A stretch of 64,000 bases of DNA from Bacteroidales bacterium (GTDB lineage Bacteria > Bacteroidota > Bacteroidia > Bacteroidales > VadinHA17): assembly GCA_034679225.1 (NCBI GenBank), contig JAXDBC010000074.1, positions 2,009-66,008 on the forward strand, given 5' to 3'. Numbering within the stretch: position 1 is the first letter of the stretch; each line of letters starts with the position of its first letter. The notes below the pieces were generated by a model. It ran no database searches, was not told the origin of the DNA, and saw only the letters and a program-made list of their open reading frames with translations. Shown here in pieces: positions 1 through 64,000 of the stretch. Made by a program: the position numbers and the translations under genes.

Positions 1-2
1 AT

Positions 3-2552
3 TCGGCCATAAGCAAAACCGACGGCAGTTATTCGCTCAGGATATCCAATATTTATGAGAACATTTCGCATCTGATGGAAGTCGGCACACCTTATCCCAA
101 TCCCTTCAGCTATTCGGTCAACATACCTTTTATAATAAACAGCCGCGGGGATATCAGGCTGGCTGTCTACAACTATTCAGGGAAGAAGGTGATGGAAGAG
201 CTTTTCAGGTCAGTTGAAGCCGGAAGTTATCACATAGTATGGGACGGTTGCAACCAGGGAGGGGCTCCCCAGCCCAATGGCTTATATTTCTACTCCATCA
301 GCTTTGGCGGCAAAACCCTCTCGGGCAAGCTTGTCAAGGCCCGGGGTTTTTCAGGCTATTCCGCGGGTACGGCCATTGAGCCTGATATGATGCCGCCCAC
401 CATACCAACCACTCCAGGAGAGTTCAGGTTCCCCGTGGCAACAATAGTTCAGTGCGACAATTACTACCCCGTCAGGCTTACCGACATAACGATAGCCCGC
501 GACACCATTATCGACTTTGAACTTACCCCCAGGCAGGAACTGCCTTTCAAGACATCGGGCAACCATATCGCGATGCATACCGGTAACGGATACCGGCCGC
601 TGATTCTGAAGGGAATTAACCTGGGCTCCTCACCTCCCGGATATTTCCCCGGCGAGATAGGCTATGCTCTTGCTCCCATGGTATATGAGAACTGGATAAG
701 GGAAATGGCAGAAGCCGGATTCAACAGCATAAGGGTATATACCCTCCATCCGCCTGTTTTCTATGAAAAACTTGCAAACTACAATGAAAGGCATCCTGAT
801 AATCCCCTGCTTCTTTTTCAGGGGATATGGCTCGACGAGGTTGAGGATCCGCGTAATCCCGAATCGTACGACCTGCTTAACCGGGAAAACAATTTCAGAA
901 AAGACATTAAGGAGATCATCGATTGCGTCAACGGAAAGGGCGACATAGGTTACAGGTACGGCAAGGCCTACGGAAGATACCTGACCGACGTGTCGAGATG
1001 GACCGCGGGTTATGTGATTGGAAGGGAGATAAGCCCTCAGGAAGTTGACACAACCAATAACAGGAATCCATCAGTGACATCATTCAACGGAAGGTACCTG
1101 AGCATCAGCGGAGGAAAGGCCAGTGAGGTATTCTGCGCGAGGATGCTGGAACAGACCATTCTATATGAAGCCGACAACTATTCAACAAGGAGACCTGTCA
1201 GCATTTCGAGCTGGCCGACCCTCGATCCACTGTCGCATCCGACAGAGATCCATACCGATGAGGACAAGGCACACTACGATATAACAAAGATCAGCCTCAA
1301 CATGCCTGAACCTGGAATTTTTGCATCCTACCATGCCTATCCCTATTACCCGAACTTCATAAGCGAACAGCCTTCCTACCTTGGCTACAGCGACGAGCAC
1401 GGGCCCAACAGCTATCTTGGCTATCTGCACGATCTGAAGGATCATTATTCCGGTATGCCCCTGGTAATAGCCGAATTCGGGGTGCCGTCGAGCTGGGGAA
1501 GCGCTCACCAGTCGTACAGCGACATGCACCACGGAGGCTACTCGGAAAAGCAGCAGGGAGAAAAGAACATGAGGCTGATGCATAATATTCTCGACGCGGG
1601 TTGCGCGGGTGGATTCATGTTTGCATGGATGGACGAATGGTTCAAGCCTACCTGGATTGTCAGTTATCTCGAAGCCTATGGAACCAATATGGGCGGGAAC
1701 CTTATACCAACAAGGCAGCTCTGGCATAATCTTACTTCGCCGGAACAGAATTTCGGCCTTGTTTCATTCGACCAGAGAAACGTCGATCCCTTCATTTCAT
1801 ACCAGATCAGTCATCCCGGTGGCCCGGTGCGAAAAATAAACGCGACACACGATAACAGCTTCTTCTTCCTCGACATTGAAGCAGGAAGGCAGCTTGAAGC
1901 CGGTGATACAGTGATGGTTGCCTTCGATACTTATCTGGCAAATCTCGGCGAATCGAGGCTTCCCAACGGCAAAATACTTGACAACAGGTCGGAATTCCTC
2001 ATGACAATGGTATTATCGCAGGACACTGCGCTATATCATGTCACCCAGGCCTATGACATGAACGGACTCACTCCTCGTTTTGATCTGTCAAACCACGCTG
2101 TCCAGAGGTACAGGAGCACTGTCACCGACGGGGCTCCATGGGTGCTGATGTACTGGTACAACGACGGTTTTAAACCGGATGGCCAGTATATCGGCAAATT
2201 CCCGATGGAAAACTCCCCGGATTTCACTTTCGGCGAGATGACGGCAGTGGCATGGAGCGGAAACAAAATAAGAATCCGGGTTCCGTGGACCCTGCTTTAC
2301 TTCTACGATCCTACACAGATGAGAGTGATCGACGGAGCCGTATCATACGATGGCGGATACAATTATGTCATCTCCACAACTGAATCCGACGGCATTGCAG
2401 TATCGGTATACCTCGATAAAAACGTCACTTCAACAGTCAGCAGGTACAATTGGGAGAAATGGCTGACGGTGCCGTCAACAGTGTCGAGGGAAAAGAAATC
2501 GCTTGAAATAGTAAGGAGCGGATTGACAGCAATCCCGCGATTTAACGACTGA
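3..2552 (+). CDS. Secreted glycoside-hydrolase-like multidomain protein, 5' end outside the window. It has a T9SS-CTD/FlgD-like Ig domain, then a clan GH-A-like TIM barrel, then a C-terminal beta-sandwich region.
   Basis: The reading frame is open from nt 3, with no stop before the tracked ATG at 75, so the gene starts upstream. Tracked aa 7-90 (YPNPFSYSVNIPF..LAVYNYSGKKV..HIVWDG..NGLYFYSISFGGKTLSGKLV) fit the T9SS type-A sorting / FlgD Ig-like pattern. Downstream, LILKGINLG, NSIRVYTLHPP, GYVIGREISPQE, PLVIAEFGVPSSWG and GGFMFAWMDEWFK look like strand-end motifs of a (beta/alpha)8 retaining hydrolase. Confidence 0.6.
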   Translation, partial: SAISKTDGSYSLRISNIYENISHLMEVGTPYPNPFSYSVNIPFIINSRGDIRLAVYNYSGKKVMEELFRSVEAGSYHIVWDGCNQGGAPQPNGLYFYSISFGGKTLSGKLVKARGFSGYSAGTAIEPDMMPPTIPTTPGEFRFPVATIVQCDNYYPVRLTDITIARDTIIDFELTPRQELPFKTSGNHIAMHTGNGYRPLILKGINLGSSPPGYFPGEIGYALAPMVYENWIREMAEAGFNSIRVYTLHPPVFYEKLANYNERHPDNPLLLFQGIWLDEVEDPRNPESYDLLNRENNFRKDIKEIIDCVNGKGDIGYRYGKAYGRYLTDVSRWTAGYVIGREISPQEVDTTNNRNPSVTSFNGRYLSISGGKASEVFCARMLEQTILYEADNYSTRRPVSISSWPTLDPLSHPTEIHTDEDKAHYDITKISLNMPEPGIFASYHAYPYYPNFISEQPSYLGYSDEHGPNSYLGYLHDLKDHYSGMPLVIAEFGVPSSWGSAHQSYSDMHHGGYSEKQQGEKNMRLMHNILDAGCAGGFMFAWMDEWFKPTWIVSYLEAYGTNMGGNLIPTRQLWHNLTSPEQNFGLVSFDQRNVDPFISYQISHPGGPVRKINATHDNSFFFLDIEAGRQLEAGDTVMVAFDTYLANLGESRLPNGKILDNRSEFLMTMVLSQDTALYHVTQAYDMNGLTPRFDLSNHAVQRYRSTVTDGAPWVLMYWYNDGFKPDGQYIGKFPMENSPDFTFGEMTAVAWSGNKIRIRVPWTLLYFYDPTQMRVIDGAVSYDGGYNYVISTTESDGIAVSVYLDKNVTSTVSRYNWEKWLTVPSTVSREKKSLEIVRSGLTAIPRFND

Positions 2553-3981
2553 AATTACCGTCAACAACTCGGGTACGGGCTTTCTTCTTCTTGCCGAAGC
2601 CTGAACGCTCAGCTTTTCCCCATCCCTTCTTGCCTCTCAGGGCTTCCAGGTTACCCCTCACTGCAAAGTATGTATGAACAGGGTAAAAGAAAGGCTCGAG
2701 GAAGGCTATACCGACAAGCTTCAGGACATCTCTTTTGCTCTTGTACTTGTGGAAGGTGATCTCTTCAAACAGTATGGCCCAGGTCGAAAGGCTGACGGCA
2801 AAGGAATAGACGAACAGGAAGAGCAGGAGATAGAACGGCCAGTTCAGTGAATCGCGTACAATAAGATATATGGTATAGATAAAACCTGCGAAAGCTATGA
2901 GAGGCGCCATCCATTCAAAGAAGAACCAGTAGGGATAACCCAGGAGGCCAAGCCGCCCGTACTGACTGTTAAGGAACATCTTGCGGTGAGTACGTAGTGA
3001 TTCAATAAGCCCGCGGGTCCATCGGGTCCTTTGTTTCCTCATCGACTTAAGGTCGGAAGGAACTTCAGTCCAGCAAAGCGGATCGGGTATATATGTAACT
3101 TCGTATTTCGTATCATTCTCAGCCATGTAACGCCTCATCCTGAGAACCAGTTCCATGTCTTCCCCGACAGTCTTTACACTGTAACCGCCGGCCTTGATAA
3201 CCGTTTCCCTGTCGAACAGACCCATTGCTCCCGAGATAAGCATCAGCCCGTCGAGCTGGCTCCATGCCATTCGTCCCAGAAGAAATGCCCTCGTGTATTC
3301 AAGAACCTGAAGACGAGGCAGAAAGTTGGAAGGAATCTTTATCTCCTTGATATGTCCCCTCTCAACTTCGCAGGAATTGACTATCCTGATAACACCACCC
3401 GTACCGATGACTTTCTTATCCTTCTCCTCAAGAAAAGGCTTAACCAGCTTCAGTATGGAATCGGCTTCAATTATAGAGTCGGCATCAATAGATACAAAAA
3501 GGTCGCTGTGGCAGATGTTTATTCCGGCATTGAGCGAATCGGCCTTGCCCCCGTTATTCTTGTCAATAATGGTGAGCCGGTTGTACGACGGATTCTTTGA
3601 GCGGTAAACACCCCTTATCCTTTCACAAGGGATCCTGTAGTCAAAATAATAGTTAACCTTAACAAGATCGTATGCTTCCTTCATCAGCTCAAAGGTGTCG
3701 TCGGTTGAACCGTCATTCACGATTATAACCTCAAAGTTGTTGTAGTAGAGTGACAAAAGGGTGCGTACGTTGTCTATGATAGTCTTGCTTTCATTAAAGG
3801 CGGGTGCAATGATGGAAATCTTCGGACTGAGGGGTGACAGCACGAGCGAGTTGTAATTGACAAAGCTGTTCTTGCGAAGGTACTTTCTCAACGCTATCGC
3901 TGAAAAGATTCCCAAAAGCAGGTAGCTTGCAAAAAGGAACAGCGTCAGATAAAATATTATATGTGCAAAAAATATTCCCAT
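2542..3981 (-). CDS. Processive family-2 glycosyltransferase (membrane-embedded polysaccharide synthase, PgaC/IcaA/BcsA-like class)
   Basis: N-terminal TM helix. GT-A core motifs are IIAPAFNE, VIIVNDGSTDDT, SIDADS and VGEDMEL. The QxxRW processivity motif is present as QRTRW and is followed by several C-terminal TM helices. Confidence 0.85.
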   Translation of the reverse strand: MGIFFAHIIFYLTLFLFASYLLLGIFSAIALRKYLRKNSFVNYNSLVLSPLSPKISIIAPAFNESKTIIDNVRTLLSLYYNNFEVIIVNDGSTDDTFELMKEAYDLVKVNYYFDYRIPCERIRGVYRSKNPSYNRLTIIDKNNGGKADSLNAGINICHSDLFVSIDADSIIEADSILKLVKPFLEEKDKKVIGTGGVIRIVNSCEVERGHIKEIKIPSNFLPRLQVLEYTRAFLLGRMAWSQLDGLMLISGAMGLFDRETVIKAGGYSVKTVGEDMELVLRMRRYMAENDTKYEVTYIPDPLCWTEVPSDLKSMRKQRTRWTRGLIESLRTHRKMFLNSQYGRLGLLGYPYWFFFEWMAPLIAFAGFIYTIYLIVRDSLNWPFYLLLFLFVYSFAVSLSTWAILFEEITFHKYKSKRDVLKLVGIAFLEPFFYPVHTYFAVRGNLEALRGKKGWGKAERSGFGKKKKARTRVVDGNFSR

Positions 3982-3986
3982 GGCTT

Positions 3987-5627
3987 CTAGAAAATTCTTC
4001 GGTCAAGCACGTGCCTGACGATAATGTTGTAATTCTTGTACTCCGACTTCATAAGCTTGACAAGAGTCTTGACACCTTCCTCGCCGTTGTTCTCAATAGC
4101 CTTCGTGGCTTCGATCTGAAGCTGCACATCATCCTCCTTATCGAGAACAAGCTTAAGGAATCCCAGAAGTGAAGGATCGGGCATCTTGGCCATAGCCTTG
4201 ATGATCTCAAGACAGGTTGCGTTATCCTGCGACTTGTACATCCTCTTCAACACATCCAGAGTGGAACGGAATTCCAGATCGCCGGTAACTTCAACTGCCA
4301 GCTTGCGGACTTCCTGCGACTGATGTTCCAGTGTCTCCCTGACATCATCCTCTGCATCCCGCTGCCTGAATTCCCTTATCATGCGGAGAGCAAACATTAC
4401 GACAGTCGGATTTGCTGCCCTGAGGAACTTCTTGAACTCGGGCACAGGCAGGTCATGCTGAATCATAAGCTCATGAAGTGTTATCTGCTCCCATAATGAG
4501 AAAGGCCTTTCCAGATGGAAGAGGAAGCCGAAAGGATCCTCATTGGTAAGCCTGACAAGAGCTATCTGGGCCTCCATCCTGAGAATTTCATTCCTGGAGT
4601 TCAGAGCCTTGTAGATAGCATCATTGGCATCCTTGATATTCATAAAGGCAAGTTCCCGGAAACCCTTTATCTTCTTATGCCAGCGATAGTCGTGGGCACG
4701 CCTGATAGAATCCCTGTCAAGACCGAGATAAAGATACAGGCTGCCAAGCTTCTCCGCGGCATCTCCCTTCAGGTTAACACTGACATCTATCATCTGGTCG
4801 ATCAGCGACTGCCTTCTGTAGTTGTCGGAGGCAATGCTCCGGAATTTGTCCGGACTGCTTCCCGTGAACAGGTAATCAATGATCATCCCCTGATAGGTCT
4901 CGGCAAGATACTGTCTGAGATCCTCCTCCTTCTCCATCCTTCGCCTGTTAAGAAGGATGACAATCAGAAGGATTATCATCGTGGTAAATGAAATGAAAAT
5001 GGTAATTATCAGGGCATTGACAAGCGTGTACGACTTGCCGAAATAGTTGATCCTCTTCAGCCAGGGGCTCTCGGAATTCAGAAGGAAAAAACTCGGGGGC
5101 TCAACCTCAACAGGTTCCACGGCAGGTTCAGGCAATTCAACATGGGGAGGAACAGCCACCCTGGCTTCCTCCTGAAGCGTGTCGGCGGAAGCGGTATTTA
5201 CAGTGTCGCCAGCAACAAGCCGCGGTTCCGCAAGCCCTTCCTGCTGTACAGCTTCTTCCTCCGGGGGCTCAAGATAAGCCCTGACCTTGTCGAGATTAAG
5301 CTTTGTGACCCTTACCTTGAAGTAACCGTCTTCCTCAATTAATGTAACATCATCCCCGATCACTCCGGAAACATCATTGAACATCTTCTCGGCATTCGAT
5401 TTCACCCGGAATGCACCTATCTGAATCGGATAGAAATCCTTCGAAAGATCAACTATGTCGTTTAACTTCTCCTCATCGTTCCCTGACGTGATCAGAAAAG
5501 CCCCGTCGGCTACGTAAACCGGTTCGGGATGTATTCTTTTAATCGGGGAATAGTCGGCTGAATTGCCTGCCCGCAGGACACTGAACACAAGAAGTGACAA
5601 TATTGCAATTACACGGTGTTTCATCAC
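3987..5627 (-). CDS. Bitopic membrane protein with a periplasmic SPOR-like domain, a Pro/Glu-rich linker, one TM helix and a cytoplasmic HEAT-repeat domain
   Basis: Signal peptide MMKHRVIAILSLLVFSVLRAG. SPOR-like segment YPIQIGAFRVKSNAEKMFNDVSG..DGYFKVRVTKL. Linker EPPEEEAVQQ..PEPAVEPVEVEPP. TM helix LVNALIITIFISFTTMIILLIVILL. The remainder is helical repeats typical of HEAT/PBS-lyase proteins (..NPTVVMFALRMI.., ..EVRKLAVEVTGDL.., ..ATCLEIIKAMAKM.., ..VQLQIEATKAIE..). The start overlaps the stop of the upstream gene (GTGATGA). Confidence 0.6.
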   Translation of the reverse strand: MMKHRVIAILSLLVFSVLRAGNSADYSPIKRIHPEPVYVADGAFLITSGNDEEKLNDIVDLSKDFYPIQIGAFRVKSNAEKMFNDVSGVIGDDVTLIEEDGYFKVRVTKLNLDKVRAYLEPPEEEAVQQEGLAEPRLVAGDTVNTASADTLQEEARVAVPPHVELPEPAVEPVEVEPPSFFLLNSESPWLKRINYFGKSYTLVNALIITIFISFTTMIILLIVILLNRRRMEKEEDLRQYLAETYQGMIIDYLFTGSSPDKFRSIASDNYRRQSLIDQMIDVSVNLKGDAAEKLGSLYLYLGLDRDSIRRAHDYRWHKKIKGFRELAFMNIKDANDAIYKALNSRNEILRMEAQIALVRLTNEDPFGFLFHLERPFSLWEQITLHELMIQHDLPVPEFKKFLRAANPTVVMFALRMIREFRQRDAEDDVRETLEHQSQEVRKLAVEVTGDLEFRSTLDVLKRMYKSQDNATCLEIIKAMAKMPDPSLLGFLKLVLDKEDDVQLQIEATKAIENNGEEGVKTLVKLMKSEYKNYNIIVRHVLDRRIF

Positions 5628-6727
5628 TTCATTTTAATTGCGTAAATAAGATGTGCATTGCCTTCGAACCTGTTTCTCCAGGTCGGACCAGCCTCCCCGT
5701 CGTATTGTTCGCGTGAATAACCTGCCCCCAGCCTGATAGTAAATCGTCCGTTAACCGCGAAGTTATAGGCAAGTCGCACGCTGTGGGCATTCAACCTGTT
5801 TATATCTTCCCTTATATTATAAGGTTCGTCCGGAGCTGTTCCGGTGCCAAGGGTAAGCTGCAGGTAATTGAAATCGGTAAAGTAGCGGCGTGCATTCAGA
5901 TAGAATGAGGTTCTCGGACCGTCATCCTTGAAATACACGTAACACTTGCCCGACAACCAGTACTTGCCTATATACTTCTCAACAGATGCAAGGCCTATGA
6001 AGATGTTCCTGTCGAAGTAATAGTAATTGAGCCCAGCCGAAATCCCCCAGCCTTTGGGAAGTATCTCCCAGAACTCGAAAGCTCCCCTGTGTGTCGGGAA
6101 GTAATTGCCCGGGCTGTAGGCATAGGCTACATAAGCATAATTCTTATCCGAGATCCTGGGATAAGCCTCCGCCTCAACCTGGAACTCAGTGGCATAAATA
6201 TTGGTTTCAGGATCCGTTATCAGGTTGCCGATATTGACGCCGGCCGCTGCAGGACCCCATCCGAAACGGTGGCCTGCACCAACATTGAAGACCTGCCAGA
6301 ACCTGGTATAGGGTTCTTCGAAATAATCAAAGGAATAGCCTGTCCGGAAATCCGTTTCCACAGCAGTGTTGTCCTTCGACCATAGAGAGATGTCGCGCCT
6401 GGCCGACAGTGCATCGGCATTATCCGGTTCGGTAAGAAGAAGTGTGTCGATAACGGCTGCTGCTTCATCATAGTTCTTCTGCCAGGCAAGAATCCTTCCC
6501 AGAAGTATCCTTACATCACCATATTCGGGATAAGCCTTAAGCAGCTTCCTTGCATCAGCCGCGGCTTCTTCAAGCTTGCCTTCAAAGGCCATAGTTCTTA
6601 TCCTGAGATATTCGGCTTCAGGATTGATGATTTCCTGATTAGCGGCTACCTGGGCAGAAAGCGGATTAAGCCCCGATAAAACCGCGATCAGGCCCCCAAC
6701 AAGAAGCAATATGACGAATCTTCTCAT
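5624..6727 (-). CDS. Outer-membrane protein with an N-terminal TPR domain and a C-terminal beta-barrel (YaiO/NfrA-C-like porin candidate)
   Basis: Signal peptide MRRFVILLLVGGLIAVLSGLNPLSAQ. TPR-like helices (EYLRIRTMAFEGKLEEAAADARKLLKAYPEYGDVRILLGRILAWQKNYDEAAAVIDTLLLTEPDNADAL). These are followed by about 240 aa of alternating aromatic/Gly-rich beta-strand sequence (YSFDYFE.., GAGHRFGWG.., YAYVAYAYSPG.., SAGLNYYYF.., RLAYNFAVN..). Confidence 0.6.
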   Translation of the reverse strand: MRRFVILLLVGGLIAVLSGLNPLSAQVAANQEIINPEAEYLRIRTMAFEGKLEEAAADARKLLKAYPEYGDVRILLGRILAWQKNYDEAAAVIDTLLLTEPDNADALSARRDISLWSKDNTAVETDFRTGYSFDYFEEPYTRFWQVFNVGAGHRFGWGPAAAGVNIGNLITDPETNIYATEFQVEAEAYPRISDKNYAYVAYAYSPGNYFPTHRGAFEFWEILPKGWGISAGLNYYYFDRNIFIGLASVEKYIGKYWLSGKCYVYFKDDGPRTSFYLNARRYFTDFNYLQLTLGTGTAPDEPYNIREDINRLNAHSVRLAYNFAVNGRFTIRLGAGYSREQYDGEAGPTWRNRFEGNAHLIYAIKMK

Positions 6728-6730
6728 AAT

Positions 6731-7090
6731 CTATTTGTTGAGTAATGATTTAATCCTCGAAACCAGGTCGCTGGGATTAAAAGGCTTCACTATGTAATCA
6801 CTGATTCCCAGTTCTCCTGCCTGCCGCTGCATCTGATGGTCGCTGAATGCCGTAAGTATAATGACCGGAGTGTCCTTGCCCTGTTCCGACCTTACAAACT
6901 TTATCAGTTCGAGACCGCTCCTGTAGGGCAGGTGTATGTCAATAACCAGCAAATCATAATCATTCTTCTGCAGCATCTCAATCCCCTCATTGCCGTCTTC
7001 TGCCACATCGGCATCAAATCCTTCCCTCTCCAGAATGACTGAGAGAGTTTTCATTGCCATAGGATTGTCTTCACATATCAATATCTTCAT
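6731..7090 (-). CDS. Stand-alone response regulator receiver protein (CheY-like, no output domain)
   Basis: 119 aa. Acidic pocket E7-D8, predicted phospho-acceptor D51 (LLVIDIHLP), T80 (VIILTAF) and K102 (YIVKPF). Confidence 0.9.
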   Translation of the reverse strand: MKILICEDNPMAMKTLSVILEREGFDADVAEDGNEGIEMLQKNDYDLLVIDIHLPYRSGLELIKFVRSEQGKDTPVIILTAFSDHQMQRQAGELGISDYIVKPFNPSDLVSRIKSLLNK

Positions 7091-7526
7091 TATCAGAACA
7101 CAGGATTAAGATTAACTAACAAAATCATGCTCCGCCGATTATATGCTGATAGTAGGGTCAAATTTGGGGAAATTATTTAGCCCCGCAAAAGAAATGTATT
7201 GATATTTGACCTCCTGTACATTTTCGACGACCAACGTAACAGTTTTATGTGACCAAATCATAACCCATTATGCATTTTTCCCCTATCCAGGGCCCCGTTG
7301 CTGCCTATGACATCAGCGCTTTCCCGGTTTATACGGTTCCCGCGCGCTGCCTGCCGGGGCATTCCCTGGTCAGATTAAGCAAATCAGCTTAATCAGATTA
7401 TAAAACTCAATTATCACTTCAATTATTGTCACGAATCCGATCAATACAGGAAGTTTTTCAGTCAGTTACCGGAATTCATGGGCGCTTATCCGGCTGCTCA
7501 GCCTTTACTTATTCCCTGTACGTAAT

Positions 7527-10211
7527 CTACAGTGAGAACCAGTAATTCAATTTAACTATGAAAATGTTGTTGGGATAAATGTCACCAAGATACCTGAATG
7601 AATCTCCTGTCGACGCACCCGGAAGCATGTTGCTTCCTGTCCTGTCGCTCGACCATACAAGGTAAATGAATGAACCCAGACGGTATTCCCATTTTGCAAC
7701 CAGGTTTGACCTGAACTGATGAAAGTTGAAATCGGGATTATCTGCCGTAACATTCACCGGTACACCGTTGTCGTTGTCGCTCAGGTAATAAACACCATTT
7801 GCATATACGGGATTCTGATAAACTGCAAACCTGTCGCTGTAGTTTTTTGCTTCTGGACTGGTAACTCTTTTCAGATCGGTATACTTGCCCCTCGAAATGA
7901 AAGGGCTTCCGTAATACTGAATTGAAAACTCGGGAGTCAGGTTAACATCGGCCCTGAAAGTCAGTCCAAGTGTTGTTTGATCGATTGTCCCGAGAATATA
8001 CCTCGTTACCCCGGGAATAGGGTCCGTGGCAGTTGTAACATATTGCAGCTCATCATGGTTCTTCTCATAATTGGCTGTAATTCCAAGTTTAAGTATCCTG
8101 AAGGGGCGGACCGAGATACCGGGCAGTATAGTCCATGACGAAGCCGAATTATTTGCTCCCTTATCATAAATTCCGCCAAAGGTTGCTATAAACCTTTTCG
8201 AGGCATCGGTGCTCAGCATTCCCCCGATTTCGTAACTCGCGGGCATCATCATGTCGTAACCTCCCCTCAGTATCTTGGTGTCAATATCCTTAGTATGGAA
8301 AGCGGCTTCGGCATGCAGACTCCACTGGTTCTTGAATGTTGAAACGAACGACAGTTCCCCGTCGGAACCAAGGGAGGCTCCGCCAAAGGTCCAGGAGTTG
8401 CGCTGCTCAAATCCGACACTGAGCGTCCGGAAGATTGATACGGGCTTTGTGGTCTGATACAATATCTCGTTCTGATTCTCTATCTCGTCGGCAGTTCTCA
8501 TATATCCGAGATCGTTAAGCTCAAGACCGGGTGTAAGAAATGAAATTGCAGTTGAATACTTCCAGTTTCCCCCCGCTCCCTTTCCAATCTCCACCTTGCC
8601 CCCTGTTCCGCTGAGACTGGTCCTGTTCAGGTCATAATCAAGATAATCGGCACCGGGCCTCTGGTAGTACCTTGCCGATGACTCCTGCAGTATTTTCATC
8701 GCCTCCTTGCTTCCATTGATGTAGCTCCCGACGAGTTTTGCATTGATAAAAAACTTCTTGTCGTTCCAGTGGTGAAGGATATCAAATCCGCCGGTGAAAG
8801 CATTGTCTGCAAGAAACTCCAGCTCCGGATCATCAATCATGCGGTTCGTGGATGTGAACATCCCTCCTATCATCGTGTTGCCGGCATTGTAGCCTTTCTG
8901 AATACGTCCGACAAGATAGTTTGTCAGCGGTTCCACCTTCACTTTTGATTCATTCCCCAGCGCATCGCTTACACGGGCAAACTCATTTGCCGTCACACTC
9001 TGGATCAGCCCGACCGAAAGACCTTCGGAAGTAGTTCCGCTGAATTTGGCCGCGCTGATGATCTTGGTCATGTCGGGCGACTTCACGTAGTGGTCGTCCA
9101 AAGCCGGGACTATCCTGGAAGGCGAATGTCCTATACGCCTTGAATAGAACAGGCTCTGCTGATCGAATTTGTAATCGAATATTGTCAGGCCTTCAAGGAA
9201 GAAAGGCCTTTTTTCTTCATAAAAGGTTTCGAATGCTGTCAGGTTCATTACAGAAGGATCGGATTCGACCTGACCGAAATCGGGATTGACAGTAATGTCG
9301 ACAGTGAAGTTGCTCGAAACACCGATCTTTGCATCAAGACCAAGATTGGCTCCCCATACCCTTCCATTCTTTGTGTATGGATTCCCCGGTATCTCTTCAA
9401 GGGTATTGAGCTTCCCAAGCGAGAAGGGCAGTATCTCGAGCCGGCGCGATTTCTTAAGTCCCTTGAGACCGATGAATTCACCATAGTTGTAAAGCATACC
9501 CGGACCTGTTTTTGTCTGCTTTTCCCAGTTGCTTTCCTCCTGCAGCCTGTCGATCCACCTCCAGGTATGCATACCCCATACCTGCTCATCCTTGTTGCTG
9601 TAACGAAGCTGGCTGAGCGGAACTTCAATTTCGGCCACCCACGCTGAATCTTCCAGGCCTACCTTGCACCTCCATACGGCATTCCAGTTGAAATCCCAGT
9701 TCTCAGGATTGAAAAGCACGAGATCTACCTTCTGGCCCCAGGCCGTGACTGTAAACTCGAATCCTGTGCGGTAATCCCGGTAACTGTCGAAATTGACTCC
9801 GACCATATCGCCAACTATGTTGTCCCTCGCATCAGCATACCTGTGAACCTTGTGTGGTTCCGGGTCGTAGGCTCTGAAAGCTATGTAAAGGTACTTGTCG
9901 TCATACTGGATGTTGTGCTCGGTCCCGAATGTCGGTTTGGCGCCTTCATGGGGAACAAACTGGGTGTAGTCGCCTGCCCAGTTGCCATGATTCCAGCATT
10001 CATCGTCAAGCTTGCCGTCAATGACAGGTCTTTCCGTAACAAGACGAGTGGTAACGTACACCGGTTGTTTCACCTTCTGCCCCTGCATTGAGGCTGAATC
10101 CTGACCTGAAAGAATCTGCCCCTGAGAGTAATTGTTTAAACCGGTTGATAAATAACAAATTATTAGCAATAAGGCCGTCAGACCTTTTCTTCTGATATTG
10201 TGTCCGATCAT
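7527..10211 (-). CDS. CBM9-like / DUF5916 family outer-membrane-associated protein
   Basis: Signal peptide. The N-terminal module DGKLDDECWNHGNWAGDYTQFVPHEG..YDDKYLYIAFRAYD is typical of the carbohydrate-binding family 9-like domain. The long C-terminal part is rich in beta-strands and ends ..IVKLNYWFSL. Confidence 0.7.
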   Translation of the reverse strand: MIGHNIRRKGLTALLLIICYLSTGLNNYSQGQILSGQDSASMQGQKVKQPVYVTTRLVTERPVIDGKLDDECWNHGNWAGDYTQFVPHEGAKPTFGTEHNIQYDDKYLYIAFRAYDPEPHKVHRYADARDNIVGDMVGVNFDSYRDYRTGFEFTVTAWGQKVDLVLFNPENWDFNWNAVWRCKVGLEDSAWVAEIEVPLSQLRYSNKDEQVWGMHTWRWIDRLQEESNWEKQTKTGPGMLYNYGEFIGLKGLKKSRRLEILPFSLGKLNTLEEIPGNPYTKNGRVWGANLGLDAKIGVSSNFTVDITVNPDFGQVESDPSVMNLTAFETFYEEKRPFFLEGLTIFDYKFDQQSLFYSRRIGHSPSRIVPALDDHYVKSPDMTKIISAAKFSGTTSEGLSVGLIQSVTANEFARVSDALGNESKVKVEPLTNYLVGRIQKGYNAGNTMIGGMFTSTNRMIDDPELEFLADNAFTGGFDILHHWNDKKFFINAKLVGSYINGSKEAMKILQESSARYYQRPGADYLDYDLNRTSLSGTGGKVEIGKGAGGNWKYSTAISFLTPGLELNDLGYMRTADEIENQNEILYQTTKPVSIFRTLSVGFEQRNSWTFGGASLGSDGELSFVSTFKNQWSLHAEAAFHTKDIDTKILRGGYDMMMPASYEIGGMLSTDASKRFIATFGGIYDKGANNSASSWTILPGISVRPFRILKLGITANYEKNHDELQYVTTATDPIPGVTRYILGTIDQTTLGLTFRADVNLTPEFSIQYYGSPFISRGKYTDLKRVTSPEAKNYSDRFAVYQNPVYANGVYYLSDNDNGVPVNVTADNPDFNFHQFRSNLVAKWEYRLGSFIYLVWSSDRTGSNMLPGASTGDSFRYLGDIYPNNIFIVKLNYWFSL

Positions 10212-10376
10212 TGTATTAGATTATGAGTTCCCAAAAATACAGTTTTGTCCAGATTAAAAAAACACAAGGATCACAGATAATGATTATACAAATCAGATTA
10301 TATGAATAATTTGGTATATTTAGGAGCCAGGCTGTAAAAACAGGAAGCAACAGGAATATCAATTAAAATACATATC

Positions 10377-12578
10377 ATGAAGAAGCTCTTTTATCTCTTG
10401 ACTGTTTTCTCTATCTCATTGATCCTTAATGCCCAGGATATCGCCCGGTCTCCCATTGGAGGCCAGCAGCCACAGTCCGATCCCGACAAGATCATTTCCA
10501 TCGAAACGGCGAAATCAAGCCTGGTGCTTAAGGTAAGCGGCCGCGACGGACGGCTGTACCACTTGTACCTCGGTCCCAGGCTCAGCAGTACCGACAGTTT
10601 CAACCAGCGGGGGAACGAGATTCATCCTGCATATGCCACATTCGGAACCGACAATCTCTTTGAACCGGCTATAAGGGTTCTTCATAACGACGGAAATCCC
10701 TCTCTCGAACTTATCTATGTAAGCCATGAGACGGTCAATGCCGGCAATGATGCAACTCTTACCAGGATACTTCTCAAGGATCCCCTGTACCCATTCGAAG
10801 TCACCCTCTTCTGCAAGGCTTTTACTGCCACGGATGTGTTCGAGCAGTGGGCAGAGATCAGGCATACCGAGAAGAAACCGGTTACCATTTATAATTATGC
10901 TTCCTCAATGCTGCATTTCGATGCCGAAAGGTACTGGCTTACGCAGTTCCACGGCGACTGGGCCGAGGAAATGAAAGCCAGGGAAAGTGAACTGACAGCA
11001 GGAATAAAAATACTCGACAGCAAACTTGGAAGCAGGGCACACATGTACCAGACTCCCGTCTTCCTGCTTTCACTTAATGAGAAAGCCGAAGAAAACAGCG
11101 GACAGGTACTCGCCGGCACTCTTGGCTGGTCGGGAAATTTCCGCTTCCTGTTCGAAGTGGATGAGAAAAACTCCCTGAGGGTGATATCAGGAATTAATCC
11201 TTTTGCATCGGAGTATTCTCTCCAGCCGGGTCAGGTTTTCAAGACACCATCCATGATCTTTACCTTTTCAGGCTCGGGAACCGGCCAGGCAAGCCGTAAC
11301 CTTCACCGTTGGGCAATAAACCATGGTGTTCTCAACGGAAAGGGATCCCGTTATACTCTCCTGAACAACTGGGAAGCCACCGGTTTCAACTTTGATGAGA
11401 AGAAACTTACTTCAATCCTCGACGATACAAAAAAGATGGGACTCGATGTCTTCCTTCTCGACGACGGCTGGTTTGCAAATAAATATCCAAGGAACCACGA
11501 CCGGGCAGGACTCGGCGACTGGCAGGAAAACAAGGCGAAGCTTCCCGGCGGACTGGGTTATCTGGTAAAGGAGGCAGATGCCAGGGGAGTGAAATTCGGG
11601 ATCTGGATAGAACCGGAAATGGTCAATCCCAAAAGCGAACTGTATGAGACCCATCCCGAATGGATCCTGAAGCTACCGAACCGTCCCGAGCATTATTTCA
11701 GGAATCAGCTTGTTCTCGATCTCACCAACCCGAAGGTACAGGAATTTGTTTATAATGTTGTCGACGGAATGCTCACTGCAAATCCCGGCATTGCATTTAT
11801 CAAATGGGACTGCAACAGGATGATGACCAATATGTATTCGACCTACCTGAAGGACAAGCAGTCGCATCTGTACATCGACTATGTCAACAGCCTTTACGGA
11901 GTTCTGGAACGCCTGCGCTCGAAATATCCCGATCTTCCCATAATGCTTTGCTCAGGCGGCGGTGGAAGGGTCGACTATGGAGCATTGAAGTACTTTACCG
12001 AATTCTGGGCCAGCGACAATACCGATCCTCTCGAAAGAATTTACATGCAGTGGGGTTATTCATATTTCTTCCCTGCAATCTCGGTCTGCAACCATGTTAC
12101 TTCCTGGGGAAAGCAGTCGCTTAAATTCAGAACCGACGTGGCTATGATGGGAAAGATGGGTTTTGACATTGAGGTTGACAAGTTCTCCGATAATGAACTC
12201 AAATTTTGCCAGGATGCAATTGCAAACTATAACAGGATTAAGGATGTGATATACAAAGGCGACCTTTACCGCCTGATATCACCCTACAAGGAAAACAGGG
12301 CAGCCCTGATGTATGTGAACCAGGAAAAAACAAAGGCTGTTCTTTTCAGCTACACCCTGAATACACGATACGGCGAAACCATTAACCGCGTCAGGCTCCA
12401 GGGGCTTGATCCGGACAAGACTTACAATATCAGGGAGATCAATGTGCCGAATGAAGGCCGTTTCCGCGGAATGAGTGAAAACGGACGGAGCTACACCGGC
12501 GACTACCTGATGAATGTCGGACTAAACGCCGGTTCATCCACCCCGCTTACCAGTGTGGTGTACGAAATTACCGAGTGA
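10377..12578 (+). CDS. Alpha-galactosidase, glycoside hydrolase family 36
   Basis: Signal peptide plus GH36 hallmarks: FLLDDGWF, GVKFGIWIEPEMVNP, FIKWDCNR (nucleophile region) and LCSGGGGRVD. Confidence 0.85.
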   Translation: MKKLFYLLTVFSISLILNAQDIARSPIGGQQPQSDPDKIISIETAKSSLVLKVSGRDGRLYHLYLGPRLSSTDSFNQRGNEIHPAYATFGTDNLFEPAIRVLHNDGNPSLELIYVSHETVNAGNDATLTRILLKDPLYPFEVTLFCKAFTATDVFEQWAEIRHTEKKPVTIYNYASSMLHFDAERYWLTQFHGDWAEEMKARESELTAGIKILDSKLGSRAHMYQTPVFLLSLNEKAEENSGQVLAGTLGWSGNFRFLFEVDEKNSLRVISGINPFASEYSLQPGQVFKTPSMIFTFSGSGTGQASRNLHRWAINHGVLNGKGSRYTLLNNWEATGFNFDEKKLTSILDDTKKMGLDVFLLDDGWFANKYPRNHDRAGLGDWQENKAKLPGGLGYLVKEADARGVKFGIWIEPEMVNPKSELYETHPEWILKLPNRPEHYFRNQLVLDLTNPKVQEFVYNVVDGMLTANPGIAFIKWDCNRMMTNMYSTYLKDKQSHLYIDYVNSLYGVLERLRSKYPDLPIMLCSGGGGRVDYGALKYFTEFWASDNTDPLERIYMQWGYSYFFPAISVCNHVTSWGKQSLKFRTDVAMMGKMGFDIEVDKFSDNELKFCQDAIANYNRIKDVIYKGDLYRLISPYKENRAALMYVNQEKTKAVLFSYTLNTRYGETINRVRLQGLDPDKTYNIREINVPNEGRFRGMSENGRSYTGDYLMNVGLNAGSSTPLTSVVYEITE

Positions 12579-12581
12579 GGG

Positions 12582-13445
12582 TTATTTCCCGTCCCAGCCG
12601 GCAATCCTTGCCCATAGCCACCAGGCCGCGTAGGCTTTCTGGTTGGCATTGAGAGGCTGGCTGTGTGCTGCAGTGCAATCGTACCAATCGAGTCCGCGGG
12701 TATGAGCGTTCTGCCATTCCACGGCCCAGTTACCGTCGAGGCTGCCGTTGCCGTCAGTATCATAATTGCAGCCGTCATCGGCATTCCTGTCCCCAAAGAA
12801 GACTCCGTCGGGATTGTAAGATTCTATATCTGCAAAATCGTACAGTATCTTGCCGTTACGCGTGCAGAACGACCTTATCTGCTCATTCCTGAGGTGAAGT
12901 TTTCCGCTGAGACCACTGCCGTCGAGGTGTCCAGTCATATAAACAAAAACGACATCCGGATAAGCCTTTTCAAGACCTTCCATCAGGCTGAGATAGGTGT
13001 TGATATGCGATTCGGTCGCATCCGAAACCTGTCCGCACCACGACCAGATTATCACGTTTACATCCGGATTGGCGGCCAGATAGGTCCTGGTTCTCTCAGC
13101 CCATGATGTCCGGTCGGGATTTCCAAGATCGCCGCTCATTGCATAGTCGTGCAGATCGAGCGATCCGTCAGTCCCTCCGTTGTTCCACGAGAAGGTAGGG
13201 CCCTTGAATGAAGCCAGACCAGACATGCCGTCGGTAAGCTGGCTTCCATGTGATGTATGCCCGTAGGCAATGTGAAGATTCGATTTTGCCGCTTCAATCC
13301 ACTCAGAAGGGATCGCGGCCAGCTTGGTGCATGAGTGGTCAATGATGAAACCATCGCCCGGAACGATACCCGGCCCGTCTTCCTTGCTGCATGATGCAAG
13401 AAGGAAAACAAATACAATTAAACAAGATACTTTAAAATATCTCAT
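12582..13445 (-). CDS. Lipoprotein of unknown function (possibly an esterase-like fold)
   Basis: Lipobox LLASC. Conserved-looking blocks are AYGHTSHGSQL, VIIWSWCGQV and VYMTGHLDGSG. I recognise no family with confidence. Confidence 0.4.
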   Translation of the reverse strand: MRYFKVSCLIVFVFLLASCSKEDGPGIVPGDGFIIDHSCTKLAAIPSEWIEAAKSNLHIAYGHTSHGSQLTDGMSGLASFKGPTFSWNNGGTDGSLDLHDYAMSGDLGNPDRTSWAERTRTYLAANPDVNVIIWSWCGQVSDATESHINTYLSLMEGLEKAYPDVVFVYMTGHLDGSGLSGKLHLRNEQIRSFCTRNGKILYDFADIESYNPDGVFFGDRNADDGCNYDTDGNGSLDGNWAVEWQNAHTRGLDWYDCTAAHSQPLNANQKAYAAWWLWARIAGWDGK

Positions 13446-13700
13446 AAAAAGTTATTTGTAAATAATGAAATTCCTGCTCTGACTTTTTACATAAGCCATA
13501 TCAGATATAAAACGTATGAAAGGCCGGATTGTTGCAAAAATATATTTCCGGTTTTTCAAAGATACACGACTGCATGCCCTTCGGGACGAACCATCGCAAT
13601 ACCAAATACATTATTGTTTTTGTTGTAAAAGCGGCATTTTGTCCCGGAGAATTACTATTTTTCGCAGCATCAAAATAAATCATAAGTAAATCAGCGAGAA

Positions 13701-14798
13701 ATGAAGAATGGAATAAAACTGCTTGTGCTCCTTATCGCCGGAGCAACTGTTGTATCGTGTTCACCATCAAGGATAGGAGAGTCCCAGACCGATAACAAAG
13801 TCAGGAATGTTATCCTGATGATTGGCGATGGAATGGGCCTGCCTCATGTTTATGCAGCAATGACAGCGGCCGGTGTTCCCCTTAATATTCAAAGGACACA
13901 GGCAACCGGACTGCAGACCAGCTTCTCGGCCGATGACTATGTTACCGATTCAGCCGCGGCAGGAACAGCGCTGTCGTCAGGCGAAAAAACAAATAACGGA
14001 ATGATCGGCGTTGATCCCCAGGGAAACAAGGTAAAAACTATACTGGAAATTGCAGAGGAAAACGGCCTTGCAACCGGACTTGTTGCCACTGCTTCAGTCA
14101 CTCACGCAACTCCTGCAGCGTTTATAGCACACCAGGCTTCAAGAAGCAGTTATGAGGACATTGCCAGGGATTTCCTCCGGACTGATATTGATGTCTTTAT
14201 CGGCGGAGGCTACGATCATTTTGCAAAAAGGGCTGACGGACTCAACCTTATCGATAGCCTGAATGCTAAAGGTTACGAGGTAATAACCTCAGCCGAAGCG
14301 CTTAAAAATTCAGATTCTCCGGCTAAACTGGCCGCCCTGCTGTACCCTGATCAGCCACCCTACAGGCTTCAGGGAAGAGGTGACATGCTCTATGACGCAA
14401 CCAGAAAAGCAATCGATATTCTGAGCCGGAACCGCAAGGGCTTCTTCCTTATGATTGAAGGATCACAGATCGACTGGGCAGCCCATGCAAACGAATCTGA
14501 AGCCACAGTCGATGAAACTCTCGATTTTGACAAGGCTATCGGGGCCGCTATTGATTTTGCCAAATCTGACGGTAATACCCTGGTTGTCGTTACGGCCGAT
14601 CATGAAACCGGCGGTGTCACTATCCTGGGAGGCGACATCAAATCAAAGCAGGTAAAGCTCAATTTCTCAACAAAAAGCCATTCAGCAGTTATGCTTCCGG
14701 TTTATGCATACGGCCCAGGCGCCATGAACTTTACCGGCATCTATGACAATACCGATGTGCCCAAAAAGATACTGAAGGCCTTCAGCTTCGGGAAATAA
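13701..14798 (+). CDS. phoA: Alkaline phosphatase (PhoA family)
   Basis: Lipoprotein-type signal (VVSCS). Motifs MIGDGMG, DSAAAGTALSSGEKT (Ser nucleophile), THATPAAF, IDWAAHAN and VTADHETGG. Confidence 0.9.
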   Translation: MKNGIKLLVLLIAGATVVSCSPSRIGESQTDNKVRNVILMIGDGMGLPHVYAAMTAAGVPLNIQRTQATGLQTSFSADDYVTDSAAAGTALSSGEKTNNGMIGVDPQGNKVKTILEIAEENGLATGLVATASVTHATPAAFIAHQASRSSYEDIARDFLRTDIDVFIGGGYDHFAKRADGLNLIDSLNAKGYEVITSAEALKNSDSPAKLAALLYPDQPPYRLQGRGDMLYDATRKAIDILSRNRKGFFLMIEGSQIDWAAHANESEATVDETLDFDKAIGAAIDFAKSDGNTLVVVTADHETGGVTILGGDIKSKQVKLNFSTKSHSAVMLPVYAYGPGAMNFTGIYDNTDVPKKILKAFSFGK

Positions 14799-14799
14799 T

Positions 14800-15273
14800 G
14801 TGAATCAAGTGACAGACAGTCTCAGACCCTACGGGGACAAGCAAAAGATCTTCGACAAGAGATACCTGCAGATGGCTTTGATATGGGCTAAGAATTCCTA
14901 CTGCAAACGCAGGCAGGTAGGAGCTCTTATCGTCAGGGACAAAATGATAATTTCGGACGGCTATAACGGTACTCCCGCGGGATTCGAAAACGTTTGTGAG
15001 GATGAGAATAATATGACCAAACCGTATGTTCTTCATGCTGAAGCTAATGCTATAACAAAAGTTGCGAAGTCAAACAATTCCAGCGAGAATTCAACGTTGT
15101 ATGTAACGACATCTCCATGCATGGAGTGCGCAAAGTTGATCATTCAGTCAGGAATTGGACGGGTAGTTTACTGTAACAGGTACCGGATTACCGATGGGCT
15201 CGACTTGCTGAAGCGTGCAGGAATTGAGATTGTTTATATTGATCCTGATAACGATATTTATGAAGTACAATAA
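14800..15273 (+). CDS. comEB: Deoxycytidylate (dCMP) deaminase
   Basis: Zinc-binding cytidine/deoxycytidylate deaminase motifs HAEANAI and SPCMECAKLI. GTG start one nt after the phoA stop. Confidence 0.85.
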   Translation: MNQVTDSLRPYGDKQKIFDKRYLQMALIWAKNSYCKRRQVGALIVRDKMIISDGYNGTPAGFENVCEDENNMTKPYVLHAEANAITKVAKSNNSSENSTLYVTTSPCMECAKLIIQSGIGRVVYCNRYRITDGLDLLKRAGIEIVYIDPDNDIYEVQ

Positions 15274-16861
15274 TACCAGGAGGGACATCATTCTGCCATT
15301 GGTTGCAGCACTTGCACTTGCTGCCGGAATCGTGATCGGCATATGGCTCCCGGACAGGAACAGCGCTCCCCAGCAAACCGGTTTCAGAGTAAAAAGCGAC
15401 AAGATAAACAGCATCCTTAACATTATTGAAGCGGACTACGTTGACACGGTGAACCGCGCCGAACTGGTGGAAGCCGCTATACCTGCAATACTGAAGAAAC
15501 TTGATCCGCATTCGGTTTATATCCCGGCTAAAGACCTCCAGCGCGCAAACGAACCACTACAGGGCAACTTCGACGGCATAGGCATATCATTCAACATGCT
15601 TACGGATACAATACTGGTAATAAGCACTATACCAGGAGGGCCCTCCGAAAAGGTAGGACTGATGGCCGGCGATAAGATTATATATGTAAACGATTCCCTG
15701 GTGGCCGGAAGAAAACTGAGCGACGAGAAAGTAATGGGCATGCTCAAGGGACCAAGAGGCACCGTAGTCAGGATAAAGCTTATGCGAAAAGGATACCCCG
15801 ATCTTATCCCCTTTGATATTACTCGCGACAAGATACCGATCGCCAGTGTAGACGTGAGCTATATGATCAATGACAAAACCGGATACATAAAGATCAACAA
15901 CTTCGCGATGACCACATATGACGAATTCCTTAAAAGCATCAGGGAACTGAAGTCGGTGGGAATGCAAAAACTCATACTTGATCTCAGAGAAAACTCCGGT
16001 GGCGTTATGGAGGCAGCTACCAGAATAGCAGACGAATTACTCAAGGAAGGAGAAATGATTGTATATACCCTTGGCAGGTCGCAGCCCAGAAATGAGACAA
16101 GGGCAAAGGGTAACGGGGAATTTGAATCAGGCGACCTGGTTCTCCTCATAGACGAATGGAGCGCATCTGCAAGCGAAATCCTGGCAGGGGCAATCCAGGA
16201 TAACGACAGGGGTACCATAATCGGAAGACGCTCCTTCGGCAAGGGACTCGTCCAGGAACCCGTACCCTTTAACGACGGATCGGGAATGAGGCTTACGGTA
16301 GCAAGGTATTATACACCTACCGGAAGGTCAATTCAGAAACCTTACAACAATGGCTTCGACGAATACTTCGACGACCTCAATTCACGATTCGAGAGGGGTG
16401 AATTCACAGCGTCGGACAGCATCCATTTTGCCGACTCGCTGAAATTCACTACAAAGGGAGGAAAGACCGTCTATGGAGGCGGGGGAATAATGCCCGACAT
16501 ATTTGTCCCGGTCGACACTACAGGCCGTTCTGCATATTTCCTCGCGGTGAGACCGCTGATTTACAGATATGCCCTTAACTATACCGAAAAGAACAGGGAG
16601 ACACTAAATAAATTCACCGAATCGGGGGAAATGGAGAAATATCTCGACCGGCAGGCACTTCTAAATCACTTCATCAGCTTCGCCGAAGAGAACGGTGTAA
16701 AGAGAGACCCGGAAGGAATTAAGCTTTCAGGCCAGGTGATTTTGATTCAGCTGAAAGCCTATATTGCCCGCAATATCCTCGACAACAAGGGATTCTATCC
16801 CATCTGGAAAGAGCTCGACACTACCTTGAAATTCGCGGAGGATTACCTGGAAAAGAATTGA
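15260..16861 (+). CDS. ctp: S41 family C-terminal processing peptidase (Ctp/Prc-like)
   Basis: PDZ segment (GGPSEKVGLMAGDKIIYVND), catalytic block LIDEWSASASEILAGAIQDNDRG and RSFGKGLVQ. I chose the ATG at 15260 (MKYNNTRRD..) over the tracked 15215 start, which would overlap the deaminase gene by 59 nt. Confidence 0.85.
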   Translation: MKYNNTRRDIILPLVAALALAAGIVIGIWLPDRNSAPQQTGFRVKSDKINSILNIIEADYVDTVNRAELVEAAIPAILKKLDPHSVYIPAKDLQRANEPLQGNFDGIGISFNMLTDTILVISTIPGGPSEKVGLMAGDKIIYVNDSLVAGRKLSDEKVMGMLKGPRGTVVRIKLMRKGYPDLIPFDITRDKIPIASVDVSYMINDKTGYIKINNFAMTTYDEFLKSIRELKSVGMQKLILDLRENSGGVMEAATRIADELLKEGEMIVYTLGRSQPRNETRAKGNGEFESGDLVLLIDEWSASASEILAGAIQDNDRGTIIGRRSFGKGLVQEPVPFNDGSGMRLTVARYYTPTGRSIQKPYNNGFDEYFDDLNSRFERGEFTASDSIHFADSLKFTTKGGKTVYGGGGIMPDIFVPVDTTGRSAYFLAVRPLIYRYALNYTEKNRETLNKFTESGEMEKYLDRQALLNHFISFAEENGVKRDPEGIKLSGQVILIQLKAYIARNILDNKGFYPIWKELDTTLKFAEDYLEKN

Positions 16862-16924
16862 CCGCAAAAAACCTGTTGCATTTTAGCCCCTTTTAGGGGG
16901 TTGGAGGTGATAGCCCCTTTTAGG

Positions 16925-17029
16925 GTGAAGGAGCAAGAGAATTCTGCTAATAATTGGAAAGGAATATGAACTTCAATGCTTGATATAACAAATTGAGCAA
17001 CAACATCCATTGGAAGAAGCCTTTCCCCC
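16925..17029. repeat. Copy 1 of a perfect 105-bp direct repeat in a 536-bp non-coding gap
   Basis: GTGAAGGAGCAAGAGAATTCTGCTAATAATTGGAAAGGAATATGAACTTCAATGCTTGATATAACAAATTGAGCAACAACATCCATTGGAAGAAGCCTTTCCCCC recurs identically 254 nt downstream. It contains the nested inverted repeats GGAAAGG/CCTTTCC and CTTCAATG/CATTGGAAG. Confidence 0.9.
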
Positions 17030-17178
17030 CTAAAGGGGAAACTGGAAAGGGGGTATGTGACTGCAGGGGATAACAAAAAAGAGGGTACGTGAATAAGGGG
17101 GTTCTGAGGTCTTTTTGTAATTATTTAATCACCTGTAGTTCCCTGCCGGTTATAACCCCCTTCCCAACCTTCCCCCTA

Positions 17179-17283
17179 GTGAAGGAGCAAGAGAATTCTG
17201 CTAATAATTGGAAAGGAATATGAACTTCAATGCTTGATATAACAAATTGAGCAACAACATCCATTGGAAGAAGCCTTTCCCCC
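17179..17283. repeat. Copy 2 of the perfect 105-bp direct repeat
   Basis: Identical to 16925-17029 by direct comparison. The flanks differ. Confidence 0.9.
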
Positions 17284-17290
17284 TGGGGGA

Positions 17291-17365
17291 TCCCGATAAA
17301 TCCCGATAGCTCCCGATAGCTCCCGATAGCTATCGGGACGGGACGGGACGGGAGGGGAAGGGGTA
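17291..17365. repeat. Decamer tandem repeat (TCCCGATARM x4) running into a perfect 18-bp palindrome and a (CGGGA)n tract
   Basis: The sequence is tcccgataaa tcccgatagc tcccgatagc tcccgatagc tatcggga cggga cggga cggga gggga. TCCCGATAGCTATCGGGA (17321-17338) is a perfect palindrome, and the TCCCG/CGGGA units extend the possible stem. It lies between two convergent genes, so it may act as a terminator-like hairpin. Confidence 0.8.
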
Positions 17366-17397
17366 TGTTAATGTTGGGGGTCGAGGGTTAGCTGCTT

Positions 17398-18210
17398 TCA
17401 AGCATCTCCGGATCCCATCCCGCTGACAAAATCTGAAATCAGCTCTACCGAAAGATCCTGCTCCTCGATGAATCCCATATGCCCCGAATTCTCAAGTATC
17501 TCCAGCCTGGAATTTGCAGGCAGACTGACCTTCAGGATAATATCATCGCACGAAATGTAATTATCATGCCTGCCAAGGATCCACAGGCAGGGAACCCTCC
17601 CCTGCTCCATCACCTTAAGCCTTGAAGGCCTGTTCATCATCCCGTTGAGAACCGCAATTATTCCCTCATCACTTATTGTGGCGGCAATTTCCTCCGACCG
17701 CCGGAGATCGTCTCCGAACTTTTCGAGATTCACTGTGGAATACATCCGGGATATGTTGCCGGGGTATAAAAGATGTTTTTTGGCTGCTCTCACAACCTTC
17801 ATCTCCCTTTTCCTGTTTGCAACGACTTCCGGCCTGTCGGCAAAAGGATGGGAATGGAAAAGGCAATATGCCGAAAGCATGTCAGGAAAGAGTTCAAGAA
17901 AAGCAAGAGCTACATAGCCTCCCAATGAATGACCCGTGATGAATGCCTTCGGCAGATGAAGGTTCTCCATAAGACAAGCTATGGCCCCGGCCATGAATTC
18001 CATGCTGTGATTCACGCTGTAAACCTCCGAAAGACCATGCCCCGGAAGATCGACACAGATTACACGGAACTTCCCGGAAAGCTTATCGGCAAAACCAGCC
18101 CATATCTCCGAAGTCTCGAGATAGCCGTGAAGAAGTATGATGGCCTCTCCCTCTCCCTTATCGCTGTAATAAATCTTGCCTTCGTTGTAATTGATGTACT
18201 TCTTCATCAT
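17398..18210 (-). CDS. Alpha/beta-fold hydrolase
   Basis: Oxyanion-hole HG (ILLHGY), nucleophile elbow GHSLGG and a C-terminal His region (NSGHMGFIE). Confidence 0.8.
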   Translation of the reverse strand: MMKKYINYNEGKIYYSDKGEGEAIILLHGYLETSEIWAGFADKLSGKFRVICVDLPGHGLSEVYSVNHSMEFMAGAIACLMENLHLPKAFITGHSLGGYVALAFLELFPDMLSAYCLFHSHPFADRPEVVANRKREMKVVRAAKKHLLYPGNISRMYSTVNLEKFGDDLRRSEEIAATISDEGIIAVLNGMMNRPSRLKVMEQGRVPCLWILGRHDNYISCDDIILKVSLPANSRLEILENSGHMGFIEEQDLSVELISDFVSGMGSGDA

Positions 18211-18240
18211 AATATAATTTTAATTCTAAAAACGCCGCGC

Positions 18241-18274
18241 GGGGCACAGGGCACGGGGCACAGGGCACGGGGCA
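18241..18274. repeat. G-run array GGGGCACA GGGCAC GGGGCACA GGGCAC GGGGCA, a variant of the heptamer repeat family, flanked by direct repeats AAAACGCCGCG
   Basis: Read directly. There are five G3-4 runs separated by 3-4 nt on the + strand. The flanking AAAACGCCGCG is at about 18228-18238 and 18274-18284. The array sits 30 nt upstream of the hydrolase start, in the divergent gap with sdhC. Confidence 0.85.
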
Positions 18275-18393
18275 AAACGCCGCGTACCTTTCTTCCCCGA
18301 AAGATACTTAATCTCAGTGATTGATAATATCGTTAATTTTTATTAATTTTATTATATTGTTCCAGTCGGAAATTCCGCAAAAACTCAGGGTTT

Positions 18394-19038
18394 ATGGATA
18401 AATTACTTTTCTCCTCCGTTTCCAAAAAATTTGTGATGGCACTGGCAGGTCTGTTCCTGATCCTGTTTCTGCCCGTACATCTTTTCATCAACTTCATGCT
18501 TCTGAAAAGCGATCCGCGGCCTTTCAACGAAGCCGCCCGTTTCATGGTAAGCTTTCCACTTATCAGAATAATAGAAATCGTGCTGATCGCTGCCATCATT
18601 ATCCACATCTGCTATGGTATTTACATCCAGATACAAAACTGGAGGGCCCGGCCCACACGGTATGCAGTAAGCATAAAGACAAAAACATCCTTCTTCTCAA
18701 AATTCATGATCTGGACCGGAGCCGCGGTGTTCACTTTCCTTATCATTCATTTCTTCAATTTCTACTTTATACGGCTGGGTCTGGCAGAGGGAAATCCTGA
18801 AGATTTCTATTCGGTGGCTCACAGTCTTTTCAAAATACCAGCCTACAACTATATCTATCTTGTATGTTTCGTCCTTCTCGGACTACACCTGTATCATGCC
18901 ATCACTTCGGCATTTCAGACTCTCGGACTCAATCACAGGCTCTGGACCCCCGTTGTTAAGGCATTCGCCTGGATATATGCAATTGTCATCCCTGCCGGTT
19001 TTGCTGTTATTTCAATAACAATATGGTTGTTCAGATAG
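18394..19038 (+). CDS. sdhC: Succinate dehydrogenase / fumarate reductase cytochrome b subunit
   Basis: 214-aa polytopic membrane protein immediately upstream of the flavoprotein and Fe-S subunits. His residues sit in TM helices ([22 protein letters not shown]). Confidence 0.8.
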
Positions 19039-19052
19039 AAAATACCAGGAAC

Positions 19053-20972
19053 ATGGAAAAATTAAACGCTCTAATCCCCGACGGCCCCCTTGCCCTGAAA
19101 TGGACAAACTACAAGGCTTCGGTAAAACTGGTCAATCCTGCCAACAAAAGGAAGATCGATATAATTGTTGTCGGAACAGGGGTCGCGGGAGCAGCAGCAG
19201 CAGCATCCCTCGGCGAACTGGGATACAATGTGAAAACATTCAGCTATCACGATACGCCGAGAAGAGCCCATAGCGTAGCTTCGCAGGGAGGAATCAATGC
19301 CGCCAAGAATTACCGGAATGACGGTGACAGTGTCTACCGTCTCTTTATTGATATGATAAAGGGAGGCGACTACAGAGCGCGCGAGGCCAATGTATACAGG
19401 GCTGCCGAGGTGAGCAACCAGGTGATTGACCATTTCACGGCCCTGGGAGTACCCTTTGCCCGCGATTACGGGGGCACTCTCAATACACGGTCGTTCGGAG
19501 GAGTACAGGTCTCCAGAACTTTCTACGCCAAGGGGCAGACAGGCCAGCAATGCCTTCTCGCTTCCTATGCATCCCTCAACCGCCAGATAAAAAACGGAAC
19601 GGTTACAATGTACCCATACAGGGAGATGCTCGACCTGGTTGTGATCGACGGAAAGGCAAGAGGCATAATTGCCCGAAACATGATAAGCGGTGATATAGAA
19701 CGACATTCAGCCCATGCCGTGGTGCTGGCAACCGGCGGTTACGGAACAATCTTCTACCTGTCAACCCTGGCAGTGAACTCAAACGCCACCGCCGCGTGGA
19801 AAGCCTATAAAAAGGGAGCCTTCTTCGCAAATCCCAGCTTCGTCCAGATTCACCCCACCTCAATACCCCAGATGAACGAATTCCAGGCAAAGCTGACACT
19901 TATGTCGGAGTCGCTGAGAAACGACGGAAGAATCTGGGTTCCAAAGGAAAAAGGCGATAAACGACCGCCCAATGACATACCGGAGAATGAACGGGATTAT
20001 TATCTCGAAAGACGCTACCCTGCCTTCGGTAACCTCGTGCCAAGGGATATCGCATCAAGAGCAGCAAAGGAAAGATGCGATGCCGGTTACGGAGTCGGTA
20101 CTACCGGGCTTTCCGTGTACCTCGATTTCAGGGATGCATTAAACAAACAAGGTAAAAAAGCCATAGAAGAGAAATACGGCAACCTCTTCGATATGTACAA
20201 AACGATAACCGGAACCGATCCCTATACGGAACCGATGAGGATCTATCCGGCAGGACATTATACAATGGGAGGCCTGTGGGTCGACTATGAGCTTATGACA
20301 ACCATCCCCGGACTATATGCCATCGGCGAAGCCAACTTTTCCGATCATGGCGCCAACCGCCTCGGGGCAAGCTCACTGATGCAGATAGCAGCCGACGGCT
20401 ATTTCATACTTCCAGTGACCATAAATAACTACCTGGCCGGGCAGATAAAAGCTCCCTCCATACCGGTCGAAGGCAGGGAATTTGATGAAGCAGAAAAATC
20501 GGTTAAAGAAAGGCTTGAAAAACTTGTTTCCATAGGAGGCAAACAAAGTGCCACCAGCTTCCACAAACGCCTGGGAAGGGTCATGTGGGACTACTGCGGG
20601 ATGTCGAGAAAAGAAAAGGGACTGCTGAAAGCGCTCGACCTGGTAAAAAACCTGAGGGAAGAGTTCTGGAAGGATCTGAGAGTGCCGGGTTCGGCTAAGG
20701 AACTGAACCAGGAACTTGAGAAAGCAGCCAGAATAGCCGATTTCCTTGAACTGGCCGACCTGCTCATCGCTGATGCCCTCTTCAGAAAGGAATCGTGCGG
20801 AGCCCATTTCAGGGAGGAATACCAGACTGCCGATGGGGAGACACTGAGAAATGACGCTGAATATACCTGCGTGGCGGCATGGGAATATGCCGGCGAAGGG
20901 AAAGCTCACGTACTTCACCGGGAAGAACTTAAGTTTGAAGAGGTGGAGATGAAGGTCAGAAGCTATAAATGA
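19053..20972 (+). CDS. sdhA: Succinate dehydrogenase / fumarate reductase flavoprotein subunit
   Basis: FAD-binding motif [12 protein letters not shown], then [18 protein letters not shown] and the C-terminal [10 protein letters not shown]. Start set at MEKLNALIP (ATG 19053), just after the sdhC stop. Confidence 0.9.
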
Positions 20973-20993
20973 AACGAGTTTAATCAGGATATC

Positions 20994-21728
20994 ATGAATC
21001 TTACACTGAAAATCTGGAGACAGAAAGATGCAAAGTCAAAGGGGAAATTTGTGACATACAAAATGGCTGATGTATCGCCCGAGATGTCGTTCCTGGAGAT
21101 GCTCGACGCCCTTAACAAAAAGCTTGTGGAATCAGGCGGCGATCCGGTGGCCTTCGAACACGACTGCAGGGAAGGGATTTGCGGATCGTGCGGAATGTAT
21201 ATAAACGGCCATCCACATGGTCCTGTTCCGGCTGTGACCACCTGCCTGCTGTCGATGAGGTACTTCAGCGATGGCGACACCATAACCGTTGAACCGTGGA
21301 GAGCCAAACCATTCCCGGTTATCAGGGATCTTATAGTCGACCGGAGCGCGATGGATAAAATACAGATAGCAGGAGGCTATATTTCAGTTAATACCGGAGC
21401 CGCACCCGACGCTAACTCGATACTGGTTCCGAAAAAGAACGCCGAGGAAGCATTCGACGCCGCGGCATGCATAGGATGCGGGGCCTGCGTGGCTGCATGC
21501 AAAAATGCCTCGGCCATGCTTTTCGTTTCAGCCAGAATCTCCCAGTATGCCCTTCTGCCACAGGGAAGGCTTGAGGCTAAGGAAAGAGTAAGGGCCATGG
21601 TTGAGAAGATGGATGAACTCGGATTCGGCAACTGCTCGAATACCGGAGCCTGCGAAGCCGAATGCCCCAAACAGGTCAAACTGGTAAACATAGCCCGCCT
21701 CAACAGGGAATACTACAAAGCATACTGA
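20994..21728 (+). CDS. sdhB: Succinate dehydrogenase / fumarate reductase iron-sulfur subunit
   Basis: Cys clusters [21 protein letters not shown] and [12 protein letters not shown]. Confidence 0.9.
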
Positions 21729-21753
21729 CAGGACGATTCAGGCAATTATCCCC

Positions 21754-21779
21754 GCCGGCAAAAAGATGAACCTGCCGGC
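21754..21779. terminator. Possible hairpin between convergent sdhB and pepP
   Basis: GCCGGCA-(12 nt)-TGCCGGC. No clear U-tract on either strand. Confidence 0.3.
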
Positions 21780-21786
21780 TGTTACC

Positions 21787-23172
21787 CTATGAACATAATT
21801 CCTCTATCCCGGCAACGGTTTTTGGTATCGGTTTGCCAAGAAGCTTATTCCCATTCTCAGTGATAAGTACATCATCCTCAATCCTTATTCCGCCTATATC
21901 CATCCAGTCGGCCAGCTTTTCGAAATTGATGAAATCCCTGAACTTCCCTTCTGCCTCCCATTTGCTTATTAGCTCGGGAATGAAATAAATTCCCGGTTCA
22001 ACTGTGAAAACATGACCTGGTTTGTAAGGAAGGGCAAAACGCAGAAAGGCCAGCCCGAATTGCCGGCTTCTCTTTACCTCGTCATTGTAACCTACATAAT
22101 CTTCTCCAAGACCTTCCATGTCGTGAACATCCAGTCCCATCATATGGCCAAGCCCGTGAGGCATGAAGAGGGCATGGGCTCCCTGCTCCACAGCTTCGGC
22201 AGGATCACCCTTCATCAGTCCAAGCTCCTTCAGGGATGAGGCAATGATGGTACATGCATTCATGTGAAGATCGAGGTTTGAGATTCCCGGCTTTGCAAGC
22301 CTGATCGACTCCGTGTTTGCCTTCAGCACAATCTCGTAAATATCCTTCTGCCTGGGGTTGAATTTCCCTCCAACCGGAGTAGTACGGGTGATATCGGAAC
22401 TGTAGTGCATGTTCGATTCGGCTCCGGCATCAGTAACCATCATCCTGCCCTTTACCAGGATATTATCGTGATTATGATTGTGAAGCGTCTGTCCATTGAT
22501 GCTCAGAATAATAGGAAATGCAGATCCGCCTCCGCGCGACAATGCAATGCCTTCGATAGTTCCGAAAATCTCCTGCTCCTTCACGCCGGGCTTGCACATC
22601 TTCATCGCGGTTGTATGCATCTCGTAAGCTATGCCCACAGCCTTTTCTATTTCATCAATCTCGACCTGTTCCTTTATTGAACGCATGGAAACAACAGCCT
22701 TTATCAGTTCAACCGATGCCTTTGTCTTAATCCGGCAGGGATTCTCCCCGAGAAGATTTCCCAGCATCATCTTGTTTTCAGCCCTGTAGGGAGGAAGAAA
22801 ATGAATTTTCCGTTTTTTTGAAAGGGCATCCCCTATCAGGCTTTCAAGTTTCGCCGGAGGGGCGGTATTGACCACGCCGCATCTCTGTGCCAGCTCCTTT
22901 ACAGTAGGCTGAGGACCCATCCAGATGATATCGTCAATGTCAACATCATTCCCGAATATCCAGTCCTGCCCGGTGTCAAAATCCATAAGCCCGGCAAATC
23001 CGGGAAGATCAAGACCAAAATAATAGAGAAAATCGCTGTCCTGCCTGAAATGATACTGGTTGGCAGGATAATTCATTGGAGAATCCACATTCCCCGGAAA
23101 AAGGGCGAGACCCGATTTCATAATACCATGAAGCCTTGCCCTCCTGTTAGAATAAACTTCTTTCTTGAACAT
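21787..23172 (-). CDS. pepP: Xaa-Pro aminopeptidase (M24B family)
   Basis: M24 metal-ligand blocks VTDAGAE, HGLGHMMGLDVHD, TVEPGIYF and IRIEDDVLIT, with a long N-terminal AMP_N-like domain. Confidence 0.85.
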   Translation of the reverse strand: MFKKEVYSNRRARLHGIMKSGLALFPGNVDSPMNYPANQYHFRQDSDFLYYFGLDLPGFAGLMDFDTGQDWIFGNDVDIDDIIWMGPQPTVKELAQRCGVVNTAPPAKLESLIGDALSKKRKIHFLPPYRAENKMMLGNLLGENPCRIKTKASVELIKAVVSMRSIKEQVEIDEIEKAVGIAYEMHTTAMKMCKPGVKEQEIFGTIEGIALSRGGGSAFPIILSINGQTLHNHNHDNILVKGRMMVTDAGAESNMHYSSDITRTTPVGGKFNPRQKDIYEIVLKANTESIRLAKPGISNLDLHMNACTIIASSLKELGLMKGDPAEAVEQGAHALFMPHGLGHMMGLDVHDMEGLGEDYVGYNDEVKRSRQFGLAFLRFALPYKPGHVFTVEPGIYFIPELISKWEAEGKFRDFINFEKLADWMDIGGIRIEDDVLITENGNKLLGKPIPKTVAGIEELCS

Positions 23173-23407
23173 ATCTTTTTTTTACTGATCCGACAATGCA
23201 GCTAAGTTAATATCCCCGAATGGAAAATCCCATTTTTCAGACAGTTAAAATCAGGCAGAATATAAATATTAACGGAAAATGCCTTAATTCTGTAAGCGGA
23301 ACACGTTGTTATCAAATATTTTGTTATGCGAATACTATTGGATATTAACAAAACGTTATTATATTCGCAGCAAAGTTATCAACACTTTATTAACACCACC
23401 TGATCGT

Positions 23408-24130
23408 ATGCCTTACCGTAGATTGCCGAATACTGATGCCGCACGCATCAGGGCGATGAGAATCGCGCTCGAAAGAGGCCGTGAGGTTCCTCCAAACCAA
23501 ATGGCCTATTCGCCGAAACTGATCGTCAGGCTGCAGAGATTCCTTCCACAGTTTGAAAACATGATAACATTGCAACGCCAGTCTTATGCTTCTCAGAACA
23601 ATAAAAGCAAGGATTACGCCGAGACTGTCAGAAAAGCAAGGCTTTACATCACTCATTTCATAAGGGTGATGAACATGGCGATTTTCAGGGCTGAACTCCC
23701 CCCGGAAACGAGGGCTTTCTACGGACTGGCTACCAATGAATCGACAGTACCGTCGATGAATACCGAAAACGAGCTTATAAGCTGGGGAAAAAGAATTATT
23801 GAAGGAGAGGAATTCCGGATCAGGAAGGGCGGAACTCCTATTACAAATCCCACCATTGCCGTGGTGAAGGTAAGATACCAGAACTTCCTCGATGCACATC
23901 ATTTCCAGAAGACACTCGCGAAAAGAACCCTTGATTATACGGAAAAGAACTACGAACTGAGAAAAGAAGCCGACGATCTTATACTGCAGGTCTGGAATGA
24001 GATCGAAAATACCCACAGTACACTGCCCGAGGACCAAAGACTGCCGGCAAGCGAGAATTACGGCATAGTCTATTTCTACAGAAAAGGTGAACTAAACAAG
24101 GCAGAATCTGCTGCAAAAGCCCAAAGCTAA
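23408..24130 (+). CDS. Hypothetical protein
   Basis: ORF with ordinary charged-helical composition starting MPYRRLPNTDAARIRAM. The tracked upstream extension (23306) encodes an implausible Tyr/Trp/Cys-rich leader. No family recognised. Confidence 0.5.
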   Translation: MPYRRLPNTDAARIRAMRIALERGREVPPNQMAYSPKLIVRLQRFLPQFENMITLQRQSYASQNNKSKDYAETVRKARLYITHFIRVMNMAIFRAELPPETRAFYGLATNESTVPSMNTENELISWGKRIIEGEEFRIRKGGTPITNPTIAVVKVRYQNFLDAHHFQKTLAKRTLDYTEKNYELRKEADDLILQVWNEIENTHSTLPEDQRLPASENYGIVYFYRKGELNKAESAAKAQS

Positions 24131-24153
24131 ATCCGGCCCTAACAAATAAGTTC

Positions 24154-25167
24154 TTGAACATAGGTAATATACAGCTCGGAGAATATCCTTTGTTCCTTGC
24201 TCCAATGGAGGATATCACTGATCCATCGTTCAGGTATCTATGCAAGATGTACGGTGCGGATTTCATGTACACCGAATTCATATCATCCGACGGGCTTATA
24301 AGGGACGGGGAAAAAAGTGTCAGAAAACTTGATATTTACGACTTCGAGAGACCCATTGGCATACAACTGTACGGACATCTTACCGAAGCCATGGTGGAGG
24401 CCGCGGTCATAGCCGAAACTGCAGCACCCGAACTTATTGACATCAATTTCGGATGCCCTGTGAAAAAAATCGCCAACAGGGGAGCCGGTGCGGGGATGCT
24501 TCGCAATATCCCCCTGATGATCTCAATGACCGAAGCCATAGTAAAGGCAGTTAAACTTCCCGTAACGGTAAAAACCCGGCTGGGATGGGATGAGGAAAGC
24601 AAAAACATAGTGGAAGTGGCCGAGAGACTTCAGGATACAGGCATAAGCGCACTTACAATTCACGGAAGAACAAGGTCACAGCTTTACAAAGGCGTTGCCG
24701 ACTGGACCCTTATCGGCGAGGTAAAAAACAATCCCAGGATGAAGATCCCGGTAATCGGAAACGGCGATATCGACAGCCCGGAAAAAGCCAGGGAGATGTT
24801 CAACAGGTACGGCGTCGACGGTATCATGATAGGAAGGGCAACGGTTGGCCGGCCCTGGATATTCAGGGATATAAGGCACTACCTCAGCACCGGAGAACTC
24901 CTTCCCGAACCGACCGTATCTCAAAAGGCAAAACTGGCACTGCTTCATCTCGACAAATCCATAGAATTCAAGGAAGGAAAAAGGGCTATCTTCGAGATGA
25001 GGAGACACCTCTCAAATTATTTCAAGGGCCTGCCCCACTTCAGGGATACAAGGCTGAAACTTCTTACAAGCCTCGAACCTGAAGAGATTAGGGAAATAAT
25101 AAATGAGATAAGCTTACGCTGGGGCAGCTACCGCAGCGACGACAGGACATCGGTATACGGAGTCTGA
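24154..25167 (+). CDS. dusB: tRNA-dihydrouridine synthase
   Basis: LAPMEDITDPSFR, INFGCP and TIHGRT motifs of the Dus family. Non-ATG start as tracked. Confidence 0.9.
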   Translation: MNIGNIQLGEYPLFLAPMEDITDPSFRYLCKMYGADFMYTEFISSDGLIRDGEKSVRKLDIYDFERPIGIQLYGHLTEAMVEAAVIAETAAPELIDINFGCPVKKIANRGAGAGMLRNIPLMISMTEAIVKAVKLPVTVKTRLGWDEESKNIVEVAERLQDTGISALTIHGRTRSQLYKGVADWTLIGEVKNNPRMKIPVIGNGDIDSPEKAREMFNRYGVDGIMIGRATVGRPWIFRDIRHYLSTGELLPEPTVSQKAKLALLHLDKSIEFKEGKRAIFEMRRHLSNYFKGLPHFRDTRLKLLTSLEPEEIREIINEISLRWGSYRSDDRTSVYGV

Positions 25168-26108
25168 TCGATCATGGCAGGGGGTTCAACACGGGACGTG
25201 AGCAGCGACCATGATCCCCACTTCAAAACCTTCTTCATTATAAGTATAAAAATCAGCCCGGTAATAATCAACCCGGCTAATTCGATCATGGGATAGAGCT
25301 TAAGCTGCTCAAACACCGCATCGGTTTGCAGAGCCGACGACTTATGCGTGACCATGATGCACAGGAATATGTTGTTCGCCGCGTGAGCTCCGATCGCGGC
25401 CTCGATACCGTCATCGAAAACCGTAACTACCGCGAAGATAAGCCCGAAGAAGATATACTGGGGCATCATCATCATGAATCCGAACTCGCCAACCTCCGGG
25501 TTAAAGGAATGCATAAGCCCGAACAATACCGAAGTCATCAATATGGGAAGCCACCTGTTGCGGGAAAGGACGGTAAATCCCTGCATCAGATAACCGCGGA
25601 AAAGAATCTCCTCGAAGGCTGCCTGGAAAGGGATCAGGGCCAGACAGATAAGGATAAGCGGCCACAGGGTGCCCGAGATGTTGTTAAGCCTGAAATTGGA
25701 GGGATCCGCCTTCATGGAAACAAAAAGGTAAAGCGCCGATAGAACCAGCCATACCGATGCCGAAATAAAGAACCTTTTCCACCTGAAGCCGCGGCCGCCG
25801 TTTATCACGGCACCAAAGGCCCTCTGATTAAGCGGTTTAATAAGAAGTACAAAAGCCAGAATACCTATGATGAAAGGGAACAGGTTCATAAGAAGAGCTA
25901 TATTCGAGTCAAATCCTAGAACCCCTATGTTAGCGGGATCTTCAGCGATTTTGCCGAGCATATCGGGATCACCGGCAACTTTTGAAAAATATCCCACCAG
26001 GAGGGGCAGGGCTCCTATCGTGTTTGTAGCCAGCAGAATGGTTACTAACATCAGTAAATACCTCCATGCTCCGTTTCTGCCGGTGAATGATGATTCCAGA
26101 TGATTCAT
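25128..26108 (-). CDS. CPBP family intramembrane glutamic endopeptidase (CAAX protease-like)
   Basis: Polytopic membrane protein with the motifs EEILFRGYL, FGLMHSF and GAHAANN. Confidence 0.8.
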   Translation of the reverse strand: MNHLESSFTGRNGAWRYLLMLVTILLATNTIGALPLLVGYFSKVAGDPDMLGKIAEDPANIGVLGFDSNIALLMNLFPFIIGILAFVLLIKPLNQRAFGAVINGGRGFRWKRFFISASVWLVLSALYLFVSMKADPSNFRLNNISGTLWPLILICLALIPFQAAFEEILFRGYLMQGFTVLSRNRWLPILMTSVLFGLMHSFNPEVGEFGFMMMMPQYIFFGLIFAVVTVFDDGIEAAIGAHAANNIFLCIMVTHKSSALQTDAVFEQLKLYPMIELAGLIITGLIFILIMKKVLKWGSWSLLTSRVEPPAMIDQTPYTDVLSSLR

Positions 26109-26120
26109 TATGATGTTGTA

Positions 26121-27698
26121 TTACTTTATGGAACTTGTTCTTTTGGGATAATCAATTGAATAATGTAGACCTATGCTCTCCTTCCTGTTCATAGCCATCT
26201 TGATTATCAGGTATCCTACATTTATAAGGTTACGGAGTTCACAGATCTGTTTTGAGATCAGCGATCGCTTGTAAAGACTCTCCGTTTCCCTGTACAGTAT
26301 CTGAAGCCTGACCATTGCCCTCTCGAGACGAAGATCGGACCTGACTATCCCGACATAATTACTCATTATCGACTGTAGTTCCTTCTGGCTTTGTGTAATA
26401 AGCACCATCTCCTCGAGATGCGCCGTACCCTTGTAGTCCCAGTCGGGCAGATTCTCTTCAAAATCAAGCTTTTTCAGGCGTGAAGATGAGTGCATCACCG
26501 CCCTGTGAGAATAGACCACGGCTTCAACCAGTGAATTTGAGGCCAGCCGGTTGGCACCGTGAAGCCCCGTCGATGAAACCTCTCCGAGAGCATAGAGCCG
26601 GTCGATGTTGCTCTGCCCATCCATGTCGACCTTTATCCCGCCGCATGAATAATGCACGCAGGGAACCACAGGGATCTTATCCTTTGTAATGTCGATACCC
26701 CTGGTCAGGCAGTGTTCATAAACATTAGGAAAATGATCCTTCAGCCCGGCCGGATCCAGATGAGTGCAGTCGAGCCATACATGATCCTCTCCCCATATCT
26801 TGAGTTCATTGTCAATGGCTCTTGCAACTATATCCCTGGGAGCAAGCGAACCGCGGCTGTCGTACCTGTTCATGAACTGCTCGCCTGCCATGTTCATGAG
26901 AATAGCCCCGTATCCCCTTAAAGCCTCAGTAATAAGGAACGATGGCTTTTTCTCCGGGTCATAAAGCGAAGTCGGATGAAACTGGATGAATTCCATATTC
27001 TCAATGGCGCCCTTGGCCCTGTAAACCATGGCAACCCCATCGCCGGTCGCAACCTCGGGATTCGTGGTCGACATATAGGCATTCCCCAGTCCGCCCGTAG
27101 CCATAACCGTGATCTTTGCAAGAAAGGTATATACCTTCTTCTGCATGAGATCGGCCACATAAGCTCCGTAACACTTTATATCCTGAAAACTCCTCTTTAC
27201 CTCTATCCCGAGATGATGCTGAGTCAGTATCTCAATTGCAAAGTGATGCTCGTAAATCTCAATGTTAGGATGATTCCTTATCTTGGTGATCAGAGTGTTT
27301 TCTATCACTTCGCCAGTCTTGTCCTTGGCATGAAGGATCCTGTACTCGGTGTGTCCGCCCTCCTTGGCAAGGTCGTAGGTTCCATCCTTATTCTTGTCGA
27401 AGGGAACACCTATGTCAATCAGATCCTGAATCCTCTCCGGGGCTTCCTGAACAACCATCCTGACAACTTTCTCGTTGCATATCCCGTCACCGGCAATCAG
27501 GGTATCCCTGACATGCTTTTCAAAATTGTCGGGCTTCCTGAAAACTGCCGCTATGCCACCCTGGGCATACTTAGTATTGGAATCATCAAGTACCGATTTG
27601 GTAACAATTGCAACTTTCCCGAATGACGCCGCCTTTAACGCGAAAGTCAATCCCGCTATACCTGATCCTATTACCAGGAAATCCGTCCGTTTTTTCAT
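26121..27698 (-). CDS. nadB: L-aspartate oxidase
   Basis: FLVIGSGIAGL dinucleotide fold, YAQGGIAAV, HPTS and GANRLASNSL. The 525-aa length and lack of partner subunits favour NadB over SdhA. Confidence 0.85.
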   Translation of the reverse strand: MKKRTDFLVIGSGIAGLTFALKAASFGKVAIVTKSVLDDSNTKYAQGGIAAVFRKPDNFEKHVRDTLIAGDGICNEKVVRMVVQEAPERIQDLIDIGVPFDKNKDGTYDLAKEGGHTEYRILHAKDKTGEVIENTLITKIRNHPNIEIYEHHFAIEILTQHHLGIEVKRSFQDIKCYGAYVADLMQKKVYTFLAKITVMATGGLGNAYMSTTNPEVATGDGVAMVYRAKGAIENMEFIQFHPTSLYDPEKKPSFLITEALRGYGAILMNMAGEQFMNRYDSRGSLAPRDIVARAIDNELKIWGEDHVWLDCTHLDPAGLKDHFPNVYEHCLTRGIDITKDKIPVVPCVHYSCGGIKVDMDGQSNIDRLYALGEVSSTGLHGANRLASNSLVEAVVYSHRAVMHSSSRLKKLDFEENLPDWDYKGTAHLEEMVLITQSQKELQSIMSNYVGIVRSDLRLERAMVRLQILYRETESLYKRSLISKQICELRNLINVGYLIIKMAMNRKESIGLHYSIDYPKRTSSIK

Positions 27699-27858
27699 TG
27701 CACCGGCTGTTTATTTTGACCGTCAAATATACTAAATTAATGCTTTTCGCCGGGTCAGCCGCCTGAGCTGCAGCAATGCACCAGGGGTTTCAGTATAAAA
27801 CAAGATTGCTAAACCGGACTTTTTAATATATTTTTGCTCACCAAAAACTAAACGACTT

Positions 27859-29409
27859 ATGGCTCAGGATGATGTTTTCAAGAAACTGGTGGCCCACAGC
27901 AAGGAATACGGCTACGTGTTCCCCTCAAGCGAGATTTATGACGGTCTAAGCGCAGTTTACGACTATGGGCAATACGGGGTTGAACTGAAGAACAACATTA
28001 AGAAATACTGGTGGGACAGCATGGTGCTTCTGAATGACAACATAGCAGGCCTCGATTCTGCTATCTTCATGCACCCAACCATCTGGAAAGCATCCGGGCA
28101 TGTCGACGCCTTCAACGACCCGCTTATTGACAACAGGGATTCCAAAAAGAGATACAGGGCCGACGTACTTATTGAAGAACAGCTCGCGAAGATCGAGGAT
28201 AAAATTAATAAAGAAGTTGAAAAGGCCAGGCGAAGATTCGGCGATGACTTCGATGAGAAGAAATTCAGGGAGACCAACCAGCGGGTTCTTGAAAACCAGA
28301 CCAGGATCGACGAACTGAATGCAAGGTTCTCAAAGGCAATGAACGACAACGATCTTGCCGGACTGCGGCAGATCATAATCGATAACGAGATAGTCTGCCC
28401 CGTTTCGGGCAGCAGGAACTGGACAGAAGTAAGGCAGTTCAACCTTATGTTTTCAACCGAAATGGGATCAACCCTCGAGGGATCAAGCAAGATATACCTG
28501 AGGCCCGAAACCGCGCAGGGGATATTCGTCAACTTTCTGAACGTCCAGAAAACCGGAAGGATGAAGATACCATTCGGAATAGCCCAGATCGGAAAGGCCT
28601 TCCGCAATGAGATAGTTGCCAGGCAGTTCATATTCAGGATGAGGGAATTCGAACAGATGGAAATGCAGTATTTCGTACAACCCGGAACCGAACTGGAATG
28701 GTTTGCCGTATGGAAGGAAGCCAGAATGAAATGGCACCAGGCCCTTGGATTCGGCACCGAAAATTACCGCTTTCACGACCATACAAAGCTCGCGCACTAT
28801 GCTAACGCGGCAACTGATATCGAGTACAGGTTCCCGTTCGGATTCAAGGAGGTGGAGGGCATCCATTCCCGGACCGATTATGACCTGAGCCAGCACCAGC
28901 AATTCAGCGGCAAAAAAATCCAGTACTTCGACCCCGAAAGAGGTGAATCGTATGTACCATACGTGATCGAGACATCAATCGGTGTCGACAGGATGTTCCT
29001 CCAGGTTCTGTCGGCATCATACGCTGAGGAGATTCTTGCAAAAGAAGACGGATCCTCCGATACCCGCGTTGTGCTGAGGCTCCCGGCATGCCTGGCTCCG
29101 GTCAAACTTGCAGTTATGCCCCTCGTGAAAAAAGACGGACTTCCTGAAATAGCTGAAAAGATAGTTCAGGATCTCAGGTTTGAATTCAACTGCCAGTACG
29201 ACGACAAGGATTCAATAGGAAGAAGATACCGCCGGCAGGATGCAATAGGAACACCATACTGCATTACTATTGACCACCAGACCATCGACGACGGATCGGT
29301 GACAATCAGGTATCGCGACTCAATGGAACAGGAAAGGGTGAAAATCGAAGCACTCCGCGATATCATTAAGGAAAAGGTAAGCATCGTCAGCATACTGAGA
29401 AAGATATGA
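27859..29409 (+). CDS. glyQS: Glycine--tRNA ligase (dimeric class II type)
   Basis: GVELKNNIK..WW, FRNEIVARQFIFRMREFEQMEMQYF and GVDR motifs, plus a C-terminal anticodon-binding domain. Confidence 0.9.
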   Translation: MAQDDVFKKLVAHSKEYGYVFPSSEIYDGLSAVYDYGQYGVELKNNIKKYWWDSMVLLNDNIAGLDSAIFMHPTIWKASGHVDAFNDPLIDNRDSKKRYRADVLIEEQLAKIEDKINKEVEKARRRFGDDFDEKKFRETNQRVLENQTRIDELNARFSKAMNDNDLAGLRQIIIDNEIVCPVSGSRNWTEVRQFNLMFSTEMGSTLEGSSKIYLRPETAQGIFVNFLNVQKTGRMKIPFGIAQIGKAFRNEIVARQFIFRMREFEQMEMQYFVQPGTELEWFAVWKEARMKWHQALGFGTENYRFHDHTKLAHYANAATDIEYRFPFGFKEVEGIHSRTDYDLSQHQQFSGKKIQYFDPERGESYVPYVIETSIGVDRMFLQVLSASYAEEILAKEDGSSDTRVVLRLPACLAPVKLAVMPLVKKDGLPEIAEKIVQDLRFEFNCQYDDKDSIGRRYRRQDAIGTPYCITIDHQTIDDGSVTIRYRDSMEQERVKIEALRDIIKEKVSIVSILRKI

Positions 29410-29410
29410 A

Positions 29411-30676
29411 ATGAAAAGAGTCCTGGTGATAAGCTATAACTGGCCTCCATCGGGCGGAATAGGCGTGCAGAGATGGCTCAAATTCTCGAAACACCTTCCT
29501 TCATACGGCTGGGAACCGGTTATTCTTACAGTCGACCCTGAATACGCCACATATCCTGCTACCGACATTTCCCTCCTCGGGGATATTCCTCCGGTTGAGG
29601 TCCATAAAACCAGGGCTGTCGACTGGTTCAGGCTTCTGTCGAAAGACAAATCAAAAATTCCGTCGGCGGGATTCGCGATGAATACAGGCAATTCGTTCAA
29701 AGACAAAGTATCGCGCTTCATCAGGGGAAACTTCTTCATACCCGATCCAAGAAGAGGCTGGAACGGATATGCCTTCAGAAAAGCCTGCGAAATAATTGAA
29801 TCAGAAAAAATTGACAGGATAATAACCACCAGTCCGCCCCATTCCACCCAGCTGATAGGGTACAGACTCAGGAAGAAATACCGGGGGATACGCTGGATTG
29901 CAGATCTGCGTGACCCCTGGACTGATATCTACTATTACAAGAAATTCTACCCCACCCCGCTTTCACGGATGATCGACAGCTCATGGGAAAAAAAAGTGCT
30001 TCAAAAAGCTGATATAATTACAACTGTCGGAGGATCACTTAAAACTCTGCTGGGATCGAAAGCTGAAGGAATAGAGGAAAAGATCCATGTCGTGTCAAAC
30101 GGGTACGACCTGGATGATTTCAGGGGTATGAACGCCGCTTTTCCGGAAGTTTTCACAATATCCTATATTGGTTCCCTTTCCGCGATCCAGCCGGTGGACG
30201 GTTTCCTTGATGCCCTCAGGATCGTTTCAGGAAAAAGCATTCAATACAACTTAAGCTTTACCGGCCCTGTGCCTCCCGATATCAGGGATACTCTCAGCAG
30301 CTGTGCCGGTGAAGCAAATATCAACTTCACACCATTCTCAAACCATCCGACGGCATTGAGAAACATGTTAGAAGCCAGTGCATTGCTTCTGATAATACCG
30401 GATCACAAGAGCTCCCGTAGCATAATTACAGGGAAAATGTTCGAGTATCTTGCCGCGGGCAAACCAGTCATATGCCTTGGCCCGCCCGATGGCGACGCGG
30501 CAGGAATACTGAATGAAACAGGGCATGGCAAAACCTTTGATTACAACGACGCGGCCGGGATTGCCGGATATATCGAAGAACTGGCGCTGAACAGGAATCC
30601 TTCCTACATGCCCCCCCCTGAGTCGTATTCACGGAATAATATTGCAAAAAAAGTTGCAGAACTTCTTGAAAAATGA
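29411..30676 (+). CDS. GT-B fold glycosyltransferase (GT4-like)
   Basis: N-terminus MKRVLVISYNWPPSGGIGVQR and C-terminal donor-binding block GKMFEYLAAGKPVICLG. Starts 2 nt after the glyQS stop. Confidence 0.7.
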   Translation: MKRVLVISYNWPPSGGIGVQRWLKFSKHLPSYGWEPVILTVDPEYATYPATDISLLGDIPPVEVHKTRAVDWFRLLSKDKSKIPSAGFAMNTGNSFKDKVSRFIRGNFFIPDPRRGWNGYAFRKACEIIESEKIDRIITTSPPHSTQLIGYRLRKKYRGIRWIADLRDPWTDIYYYKKFYPTPLSRMIDSSWEKKVLQKADIITTVGGSLKTLLGSKAEGIEEKIHVVSNGYDLDDFRGMNAAFPEVFTISYIGSLSAIQPVDGFLDALRIVSGKSIQYNLSFTGPVPPDIRDTLSSCAGEANINFTPFSNHPTALRNMLEASALLLIIPDHKSSRSIITGKMFEYLAAGKPVICLGPPDGDAAGILNETGHGKTFDYNDAAGIAGYIEELALNRNPSYMPPPESYSRNNIAKKVAELLEK

Positions 30677-31887
30677 GAATCGGTGTTGTAGTCGATAATG
30701 AGCTTAATGATGACAAGCGTGTTCTGAAGGAGATCCGTATCCTGCAGGAAGCCGGGCACCAGGCAGCGGTGCTTTGCTTCGGATTTGACAATAAGGAATA
30801 CCCGGCGCCCGGAAACTTTGCCGTAAGCAGGATCAGGATCAGCAAACGACTGAAAAACATCCTTTTCTTCCTTCTTAACAGCATTCCCGCATACGAATGG
30901 ATGTGGAGCAGAAAAATCAGTACTTTCATCTCTGTAAACCGCATCGAAGCGCTGCATGTACATGACCTTTACATGTCGAAGGCAGCTGCAGGAGGAATAA
31001 AGAAGGCGGGGAGGAGCATTCCTATTGTTCTTGATCTTCATGAGAACTACCCCTATGCAGTCAGATCATACAACTGGACAAAAGGATTCCTCAGGAACCT
31101 GATAGCCAGACCTCTTGCCTGGCAGCACAAGGAAAGGGAATATCTCGGCTATGCCTCCAAAATAATAGTGCTGAGCGAGGATTTCAGGAATACTCTTACT
31201 GAAAGGTATCCATCACTCGAAAAGGAAAGATTCGTCGTATTCCCCAATGTGCCTGACCTCTTGCAGACAGACTCCGTCTCAGAAACAGCACCGGGAATAG
31301 TACCGGACAGCAGCAGGCCGGTGGTGCTGTACTTCGGTGTGGTTGCTGAACGGCGTGGTATTTTCGATGTTCTTAATGTATTTGAAAAACTCGCGGGGGA
31401 AAACCATCCGTCGAGATTCCTGATAATCGGCCCGGTGGACAAAGCCGACAGGCAAAGGTTTTTTGAGATCATAAACTCTGAAAATCTCGACAACATAGTG
31501 TATTACATCCCCTGGATCGACCTGTCGGAATTGATGGTTTATCTCGATATTTCCGATATCTGCATAGCTCCGTTTCACAAGAATCCTCAGCATGAATCGG
31601 GAGTTGCAAACAAGGTTTTCGACTACATGCTCGGGAAAAAGCCCCTGATCGTTTCGGATTGCAAACCGCAGGCGGAAATTGTTGAAAAGTTCAAATGCGG
31701 GATAGTCTACAAAAACAATGAGGAACTGAAAGAGGCAATTGAAACATTGTCAGCCGATCCGGTACTCAGGAAAGAAATGGGGGAAAACGCCTATATGGCT
31801 GTGACCGGACATTTCAACCTGGAACTGGTAAAAAAAGAGCTTATCAGACTGTATGACGAACTTCAGACTGCCTTTCATAAAACCTGA
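30673..31887 (+). CDS. Glycosyltransferase family 4 (GT-B)
   Basis: The C-terminal block ESGVANKVFDYMLGKKPLIVSD fits the GT4 E-x7-E region. 4-nt ATGA overlap with the upstream gene. Confidence 0.75.
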   Translation: MRIGVVVDNELNDDKRVLKEIRILQEAGHQAAVLCFGFDNKEYPAPGNFAVSRIRISKRLKNILFFLLNSIPAYEWMWSRKISTFISVNRIEALHVHDLYMSKAAAGGIKKAGRSIPIVLDLHENYPYAVRSYNWTKGFLRNLIARPLAWQHKEREYLGYASKIIVLSEDFRNTLTERYPSLEKERFVVFPNVPDLLQTDSVSETAPGIVPDSSRPVVLYFGVVAERRGIFDVLNVFEKLAGENHPSRFLIIGPVDKADRQRFFEIINSENLDNIVYYIPWIDLSELMVYLDISDICIAPFHKNPQHESGVANKVFDYMLGKKPLIVSDCKPQAEIVEKFKCGIVYKNNEELKEAIETLSADPVLRKEMGENAYMAVTGHFNLELVKKELIRLYDELQTAFHKT

Positions 31888-31899
31888 ACAAAAAAACCT

Positions 31900-32427
31900 A
31901 TGGATAAGGTGAGACAAAAAAGATTTGAGAATACTCTCAGTTTTGTAAGAAAGCATCTTAAAACTGACGAAGTAATACTTGATCTTGGAAAAACTAATGA
32001 ACTGTCTGATTTTCTCAGGCAGAACGGCTTTGTTAATCTGACCAATACAAGCGGTGAGGATCTGGATGTAGATTTTCAAATTGTTACAAAGTATCGGGCC
32101 ATAACGGCATTCCAGATTTTCGAGCATATGTTTGCACCTTTCAACCTCTTGAATGCATCAGGAGGAAAGCTTATAGCGTCAGTGCCTTTAAGACTGTGGT
32201 TTGCAAAGGAATATTGGAATATAAATGACAGGCGGGACTGCCATTATCATGAGTTTTCGATCAGGCAGTTCAACCATCTGCTTGAAAGGACAGGATGGAA
32301 AATAAAAGACTATCAACTCTGGAAATCCCACGATAAATCGTGGGGCATAAGGCCTTTGCTCCGAAGATTCTACCCAAGGTATTATATCGTTTATGCCGAA
32401 AAACAGATATTACAAGCCGGCACATAA
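31900..32427 (+). CDS. Methyltransferase-like protein with a degenerate SAM motif I
   Basis: VILDLGKTNE stands in the place of the usual (V/I)LD(L/I)GCG. ITAFQIFEHMFAPFNLL..GGKLIASVP resembles the post-I/II region of class I methyltransferases. Confidence 0.45.
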   Translation: MDKVRQKRFENTLSFVRKHLKTDEVILDLGKTNELSDFLRQNGFVNLTNTSGEDLDVDFQIVTKYRAITAFQIFEHMFAPFNLLNASGGKLIASVPLRLWFAKEYWNINDRRDCHYHEFSIRQFNHLLERTGWKIKDYQLWKSHDKSWGIRPLLRRFYPRYYIVYAEKQILQAGT

Positions 32428-32518
32428 GACTGAAAGGATACTGCCGGTCAATTCCTTTTACAATACCTGGATCGGAAATTCATTTGTTTCACTTACTTTT
32501 AGGATTTGATAGCTGCCA

Positions 32519-34045
32519 ATGTCGCTTATGTTGAATCCGATCAGACAAAGCATTAAAGGGTCTGTAATTTACGGACTGGGAAACATAGCCGTCAAGGTTG
32601 TGGGATTTCTCCTGATCCCTCTTTATACCGATCCCAGGTACTTTTCCGTGGAAGACTTCGGGATAATTGCCGTTCTCGACATCTCCGGCCTGATACTTAT
32701 CTCCCTTATGGCTTCCGGACTCCCCCAAAGCCTGATGAGATGGTATTGGGACAAGGATTACTCATCCGACAGGAAGGGGATCTTCTTCATGTCGCTCTCC
32801 ATCCAGATACTGATAAGTTTATTGTTCTGCACCTTGCTGATCCCTGCAAGCCGACCCCTGTCAAGGGCTGTCTTCGACACGGATATCATGTCGGATGCCA
32901 TCAAACTGCTGGTGTTATCCTCGGCACTTCAGGCAATAAACAACCTTATAAACAGCCTGATGAGGGTGCAGGCAAGGGCGGCTCTTTTTTCAGCGTCAAA
33001 CCTGCTGAAGCTGATAACCGTGCTCGGCCTTACAATATATTTTATCACGGTCAGGGGCATGGGAATAAAGGGTATCTATCTTGCCCAGGTTATCGGCAAC
33101 CTGCTGTTCGTCGTTTTCCTGTCAGCTTATACAATACGGAACTGTAAACCCTTTTTTAACCGGGCCCTGATGGCTTCGATGAGCCGCTTTGGCTTCCCCC
33201 TGATGATGGCGAACCTGGCAACAGCAGTTCTGACTGCCGTCGACAGGTACGCTCTTAACTCAATGGCCCTGCTGAAATTTGTGGCTATTTATACCATGGC
33301 CTACAAAATAGCATCGGTGCTGAAACTGGTGATAGTCGATTCGATAAAGATGGCTCTCACTCCCATGGCCCTGAAAAAGATGAACACCACCGACAACCAC
33401 CTGTTCTACAAAAAGTCGATGCTGTATTCATCATACGTTCTGATGCTGGGCATAATCACAATCTCCCTTTTTTCATACGAAATACTTAAGATAATAGCCA
33501 AATCGGCCAGTTTCTGGAGCGCCTGGATGGTGGTGCCCATCCTTGCCCTTTCTGTATTCTTTGTGAATATGAGGGAGACTACCAGCTACGGCCTGCTGAT
33601 CAAAAGAAATTCAAAAGTGATCGGGATCAATGTAGTGATCGCGACAGTCCTCAACATTGTACTCAACATCCTGCTTATCCCGGTCTGGAATGTTTTCGGA
33701 ACGGCTATTGCCACTCTTTTGACTCAGATTGTTTACTGGCAGCTGAACTACCATTTTTCCCAGAAGGAGTATTTTATCCCTTACGAACTCAGGAAAATTA
33801 CAATGATGTTTGTAACAGGAACAATACTGTCGTTTGCAGGGCTGGTTCTTAACGAAATTAACCTTGTGCCGCGCCTTCTCCTGAAGCTACTGTGCATTGC
33901 CGTATTTCCATTAATCCTGTATCTTCTCAACTTCTATGAACAGGCTGAATTGCAGGCTTTAAAAGGACTTGTACGAAAATGGTCCGATATCCGGAAGCTG
34001 GGCGAGAATCTGCGGTCGCTCAGGGACACTGAGGAAGAAATTTAG
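32519..34045 (+). CDS. Oligosaccharide flippase (Wzx-like, MOP superfamily)
   Basis: 508-aa polytopic protein (about 12-14 TM helices) with the N-terminal pattern typical of polysaccharide biosynthesis/flippase proteins (GSVIYGLGNIAVKVVGFLLIPLYT). Confidence 0.75.
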   Translation: MSLMLNPIRQSIKGSVIYGLGNIAVKVVGFLLIPLYTDPRYFSVEDFGIIAVLDISGLILISLMASGLPQSLMRWYWDKDYSSDRKGIFFMSLSIQILISLLFCTLLIPASRPLSRAVFDTDIMSDAIKLLVLSSALQAINNLINSLMRVQARAALFSASNLLKLITVLGLTIYFITVRGMGIKGIYLAQVIGNLLFVVFLSAYTIRNCKPFFNRALMASMSRFGFPLMMANLATAVLTAVDRYALNSMALLKFVAIYTMAYKIASVLKLVIVDSIKMALTPMALKKMNTTDNHLFYKKSMLYSSYVLMLGIITISLFSYEILKIIAKSASFWSAWMVVPILALSVFFVNMRETTSYGLLIKRNSKVIGINVVIATVLNIVLNILLIPVWNVFGTAIATLLTQIVYWQLNYHFSQKEYFIPYELRKITMMFVTGTILSFAGLVLNEINLVPRLLLKLLCIAVFPLILYLLNFYEQAELQALKGLVRKWSDIRKLGENLRSLRDTEEEI

Positions 34046-34114
34046 AAGGCTGCCACGATCAGGCCTGCATAATACAGCTTAATTAGGTAATTTTGCCAGA
34101 TATACCCATTGATT

Positions 34115-36598
34115 ATGGAATTAAAAGAAAGGATCAAGCCGGCACTGCCGCATATCATTGCACTGGCGCTTTTCACCCTCCTGGCGTTCGTGTACTTCTA
34201 CCCGGTACTCGAAGGAAAAGTGCTTCAGGCAAACGACACCACGGTATCAAACATCAACGCTAAGGAAATAAGGGATTACCGTGAAAAGAACAACAGGGAA
34301 GCTCTCTGGACAAACTCCATATTCAGCGGGATGCCTGCCTACCTGATATCCACCAAATACCCCGGCAACCTGTTAAAACATGCCGACAACGTTCTCAGAG
34401 TTTTCAAAATGCCTGTATCGGTCCTCTTTCTGTCAATGGCGGGATTCTACCTTCTGCTACTGATGTTCGGACTTAAGCAACGGCTTGCCATTGCAGGTGC
34501 AATTGCCTTTGCCTTTTCTTCTTTCTTCTTTCAGATACTTGCTGCCGGCCATAACACACAGGCTATCGCGCTGGCATACATGGCTCCTGTGATAGGGGGA
34601 GTCTGGTACGCCTACCGCCGCGATGCAATAAGGGGAGCCCTGATCACAGCTTTCTTCCTGACCCTTGAGCTTACCGCAAATCATCTTCAGATAAGCTACT
34701 ACGCTGCCATGATCATCCTTGTGTTCATTATTACCGAATCCATCTGGTCATTGAAGGAAAAGAGCTTCCCGAAGTTTCTGAAGACATCACTTATTATGCT
34801 TGTTCCGCTTGCATTGGCTGTGGGTATCAACTTCGCCAACCTCAATACCGTGAGGGAGTATGGCAAATACTCGATCAGGGGCAAGTCGGAACTGCAGGCG
34901 GAACACAGTAATGTGTCGGCCGGACTCGACAGGGATTATATAGTTCACTGGAGCTACGGAGTTGATGAAACCATGAACCTTCTTATCCCCAATTACAAGG
35001 GCGGCTCATCAAAGCCTTTCGACAGGGATTCGGAAACGGTAAAGGCGCTCAGACAGAACAACGCGGCTGAGTACTCTAACCAGATGTTGAAGTACTGGGG
35101 AACACAACCCTTTACCGATGGCCCTCATTACATGGGTGCGATAGTGATTTTCCTGTTCGTCCTTGGACTGGTTGTAGTAAAAGGAAGGGAAAAATGGTGG
35201 CTTCTGTCAGCCACAGTGTTGTCGGTGATGCTGTCGTGGGGTAAGAATTTCATGCCCTTTACCAACCTTTTCATCGATTTCTTCCCCGGCTATAACAAAT
35301 TCAGGGCCGTTTCCATGACTCTGGTAATGGCCCAGTTCTGCATCCCGCTTCTCGGCTTCCTGGCGTTGCGAAACTACATGAACGGCTTCCTGCCGAAGAA
35401 AACCCTGCTGAACGGACTTAAAACGGCTGCCGGGATAACAGGAGGGATAGTTCTTCTTGTGCTGATCTTCCCGGGAATTGCCGGTTCGTTCCTGAACCCA
35501 ATGGAGAGCGGTTTACCCGACTGGCTTAAGGATGCACTTGTAAGCGATCGCAAGGGTTTGCTGAGAGCCGACAGCTTCAGATCTCTCCTTTTCATAGTGC
35601 TTGGCGCCGGAACTCTGTTCGCATTTATTGAGGGCAAGCTGAAAAAAGAATACGCTACCCTGCTACTGGGAGCTCTGATACTTTTCGATCTGTGGGGAGC
35701 AGGAAAAAGATACCTGGGAGCTGACCGCTTTGAAAGGCCTTCAGTGATCCAGAAATCATTCACCCCCGGAATTGCCGACAATGAAATACTTAAAGACCAG
35801 TCATACAAACGAGTGCTAAACCTTACAACCTCTGTATTCAATGATAACTCTCCCACCTCGTGGTTCCACAAATCGATAGGAGGTTATCACGGGGCCAAGC
35901 TTAAAAGATATCAGGAACTTATCGATTCAGCCATAAGCCGCGAACTGGGAATGTTCCAGACCGCCTTTCAGAATGCCGGACAGGTAAGGACCGTGGAAGA
36001 ACTGAGCAGACACCTGATACCTGTTTTCAGCAACACGACAGCCCTGAACATGCTCAATACCAAATATGTAATTGTCGACCCCCAGTCGCCGCCGGTTATA
36101 AACCCGAATGCCCTCGGAAATGCATGGTTCGTGGCAAAAGCACATATGGCCGCCAATGCAAATGAGGAGCTTGCCGCCTTAAGAACTATCAATCCCGCTA
36201 TTGAAACAGTAATTGACTCAAGGTTCAGTGAATATGTCAAAACAACTCAATACGATGTTTCGGAAAGCGACCGCATCGAACTGCTGTCATACCAGCCAAA
36301 CGAACTGATATACAGGTATGAAACAGGAGGAGAAAGGCTTGCTGTCTTCTCAGATATTTATTATCCCGGAGGATGGCTTTGTTATGTCGACGGAAACGAA
36401 AGCGATCATTTCAGGGCAAACTACGTTCTAAGGGCAATGGTACTTCCCGGAGGCAGCCACGAGCTGAAATTCGTATTCGAACCCCCAAGCTATATCAACG
36501 GCAACAGGATATCGCTGGCAAGCTCGCTTATCCTGATCCTCCTTGTTGCAGGATACTTCGCTTCCGGATTCTTGAAAAAGAAAAAAAACGAGGGATGA
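34115..36598 (+). CDS. YfhO-family (GT-C-like) polytopic membrane protein
   Basis: Large N-terminal multi-TM region, a soluble extracytoplasmic C-terminal domain and a final TM helix (ISLASSLILILLVAGYF), as in YfhO-type proteins. ATG at 34115 preferred over TTG at 34109. Confidence 0.65.
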   Translation: MELKERIKPALPHIIALALFTLLAFVYFYPVLEGKVLQANDTTVSNINAKEIRDYREKNNREALWTNSIFSGMPAYLISTKYPGNLLKHADNVLRVFKMPVSVLFLSMAGFYLLLLMFGLKQRLAIAGAIAFAFSSFFFQILAAGHNTQAIALAYMAPVIGGVWYAYRRDAIRGALITAFFLTLELTANHLQISYYAAMIILVFIITESIWSLKEKSFPKFLKTSLIMLVPLALAVGINFANLNTVREYGKYSIRGKSELQAEHSNVSAGLDRDYIVHWSYGVDETMNLLIPNYKGGSSKPFDRDSETVKALRQNNAAEYSNQMLKYWGTQPFTDGPHYMGAIVIFLFVLGLVVVKGREKWWLLSATVLSVMLSWGKNFMPFTNLFIDFFPGYNKFRAVSMTLVMAQFCIPLLGFLALRNYMNGFLPKKTLLNGLKTAAGITGGIVLLVLIFPGIAGSFLNPMESGLPDWLKDALVSDRKGLLRADSFRSLLFIVLGAGTLFAFIEGKLKKEYATLLLGALILFDLWGAGKRYLGADRFERPSVIQKSFTPGIADNEILKDQSYKRVLNLTTSVFNDNSPTSWFHKSIGGYHGAKLKRYQELIDSAISRELGMFQTAFQNAGQVRTVEELSRHLIPVFSNTTALNMLNTKYVIVDPQSPPVINPNALGNAWFVAKAHMAANANEELAALRTINPAIETVIDSRFSEYVKTTQYDVSESDRIELLSYQPNELIYRYETGGERLAVFSDIYYPGGWLCYVDGNESDHFRANYVLRAMVLPGGSHELKFVFEPPSYINGNRISLASSLILILLVAGYFASGFLKKKKNEG

Positions 36599-37488
36599 CA
36601 AAGGGCCTGACATGTCCGCTGTGCTCATCAGCCGGGCCTTCCCGCTATCTCACATGTACCGACTACCTGGTGAGCAGGGAAAGCTTCGATCTTTATAAAT
36701 GCCCTCAATGCGGTTTTGTTTTTACCCATAACCCTCCCGCCGAAGAAGATTCAGGCCGGTATTACGACTCTCCGGAATACATATCCCACGACGACAAGGC
36801 CGGGGGCTTTGTTAACATGATATACCTTCAGGCAAGGAATTTAATGCTTGCCCGGAAGAAACGACTGGTTGAGAAGAACACAAGGATCAGCGGAGGAAGC
36901 ATACTTGACATTGGATGCGGAACAGGATGGTTCGCCGGAACAATGAAGAAAGCCGGCTGGAAAGTCACAGGGATTGAGCCTAACGGGAAGGCCGGGGAAT
37001 TTGCATCGGCCCATGCAGGCATCGATGTCCTGCATCCTTCAGCAATTTCCAAACTGCCCGGAGCTAACTTCGACTGCATTACAATGTGGCATGTCCTTGA
37101 ACATTTTCACAATCCTGCAAATTATATAATTGAGATAAAAAGACTTTTGAAGCCGGGAGGCTTGTGCATTGCCGCCCTGCCTAACTGCAGCTCGCACGAT
37201 GCCATGCATTACGGGAAAGATTGGGCTGCATGGGATGTACCCCGGCATCTGTGGCACTTCACACCCGCCACTTTCAGGCTCTTTGCTGAAAAGGAAGGAT
37301 TTGTCATCCGGAGTATAGTTCCGCTTCCACTTGATGTTTTCTATATCTCAGCCCTGAGCGAAAAGAACCGGCGATCGCTGATACCATTTGCTAAAGGAAT
37401 GATAAAGGCTTTGTTTTTTTCGCTTAAATCTTTATCCGACAAGGGAAAAAACAGCTCACTGATCTATTTTCTTGAAACAAAAAACTGA
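36595..37488 (+). CDS. Class I SAM-dependent methyltransferase with an N-terminal zinc ribbon
   Basis: CPLC..(x)..CPQC zinc ribbon, motif I ILDIGCGTGWF, and MWHVLEHF. The ATG at 36595 overlaps the upstream stop (ATGA). The tracked 36373 start lies inside the YfhO gene. Confidence 0.8.
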   Translation: MTKGLTCPLCSSAGPSRYLTCTDYLVSRESFDLYKCPQCGFVFTHNPPAEEDSGRYYDSPEYISHDDKAGGFVNMIYLQARNLMLARKKRLVEKNTRISGGSILDIGCGTGWFAGTMKKAGWKVTGIEPNGKAGEFASAHAGIDVLHPSAISKLPGANFDCITMWHVLEHFHNPANYIIEIKRLLKPGGLCIAALPNCSSHDAMHYGKDWAAWDVPRHLWHFTPATFRLFAEKEGFVIRSIVPLPLDVFYISALSEKNRRSLIPFAKGMIKALFFSLKSLSDKGKNSSLIYFLETKN

Positions 37489-37507
37489 CCGGGATTTCCT
37501 CACAATG

Positions 37508-38482
37508 CTAATAACGGTCGAGCCATCTGTACTTGCGGGCACTGTCACCAAACCTGACCGCAACCGTAAATTCGTGAGTACCGTAAGTGATACGCTGTAT
37601 CTCCTGAAGTGTGAAGTCGAATGAATATCCTATGTGAAGATTCGTGTAGTTCAAGCCGAAACTAGCAATAAGGGCTTTTGTCGTCCTGTATGAAAGACCT
37701 GCCCAAATCCTCTGATCATATATATAGTTAAGACCAATGTCAGCCAGGGGCTTCAATTGTTCCGACATCATCAGGAGAGCGGAAGGAGACAGTTCCGTTT
37801 TACTGTTTACATAAAAGTAATATGATCCGAAAAGGTAGTAATGCCTGTCCATACTGAAATTCCGGTAGGCTTCATTGCCTATTTTGGCAGCCGCACCGAA
37901 CATCTGCTGGGTTGAGAACCCGGCATTATACCTGGGATTGAGAAGATATATCCCGAAATCTGCATCGGTAACAAAGACACCTCTGCGAAGCTCATTGTTC
38001 AACCAGGGATCGCTTGGATCCTCAAAGACTATTTCCCTTTCATTTATTTTGAAATGATAAGCTGTCGCGGCAAGGCCCATCGAAAGCTGAGTGTTGCTCT
38101 TTATCCACATGTGGTAGGAGTATGATCCCTGGAAACCCGTTCGTTGAACGATTCCGTTCTTGTCGCTGAAAACATAACCTCCAATGCCTACCTTGCCGTC
38201 GCTCCCGGGCCTGTAGATTTTTCTCCGGGAAGTAGATCTGATATTGTAACTTTTCTTCAGAAATCTTCCCTGACCGCTGAATGAAAATGTCCTTGGAGCG
38301 CCGGAATAACCTATCCATTGCTCCCTGGCTGTAAGGTTAAAACTTATATAACCGTCGGAACCTGCCACGGCGGGATTTATAAGAAACTTGTTGTAAAGAT
38401 ACTGGCTGTACAACGGCAGCTGCTGTCCAGATACGACCGCAGTGCAGAATATCAATACCGAAAATAAAACCAGTTTCTTCAA
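37508..38482 (-). CDS. PorP/SprF family type IX secretion system membrane protein
   Basis: Signal peptide followed by the family hallmark QQLPLYSQYLYNKFLINPAVAG. Beta-barrel-like sequence follows. It lies directly downstream of a type-B CTD protein. Confidence 0.85.
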   Translation of the reverse strand: MKKLVLFSVLIFCTAVVSGQQLPLYSQYLYNKFLINPAVAGSDGYISFNLTAREQWIGYSGAPRTFSFSGQGRFLKKSYNIRSTSRRKIYRPGSDGKVGIGGYVFSDKNGIVQRTGFQGSYSYHMWIKSNTQLSMGLAATAYHFKINEREIVFEDPSDPWLNNELRRGVFVTDADFGIYLLNPRYNAGFSTQQMFGAAAKIGNEAYRNFSMDRHYYLFGSYYFYVNSKTELSPSALLMMSEQLKPLADIGLNYIYDQRIWAGLSYRTTKALIASFGLNYTNLHIGYSFDFTLQEIQRITYGTHEFTVAVRFGDSARKYRWLDRY

Positions 38483-38497
38483 ATCAGTTTATGTTAA

Positions 38498-41400
38498 TTA
38501 TTTCACAATGGTAATGTTGCCGATGATGGGTTTCCTTCCGTTATGCAGATTAATTATGTAATGATAAGAGTCCATAGGCAGAATCGTGCCGTTACTCCTT
38601 CCGTCCCAGGGCATGGGATATCCCCTGCCCGACTTCCAGATGGTTTCACCCCACCTGTTGAATATAGTAACCTCCATTTCGGGATAGAGCTCCCTGAGTC
38701 CTATGTTCCAGACGTCATTAATATTGTCGCCGTTGGGTGATATTGCATTCGGAAGTTGCAGACACAGGTCATTCTCCGGTTCAATTCTAACGGACCTGCT
38801 TACACTGCACCCGTTTGCATCCGTAACGTTCAGGGTGTACACACCACTAACTGCATTGGTAATATCGGGCATCGTCGAATTATCCGACCAAAGGTAGGAA
38901 TAAACTGAGCCTGTACCCCCGGTTACCGTGGTTTGTATCTGGCCGTTGGGCATATCGGTGCACTGCGGTTGGGTAACGACAAATGATATAGCAATGGAGT
39001 CGGGTTCAGTGAGCAGAATTGTGGTGTCGGCCGTACAACCGTTCGAATCGACCGTTATAACTTTGTAATAACCTGCCATAAGCCCGCCACGATTACTTCC
39101 AACCTCGCCATCAGACCACAGATAATCAACACTTCCCGCATTATTGACGACTTCAACGGATATTGAACCTGTTTTTCCACCTGCGCAATTAATATTATAA
39201 CCTCCGGTAAGGCTCTCTGAAGTTGTAAGCGTGATCCCTAAAAGGCCCGGTTCCTCAAGATAAATCGTGTCGGTTACGCTGCACATCTTGCTGTCGATGA
39301 TATTCAGAATATATCTTCCCGCCTTCAGACCTGAAATGATGCTGTTTGTTGATGTGAATCCGTCAGGACCCTCCCATGAATAGATATACGGAGGCGTTCC
39401 GCTGGTGGGATTTATCTGGATGGAACCGTCGTAACGGCCGTAACATGTGATATTGAACCCGTTATAATCCGACACAACAGGCTCGTATGTGAGCGGAGGA
39501 GGATCTTCGATCATGATGCCGGCGGATTTATCACAAGCGTTGGCGTCGGTAACCACGACATGATATTCACCCCGGGTTAAACCTGAAATATCCTTTGTTA
39601 CTGCACCATTCGACCACAAATATGTATACGGTTCTATTCCTCCGGTGACTTCAAGTTCTATTGAGCCATTGTCGAAACCGGAATTCTGACAGGTTATATG
39701 GCTGGGTATCAGCTTAAGAACCAGTGCAGGAGGCTCAGTCAGTGTGATATCCGTTTCGGCAACACACCCGTTGAGATCGGTCACCAGAATGTGGTAGCTT
39801 CCTGCCGTAAGGCCGGGCTGATCCTGCTCGTTGTCCACTATCCCCGATCCGTCAGAGCTGGTCCAGACATAGCTGTAAGAACCCTCACTTCCCCCTGAAA
39901 CACTAAGATCTGCACTGCCGGTGCCTCCGTTACAGTTGATATTGAAGGATCCATCGGCAGAGACGGATGAAGTGACGCTGAGCACCAGCGGTGCAGGCTC
40001 CTCAAGAGTAAATTCCGGTCTGGGAGTGAGTACGCATCCATTGATATCCGTAACCGTACACGTGTATGTGCCTGCCTTCAGCCCCGATATATCACGGGTA
40101 ACTGCAGAAAATCCGTTGTCTCCCACCCATGAATAAGTATAATTGCCTGATCCTCCGGTGACCTGAATTTTAATATATCCATCGCTTGCCCCCTTGCATG
40201 AGATGTTGAATGCCATGTCGTTGCTGAGCGACACCTCGCTGGAGGCGAGAATCATCCCGGGAGGATCGGTCAGCGTTATGCTGTCAGTTTTCGTGCATCC
40301 CATGAAATCGGTGACCAGCACATAATACTTGCCTGCCGGAATGCTGTCGAGCCTGCTCTCATTGTTACTTATCGTGAGCGATCCTGATTCAGGATACCAG
40401 AAGTATGTGTAAGGGGCAGTCCCGCCGGTAGCCGAAGCTGTCACAAAGCCATCGCTGTACCCGTGGCATGAAACATTCGACTCCCCATAGTCGCTGACAT
40501 TCAGGCTGACTTGTATTGGAGCCGGTTCATTCAGCACTGCCTGCCTTATTGTTTCACAGCCGTTTATATCCCTGACCAGAAGAGTGTAAGTCCCGGCTCT
40601 AAGGTTTTCACAGATCCTGAATGTCGTTGGGATACCCGTATCATAATTACCGGAGAAAACGCCGGTGTAAAGGGTATCTGTCCCATTCCGGACAAACCAG
40701 TATTCATATGGGAAAGTGATCCCGTCCCTTACATAAATCCTTGCCACTCCGTTACTTCCACCGGGACAGGAAACATGGATATTAGGAAGAACAGGAATCG
40801 GGATGATCCTTGGAGTGGCGCTCAGATTGGCGATGTTGATGGAAGAATCGCCCTCGCAGCCAAGGTTATCAGTTACATTCAGCCAGTAGTATCCTGCATA
40901 GAGATTGGTGATAACAAGTGAGTCTTTCATGGTGTAACCGACAGGTCCTCCCCAGTTTATCGAATAAGGACCGGCACCTCTGGAGATTCTTGCCATAAGG
41001 GTTGCACGGCCACCACTGGTTTCGCAGGTGAAAGGCTCAAGGATATCGATACCCCTGACCGGCCTGGGATGAAGCTGAACTTCCTGAACGCCTGCTTTTC
41101 CGGCCGGACAGTTAAGTCCTTCAACTTTAGGAGTTATGCTGATAAATATCGACTGAACCGTATCATTTGTATTACTGTACTTTAACGACAGAACATCTCC
41201 CGGGATCATTCCGGTGCCGGAACCGGGATCTCCTGCCACAACTCCCGACGGAACAGCTATGTCATAATCAAACCTTATCTCACCGGAAGTCATCACGGTG
41301 GGTGATTCGAGCCGTATGGCCGTACGTTCGCCATAACAGATGGCAGGACTTACATTGACAGGCACTGCCCGCGGGGTGGGGTTGACCCATATATCTGCAC

Positions 41401-44400
41401 TATAGGGTGATCCTGAACACCTTAGGGCTCCAGACTGTGTTACAATATAGGGCAATACAGTATAGGTGACCTTTTGCGGCCGGTCGCTGATATTGTCAAT
41501 CAATTCCAGTATCTTTTCGCCTGACAGATACCCAATCCTACCGGCTTGTGTGTTGGATATGTTAACACTATCCGGAAATTCGGCCGCGACAGTGTAATCG
41601 AATCGCAGCGGTAAAGTTGCCTGGCTTATGCTGCGTATTTCAGTATTTGTTATGGTACTGTCACAGATTATGTTATCCTCTGTCACTAAATACACGGTTG
41701 GTGTCGGCTCCACCCAGATATCAATATCATAGGCAGATCCTGTGCATCGTACAGTTCCAGACTGTGTTACAGTATAAGGTACTACCGTATAGGTAAGCTT
41801 CTGTGCCCGGTTACTGAGATTATCGATACGTTCCATTATTTTCCCGCCTGACAGATATCCTGTTCTTCCGTCTTGTGTATTAATAATATTTACACTATCC
41901 GGAAAGGCTGTGTATACCGAATAAGCAAACTGCACCGGCAGCGTCGGATTGGAAATGCTCCTCATCTCTATTTGAGTCACATCATTATCGCAGATAGTAT
42001 CCTGCACAGGTATAAAATACATTGTCGGTACAGGCTCAACCCATACTTCCATGGTTGTTTTTATACCGGTACACCTGACATCACTTAATTCATCAACAGT
42101 ATATGGAGTAAAGTTAATAATAATTCGCTGTGCCTTGTTGCTCAAATTATTAAAAGTTTCAATAATAAAAGCTCCGTTTGGAAGAGATGAGCCGGAACCT
42201 GATGTTGTTATCTGAAGGCTGTCAGGTTCATCAACGTCTATATGGTAATCAAATCTCACCGGGAAAATCGGCTGAGTAGGAGATTCAACCTTAATATTGG
42301 TGGACTGCCCACTGCAAATTGTGTCCCGCGAAGGGACCAGTGTAAGCCGGGGGACAGGCTCAATCCAGATTGTCTGGATCTTCGTTGTTGTATTGTTACA
42401 GTTATCCTTTAATGTCCAGGTCCTCTTTATAAACCCGGCCTGGTCACAATCAACAAGTCCGGAATCATCATCAGTATATGTAGCTTCTAATCCGGTAGAG
42501 CAATTATCTGTTTCATCATAGACATCACCTGTTACAGAAGGTGAAATATCGTAGCTGCAATCAGTAGTGCGACAAATAATTATGTCGGCCGGGACTGTGA
42601 ATTCAGGCGGAGTCTGTTCACTGCCCGTGTTCGAATATCTCTGTCCCGTTAGTTCATTGCCACACTTATCTCTTACCGTGAAAGTATAAGTAACAGTCCA
42701 GCCACAGTCAGTACCTGTAACCTCGGTATCAGCCAAAGTAGCTGTAACAGCACCGCCGCAGTTGTCAGTGTAGCCCGACACGGCAGAAGCAGCATCGAAA
42801 GGAGCACTTATAGTGGCATTAGCCTTGCAGGAATTGATCCCGGTCAACCCGGTATAAGCGGTACCGGTCAGTGATGGAGGGGTCTGGTCCTTACCGGTGT
42901 TCGAATATGTCTGACCCGGGAGTTCATTGCCGCAGGCATCTCTTACTGTGAAGGTATAAGTAACAGTCCAGCCACAGTCATCGCCTGTAACAGAAGTGCC
43001 TGTAAGTTCAGCGGTAACAGCACCGCCGCAGTTGTCAGTGTAGCCCGACACGGCAGAAGCAGCATCGAAAGGAGCACTTGTAGTGGCATTAGCCTTGCAG
43101 GAATTGACCCCGGTTAACCCGGTATAAGCGCTACCGGTCAGTGATGGAGGGGTCTGGTTACTGCCCGAATGCTTAATAGTCTGACCCGGGAGTTCATTGC
43201 CGCAGACATCTTTTACCGTGAAGGTATATGTAACAGTCCAGCCGCAGTTATTGCCTGTAACGGCAGTGCCTGTAAGTACAGCAGTAACCTCGCATCCGCA
43301 GTTGTCAGTGTAGCCGGCAGCAGCAGCCACAGGATCAAAAGCAGGTGTACCGGCAGGCAGAGTAACAGCATTAACATAACAGGCATTGATATTGCTGGTT
43401 CCATCCGGAGCAGTTCCTGAAGGAGCAGTCCGGTCAACCGTCACGGTTGCTGAACTACTGATAATCGTCCCACAACCTTCACCGGCAGCGCTTATCCTCA
43501 CCCTGTAATAACGTGTTGCCGTTAGTACAGGTGTCGTATATGATACAGTTGCCGATCCGTTACCTTCTACAGCATTGGCCCAGGCATCGGAAACTCCATT
43601 ATCATCAGATTCCTCCCACTGATAGGTCAGAGAGGGAATACCCCCGGTGGCTGTAACACTCATTGTATGTGTTTCTCCCGAACATATCAGATCTCCTGAA
43701 GGCTGTGTCATTATTGCCGGATCCGGTACCACCGTTACAACAGCTTTATCCGTGAGCTCTGCGGAGCAGAGATTAGATAAACGTGTTGCTAAAACATTAT
43801 ATGTCGTTGATGTTGTTAAAGGCGATGAAAACAGTACAATATTCTTGCCTGTTCCAATAACCGGGGCTCCTGCAGGGCTATCATCACCATCATTTCGCAA
43901 TTGATAGGATACCCCCTTTTCAGAATCAGACAGAATTACTGATGCAGTACCTCCTTCACATATGGATGGATCCGAAACAGTCATATCTGTCCGGAGCTTT
44001 GAAACAAATAAAATAAGGTTATCTATATCCGAACATCCATCGGAATCTAATCCAATAACCCGATATGGTATGGTTTCCGACGGTGAAGCCGTTGGATGCT
44101 CAACTCTGGTATTACTCAATCCTGAAGAGGGAGTCCACAAAAATGATACGGCTGATACTGAACTGCCTCCAATAACTGCAGATTCTCCATAGCAAATAGA
44201 TTTATCAGGACCTGCATCAACTTGTAATGCCCCGGAACAATGTGCAGAATAAATGCAAATATCAAAAAAGCCATCTAACCCTCCCCAACCCCAAAATCTG
44301 ATAAATATAGTATCGCCTGCATTGTAATCCGTGCCTCTTGTAAAAGTCACCGGTTCAGGGAAGTTTGAATATCCGGGGGGATCAGCATCATCATCACAAT

Positions 44401-45169
44401 ACATATATGTTAAAGAAGAACAGGTCCCTTTATAGATAGCAAAAGAACCATCTTCGATGCCTCCTTCTGCTACGTAGTTTGAAATCCTTGAAACTTTTGC
44501 TGTAAAGTCTGGCACATCTGGAGCAATTACTTTAAACCATACATCATGAGCGCCATCAGAAAAATTACAGCCGGGATCACCAGGATATACAGACCGGGTT
44601 GCATCCAGATTATTAAAAATATTTGTTTTACATGTTCGGGTTACAGGCAAAGTAATTGCACCGCAAGGTTCATCATTAGCTAAATCGCAAGCTATTCTTA
44701 TATTCCATCCGGGCCGGTTTAGACTACTATTCGAAACAAACCTGAAGCTAAGGATCCGACCGGAAGATTTGATACTACCTGGTGTTGATGATATATTTGT
44801 GTATTGTGCAATTTTTGATCCATCACTGTCAAACACGAACAGAGTATCTTGTGCCCTGATCCATAAAGATTTAAAGATTGCTTTTATATGTCCTTCGGCA
44901 TATGGGGAAATAAATGCAATAGTGTAATCCTGATTATTCCCATAATTCCCACCAGGTCCACTGCTATCATAGAAATTTGCAAAGCATGTTTCCTTAATCT
45001 GTCCATTTGTTGAAGCATCAAGTAAGATGGTTTCCTGAGAGGAAAGATCAGTCCTTCCTATAAACATTACAAACCCGGCAGCAAACAATAATCTAACAAA
45101 CCGGATTACTGACAGTTTTAATGTTATTGGAACAATTTTATTTATGTTATCTAAACCTCTATATACCAA
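38498..45169 (-). CDS. Giant T9SS cell-surface adhesin (SprB-like) with a type-B gliding-motility C-terminal domain
   Basis: 2223 aa. C-terminus LPNAISPNGDNINDVWNI..VTIFNRWGE..WDG matches the type-B CTD. There are more than 8 SprB-type repeats (C.G..DG.I......GG..PY.Y.WS). Three HYR-like repeats of about 90 aa carry YTDNCG..CGWTVTYTFTV.D.CGNE, and three repeats of about 125 aa are PKD-like. The N-terminus has a CUB-like segment (FANFYDSSGPGGNYGNNQDYTIAF..DTLFVFDSDG). The TTG start as tracked is uncertain. Confidence 0.85.
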   Translation of the reverse strand: MVYRGLDNINKIVPITLKLSVIRFVRLLFAAGFVMFIGRTDLSSQETILLDASTNGQIKETCFANFYDSSGPGGNYGNNQDYTIAFISPYAEGHIKAIFKSLWIRAQDTLFVFDSDGSKIAQYTNISSTPGSIKSSGRILSFRFVSNSSLNRPGWNIRIACDLANDEPCGAITLPVTRTCKTNIFNNLDATRSVYPGDPGCNFSDGAHDVWFKVIAPDVPDFTAKVSRISNYVAEGGIEDGSFAIYKGTCSSLTYMYCDDDADPPGYSNFPEPVTFTRGTDYNAGDTIFIRFWGWGGLDGFFDICIYSAHCSGALQVDAGPDKSICYGESAVIGGSSVSAVSFLWTPSSGLSNTRVEHPTASPSETIPYRVIGLDSDGCSDIDNLILFVSKLRTDMTVSDPSICEGGTASVILSDSEKGVSYQLRNDGDDSPAGAPVIGTGKNIVLFSSPLTTSTTYNVLATRLSNLCSAELTDKAVVTVVPDPAIMTQPSGDLICSGETHTMSVTATGGIPSLTYQWEESDDNGVSDAWANAVEGNGSATVSYTTPVLTATRYYRVRISAAGEGCGTIISSSATVTVDRTAPSGTAPDGTSNINACYVNAVTLPAGTPAFDPVAAAAGYTDNCGCEVTAVLTGTAVTGNNCGWTVTYTFTVKDVCGNELPGQTIKHSGSNQTPPSLTGSAYTGLTGVNSCKANATTSAPFDAASAVSGYTDNCGGAVTAELTGTSVTGDDCGWTVTYTFTVRDACGNELPGQTYSNTGKDQTPPSLTGTAYTGLTGINSCKANATISAPFDAASAVSGYTDNCGGAVTATLADTEVTGTDCGWTVTYTFTVRDKCGNELTGQRYSNTGSEQTPPEFTVPADIIICRTTDCSYDISPSVTGDVYDETDNCSTGLEATYTDDDSGLVDCDQAGFIKRTWTLKDNCNNTTTKIQTIWIEPVPRLTLVPSRDTICSGQSTNIKVESPTQPIFPVRFDYHIDVDEPDSLQITTSGSGSSLPNGAFIIETFNNLSNKAQRIIINFTPYTVDELSDVRCTGIKTTMEVWVEPVPTMYFIPVQDTICDNDVTQIEMRSISNPTLPVQFAYSVYTAFPDSVNIINTQDGRTGYLSGGKIMERIDNLSNRAQKLTYTVVPYTVTQSGTVRCTGSAYDIDIWVEPTPTVYLVTEDNIICDSTITNTEIRSISQATLPLRFDYTVAAEFPDSVNISNTQAGRIGYLSGEKILELIDNISDRPQKVTYTVLPYIVTQSGALRCSGSPYSADIWVNPTPRAVPVNVSPAICYGERTAIRLESPTVMTSGEIRFDYDIAVPSGVVAGDPGSGTGMIPGDVLSLKYSNTNDTVQSIFISITPKVEGLNCPAGKAGVQEVQLHPRPVRGIDILEPFTCETSGGRATLMARISRGAGPYSINWGGPVGYTMKDSLVITNLYAGYYWLNVTDNLGCEGDSSINIANLSATPRIIPIPVLPNIHVSCPGGSNGVARIYVRDGITFPYEYWFVRNGTDTLYTGVFSGNYDTGIPTTFRICENLRAGTYTLLVRDINGCETIRQAVLNEPAPIQVSLNVSDYGESNVSCHGYSDGFVTASATGGTAPYTYFWYPESGSLTISNNESRLDSIPAGKYYVLVTDFMGCTKTDSITLTDPPGMILASSEVSLSNDMAFNISCKGASDGYIKIQVTGGSGNYTYSWVGDNGFSAVTRDISGLKAGTYTCTVTDINGCVLTPRPEFTLEEPAPLVLSVTSSVSADGSFNINCNGGTGSADLSVSGGSEGSYSYVWTSSDGSGIVDNEQDQPGLTAGSYHILVTDLNGCVAETDITLTEPPALVLKLIPSHITCQNSGFDNGSIELEVTGGIEPYTYLWSNGAVTKDISGLTRGEYHVVVTDANACDKSAGIMIEDPPPLTYEPVVSDYNGFNITCYGRYDGSIQINPTSGTPPYIYSWEGPDGFTSTNSIISGLKAGRYILNIIDSKMCSVTDTIYLEEPGLLGITLTTSESLTGGYNINCAGGKTGSISVEVVNNAGSVDYLWSDGEVGSNRGGLMAGYYKVITVDSNGCTADTTILLTEPDSIAISFVVTQPQCTDMPNGQIQTTVTGGTGSVYSYLWSDNSTMPDITNAVSGVYTLNVTDANGCSVSRSVRIEPENDLCLQLPNAISPNGDNINDVWNIGLRELYPEMEVTIFNRWGETIWKSGRGYPMPWDGRSNGTILPMDSYHYIINLHNGRKPIIGNITIVK
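42606..43425. repeat. Three tandem 270-bp (90-aa) repeats inside the adhesin gene; the two distal copies are nearly identical at DNA level
   Basis: GTAACAGCACCGCCGCAGTTGTCAGTGTAGCCCGACACGGCAGAAGCAGCATCGAAAGGAGCACTT occurs at about 42744 and again at about 43014, an offset of 270. The surrounding sequence aligns with few mismatches. Confidence 0.85.
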
Positions 45170-45497
45170 GCCCTTAGGATAATATTAAATAATAAAATGA
45201 TTTTCCCGGTATCTCTCTTCATATATTGAAAGCCGGTACTCATTTTTGTTTTTGCTCAATTCCACCCAATTCAGTAATATAAAAACGGAATATTCGCCTG
45301 TTTGTTATTAACATCTTATGAACAATCGCGTTTGTCAGTAGTTTTTAAAACAGTAGAAAATTCTGTTGTTTCAGAATTCAATTCCCGGCTATAAAAAGTG
45401 TGGAAAAACAAGACGCAGCTCTGTGCTTTTTACCTGCTTCCCAGAAATGTATCCGTATGGAGTGAAGAAGTCAGGAAAACATTGTATCTGGACTTTC

Positions 45498-45530
45498 TAA
45501 AAAAGCCGGATTGATTTTCTCAATCCGGCT
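45498..45530 (-). terminator. Rho-independent terminator downstream of queA
   Basis: On the minus strand, AGCCGGATTG-(7 nt)-CAATCCGGCT is followed by TTTTTT. It lies 41 nt past the queA stop. Confidence 0.6.
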
Positions 45531-45570
45531 TTAGAGTTTTTTTAGAGTTCTGCTCCCGGTTCCTTATGGC

Positions 45571-46620
45571 TTAAATTATCAGCATTGCATCACCATAGGT
45601 CCCGAACCTGTATTTCTCCCTGACCGCCAATTTGTAGGCATCGAAAGCCAGGTCGTAGCCGGTAAAGGCGGCTACCATCATCAGCAGTGTGGAGTAGGGC
45701 AGCTGGAAATTGCTGATCATCATATCCGGAACCTTGAATTCATAAGGCGGGAAAATAAACTTGTTAGTCCATCCGTCAAAAGGCTTCAGATACCCCGTGG
45801 TGGATACCGAGCTTTCGAGAGTCCTGACCACCGTGGTGCCGACTGCACATACTTTATTCTTGTTGTCCTTTGCCTTGTTCACCATTTCGGCAGCCTCTTC
45901 GCTGATCCTTATTCGTTCAGAATCAACCTTGTGCTTTGTCAGATCCTCAACATCAACACTGCGGAAAATCCCAAGCCCAACATGAAGGGTGATCTCGGCA
46001 AACTCAACACCGATTATTTCAAGTTTCTTCAACAGCTCCCGGCTGAAATGAAGCCCGGCCGTCGGAGCCGCAACAGCTCCCTCATGCTTGGCGAAAATGG
46101 TCTGATAACGCTCACTATCCTCCGGTTCAACCCGTCTGTTAATGAATTTCGGAAGAGGCGTTTCTCCAAGACTGTACAAGGTCTGCTTGAATTCCTCATA
46201 GCTGCCGTCAAACAAAAACCTCAGCGTTCTTCCCCTCGAAGTGGTATTGTCAATCACTTCTGCCACAAGCATATCATCCTCTCCAAAGTATAACTTGTTA
46301 CCAATCCTGATCTTTCTCGCAGGATCAACCAGAACATCCCATAGCCTCTGCTCCCTGTTAAGCTCCCTTAACAGAAAGACTTCTATCTCAGCCCCCGTCT
46401 TTTCCTTGTTACCGTACAACCTGGCCGGAAAAACCTTTGTATTGTTAAATACCAAAACATCATGCTCAGAAAAATACTCTGTGATCTCCTTGAAAATCCT
46501 GTGCTCATAAGTCCCCGTTTTCCTGTTTACAACCAACAACCTAGATTCATCCCTGTTTTCTGCCGGATAAAGGGCAATAAGTTCCTGCGGCAAGTTGTAC
46601 CTGAATTGTGATAGTTTCAT
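45571..46620 (-). CDS. queA: S-adenosylmethionine:tRNA ribosyltransferase-isomerase
   Basis: N-terminus [29 protein letters not shown], and AAPTAGLHF. Confidence 0.9.
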
Positions 46621-46656
46621 TTTTTCAATAAATGATATTTGTTTTTATGAAATCCT

Positions 46657-47382
46657 TTATACGGATGATTTTCCAATATGTTTCATTTTTGAGATAAAAT
46701 CTTCAAATTTTTCAAGAGAAAATGCATCCTTCAGCCTATAAGGGCCAATTGAGGTTCTTACAAGAGCCGACAGACAGGCTCCGCTTCCCAGGGCTTTGCC
46801 CAGATCACTTGCAAATGACCTGACATAGGTTCCCTTGCTGCAAACAATCCTGACCGTGATATCAGGAATGTCGGAGGATATTAGTTCAAGCTCCCTGAAA
46901 TGGACCGTTACCGCTGTCATTTCCTTTTCAATGCCCTTTCTCGCATATTCATAAGCCCGCTTCCCTTCAAGCAGCTTTGCCGAATGAACAGGAGGTACCT
47001 GCTTCTGCTCCCCAAGGAAACCTTTCAGCACCCTGATGATAAATTCCTCTGTTATATGTTCAACCGGAAAGCGACCGTCAACCTCCGTCTCACGATCGTA
47101 TGAAGGGGTTGTCTCACCCAGACGAATGGTCGCGATATATTCCTTGTCGAGATCCCTGAATTCCTCTATTCTTTTTGTTGCCCTGCCTGTACAGATAATA
47201 AGCAGACCGCTTGCAAGAGGATCGAGTGTGCCGGCATGACCGACCTTGATCTTCTTAATGCCTAAAGCGCTCCTGATCATTATCCTGACCTTGTTAACAA
47301 GGTCAAAAGAGGTCCAGTAAAGGGGCTTGTCAAACAAGAGAACCTGCCCGGCCTCAAAATCAATGCTTTCCAGCTTCGACAT
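46657..47382 (-). CDS. truB: tRNA pseudouridine(55) synthase
   Basis: Catalytic motif GHAGTLDPLASGLL. Confidence 0.9.
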   Translation of the reverse strand: MSKLESIDFEAGQVLLFDKPLYWTSFDLVNKVRIMIRSALGIKKIKVGHAGTLDPLASGLLIICTGRATKRIEEFRDLDKEYIATIRLGETTPSYDRETEVDGRFPVEHITEEFIIRVLKGFLGEQKQVPPVHSAKLLEGKRAYEYARKGIEKEMTAVTVHFRELELISSDIPDITVRIVCSKGTYVRSFASDLGKALGSGACLSALVRTSIGPYRLKDAFSLEKFEDFISKMKHIGKSSV

Positions 47383-48165
47383 CTACAGGAACAGAATAGT
47401 CAGCAATCCAACCAGAAGACAATAAGCTGCAAACCAGATCATCCTGCTTTTTCTAACTATGTTTATCATCCATTTGCAGGCGGCGTATCCTGAAATGAAA
47501 GCAGTAAGGGTGCCGGCAATGAGAACTGCAGGGCTAAGGCTTTCGGTCATCTTGTCGGTGCTTGATACTACCTCAAGGAAATTGGCTCCCAGGATAGGAA
47601 TGAGAACCATCAGAAACGAAAACCTTGCAAGTTCATCCTTGCGGTTGCCCAGCATCATACCGGTCGCGATGGTTGCGCCCGACCTTGATATACCGGGTAT
47701 TGCGGCAAAGGCCTGTGCCAATCCAATGATAAAAGCATCGCGGTAAGTTATGCTTCGCCCCTTCCCTGAAGCAAAATGCCCAATTGTAAGAAGCAGTGAT
47801 GTGACCAGCAACATCAGGCCGATCAGCAACATGTTCCCGCTGTACAAGCCTTCCACTTCCTCTTTCAGGAAAAACCCGACAAGGGCCAGAGGAATCATCG
47901 AAACGAATATCCTGAGAACATATCCGGTCTCTTCATTCATCCTGAACTTAAACACTCCTCTTATCAGATCCGCCAATTCCTTCCGGAATACAACTATGGT
48001 ACTCAGAACGGTTGCTCCGTGAACAGCTATGGTAAAGTAGAAATTCTTACCCTTGTCAAGCTCAAACAAGGCTTTCCCAATCTCCAGATGCCCGGAACTG
48101 CTTACGGGCAGAAATTCTGTAAGTCCCTGAATAAGGCCAAGGACAATGGCTTCAAATAAGTTCAT
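47383..48165 (-). CDS. uppP: Undecaprenyl-diphosphate phosphatase
   Basis: LPVSSSGHL motif, PGISRSG motif, 8-TM-type profile. Confidence 0.9.
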   Translation of the reverse strand: MNLFEAIVLGLIQGLTEFLPVSSSGHLEIGKALFELDKGKNFYFTIAVHGATVLSTIVVFRKELADLIRGVFKFRMNEETGYVLRIFVSMIPLALVGFFLKEEVEGLYSGNMLLIGLMLLVTSLLLTIGHFASGKGRSITYRDAFIIGLAQAFAAIPGISRSGATIATGMMLGNRKDELARFSFLMVLIPILGANFLEVVSSTDKMTESLSPAVLIAGTLTAFISGYAACKWMINIVRKSRMIWFAAYCLLVGLLTILFL

Positions 48166-48171
48166 CCGGGA

Positions 48172-48438
48172 CTATTCAGTTTTCTTATCAGATGACTTCG
48201 GTTTCTTCATTATTGCCCATATCTCAAAAATGAATCCGATAAGGACTACAATGGGAGCAAGGGTAATTCTTCTGAAACTGAATATTTTGTCGCTGAACTC
48301 ATTCGGATCTTCCGATTTCCCCCCGAGCATAAGCAGAAATCCTGCCACTATTATTGCAAAACCAATACCAAGAAGCTTGTAGTTCTCAGGTCCCAGGGCA
48401 AAATTCAGCTTTTCCCTGTTTTCGTTTTTTAATGCCAT
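48172..48438 (-). CDS. Small two-TM membrane protein (DUF3098-like)
   Basis: 88 aa with two hydrophobic helices, positioned between ftsX and uppP as is common in Bacteroidota. Confidence 0.6.
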   Translation of the reverse strand: MALKNENREKLNFALGPENYKLLGIGFAIIVAGFLLMLGGKSEDPNEFSDKIFSFRRITLAPIVVLIGFIFEIWAIMKKPKSSDKKTE

Positions 48439-48441
48439 AAC

Positions 48442-49320
48442 TCAATTATATAGTTTATCTTCAGACATATCCAGGTAGCGGTTAACTGAAAAGTATGTCG
48501 AAACAATGTTGATCAGGATACCTGCCAGAACGAGAAAAACGCTCAGAACGATCAGGAGCTTTGCGCTCTCGAATGAAAAAAGCATAAGGAACTCCTTCTC
48601 TATCAGGTAAAGCAGCGCTATCAGGAGCAACATTGCTATCAGTGAGGCAAGAACACCATGATAGACACTCCGTACAAGGAAAGGTTTTCGTATAAACGAC
48701 CTTGTTGCCCCTACAAGCTGCATGGTTCTTATCAGGAAACGTTTTGAATAAATAGCCAGCCTGATGGTGTTGTTTATGATTGTTACCGCGATAAGAAAAA
48801 GGAATGAGCTGATGATCAGCAGAAAGATACTTATCTTCCTGACATTCTCATTTATAAGGTAGAGAAGAGAATCTTCATACCAAACCTCCTTCACAAAGGG
48901 ATATTCAAGAATGTACCTTTCAAACTTGCCCACGCTGTCGCGGTTTGTATAGCCTGCAAACAGGTAAACATCAATGGAAGGCGGCAGCGGATTGTCACCA
49001 AGGAAACTGATGAAATCCTCACCCATCTCTTCCTTCATTTTCACGGCTGCATCGTCGCGCGAAACATATTCAGTAGATTTCACATAGGGTTTTGCATCCA
49101 GATCCTTCTGAAGCATTCTTATGTCAGCTTCCCTTGCATCCTCATCCAGTATGACCGAAAAGGAAAGGCTTTCCCTGAAATAATCCGACAGTTCCTTTGC
49201 ATTTATGAGCACCAGACCCAGTATCCCCAAAAGAAAAAGCACCAGCGACACGCTGATCACCAGCGTCAGATAAGACCCTCCCAGGCGGGCTTTTGAAAAT
49301 CCTGATTCCTTGCTACTCAT
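48442..49320 (-). CDS. ftsX: FtsX-like cell division permease
   Basis: One N-terminal TM helix, an extracytoplasmic loop of about 100 aa, and three C-terminal TM helices containing MQLVGAT. Confidence 0.8.
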   Translation of the reverse strand: MSSKESGFSKARLGGSYLTLVISVSLVLFLLGILGLVLINAKELSDYFRESLSFSVILDEDAREADIRMLQKDLDAKPYVKSTEYVSRDDAAVKMKEEMGEDFISFLGDNPLPPSIDVYLFAGYTNRDSVGKFERYILEYPFVKEVWYEDSLLYLINENVRKISIFLLIISSFLFLIAVTIINNTIRLAIYSKRFLIRTMQLVGATRSFIRKPFLVRSVYHGVLASLIAMLLLIALLYLIEKEFLMLFSFESAKLLIVLSVFLVLAGILINIVSTYFSVNRYLDMSEDKLYN

Positions 49321-49338
49321 TTCCGACCGGCCGCCTGT

Positions 49339-50358
49339 TTATTCCACGATGGTGATCCAGCCGAATTCATCCTCAGCATCACCGTACTGAATGTTTACCA
49401 GCTTGTTGTAAAGCTTCATGGTAACCGGTCCGGGCTTGCCGTCCCTGCAGTATTCATAAACCTTGTTTTTGTCAGGATCGACAATCTTCGCGATGGGACT
49501 AATAACTGCTGCAGTGCCGCATGCGCCTGCTTCGGAGAACTCCGCCAGTTCCTCAACGGGAACCCTTCTGCGCTCTGTTTTTATTCCGAGCGAAGCAGCT
49601 ACCTCTAAAAGGCTCATGTTGGTTATCGATCGTAGTATCGATTCCGATTTCGGCGTTACGTATGTGTTGTCCTTTATTCCAAAGAAGTTTGCCGGACCGC
49701 ATTCATCAATGTACTTTTTCCTCTTTGCATCCAGAAAGATGGTGCTGGCAAAACCTCCGTGCTTTGCTTCCATTCCGGCTCTCAGGCTTGCAGCATAATT
49801 ACCCCCTACTTTAAAAATGCCGGTTCCCTTGGGAGCCGCCCTGTCGTAATTCCTGCATATCAGCATGTTTACGGGTTTGATGCCTCCCTTGAAATAGGGA
49901 CCTACCGGTGTTACAAATACAATGAATGTATATTCAGAAGCCGGCTTAACGCCAACCTCGGCACCGCTTCCATAAAGCAGGGGCCTGATGTAAAGGGATG
50001 CCCCTGAACCATAAGGGGGGATAAAACGCCTGTTAAGCTGAACAACCTTCATTATCGCTTCCCTGAACTTATCAAAAGGAAACTCTGCCATCATAATACC
50101 TCCGGCAGAAAAGGCAAACCTTCTCGCGTTCTCTTCCCACCTGAACAATCTTATTTTTCCGTCCTTGCCCATATAGGCCTTCATTCCCTCAAAAGCTTCC
50201 TGCCCGTAATGAAGGGCCGTGGCAGCAATGTGAATGTCAATATGTTCCGATTCGGAAACTTCAAGTTCACCCCATTTCCCGTCCCTGTAAAAGCAACGGA
50301 TATTGTAATCGGTCTTCATGTAGCCGAAAGGCAGATTTTTCCAGTCGAGATTCTCCAT
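49339..50358 (-). CDS. ilvE: Branched-chain amino acid aminotransferase
   Basis: Fold-type IV aminotransferase pattern: HYGQEAFEGMKAY, IRPLLYGSG, KVGGNYA, GACGTAAV. Confidence 0.9.
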   Translation of the reverse strand: MENLDWKNLPFGYMKTDYNIRCFYRDGKWGELEVSESEHIDIHIAATALHYGQEAFEGMKAYMGKDGKIRLFRWEENARRFAFSAGGIMMAEFPFDKFREAIMKVVQLNRRFIPPYGSGASLYIRPLLYGSGAEVGVKPASEYTFIVFVTPVGPYFKGGIKPVNMLICRNYDRAAPKGTGIFKVGGNYAASLRAGMEAKHGGFASTIFLDAKRKKYIDECGPANFFGIKDNTYVTPKSESILRSITNMSLLEVAASLGIKTERRRVPVEELAEFSEAGACGTAAVISPIAKIVDPDKNKVYEYCRDGKPGPVTMKLYNKLVNIQYGDAEDEFGWITIVE

Positions 50359-50426
50359 ATCAATCCTTTTTTAAATTCCAGGTAAAATTACACTATTATA
50401 ACCAATTTGCACATGATTTCCATCCT

Positions 50427-51953
50427 TTAATATACCTTCCCCCTGAGCCTGACGAGCTGCTCTTCGATCGACACGCTCCTCAGCAGCCGCCCTGTGCCGG
50501 TCAGAAAGTCGTGTTCGTAAATAAACTTCTCCTGTGCATCAATCCACTCACCAGGTTCTGTTTTTACTCCGTGCTCGTTCCTCTCCCTGAGTTCCTTCCA
50601 GCTTAACTTGACAAAGTCAACCCTTCCCAGGTAATCGTACCTTGCATCATGCAGGATCTTGTCTGAATCCGTTTCATACCTGTTTTCGAATGAGTTGATA
50701 ATGATCTCCCTGGCCCGATTTACAAAATGCTCGTCAAATCCGAAACCCTGAATGGTCTCTTCCATTATCCTGCACGATGCGGGTGCAGGATTTTCATACT
50801 CCCTGAAATACCCTGAAAGCAGGAAGACAGAAGCCAGCTTAAGGGGAACATAGTCCTCGGGCTGCATTTCTTCGGCAATGGCGAGCAACTCGGCCTGCGT
50901 TGCTACCCCCATGGCATACTGAGCGTTATGAAAATAAAGGTTTGGATGGGCCTCCTCAAGGTAAATCTTACCCGCTTTCTCTTCAAGATCCTGAAGCTTC
51001 ATTAGCTGCAGCATGAACCTGAACTTTTGATTGGGCATCCCGTTCTCTTCCCTGAGCTCCGGTAATATCCCCTTTACATAATACATGTCAAGCTCTCCCT
51101 TGTACTTCACGGGCATCTTCCCCCTGTATTCACATTCAAAGAAATCCTTTACAAATTCCCATGTCGTACCCGAAATGTTAATCTTACCCCCCACTCCCGA
51201 TGACTCCATCCGGCTTGCAATATTGACAGTATCACCCCATATATCATACGAAAGCTTTTTCTGACCCACCACTCCCGCGATTACAGTACCCGTGTGAATG
51301 CCTATTCTTATATCCCAATACTTAATACCTCTGCTCATCGATTCTTCCTTGAGCTTCTTCATATAATCCTGCATCTCAAGAGCCGCCATCACCACTTCAA
51401 CCGGATTGGTCCTGTTCTTTTCAGGTATGCCGCCGGCACACATATAGGCATCCCCGATTGTCTTTATCTTTTCAATGCGGTATTTTTCGACCACCGAATC
51501 AAAATGAAAAAAGAACTTGTCGAGCTCGTCAATCAATACCTCCGGGTTCATCTCTTCAGCAATCTGCGTAAAGCCCTGAATATCTGAAAATAACACTGTA
51601 ACAAAATTGTACCTCGTCTTGGAAACCTTCCCTCCGGCCATCAGTTCTCCTGCTGTATCCTTTGGAAGCACATTGGCCAGAAGAGCCTCAGTTTTTTCAT
51701 TTATCTTTTTAATATCCTCGTTCTTTTTTGATATTATCTTCTCCAGATCCTCCTGCTTTTTCCTGAACTTTCTTTCAAGAAGACGGTAGAAAATGTATTG
51801 CATTAAAAGAAGAATTACTACCCCGGCTATCAGCACAGGAATACTGAGCCTTATGCCGGCGGAATCATCCGAAGCGGCAAAAGCAGGAACTGAAAGCAAT
51901 GCTGTAACAGTCATCATGCAGAATGACAGGCTCAACTTCTTCATTAACAGCAT
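50427..51953 (-). CDS. Membrane-anchored class III adenylate cyclase with a degenerate C-terminal HD-like domain
   Basis: Two N-terminal hydrophobic helices and a coiled coil. The cyclase motifs are canonical: VTVLFSDIQGFT, IEKIKTIGDAYMCAGG, SYDIWGDTVNIASRMES (the Lys/Asp pair suggests ATP). The C-terminal domain is homologous to the HD domain of the 55152-56528 paralog, but the metal ligands are replaced (HNAQYAM, FLLSGY). Confidence 0.8.
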   Translation of the reverse strand: MLLMKKLSLSFCMMTVTALLSVPAFAASDDSAGIRLSIPVLIAGVVILLLMQYIFYRLLERKFRKKQEDLEKIISKKNEDIKKINEKTEALLANVLPKDTAGELMAGGKVSKTRYNFVTVLFSDIQGFTQIAEEMNPEVLIDELDKFFFHFDSVVEKYRIEKIKTIGDAYMCAGGIPEKNRTNPVEVVMAALEMQDYMKKLKEESMSRGIKYWDIRIGIHTGTVIAGVVGQKKLSYDIWGDTVNIASRMESSGVGGKINISGTTWEFVKDFFECEYRGKMPVKYKGELDMYYVKGILPELREENGMPNQKFRFMLQLMKLQDLEEKAGKIYLEEAHPNLYFHNAQYAMGVATQAELLAIAEEMQPEDYVPLKLASVFLLSGYFREYENPAPASCRIMEETIQGFGFDEHFVNRAREIIINSFENRYETDSDKILHDARYDYLGRVDFVKLSWKELRERNEHGVKTEPGEWIDAQEKFIYEHDFLTGTGRLLRSVSIEEQLVRLRGKVY

Positions 51954-52083
51954 TTACCTTTTGGCCTATTAAAACGTTTTCAAATTTATGATTTAACTTT
52001 ATTAACGCCAAACTTTAGATGCCATTGTGATATTCAGGAACTTTCGGCACTTTTATTAAATTAGCCCTAAAAATTACAGCCGG

Positions 52084-52689
52084 ATGGAGATTGTATTTGC
52101 ATCGAACAACCTGAATAAAATCAGGGAAATAAATAATGCCCTTGGAAATAGCTTTAAGCTGTTAAGCCTCAAGGATATCGACATGGATGAAGATATCCCT
52201 GAGAACGAAGCAACTCTCGAAGGCAATGCCCTGATTAAGGCCAGGTTCATTCACAATGCCACTGGGATGAATGTCTTTGCCGATGATACAGGCCTCGAAA
52301 CCGAGGCTCTGAATGGAGATCCGGGAGTGCATTCAGCCCGCTTTGCCGGGGAAAACAAGGATTCCGAAGCCAATATCGACAAGCTCCTTGCCCTGCTCGA
52401 AAAGAAAACCAGCCGCAAAGCCAGATTCAGAACAGTAATTGCACTCATCCTCGATGGAAAAGAGCATCTTTTCGAAGGAACGGTGGCAGGAGAAATAATC
52501 ACCGAAAGAAGAGGCAAAATGGGATTCGGGTATGATCCCGTGTTCCTGCCTGAAGGAAGAAAGCTGACCTTTGCTGAAATGGACCTTGATGAAAAGAACA
52601 AAATTTCACACAGGGCCAGGGCCTTTGCCGGCCTGAAAGCATTCCTTTCCGAATATGCTTCAGAGAAAAAAATCGACTCCATATTATAA
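52084..52689 (+). CDS. rdgB: Non-canonical purine NTP pyrophosphatase (RdgB/HAM1 family)
   Basis: VFASNNLNKIREI, EATLEGNALIKA, DDTGLE, GFGYDPVF and ISHRARA motifs. Confidence 0.9.
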   Translation: MEIVFASNNLNKIREINNALGNSFKLLSLKDIDMDEDIPENEATLEGNALIKARFIHNATGMNVFADDTGLETEALNGDPGVHSARFAGENKDSEANIDKLLALLEKKTSRKARFRTVIALILDGKEHLFEGTVAGEIITERRGKMGFGYDPVFLPEGRKLTFAEMDLDEKNKISHRARAFAGLKAFLSEYASEKKIDSIL

Positions 52690-52759
52690 TAAATGAATGA
52701 TGAAACCCACATGTGTCAAATGAAAGCGGCTCGCGGCGTGCGGTCTGCACCTTGAGTTG

Positions 52760-52829
52760 CCCTGTGCCCTGTGCCCTGTGCCCTGAGCCCTGTGCCCTGT
52801 GCCCTGTGCCCTGTGCCCTGAGCCCTGTG
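52760..52829. repeat. Tandem heptamer array (CCCTGTG)n of 10 units, with units 4 and 9 being CCCTGAG, plus a degenerate 11th unit
   Basis: Counted directly from the sequence. It lies in the rdgB to PorZ-like intergenic gap and ends 45 nt before the ATG at 52875. Confidence 0.95.
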
Positions 52830-52874
52830 CCTTACGTCTGTGTTACACATTATTAAAATAAAAGTTATATTAAG

Positions 52875-55151
52875 ATGAGGAACCTGTTGTCAATAACAGT
52901 AGCGGTTTTCATCCTGTTCAGGCTGAACGGCCAGGCACCCCCCGGTACCTGGACCGACCGGCTGAGCTACAACTCTGCTACAGGCATTGCAGGCAATTCA
53001 GATATTATTTATGCATCAACCGGAACTTCAATAATGGTTCATGAAGCCGGTATGAATGAACTCAGGAAACTGTCACCCGTAAGCGGCCTTTCCGAAACGG
53101 GAATTGCTGCCATTGAATGGTCAGAGGAAAACAAGACTCTCGTGATTGCATATAACAGCCTGAACCTTGACCTTGTAAAAGGAAATAAAATTGAAAATAT
53201 ACCCGACATCAGGAACCACTTCCCCGGTATCAGGAAAAAAATCAACAGAATCAGGACAAACGAACAATTTGCCTGCCTGGCTTCCGGATATGGCATCATA
53301 GTTGCCGATATCTCCAGGAAAGAGATCCGCGATACATGGAAACCCGGTCAGGACGAGGGCGACAATGAGGTCTTCGATCTTGCCTTCGGCAATGGTTCTG
53401 TTTACGCCGCAACATCCAATGGTTTGTGGCAGGCTGATATTCAAAACCAGGGACTGGCATACCCGGGTAACTGGCGGAGAGTAACCGGAATGCCTGAGTC
53501 AACCTGCAACCTGCTTGTCTTTTCTGACGGAACTCTTTACTGCAACTTCCCGGGTGAAGCAGCCGGTGACATTGTATATGCAGTAAACGAAGGAGCTTCC
53601 GTTTTTTCCCAATCGCCCGGAACAACCAACAGATCAATGGATACTGCTCCCGGGGGATTTACCATTTCTTCATCCCGCTCACTCAGATACTATAATTCCC
53701 GGGGATTGCTTATCAGGGAAATAGATTCCTACGGCTGGGGGCAGCCAGACATCTTCCAGGCAATGATCTCAGGATCTGACATATGGATAGCCGACAGGGC
53801 ACTTGGCATAATACATGGAAAAAACATGGCTGATTTTGCCAGACTGCCGGTTTCCGGACCTGCCTCAAACAAAGTGGCAATGATTGCCTCAGAGGGAGGC
53901 AAAACAATTATATGCCCGGGAGGGATATCCGGTTCATATGCGGGCCTGAAGATTCCTTTTAATGTTTCAGTCCATGACGGGCAGAAATTTGAAATCATTT
54001 CATCCGATATCCATACTGATGCAATGAGAGCAGTAAGCGATCCCTCAGATCCTTCGGTATTTTTCGTATCATCCTGGGGAGGAGGCTTGTTCCGCTATAA
54101 AAACAACAGAGCCGATAAGATATACGACGCTTCAAATTCCCCTCTTCAGGAATCAGGAGCACCGGGAGAAACAAGGGTGCTTGGTCTTGCTTTTGACAGA
54201 TCAGGAAACCTGTGGGTGACACAAGCTGATGTCAGGGAAAAAATCAAAATACTGAAGCCCGACGGTAACTGGATCAGCTATCCCCGGATTATTGACTCCC
54301 CCCTTGCAGGCGATCTGATATCAACTTCAAAAGGCCAGATCTGGATCATCCTTCCCGGAGGCTATGGATTATTCATTATCGACGACAACGGAACACCTGA
54401 TATTTACACCGACGACCTCACCAGGAGGCTGACAATAAGCGACAGCGACAACAGGATATTCGGTTCCGCCTTCGCCCTTGCCGAGGATCTCGATGGAAAC
54501 ATCTGGGTCGGCACTGACCAGGGTCCGGTAATCTATCACAATCCTGAGCGGATTTTTGACAGCGATGTAAGGGGAAGCAGGATCAGGGTGCCGAGAAACG
54601 ACGGATCGGGACTGGCCGACTACATGCTCGGTAAAGAAACAATAACCTCAATATCGGTTGACGGTGCGAACAGGAAGTGGCTTGGAACCTCAAACTCCGG
54701 AGCCTATCTCCTTTCAGCCGACGGCACTCAGGTCCTGAAGAATTACAATGCCTTCAACAGTCCTCTTTTCTCCGACTCAATAGCTTCCATTGCCATTGAC
54801 CAGGTTTCCGGCGAGGTATGGCTCGGCACCTCCGAAGGGACTCTTTCAATAAGGGAAACTGCAACTTCGGGAAAAGCTTCATTCAGCAAGGTCTATTCAT
54901 TCCCGAATCCTGTCAGGGAGGACTTCACAGGCAATGTAACCATTACCGGACTGATGAGGGATACAGAGATTAAGATAACCGATATCAGCGGAAACCTGGT
55001 TTACGAGACGATCTCCGAAGGAGGACAGGCATCGTGGGACTTGACCACCTATAACGGCAGGAGGGTACGATCGGGGGTTTATCTTGTATTTTGTGCCGCG
55101 GGCGACGGTTCCGAATCGTGCATCACAAGGATACTTGTAATATCAAGATGA
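52875..55151 (+). CDS. porZ: PorZ-like T9SS protein: double beta-propeller (two-component-regulator propeller repeats) with a type-A C-terminal sorting domain
   Basis: Signal peptide. Repeated Reg_prop-like motifs (IWIADRALGI, NLWVTQAD, IWVGTDQGPVIY, KWLGTSNSGAYLL, VWLGTSEGTLSI). C-terminus FPNPVREDFTGNVTITGL..ITDISGNLVYE..WDLTTYNGRRVRSGVYLVF. Size (758 aa) and architecture match PorZ, but the symbol is tentative. Confidence 0.6.
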   Translation: MRNLLSITVAVFILFRLNGQAPPGTWTDRLSYNSATGIAGNSDIIYASTGTSIMVHEAGMNELRKLSPVSGLSETGIAAIEWSEENKTLVIAYNSLNLDLVKGNKIENIPDIRNHFPGIRKKINRIRTNEQFACLASGYGIIVADISRKEIRDTWKPGQDEGDNEVFDLAFGNGSVYAATSNGLWQADIQNQGLAYPGNWRRVTGMPESTCNLLVFSDGTLYCNFPGEAAGDIVYAVNEGASVFSQSPGTTNRSMDTAPGGFTISSSRSLRYYNSRGLLIREIDSYGWGQPDIFQAMISGSDIWIADRALGIIHGKNMADFARLPVSGPASNKVAMIASEGGKTIICPGGISGSYAGLKIPFNVSVHDGQKFEIISSDIHTDAMRAVSDPSDPSVFFVSSWGGGLFRYKNNRADKIYDASNSPLQESGAPGETRVLGLAFDRSGNLWVTQADVREKIKILKPDGNWISYPRIIDSPLAGDLISTSKGQIWIILPGGYGLFIIDDNGTPDIYTDDLTRRLTISDSDNRIFGSAFALAEDLDGNIWVGTDQGPVIYHNPERIFDSDVRGSRIRVPRNDGSGLADYMLGKETITSISVDGANRKWLGTSNSGAYLLSADGTQVLKNYNAFNSPLFSDSIASIAIDQVSGEVWLGTSEGTLSIRETATSGKASFSKVYSFPNPVREDFTGNVTITGLMRDTEIKITDISGNLVYETISEGGQASWDLTTYNGRRVRSGVYLVFCAAGDGSESCITRILVISR

Positions 55152-56528
55152 TCAGTCCTTTATAAGGCTCCTGATCCTCTCTGTCTGAAGCTTCTTGTTT
55201 ACCTCCCTGAGTCGCCTTGCAGTCTGTGTAAAATACTGGTGCCCCGAAATAAATTTCACCTGAAGCTTGTTCCATTCATTCAGATCCTTCATCTTGTTCT
55301 GTGCCTTAAGCTCCTCGAAAAGGCTGTTTGACACCGGTATGAAATCGCTTCTCCCGAGATAGTCCAGATCCGAGTCACATATTATTTCCTCCAGAAGATT
55401 CGAAGGCCTGGGCGGCAGCTTGGTTGCCATAATAATGGAACATATCCTGTCTATCTGTTCAGCTGTATAACCGTAATCAGGAAGTACCTTCCTTGCGTAC
55501 TCCGTTCCGTGAAATTCATGGTCATCGAACGAAACGGTTATACCGGTGTCGTGAAACAGGGCAGCCGTCTTGAGAAGAAGTATCTCCTCATCGGAGCATC
55601 CTTCTGCCCAGCCTATCAGCTCGACCTCTGTCACCACATCAACCGTGTGCTTGACATTGTGATAAAACACAAAGTCAGGAAGCTCTTTTTCAAGTTTGTC
55701 GAGGACCATCTCCTGAAGGTCGGTGAACTGGATCAGTCCGAACTTGATCCTGAACGAGTCGTTGGGATAGATCCCCCTGCCTTCGGCCGAGAATTCGGGC
55801 TTCAATCCCCTTACCCTGTAAACCAGAAGATCATCCTTGTATTTAACAGGAAGCCTGCCATAATACTCAGTGTCAAAAAACTCCTTCACCAGTTCATAGG
55901 TCATAACGGATATCAGTATCGAGCCGTTTCCCGAAAGTGAACCCAGTCTGCTTGCATTGTGAACCGTGTCACCCTTTATGTCGTAGCTGATCTTTTTCCG
56001 GCCCGATACAGTGGCCGTGACCGGTCCGGTATGGATACCTATCTTAAGGTCCCACATCCTTTGTTCCCCTCCCCTCTTTTCCGTCTCATATCTATCGAGC
56101 ACATTCCGCATCTCCATTGCGGCCATTACAACTTCCACGGGGTTTGTTATATTTTTCACAGGAATGCCCCCTGCGCACATAAAGGTGTCGCCGATCGTTT
56201 TGATCCTCTCAATCTTGTATTTAGCCGCTATCGAACCGAACTCAAAGAAGATCTCATCCAGTTCATCCATTACAAGCGCCGAATCGGTTCCTTCAAATGT
56301 TTTCCCCAATCGCTGAATTTCGGCGAACAGGATGGTCACCATATTGAATTTCAATGATTCTTCAGTTGCCGGCTCACCTTCCTGTATTTCTGTCTTGCGC
56401 TTTTCTAGCCGAGCTGACAGCCTTTCATTCTCCTTCTCAAGCTTCCGTATCTTCTCCTCAAGCTCCTGGTTGAGCCTTGCAAGCTTTGCAACACGCCTTA
56501 CTAACTCTTCATTCCCTGATGATGTCAT
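55152..56528 (-). CDS. Cytoplasmic coiled-coil protein with a degenerate class III cyclase domain and an intact HD phosphohydrolase domain
   Basis: N-terminal coiled coil (LARLNQELEEKIRKLEKENERLSARLEKRK). The cyclase-homology domain has the first metal Asp and the GFT replaced (ILFAEIQRLGK) and a shifted Asn/Arg block (GDTVHNASRLGS). The HD motifs are intact: HNVKHTVDVV, LFHDTG, CDSDLDYLGR. Confidence 0.8.
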   Translation of the reverse strand: MTSSGNEELVRRVAKLARLNQELEEKIRKLEKENERLSARLEKRKTEIQEGEPATEESLKFNMVTILFAEIQRLGKTFEGTDSALVMDELDEIFFEFGSIAAKYKIERIKTIGDTFMCAGGIPVKNITNPVEVVMAAMEMRNVLDRYETEKRGGEQRMWDLKIGIHTGPVTATVSGRKKISYDIKGDTVHNASRLGSLSGNGSILISVMTYELVKEFFDTEYYGRLPVKYKDDLLVYRVRGLKPEFSAEGRGIYPNDSFRIKFGLIQFTDLQEMVLDKLEKELPDFVFYHNVKHTVDVVTEVELIGWAEGCSDEEILLLKTAALFHDTGITVSFDDHEFHGTEYARKVLPDYGYTAEQIDRICSIIMATKLPPRPSNLLEEIICDSDLDYLGRSDFIPVSNSLFEELKAQNKMKDLNEWNKLQVKFISGHQYFTQTARRLREVNKKLQTERIRSLIKD

Positions 56529-56586
56529 AATGGTAGGATTGACAGGTAAATATAATAATTTTAAATTTGAGCCATTAAAATCCGCG

Positions 56587-57312
56587 ATGCTTCAAAAGAC
56601 AACAGGTATAATACTTCATCAGATCAAATACACCGACTCGGGGGTGATAGTGCAGTTCTATACCCGGGATTTCGGGCGGCAACCGGTATTGGTCAGGGGG
56701 TTGAACAACAGGAAATCGGGCAGGCAAAACGCCCTCTTTCAGCCTATGTCAATCCTGAATATAGTAATGTATTTCAAGGAGTCGCGGGAAGTCCAGCTGC
56801 TTAAGGATTTTTCGGTTGCCCATGCACCTGCCCGGATATATTCCGACATCAGGAAAAGCTGCATTGCCGTCTTCCTTTCCGAGATCCTGTCGTCGGTACT
56901 CAGGGAGGAGAGTTCCAATCATGAGCTTTTTGACTATCTCGAACAATCTATAAAATATCTCGACGAATGTGAAGAGCGTTTTTCAAATTTTCACATTGCT
57001 TTCCTTACCGGCCTCTCCGCCTATCTTGGATTCGAACCTGGCAGAAGGGACGATCCGTCAAAGAAATATTTCGACCTCAGGAATGGCAGTTTCGTGATCC
57101 TCCCTCCTACTCACCCTGACTACTGCGAAGCTCATATAACGGAAATCCTGGCCCGGTTCTTCAGTGCTTCCTTCAATGAAATGCTTGATATTCCGCTTAC
57201 AGGCAAACTCAGAAATGAAGTGCTTGAGACATTGGTAAAATATTTCGGGATTCACCTGCCACTGCTGAAAAAAGTGAACTCAACAGAAATCCTGAGAGAA
57301 ATTTTCAGATGA
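56587..57312 (+). CDS. recO: DNA repair protein RecO
   Basis: An OB-fold N-terminus (TGIILHQIKYTDSGVIVQFYTRDFGRQ) and a length of 242 aa fit RecO. The tracked start at 56332 would run antisense through the neighbouring cyclase gene. Confidence 0.8.
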   Translation: MLQKTTGIILHQIKYTDSGVIVQFYTRDFGRQPVLVRGLNNRKSGRQNALFQPMSILNIVMYFKESREVQLLKDFSVAHAPARIYSDIRKSCIAVFLSEILSSVLREESSNHELFDYLEQSIKYLDECEERFSNFHIAFLTGLSAYLGFEPGRRDDPSKKYFDLRNGSFVILPPTHPDYCEAHITEILARFFSASFNEMLDIPLTGKLRNEVLETLVKYFGIHLPLLKKVNSTEILREIFR

Positions 57313-57375
57313 CTCCCGGATTAGCTATGGAAATCTTTTCTCTATCTTTAAGCCTTAAACAGGTCCTCATTGCAA

Positions 57376-58890
57376 ATGACTTTCATACCTACAATTATCA
57401 GGCGTTTGTATGCCGGTCGCCTGAATCAGATAGATGATTTCAGGAAAAACCCTGTTGATGTCCAGCAAAAAGTCCTGTCAGATCTCCTGGCCTTTGCCTC
57501 TTCGACTGACCTGGGCAGGCAGTACGGTTTTTCCTCAATCAGCTCGGCTGCAGCTTTCCAGTCGAGGGTTCCCCTGAGCTCGTACGAGGATTATCTTCCT
57601 CTTGTAGAAAGGATGCGCGCAGGTGAAGACAATGTCACATGGCCGGGCAGTATCAGATGGTTCGCAAAATCGTCGGGGACAACCTCCACTAAAAGCAAAT
57701 TCATCCCGGTAAGCCGGGAATCACTTTATAAATGTCACTTCCAGGCTGCAAAGGATATCCTGACCATCTACTGTTCCAACTATCCCTCCACCCGAATGTT
57801 CAGCGGCAAAGCCCTTACACTTGGAGGAAGCACCCGGATCAATCAGGCTGGCAACAATTCCGTTTACGGCGACCTGTCGGCAGTGCTTCTTTCAAACTCT
57901 CCCTTCTATGCAGAACTAATAAGAACCCCTGAAAGGGAGATAGCACTTATCGAGGATTTTGAGAAGAAGCTTGAACTTATTACAAGGATTACTTCAAAAC
58001 AAAATGTTACCAGTTTCTCGGGAGTCCCTTCGTGGTATCTGACACTTATCAAGAGCGTTCTTGCCTATACCGGTAAATCCAGCCTCCTTGATGTATGGCC
58101 AAACCTCGAGGTCTTCTTCCACGGCGGGATAAGCTTCACACCCTATCGGGAAATCTACAAAAAGCTGATACCGGGCGATCAGATGCACTATATGGAAACA
58201 TATAACGCGTCGGAAGGATTCTTCGGGATCCAGGATGATCCGGGAAAAAACGATATGCTGCTGATGCTCGACTACGGTATATTCTATGAATTCATACCGG
58301 CGGGAGCAGTGGGATCCGATTCTTCTCCTGCCCTGACCCTGGGAGAAGTGAAGAAGGATGTCAATTACGCGATTGTGATCTCCACAAACGGCGGCCTCTG
58401 GAGATATCTTATCGGCGATACGGTAGTATTTACCGAAACAAATCCCTTCAGGTTCCGTATCAGCGGCCGGACAAAGCATTTCATAAATGCTTTCGGCGAG
58501 GAACTTATAGCCGAAAATGCCGAAAATGCCCTAGAGACTGCATGCCGGGAAACAGGAGCTTCAATCCTGGAATATACTGCCGGACCGGTTTTCATGGGAG
58601 AATCATCACGGGGAACACATGAATGGCTGATCGAATTCGAAAAAGAACCGGACGAACTTCAGAAATTCACCCGGATTCTAGATGATACTCTCAAATCGAT
58701 CAACTCCGACTACGAGGCCAAAAGGTACAAGGATATAAACCTTGTAATGCCTATTGTAAGAAGCGTTCCTACAGGGACTTTCACAAGATGGTTGAAGTCG
58801 CGCAACAAGCTGGGCGGACAGAATAAAGTTCCGCGACTTTCAAACACCCGTGATTTTATTGAAGAACTTTATGGTTTTTTAGTAATTTAG
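57376..58890 (+). CDS. GH3 (auxin-responsive promoter) family adenylate-forming enzyme
   Basis: FAKSSGTTSTKSKFIP (AMP-binding P-loop-like), YNASEGFFG, and an overall length near 500 aa typical of bacterial GH3-family proteins. Confidence 0.75.
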   Translation: MTFIPTIIRRLYAGRLNQIDDFRKNPVDVQQKVLSDLLAFASSTDLGRQYGFSSISSAAAFQSRVPLSSYEDYLPLVERMRAGEDNVTWPGSIRWFAKSSGTTSTKSKFIPVSRESLYKCHFQAAKDILTIYCSNYPSTRMFSGKALTLGGSTRINQAGNNSVYGDLSAVLLSNSPFYAELIRTPEREIALIEDFEKKLELITRITSKQNVTSFSGVPSWYLTLIKSVLAYTGKSSLLDVWPNLEVFFHGGISFTPYREIYKKLIPGDQMHYMETYNASEGFFGIQDDPGKNDMLLMLDYGIFYEFIPAGAVGSDSSPALTLGEVKKDVNYAIVISTNGGLWRYLIGDTVVFTETNPFRFRISGRTKHFINAFGEELIAENAENALETACRETGASILEYTAGPVFMGESSRGTHEWLIEFEKEPDELQKFTRILDDTLKSINSDYEAKRYKDINLVMPIVRSVPTGTFTRWLKSRNKLGGQNKVPRLSNTRDFIEELYGFLVI

Positions 58891-58915
58891 AGCCTGAAAA
58901 GTAAAGTCTCCGAAA

Positions 58916-59530
58916 ATGCATATAGCAATAGCAGGCAACATTGGGTCAGGAAAAACGACACTGGCAGGGCTTCTTGCCAAACATTACGGATGGATCCCTC
59001 ATTATGAAGATGTTGACGATAATCCCTATCTGAACGATTTCTATGAGGACATGCAAAGATGGTCTTTCAACCTGCAGATTTTCTTCCTCAATTCCCGTTT
59101 CAGCCAGATAATCGAGATAAGAAAATCGGAACAAAACATCGTGCAGGACAGGACTATCTATGAGGATGCCTGTATTTTCGCACCCAACCTGCATTCAATG
59201 GGACTGATGTCAACCCGCGACTTCAACAACTATACTGCCCTCTTCAACCTGATGAGCTCCCTGATCCAGCCACCCGACCTGATACTTTACCTGAGAGCCT
59301 CGGTGCCCACACTGGTAAACCAGATCCAGAAAAGGGGAAGGGAATATGAAAGCTCAATCAGACTCGACTACCTGAAAAGACTCAACGAACGATATGAAGC
59401 CTGGGTGCAATCGTACAAGCTCGGGAAAATGCTTATCATTGAAGCCGACCATTATAACTTCCCGAACAACAACGACCACCTCAGCGAGGTGATCGACAAG
59501 ATAAATGCCGAATTGCACGGCTTGTTCTGA
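58916..59530 (+). CDS. Deoxynucleoside kinase
   Basis: P-loop IAGNIGSGKTT, DRTIYED and RGREYE (lid) motifs of the dCK/dGK family. Confidence 0.85.
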   Translation: MHIAIAGNIGSGKTTLAGLLAKHYGWIPHYEDVDDNPYLNDFYEDMQRWSFNLQIFFLNSRFSQIIEIRKSEQNIVQDRTIYEDACIFAPNLHSMGLMSTRDFNNYTALFNLMSSLIQPPDLILYLRASVPTLVNQIQKRGREYESSIRLDYLKRLNERYEAWVQSYKLGKMLIIEADHYNFPNNNDHLSEVIDKINAELHGLF

Positions 59531-59776
59531 TTTCCTAAAAAGTCATCAAGGGCTCCGTGTTCCCAGCCATACCTGTAATGACTCAGAAAGACTCTACTTC
59601 CCTGGTTTTTCAATTCCAGACGGAACTGCCCGGTGCAGAAATTGATATACCTGCAGGGATGGCAAACACGATTCAGATATCAAACGATGATATGATTGAA
59701 CAAAGATGCAGTAAGAATTTGATCAGATTACAGGAAAATGTTAAATTGCCGCATAATCTCAAAAAGGAGTTAAAAT

Positions 59777-61087
59777 ATGAATTCATCACGCAGGGACTTT
59801 ATAAAAACAGCATCCGTTATTGCTGCCGGATCAGTGATTCCGGTTGATTTGCTTGCTGAAGCAAGGAAAAGAAAAGCCGGACCGAACGACAAGATCGGCA
59901 TCGGACTCATCGGAGTCAGGAGTCAGGGTTACAGTAACCTGGCATCTTTTCTGAAAAACCCGGAGGTTGAGTGTGTCGCGTTGTGCGACATCGATAAAAA
60001 TCTTCTCGACAGCCGCACGGCCGATATAGTAAAACTTGGCTTTGCCGCTCCCAGGCATTATCCCGATTACCGGAAGATGCTGGATAACAAGGATATCGAT
60101 CTGGTTATCATCGGCACCCCCGACCACTGGCACTGCCTGCAGTTTGTACATTCACTGGAGGCCGGCAAGCATATTTACGTCGAAAAACCCATAGGGAATT
60201 CCATTGCCGAAATTAATATCATGTGGAACGCCACACGGAAATATGGCAAAATGGTCCAGGTAGGGCAGTGGCAGAGAAGCCAGCCTCATTTCGTCGATGC
60301 CATAAATTACCTGAAATCCGGAAAGCTCGGAAGAATCCGTACCTGCAAGGCATGGTCGTATGTCGACTGGAAGGGCGCTGTTCCGAAAGTACCTGATGAG
60401 CCGGTTCCGGCAGGCGTCGACTACAATACATGGCTCGGACCTGCTCCCATAAGACCTTTCAACATGAACCGCTTCCATTTCACATGGAGATGGTACTGGG
60501 AATACGGCAATGGCCTGATGACCGACTGGGGCGTCCATCTGATCGATTATATACTATATGGTATGGGTAAGTCAATACCCTCGTCGGTAATGGCTATCGG
60601 AGGAAAATACGCCTTCCCCGAAGATGATATGGTAACTCCCGACACTATGACAGCCGTTTACGACTTCAATGATTTCACCATGATCTGGGAACACACCATC
60701 GGTATTGGACTTGGCAACTGGAAAAGAGCTCACGGAATGTCGTACATAGGTGAAAACGGAACCCTCGTCCTTGACCGCCAGGGATGGGAAGTTATACCCG
60801 AAAAACAGAAGATAGAAGCAGTGCCCGTTCAGAAAAATGTCGGGAACGGCCTGGACCTCCACACCCGCAATCTACTTGACTGCCTTCAGAATAACACACC
60901 AGAAAAACTGAACGCGAACATCGATATCGGAAGAAATGTGGGATTGGTAGCCCAAATGGGAAATATCGCGTTCCGGACCGGTGAGAAGGTAAGCTGGAAC
61001 GATACAACACAGAAGTTCGGAACAGAAACAGCCAATGCGCTGATAACTCCTGTTTATCATAACGGTTATAAACTTCCTTCCTATTAG
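59777..61087 (+). CDS. Tat-exported Gfo/Idh/MocA family oxidoreductase
   Basis: Twin-arginine signal SRRDFIKTASVIAAGS. Rossmann motif IGIGLIGVRSQG. EKP motif (YVEKPIG). Confidence 0.85.
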   Translation: MNSSRRDFIKTASVIAAGSVIPVDLLAEARKRKAGPNDKIGIGLIGVRSQGYSNLASFLKNPEVECVALCDIDKNLLDSRTADIVKLGFAAPRHYPDYRKMLDNKDIDLVIIGTPDHWHCLQFVHSLEAGKHIYVEKPIGNSIAEINIMWNATRKYGKMVQVGQWQRSQPHFVDAINYLKSGKLGRIRTCKAWSYVDWKGAVPKVPDEPVPAGVDYNTWLGPAPIRPFNMNRFHFTWRWYWEYGNGLMTDWGVHLIDYILYGMGKSIPSSVMAIGGKYAFPEDDMVTPDTMTAVYDFNDFTMIWEHTIGIGLGNWKRAHGMSYIGENGTLVLDRQGWEVIPEKQKIEAVPVQKNVGNGLDLHTRNLLDCLQNNTPEKLNANIDIGRNVGLVAQMGNIAFRTGEKVSWNDTTQKFGTETANALITPVYHNGYKLPSY

Positions 61088-61184
61088 AAGAATTCTATGA
61101 AACAAACAGGTCGTGCCTCATATGAAACCCCTCCTCGGAGGGGTTTGTGGTAGGTTAAAACAGTGTGTGAGCGAGAGTGGGCCT

Positions 61185-62654
61185 TTACTGACTCACTATC
61201 TTAAGCAATTTTCCAACTTCAACCTTATCGTTAAGCTCCAGGTCGTTCAGCAGTGCAAACTCAGCATGCTGAGCCTGGGGAACCCTGAAATAATTGAATG
61301 CATCAGCAACCGTACCGGCCCTGGCAACCTTAACCACTTTTATCCTCTTCGGTTGTACATTTATTTTCGAGGCTTCGGTCAGGTTCGAAAAAGTGGACAT
61401 GGCCGTGTTCATGGTCGTGGCATAGGTATTGAAATCGGCTTCGGTCGAAACTCCATGGAATACATATATCAAACTGCCGTGGCTGATAAAATAACTGAGC
61501 ACAAGGTTTGTTGACGTTGCACCGGTCGACTGGTTCTGATAAACCTGTTTTGCCTGTGTCATGATAGCCTGCAAACCGTTAACAGTCGTTCTCCTGCTTC
61601 CCGTGGGAGTCAGCCCGTATCTTGCCATGGTGGTGTCAACAGCGGCTTCAAGAGTCTTCTGATCCGACAGCATGAAAAGAATCAGGGCCTTTCCATCAGA
61701 AGGGCTCATTGTTACCTGGAGGGGTGAGTTCTCAAGCTTCCAGCCCATGGGATATCCAAATTTGAATTTCAACTCGGGATGATAGAATACATTGTTCTCG
61801 ACATAGCCCTGCCTGGGATCATCACCGTAAATAATCCCGTTAATCATCTGAAGATACTGATCCTGGTTTACTTTGTATGCCCCCAGGTTCAGCCGGGTCT
61901 GCCATTCCGCCGCCTGCCTGTTCACGTCGTTATACCTGTCGCCCGGATCGGGATGTGTCGACAGGAATGTGGGTATTCCTCCCTCACTTTCTGCAAGACT
62001 CATCTTCTTCAGCACCTTGAAGAATTCTGCCATTTTATGGGCATCATACCCAAGCTTCGATGAATACTCGACACCAAGGGCATCAGCCTGCCTTTCATCG
62101 TCGCGGCTGAAACTGAGGAACAGGAGCTCAAGCCCCTGCATGGCATACTGGGCGTACTGGGCAAACTTATCGGAGGCAATCATACCGCCGATCAGAGCAA
62201 TCTGTGCAAGCTGCTGCTTGCTCTGGGTTGCAACTGTATGCCGGGCTGTGATATGACCCATCTCATGAGCCAGAACACCTATCAGTTCAGCTTCACTGTT
62301 AAGCTGTGCAAGAATGCCACGGGTGAGATAAATATACCCGCCCGGAACGGCAAAGGCGTTGACAACAGGTGAATCCACAACCTTTACATGGTAAGCAAGA
62401 TTCGGACGATGGGATATCTTTCCCATTTCATTGCCCTTGGCCTGTACAAAAGATTGAAGATTATTATCGTTATAGACTCCAAAAGTTGCAAGAACCTGCG
62501 GATCATAAGACACTCCAAGTGCGATTTCCTGTTGTTCCGACATAAGCATTATCTGTTTCTTGCCGGTTACAGGATTGACCGCACATGATATCACCAGCAG
62601 AACTGTAGCGGTGAACAGCACCAAAACTACCGGAATACTCAGCTTTTTCATCAT
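61185..62654 (-). CDS. M48 family zinc metallopeptidase lipoprotein
   Basis: Lipobox LLVISC. HEMGHITARH (HExxH) with a downstream E (FSRDDERQAD). Extra C-terminal domain of about 230 aa. Confidence 0.85.
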   Translation of the reverse strand: MMKKLSIPVVLVLFTATVLLVISCAVNPVTGKKQIMLMSEQQEIALGVSYDPQVLATFGVYNDNNLQSFVQAKGNEMGKISHRPNLAYHVKVVDSPVVNAFAVPGGYIYLTRGILAQLNSEAELIGVLAHEMGHITARHTVATQSKQQLAQIALIGGMIASDKFAQYAQYAMQGLELLFLSFSRDDERQADALGVEYSSKLGYDAHKMAEFFKVLKKMSLAESEGGIPTFLSTHPDPGDRYNDVNRQAAEWQTRLNLGAYKVNQDQYLQMINGIIYGDDPRQGYVENNVFYHPELKFKFGYPMGWKLENSPLQVTMSPSDGKALILFMLSDQKTLEAAVDTTMARYGLTPTGSRRTTVNGLQAIMTQAKQVYQNQSTGATSTNLVLSYFISHGSLIYVFHGVSTEADFNTYATTMNTAMSTFSNLTEASKINVQPKRIKVVKVARAGTVADAFNYFRVPQAQHAEFALLNDLELNDKVEVGKLLKIVSQ

Positions 62655-62672
62655 AATATAATTTTGATTTTA
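62649..62672 (-). promoter_or_regulatory. 24-nt AT-rich leader/start block (minus strand TAAAATCAAAATTATATTATGATG), copy at the M48 peptidase start
   Basis: Identical 24-mer at 63112-63135. A 22/24 match lies at 18205-18228 (hydrolase start), and a related block TAAAATAAAAGTTATATTAAGATG lies at the 52875 start. Confidence 0.7.
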
Positions 62673-62685
62673 ATGGGATGACTCA

Positions 62686-62727
62686 GGGCACAGGGCGCAG
62701 GGCACAGAGCACAGGACGCAGGGCAAC
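62686..62727. repeat. Degenerate heptamer array (GGGCACA-type, about 6 units), the reverse complement of the 52760 array
   Basis: gggcaca gggcgca gggcaca gagcaca ggacgca gggcaac, followed by TCAAGGAGCAGACCGCATGCCGCGCG. That flank is the near-exact reverse complement of GCGGCGTGCGGTCTGCACCTTGA, which precedes the 52760 array. Confidence 0.85.
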
Positions 62728-63050
62728 TCAAGGAGCAGACCGCATGCCGCGCGCTGTTCTTTCCGCGTACCGTTCTGTTCATCTGATTTCTGTTGATTAA
62801 TGCCTGAAATTTATGATGTATTTGATTCTAAAAAAATTTAAACCAAAGATTGCAAAAAAATTGCCATTAATAAAATCAGATCCTAAAATATCGTGAGCCG
62901 CATATAAGTTAATTACAAACCGACCTTCTTCTATCTATTCACAACACTCATAAGGATTTTAACCGCTTGAGTATATCAATGTATGCCCTGGCAGCCTGAT
63001 TTGCCTGAGAATCAGGCTCAGGGGTCTGAAAAACATATCGTTTTAGGTAA

Positions 63051-63099
63051 AAAATTTATCGAATAACAATAAGCTGCTTATCGTTTATCGATAAATTTT
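63051..63099. repeat. AT-rich 49-bp palindrome (AAAATTTATCGA ... TCGATAAATTTT) with an inner palindrome ATAAGC/GCTTAT
   Basis: The arms at 63051-63062 and 63088-63099 are perfect reverse complements. Further pairing with one indel extends inward. Confidence 0.8.
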
Positions 63100-63117
63100 C
63101 GTATTTTTTTCCATCAT
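63085..63117 (-). other. 10-codon mini-ORF (MMEKNTKIYR) behind a duplicated copy of the peptidase leader
   Basis: The minus strand reads ATGATGGAAAAAAATACGAAAATTTATCGATAA. It is preceded by the identical 24-nt leader block (63112-63135), and its 3' half forms one arm of the palindrome. Coding status is unproven. Confidence 0.25.
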
Positions 63118-63250
63118 AATATAATTTTGATTTTAGAGGTATGATTTATTTAATCCCTTGTTCTTGAAAGATATCTTCAGATTAATTTCATATTTTTATA
63201 TGTTTTGAAATTTTATCAAGCCTTATAATTAACATTAAACAGATTCTGTC

Positions 63251-64000
63251 ATGAAAAAAATCCTGCCTGTCATCCTGCTTTGTGCAATTGTTGCCTTTTT
63301 GAGTGCCTGCAGCTCAAATGCCGAAAAGACCACCGTGGTCAAAACCGACATTACGGAATTCCTCGGTCAGTGGACTATCGATATTGAAAACGGATCCGTC
63401 GGCTGGATCGAAGTCCGCCAGGAAGACGGCTACCTTGATGCCGATATCCTGTGGGGAGGAGGAAGCGTGTTGCCGGTGTCATCGGTGTTTCTTGCAAAAG
63501 ATTATGTACTTACAATACAGAGATCAAATAACGTTGTGAGAAAGAGAGATGAAGAAAGAAATCCCGTAAAATCCCAAACAGTAACCAGCTGGCTCGAGAT
63601 CGTCAGGGACGGGGAAAAGATAAATGGCATCCTGTTAACCCCGGGAAGGGATGGTCTAAGTGTTGATACAACAACTTTCAGCGGGGTAAAGCTCCCGCCG
63701 GTACCATCTGCTCCTGACCTTGCCGCGGTCAAATTCGGTGAGCCGGAACAGCTATTCAACGGGAAAGACCTGACAGGATGGAAGCTTGTCAATGAAAAAC
63801 AGACTAACGGATTCACTGTTGTTGACGGGACTCTTGTCAATGATCCGGTTCAGAAGGAAGGTGAACGTGTTAGCTACGGAAACCTCCGGACCGAAAAGGA
63901 ATTCAGCGACTTCAACATAAAATATGAAGTCAATGTTCCGGCCGGCAGCAACAGCGGCGTTTATCTAAGGGGAATTTATGAAATACAGGTTGTGGATTCA
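63251..64000 (+). CDS. Lipoprotein with a DUF1080 / 3-keto-disaccharide hydrolase-like domain (3' end outside the window)
   Basis: This ORF is absent from the ORF track because it runs off the window. My own translation from ATG 63251 gives MKKILPVILLCAIVAFLSACSS.. (lipobox), then ..LFNGKDLTGWKLVN..GFTVVDGTLVN..GNLRTEKEFSDFNIKYEVNVPAGSNSGVYLRGIYEIQVVDS, the characteristic DUF1080 pattern. The frame is open through nt 64000. Confidence 0.75.
   Translation, partial: MKKILPVILLCAIVAFLSACSSNAEKTTVVKTDITEFLGQWTIDIENGSVGWIEVRQEDGYLDADILWGGGSVLPVSSVFLAKDYVLTIQRSNNVVRKRDEERNPVKSQTVTSWLEIVRDGEKINGILLTPGRDGLSVDTTTFSGVKLPPVPSAPDLAAVKFGEPEQLFNGKDLTGWKLVNEKQTNGFTVVDGTLVNDPVQKEGERVSYGNLRTEKEFSDFNIKYEVNVPAGSNSGVYLRGIYEIQVVDS

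Follow-up and report, generated by a model that had tools for sequence, protein, structure and literature searches.

The analysed stretch (hereafter the window) comprises 64,000 nt of contig JAXDBC010000074.1 from a Bacteroidales bacterium, with positions counted from its first letter. Within this window, a HAM1/RdgB-like gene is followed on the plus strand by a PorZ-like T9SS gene, whose ATG is located at 52875, and the space between both genes is occupied by a tandem array of the heptamer CCCTGTG that is preceded by a GC-rich flank and followed by an A/T-rich leader (site 1). In accordance with the earlier note on this DNA, which had described ten units, the fourth and ninth of which read CCCTGAG, and a 35-nt period, we find the array to be composed of two identical 35-nt blocks, which end 45 nt from the ATG. 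Contigs of the Logan k-mer assemblies end within this array. Related arrays precede the genes of an M48 peptidase (site 2) and an alpha/beta hydrolase (site 3), and a leader devoid of an array constitutes site 4. The coordinates of all features are compiled in Table 1.

Table 1. Genes and cassette elements in the 64,000-nt window.
Feature	Position	Strand	Description
HAM1/RdgB-like gene	52084..52689	+	Pfam PF01725; former operon partner of porZ, adjoins porZ in sister species
Site 1 cassette	52690..52871	+	entire stretch from the HAM1 stop codon to 'AAG ATG' of the porZ-like gene
Site 1 GC-rich 5' flank	52733..52759	+	GCGGCGTGCGGTCTGCACCTTGAGTTG
Site 1 array	52760..52829	+	(CCCTGTG)10; CCCTGAG at units 4 and 9
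Site 1 spacer	52830..52853	+	CCTTACGTCTGTGTTACACATTAT; decayed units, indel differences compared to strain L261
Site 1 A/T-rich leader	52854..52874	+	TAAAATAAAAGTTATATTAAG; A at -3, -6, -12, -13, -14
PorZ-like T9SS gene	52875..55151	+	Pfam PF21544 and PF18962; downstream of site 1
Site 2 cassette	62652..62777	-	CAGAACGG...flank...array...AAAATTATATTATG; abuts the native M48 peptidase ATG
Site 2 flank	62724..62750	-	GCGGCATGCGGTCTGCTCCTTGAGTTG; 25/27 positions as in site 1 flank
Site 2 array	62682..62723	-	6 degenerate units: CCCTGCG TCCTGTG CTCTGTG CCCTGCG CCCTGTG CCCTGAG
Site 2 leader	62655..62672	-	TAAAATCAAAATTATATT, then ATG ATG
M48 peptidase gene	61185..62654	-	Pfam PF01435
Site 3 cassette variant	18211..18292	-	GGTACGCGGCGTTTTG + array + CGCGGCGTTTT + leader
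Site 3 array	18238..18274	-	five CCCCGTG/CCCTGTG units
Site 3 leader	18211..18228	-	TAGAATTAAAATTATATT
Alpha/beta-hydrolase gene	17398..18210	-	Pfam PF00561; downstream of site 3
Site 4, solo leader	63112..63135	-	TAAAATCAAAATTATATTATGATG; array-less, 10-codon ORF only

Layout and orientation of the cassette

We confirmed that (CCCYGNG)n arrays, whose C-rich strand is the sense strand, precede three genes that are unrelated to each other at distances of 27–45 nt. In the window, a two-unit pattern with up to two mismatches gives 18 matches compared to 0.24 expected, the flank gives two matches compared to 0.00 expected by chance and the leader, which is otherwise missing from the genes of the window, gives four matches compared to 0.41 expected. 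All array copies in the window are intergenic. The architecture proposed in the earlier note to be common to the three loci is shared in part: whereas the A/T-rich leader of about 20 nt is found at all of them, the 27-nt flank is restricted to sites 1 and 2. At site 3, which is devoid of this flank, an 11-nt direct repeat (plus strand, AAAACGCCGCG; 18229-18239 and 18275-18285) borders the array on both sides. Similarly, the proposed distance of 30–45 nt between the end of the array and the start codon applies to site 1, whereas at sites 2 and 3 it amounts to 27 nt if measured to the first ATG and to 30 nt if measured to the second. At both sites, the second ATG is likely to be the genuine start, given that orthologues have one residue less. 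In case of the M48 peptidase, where orthologues of 488 residues compare to an ORF of 489 amino acids in the window, translation thus probably starts at 62651. An upstream ORF of 43 codons extending across the site 2 cassette (62651-62782, minus strand), which overlaps with the M48 start in an ATGA sequence, was not retained as a cassette feature because it is not conserved, because a stop precedes the array at site 1 and because an allele with seven units shifts the frame.

Site 4 is identical to the leader of site 2 over 24 nt at a distance of 460 nt. Together with a GH3 glycosidase located outside the window, the porZ-like, M48 peptidase and alpha/beta hydrolase genes define at least four gene-start junctions carrying the cassette, and we have found four copies, positioned 0–3 nt from the start codon, as well as one solo leader. 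All four copies of the window lineage have the C-rich strand as sense strand with regard to the gene directly following the leader. Since the plus strand harbors site 1 and the minus strand sites 2 and 3, with the GC skew being uniformly negative across the window, the orientation tracks the gene and not the chromosome strand, and the replication strand was rejected as its explanation. As judged from these copies, the cassette consists of a GC-rich 5' flank, the heptamer array and a 3' A/T-rich segment that is predicted to form a good translation-initiation region for Bacteroidia.

Insertion, variation and occurrence in other genomes

Gene order at the three window loci is conserved in sister species, where the cassette is missing from each of the junctions and where no arrays were found in about 20 kb of syntenic sequence. 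One sister species of the lineage, GCA_964429295.1, shows 81% identity. The spacer between HAM1 and porZ, which measures 185 nt in the window, is either 11 nt (CGAACTGACAG) or 3 nt (AAG) long in sister species. The region upstream of the M48 peptidase gene is collinear with the sister-species sequence to ...gatgaa on one side and ATGAAAAAACTG on the other, with the cassette being located exactly in between. At the hydrolase junction, sister species have a different spacer, and MMKKY takes the place of the native N-terminus MNYY in the window. On the evidence of these alignments, the cassette is an insertion into the described junctions. The sister species may instead have deleted it, although each of the three loci would then have to be lost precisely and independently in two or three species. 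The notion of a dispersed cassette is thus borne out by flanks and leaders that are homologous between loci and by the absence of the entire unit from orthologous junctions.

No inverted repeats (with a seed of at least 6 and a length of at least 9) were found in the cassette, and there is no common target duplication at the junctions of sites 1 and 2. We propose that copies would have spread by ectopic recombination or template switching in a process that does not involve a transposase because inverted ends and a consistent target duplication are missing, because the copy at site 3 extends into the first codons and because sites 1, 2 and 4 are all located within 10.5 kb.

All three loci differ among strains that are 94–99% identical, in support of the earlier suggestion of a slippage-prone tract with a variable number of units. 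Site 1 contains 10 units in the window compared to 3 in a 95%-identical strain (L261), site 2 contains 6 compared to 7 in L123 (at a coverage of about 1.6x for the latter) and site 3 contains 5 compared to 8 in L255. At site 3, two units are substituted in L130-135 and L256-263 with 180 nt of flank remaining unchanged, and L262 carries a diverged version of the flank ahead of the array. Overall, unit numbers range from 3 to more than 20 and changes between strains from 7 to 49 nt, based on short-read metagenome assemblies in which counts should be reliable for arrays of up to 70 nt and may be incorrect for those of 150–180 nt (L257, L262). Expansion and contraction would proceed by slipped-strand mispairing or unequal exchange, including steps of multiple units as in the exact 35-nt duplication at site 1.

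To place these arrays in a broader context, we turned to GTDB genomes, where an exact three-unit scan identified at least 116 loci. Among the matches listed, diverse Bacteroidota MAGs account for about 46 loci with CCCTGTG arrays. None of the matches listed shows the flank or the leader, and none derives from the source species. The array unit is thus widespread in Bacteroidales MAGs, whereas flank and leader, among the matches listed, are not. The 57 array clusters in 46 of the listed Bacteroidota loci are essentially all situated between ORFs or overlap with an ORF end only, as scored by ORF-based gene calls with arrays masked instead of curated annotation. The position encountered most frequently is immediately behind a stop codon, the G-rich strand being sense, and in this orientation 22 of the listed arrays from other MAGs are located at -10 to +12 nt of the stop codon. 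Likewise, for 33 of 44 listed arrays the nearer ORF is the one located 5' with respect to the G-rich strand (p=0.0013). The description of a promoter-proximal element of single orientation, as put forward in the earlier note, can thus not be generalized, since elsewhere arrays mostly follow stop codons with the G-rich strand being sense. A degenerate array pattern applied to viral contigs was discarded as too loose, with the matches listed being mostly single and unrelated.

With a probability of roughly 0.6, we consider the arrays of the window to be the slippage-prone (CCCTGTG)n core of a copied intergenic 5'-UTR cassette of about 100 nt, which is specific to this lineage and whose role is putative. 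The cassette itself would be promoterless and transcribed within the 5' UTR from a promoter that already existed upstream, or, at site 1, as spacer between the cistrons of the former HAM1-porZ operon. It would persist only in the orientation in which the A-rich leader substitutes for the displaced translation start region, which would account for the uniform orientation of the copies. An effect on expression, either via the length of the UTR or by G4 or i-motif formation of the DNA, would most likely be a by-product and not a selected switch. It appears distinctly improbable that the described sequence is instead a non-autonomous mobile start-codon cassette that is targeted to ORF boundaries and that carries its own translation start region together with an expandable G4/i-motif-prone array setting the expression of the downstream gene. 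If true, a single machinery would explain arrays abutting stop and start codons in many Bacteroidales and perhaps also the repeats of Xanthomonas and Nostoc.

Promoter, translation start and nucleic acid structure

Since the sigma-70 model is not applicable to Bacteroidetes, promoters were investigated by a direct search for the -7 box TAnnTTTG (TAHHTTTG), the consensus of the phylum, which is found 4–5 nt upstream of the transcription start (PMC6847099). This search did not provide a single match to TAnnTTT[GA] on the sense strand across the three intergenic regions, nor did we find -33 or -7 elements flanking the arrays on this strand. In total, the window contains 19 perfect -7 boxes, 5 of which are located 13–27 nt upstream of the start codons of other genes. 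Bacteroidia also employ ECF-type and non-consensus promoters. The absence of the motif suggests that the array resides in the transcribed 5' UTR rather than in a promoter. Together with the insertion of site 1 into a former operon junction of 3–11 nt, it also argues against the promoter cassette that the earlier note had considered.

Beside the M48 start of one sister species (L279), there is a near-consensus -7 box (TAAATTTG), which is degraded in the window (GAAATCAG), and promoter function could at this locus have moved elsewhere, possibly into the cassette. This degraded ancestral box, the displacement of native upstream sequence and the occurrence of one flank, array and leader ahead of four functionally unrelated genes would be in line with a portable promoter or an array bound by a dedicated regulator, with the tagged genes forming a small regulon. 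We regard such a scheme as highly unlikely, as the sense-strand box is missing, as the operon junction entered at site 1 requires no promoter and as a spacing of 7 bp does not keep phase with the helical turn of DNA. Moreover, the putative binding units vary in number and sequence between strains, and this free drift among close relatives disfavors the regulator-binding array of the earlier note.

The leader contains A at -3, -6, -12 and -13, positions where A acts as positive determinant of initiation in F. johnsoniae (PMC6847099), and it is unpaired in every predicted fold. It thus looks like a translation-initiation region of the Bacteroidia type. Its reverse complement resembles a -7 box (TAATTTTG), which might drive transcription of an antisense or divergent G-rich RNA and thereby turn the cassette into a gene for a small or antisense RNA. 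The antisense strand of sites 2 and 4 contains perfect TAHHTTTG sequences, accounting for 2 of the 19 boxes in the window, and the box at site 4 faces a divergent PF06439 gene at a distance of 121 nt. However, the key G is lost at site 1 (TAACTTTT) and site 3 (TAATTTTA), and an A-run serving translation initiation automatically generates a T-run on the opposite strand. The body of the putative RNA would also contain between 3 and 10 units depending on the strain, without terminator, significant fold or Rfam match (a search of Rfam 15 at the gathering threshold gave no matches in the whole window), leaving such an RNA gene barely credible.

We have also considered the propensity of the arrays to form four-stranded structures. 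A canonical G4 motif, defined by four G3 runs with loops of up to 7 nt, is found in 5 of the 7 alleles examined. The statement that the arrays comply with the usual G-quadruplex definition is correct for sites 1 and 3, whereas neither the site 2 allele of the window nor the site 1 allele with 3 units in the 95%-identical strain contains the motif. The array might act as a selected structure-forming cis-regulator, with the structures modulating or terminating transcription. This possibility draws on the described motifs and on a placement rule equivalent to that of GGGNATC repeats, which form G4 and i-motif structures as detected by CD (PMC4692102). It is also consistent with the strong bias towards a G-rich sense strand at 0–12 nt after stop codons in other Bacteroidota, and the recurrence of the placement rule in three phyla could be due to function just as to a bias of mutation. 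Still, we consider it unlikely, since the loss of the motif in some alleles conflicts with selection for a G4 or i-motif, since the range from 3 to more than 20 units shows no sign of constraint and since Rehm et al. could not demonstrate a regulatory role for their repeats (PMC4692102).

RNA folding of both strands at the three sites did not reveal any consistent or significant structure, and a riboswitch, attenuator or terminator was therefore rejected. Folding also bears on the possibility of a contingency locus, where the number of heptamers in the 5' UTR would set expression in a graded or switch-like manner, as in case of (ATCTTTC)n upstream of hmw1A in Haemophilus influenzae. Such a mechanism would be compatible with the differences in unit number between close strains at all loci and with the probable location of the array within the transcribed leader, and it has a precedent in a 5'-UTR heptamer repeat that pairs with a G-rich arm to tune expression (PMC12721329). 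The G-rich flank can indeed pair with array units in the fold of site 2 (z=-2.57), but this pairing lacks significance at sites 1 (z=+0.27) and 3 (z=-1.29). Additionally, the downstream genes (M48 peptidase, hydrolase, GH3) are housekeeping or unrelated and do not constitute a set of surface antigens, and the CCCTGTG arrays of other lineages are mostly found after stop codons, making a contingency locus very unlikely. The arrays are located outside ORFs and thus differ from phase-variable repeats inside an ORF or between promoter elements.

Implications and closest known systems

To our knowledge, heptamer repeats, the commonest long simple repeats of bacteria, have no established function or origin. 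The occurrence of G-rich heptamer arrays in a third phylum, in uncultured Bacteroidales that are common in digesters, sediments and soils, with the same placement rule as in Xanthomonas and Nostoc argues for a general mechanism, either mutational or functional, and since the insertions could be placed relative to sister species with exact start-codon junctions, the origin of an array becomes testable. Bacteroidetes are a phylum without Shine-Dalgarno recognition, and the copied A-rich leader would, if confirmed, constitute a portable translation-initiation region and a simple route to the rewiring of 5' UTRs. As the arrays break k-mer assemblies and vary among strains, they may be used as strain markers and also cause fragmentation of MAGs.

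Like MITEs and REP/BIME repeats, the cassette is short, non-coding, located at gene boundaries and present or absent among relatives, and its multiple copies combined with this polymorphism are also as in MITE and IS elements. An assignment to MITEs or REP elements was rejected, since the cassette does not contain terminal inverted repeats or palindromic units, is not accompanied by a consistent target duplication of fixed length and has variable ends, with the 3' end at site 3 reaching into coding sequence.

Among simple repeats, Mazel et al. (1990) reportedly described the STRR heptamers of cyanobacteria. As summarized in PMC4679880, Mrazek et al. (2007) found heptanucleotide units to be the commonest among long simple sequence repeats, mostly intergenic, distributed across phyla and ascribed to polymerase slippage. 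Both are statistical or descriptive classes of no defined architecture and are not known to include the GGGCACA unit or the window lineage.

The earlier statement that no element of this kind has been described does not hold in view of the G-rich heptamer repeats following the same placement rule (PMC4692102) and of the TAACTGA heptamers (PMC4679880), whereas literature searches for CCCTGTG, GGGCACA and CACAGGG returned eukaryotic coincidences only, such as the insulin VNTR. The TAACTGA direct repeats were found by MacGregor (2015) in marine Beggiatoaceae, cyanobacteria and a few Bacteroidetes (PMC4679880). Similar to the cassette, these arrays are intergenic and located in 'forward' orientation few to tens of nt before the start codons of unrelated genes. 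They are sometimes long and beside other heptamer arrays, and they are missing from the same spacer in close relatives. In contrast to the unit of the window, TAACTGA is AT-rich, does not contain a G tract and includes stop codons. It was proposed as a binding site for a post-transcriptional regulator, and no cassette with shared flank and leader was described (PMC4679880).

The hmw repeat (ATCTTTC)n of Haemophilus influenzae resembles the window array as a heptamer of variable count with an adjacent G-rich partner, in a 5' UTR that is inferred in our case (PMC12721329). Whereas for hmw a long hairpin, processing by RNase III and an inverse relation between unit number and expression were proven experimentally (PMC12721329), no consistent hairpin is predicted for the window array. 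The hmw repeat is also confined to a single virulence locus, whereas the window cassette is dispersed.

Rehm et al. (2015) reported on the quadruplex-prone G-rich heptamers GGGAATC and GGGGA(C/T)T, which are found in Xanthomonas and Nostoc (PMC4692102). Both these repeats and the window arrays consist of 7-nt tandem units with a G tract (G3-4 in the former), are strongly non-coding and neighbor functionally unrelated genes. In the window, the unit with a tract of at least three G is found on the antisense strand of three sites as (GGGCACA)n or (GGGGCAC)n. The Rehm repeats comprise 2–26 units, with a preference for four, and vary extensively in length and sequence among close relatives (PMC4692102), as do the arrays of the window lineage. 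They always lie closest to the ORF located 5' of the G-rich strand, a rule that is also seen in the window and in 33 of the 44 listed CCCTGTG arrays. Conversely, the Rehm repeats are mostly located between corresponding genes of related species and show no link to mobile DNA, whereas the window cassette is missing at sister-species junctions, and its array is, unlike the Rehm repeats, embedded in a larger copied element with shared flank and translation-start leader. As the GGGCACA unit of Bacteroidota does not match the GGGNATC or GGGGAYT units of the other phyla, its membership in the class is one of architecture and not of sequence. On grounds of non-coding excess, placement and variability, (CCCTGTG)n / (GGGCACA)n is, as judged from sequence comparison, the Bacteroidales counterpart of the G-rich heptamers of Xanthomonas and Nostoc.

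Anatomy of the heptamer cassettes

Re-checking of flanks, arrays, leaders and genes bore out the sequence description of the three cassette-bearing sites, whose features are compiled in the table. The finding is real and significant: matches in the window number 18 for the unit pattern, 2 for the flank and 4 for the leader, compared to 0.24, 0.00 and 0.41 expected, and this recurrence of all three elements is not chance. At site 1, in front of the PorZ-like gene (PF21544, PF18962), the array ends 45 nt before the ATG, which is immediately preceded by TAAAATAAAAGTTATATTAAG. Both 35-nt halves of this array are identical, which indicates that its last growth was a five-unit duplication. The leader is absent from all other gene starts in the window (roughly 40) and is thus no general feature of start regions in this genome. 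Its fourth match (site 4) is an array-less copy with an ORF of no more than 10 codons after it; the 24 nt of this copy are identical to the leader of site 2, located 460 nt away. Site 4 could be what is left of a cassette, or else the native source sequence of the leader. Its reverse complement is a perfect -7 box of the form TAHHTTTG, which precedes by 121 nt a divergent PF06439 gene encoding a 3-keto-disaccharide hydrolase-like protein. At site 3, an 11-nt direct repeat on either side of the array, which is also found in slightly diverged form in a 94%-identical strain (contig L255), could be a target-duplication footprint or part of a higher-order repeat.

Coordinates of cassette elements and of other repeats and gene changes (window positions unless a contig is named)
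Feature	Position	Strand	Description
Site 1 flank	52733-52759	+	GCGGCGTGCGGTCTGCACCTTGAGTTG
Site 1 array	52760-52829	+	ten heptamers, CCCTGAG as units 4 and 9
Site 2		-	flank as site 1 at 25/27 positions; six degenerate units; leader TAAAATCAAAATTATATT; M48 peptidase gene downstream
Site 3		-	five CCCCGTG/CCCTGTG units; leader TAGAATTAAAATTATATT; alpha/beta hydrolase gene downstream
Site 3 direct repeat	18229-18239, 18275-18285	+	AAAACGCCGCG
Site 4	63112-63135	-	leader copy
PF06439 gene start	63251
Upstream ORF at site 2	62651-62782	-	43 codons
Segment missing in strains	16901-17299		about 400 nt
Duplicated block therein	16926-17026, 17181-17281		about 100 nt
Palindromic compound repeat	17291-17362		(TCCCGATAGC)n, then (CGGGA)n
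Same repeat, contig L262	8626-8672
Contig L262	1-9092		nine heptamer arrays
M16 peptidase position	59531-59776		246 nt
M16 peptidase gene, contig L264	16686-19523		945 aa
270-nt tandem repeat	42627-43315		2.5 copies, 86% match
ORF containing it	38498-45169	-	2223 aa
Compound repeat, contig L281	2397-2420		short GGCGCAG array

Insertion and instability in a repeat-rich lineage

Comparison with sister species identifies the cassette, at the level of aligned sequence, as an insertion that is demonstrably absent from these relatives. Around PorZ orthologues of 81% and 74% identity, gene order is fully conserved with the window (QueA, TruB, BacA, DUF3098, FtsX, aminotransferase, cyclase, HAM1, PorZ, cyclase/HD, RecO, GH3, dNK ... 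GFO/IDH, M48), and no array is found in about 20 kb of these syntenic loci. The gap between HAM1 and porZ is 11 nt (CGAACTGACAG) or 3 nt (AAG) in the sister species compared to 185 nt in the window, indicating that flank, array and leader were inserted together into an operon junction while keeping the 'AAG ATG', which substantiates the dispersed cassette suggested in the earlier note. Upstream of the M48 gene, the sister sequence ...cattaatcaactataaatttgatgaa / ATGAAAAAACTG corresponds to ...cattaatcaacagaaatcagatgaa / CAGAACGG-flank-array-AAAATTATATTATG / ATGAAAAAGCTG in the window. This alignment places the insertion directly at the native start codon, which accounts for an ORF of 489 aa compared to 488 aa in nearly all orthologues. 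The spacer preceding the hydrolase gene is plain and 169 nt long in a relative of 72% identity, and in a relative of 78% identity contains a different compound repeat with a three-unit array inside, in opposite orientation. The compound repeat of the latter (contig L281), which is unrelated to site 3, includes a short GGCGCAG array, and these differences suggest that the sdhC-hydrolase spacer was colonised repeatedly and independently. The native N-terminus of the hydrolase, MNYY (ATGAATTATTAC), is changed to MMKKY (ATGATGAAGAAGTAC) in the window, where the copied segment extends into the first codons, as if taken from a donor such as site 2.

The same loci were retrieved from other samples by exact-protein look-ups and one metagenome scan, and the number of units differs between close strains at all three sites, in line with the slippage-prone tract that had been considered earlier. 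Site 1 contains 10 units in the window and 3 in a contig of 95% identity (L261), and site 2 contains 6 compared to 7 in an ENA contig that is about 99% identical (L123). At site 3, the 5 units of the window are found as 8 in the 94%-identical strain and as 5, with two substituted and 180 nt of flank unchanged, in contigs of 99.3% identity (L130-135, L256-263). Beyond the window, a fourth cassette precedes a GH3 glycosidase gene; it holds 22-26 units and adjoins a (CAATKAG) array of 21-29 units. Unit counts in large-k assemblies should be sound for arrays of up to 70 nt but possibly not for those of 150-180 nt; Logan k=31 contigs stop within arrays. A 43-codon ORF that starts at the ATG immediately to the left of where site 2 was inserted, runs through flank, array and leader and overlaps the M48 start in ATGA was rejected as a cassette feature, as it is not conserved at other sites and would be frameshifted in the 7-unit allele.

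Other changes are found in the same lineage. A segment of about 400 nt holding a duplicated block is missing from four 99.3%-identical strains (L256, L259, L260, L263). It adjoins a palindromic compound repeat, whose unit number varies between strains and which recurs in L262 (Ga0302237_1003398, same lineage). This compound repeat forms a second family of dispersed and unstable repeats in the organism. Within 9 kb, L262 carries nine different heptamer arrays (CAATTAG x21, CCCYGNG x22, TTTCACC, CTGAACC, GCCGCCA, TTTCCAC and others) and two copies of an element of about 150 nt built of several short repeats, none of which is present in syntenic sister-species loci. Short tandem repeats in general seem to have proliferated in a burst in this lineage. 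Between the dNK and GFO/IDH genes, sister species contain an M16 peptidase gene, compared to the short stretch remaining in the window, and the gene thus appears to be deleted in this lineage. A 270-nt tandem repeat inside a long ORF probably corresponds to domains that recur in a very large surface protein.

Proposed function of the leader and spread of the cassette

Bacteroidetes promoters contain a -7 box TAnnTTTG, refined to TAHHTTTG, and leaders in F. johnsoniae have a mean length of 33 nt (PMC6847099). The window contains 19 perfect boxes, 5 of them 13-27 nt upstream of start codons of other genes. No sense-strand box, even when allowing A for the final G, was found in the three cassette-bearing intergenic regions, which speaks against the proposal that the cassette is a promoter. 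The reverse strand of the leader carries the box TAATTTTG at sites 2 and 4, which suggests an antisense promoter, but sites 1 and 3 do not conserve it. As the cassette of site 1 lies in a former operon junction, porZ mRNA would most simply arise from transcripts that begin at the HAM1 promoter and read through. Counted from the ATG common to all copies (at sites 2 and 3 the second one), the leader carries A at -3, -6, -12, -13 and -14, where this base stimulates initiation in F. johnsoniae (PMC6847099), and it is unpaired in every predicted fold. With stimulatory adenines and an unpaired leader but no promoter box, the cassette can be read as a 5'-UTR or intercistronic insertion whose leader looks like a translation start region. 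It would bring a replacement initiation region for the displaced gene start, and genes would stay expressed only with copies in leader-to-gene orientation, which would account for their uniform orientation. Both strands are used in a window of uniformly negative GC skew, so that the orientation of the cassettes follows that of the genes rather than the chromosome strand.

The canonical G4 motif is lost from site 2 as found in the window and from site 1 in its 3-unit form, which weakens the reading of the array as a selected G-quadruplex or i-motif element. Similarly weakened is a role as contingency switch, for which a heptamer provides precedent in the (ATCTTTC)n repeat of H. influenzae hmw that is transcribed in the 5' UTR and can tune expression (PMC12721329), since the genes downstream are housekeeping genes and no consistent RNA hairpin is predicted (z = 0.27, -2.57 and -1.29 for sites 1, 2 and 3). 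No Rfam family matches the window. The cassettes show neither inverted ends nor a common target duplication at their junctions, and sites 1, 2 and 4 all lie within 10.5 kb. We infer that the cassette would have spread by ectopic recombination or template switching rather than by transposition, and any regulatory role is likewise putative. From the interpretation in the earlier note, the slippage-prone copied cassette is thus retained and the promoter is not.

Distribution of the arrays and relation to known heptamer repeats

Scanning a single genome of each GTDB species for three exact units yielded at least 116 loci. Among the matches listed, about 46 loci originate from diverse uncultured Bacteroidales/Bacteroidota MAGs (GC 37-48%) and the remainder from unrelated, mostly GC-rich taxa, with neither the 27-nt flank nor the leader found in any of them. 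The listed MAG arrays are usually located beside other short tandem arrays (GGTGCCT, CTCCATG, CGTTTGT and the octamer GTCTTGCG, which is similar to the GCGGTCT core of the cassette flank). ORF-based calls with masked arrays placed 57 array clusters among the matches listed. Of these, 30 lie closest to a stop codon and are G-rich on the sense strand (22 within -10 to +12 nt of the stop), a further 11 lie closest to a stop codon and are C-rich on the sense strand, and only 11 are closest to a start codon in the configuration of the window, so that the promoter-proximal placement does not hold as a general rule. For 33 of 44 among the matches listed, the ORF located 5' with respect to the G-rich strand is the nearer neighbour (p=0.0013). 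In MAGs of three Bacteroidales species (L143, L159, L192), a (CACAGGG)n array lies within 2-3 nt after one and the same conserved gene end (...AAGCATGGGAATATGCCRCTRTAR), and seems either to persist there across species or to be acquired repeatedly.

The earlier note knew of no described element of this kind, yet the same placement rule was reported for the GGGAATC and GGGGA(C/T)T repeats of Xanthomonas and Nostoc. These are non-coding, comprise 2-26 units that vary among close relatives and lie up to 50 bp upstream of an ORF on the antisense strand or, on the sense strand, up to 50 bp past a stop codon, being closest to the 5' neighbour irrespective of the direction of the latter. The repeats are transcribed and form G4 and i-motif structures in vitro, with no known function (PMC4692102). 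The arrays of the window fit the architectural features of this class but differ in unit sequence. TAACTGA heptamers of Beggiatoaceae, cyanobacteria and a few Bacteroidetes also lie in forward orientation a short distance upstream of start codons (PMC4679880), and heptanucleotides are the commonest long simple repeats according to Mrazek, as summarised in the same source (PMC4679880). Judged from sequence, the best description of the feature is a heptamer repeat of known class, G-rich/C-rich and prone to slippage, which in this Bacteroidales lineage would be carried by a small copied 5'-UTR cassette supplying the translation start region. New are the unit, the phylum and the fact that the array is embedded in a copied cassette of flank and leader, which is demonstrably absent from sister species.
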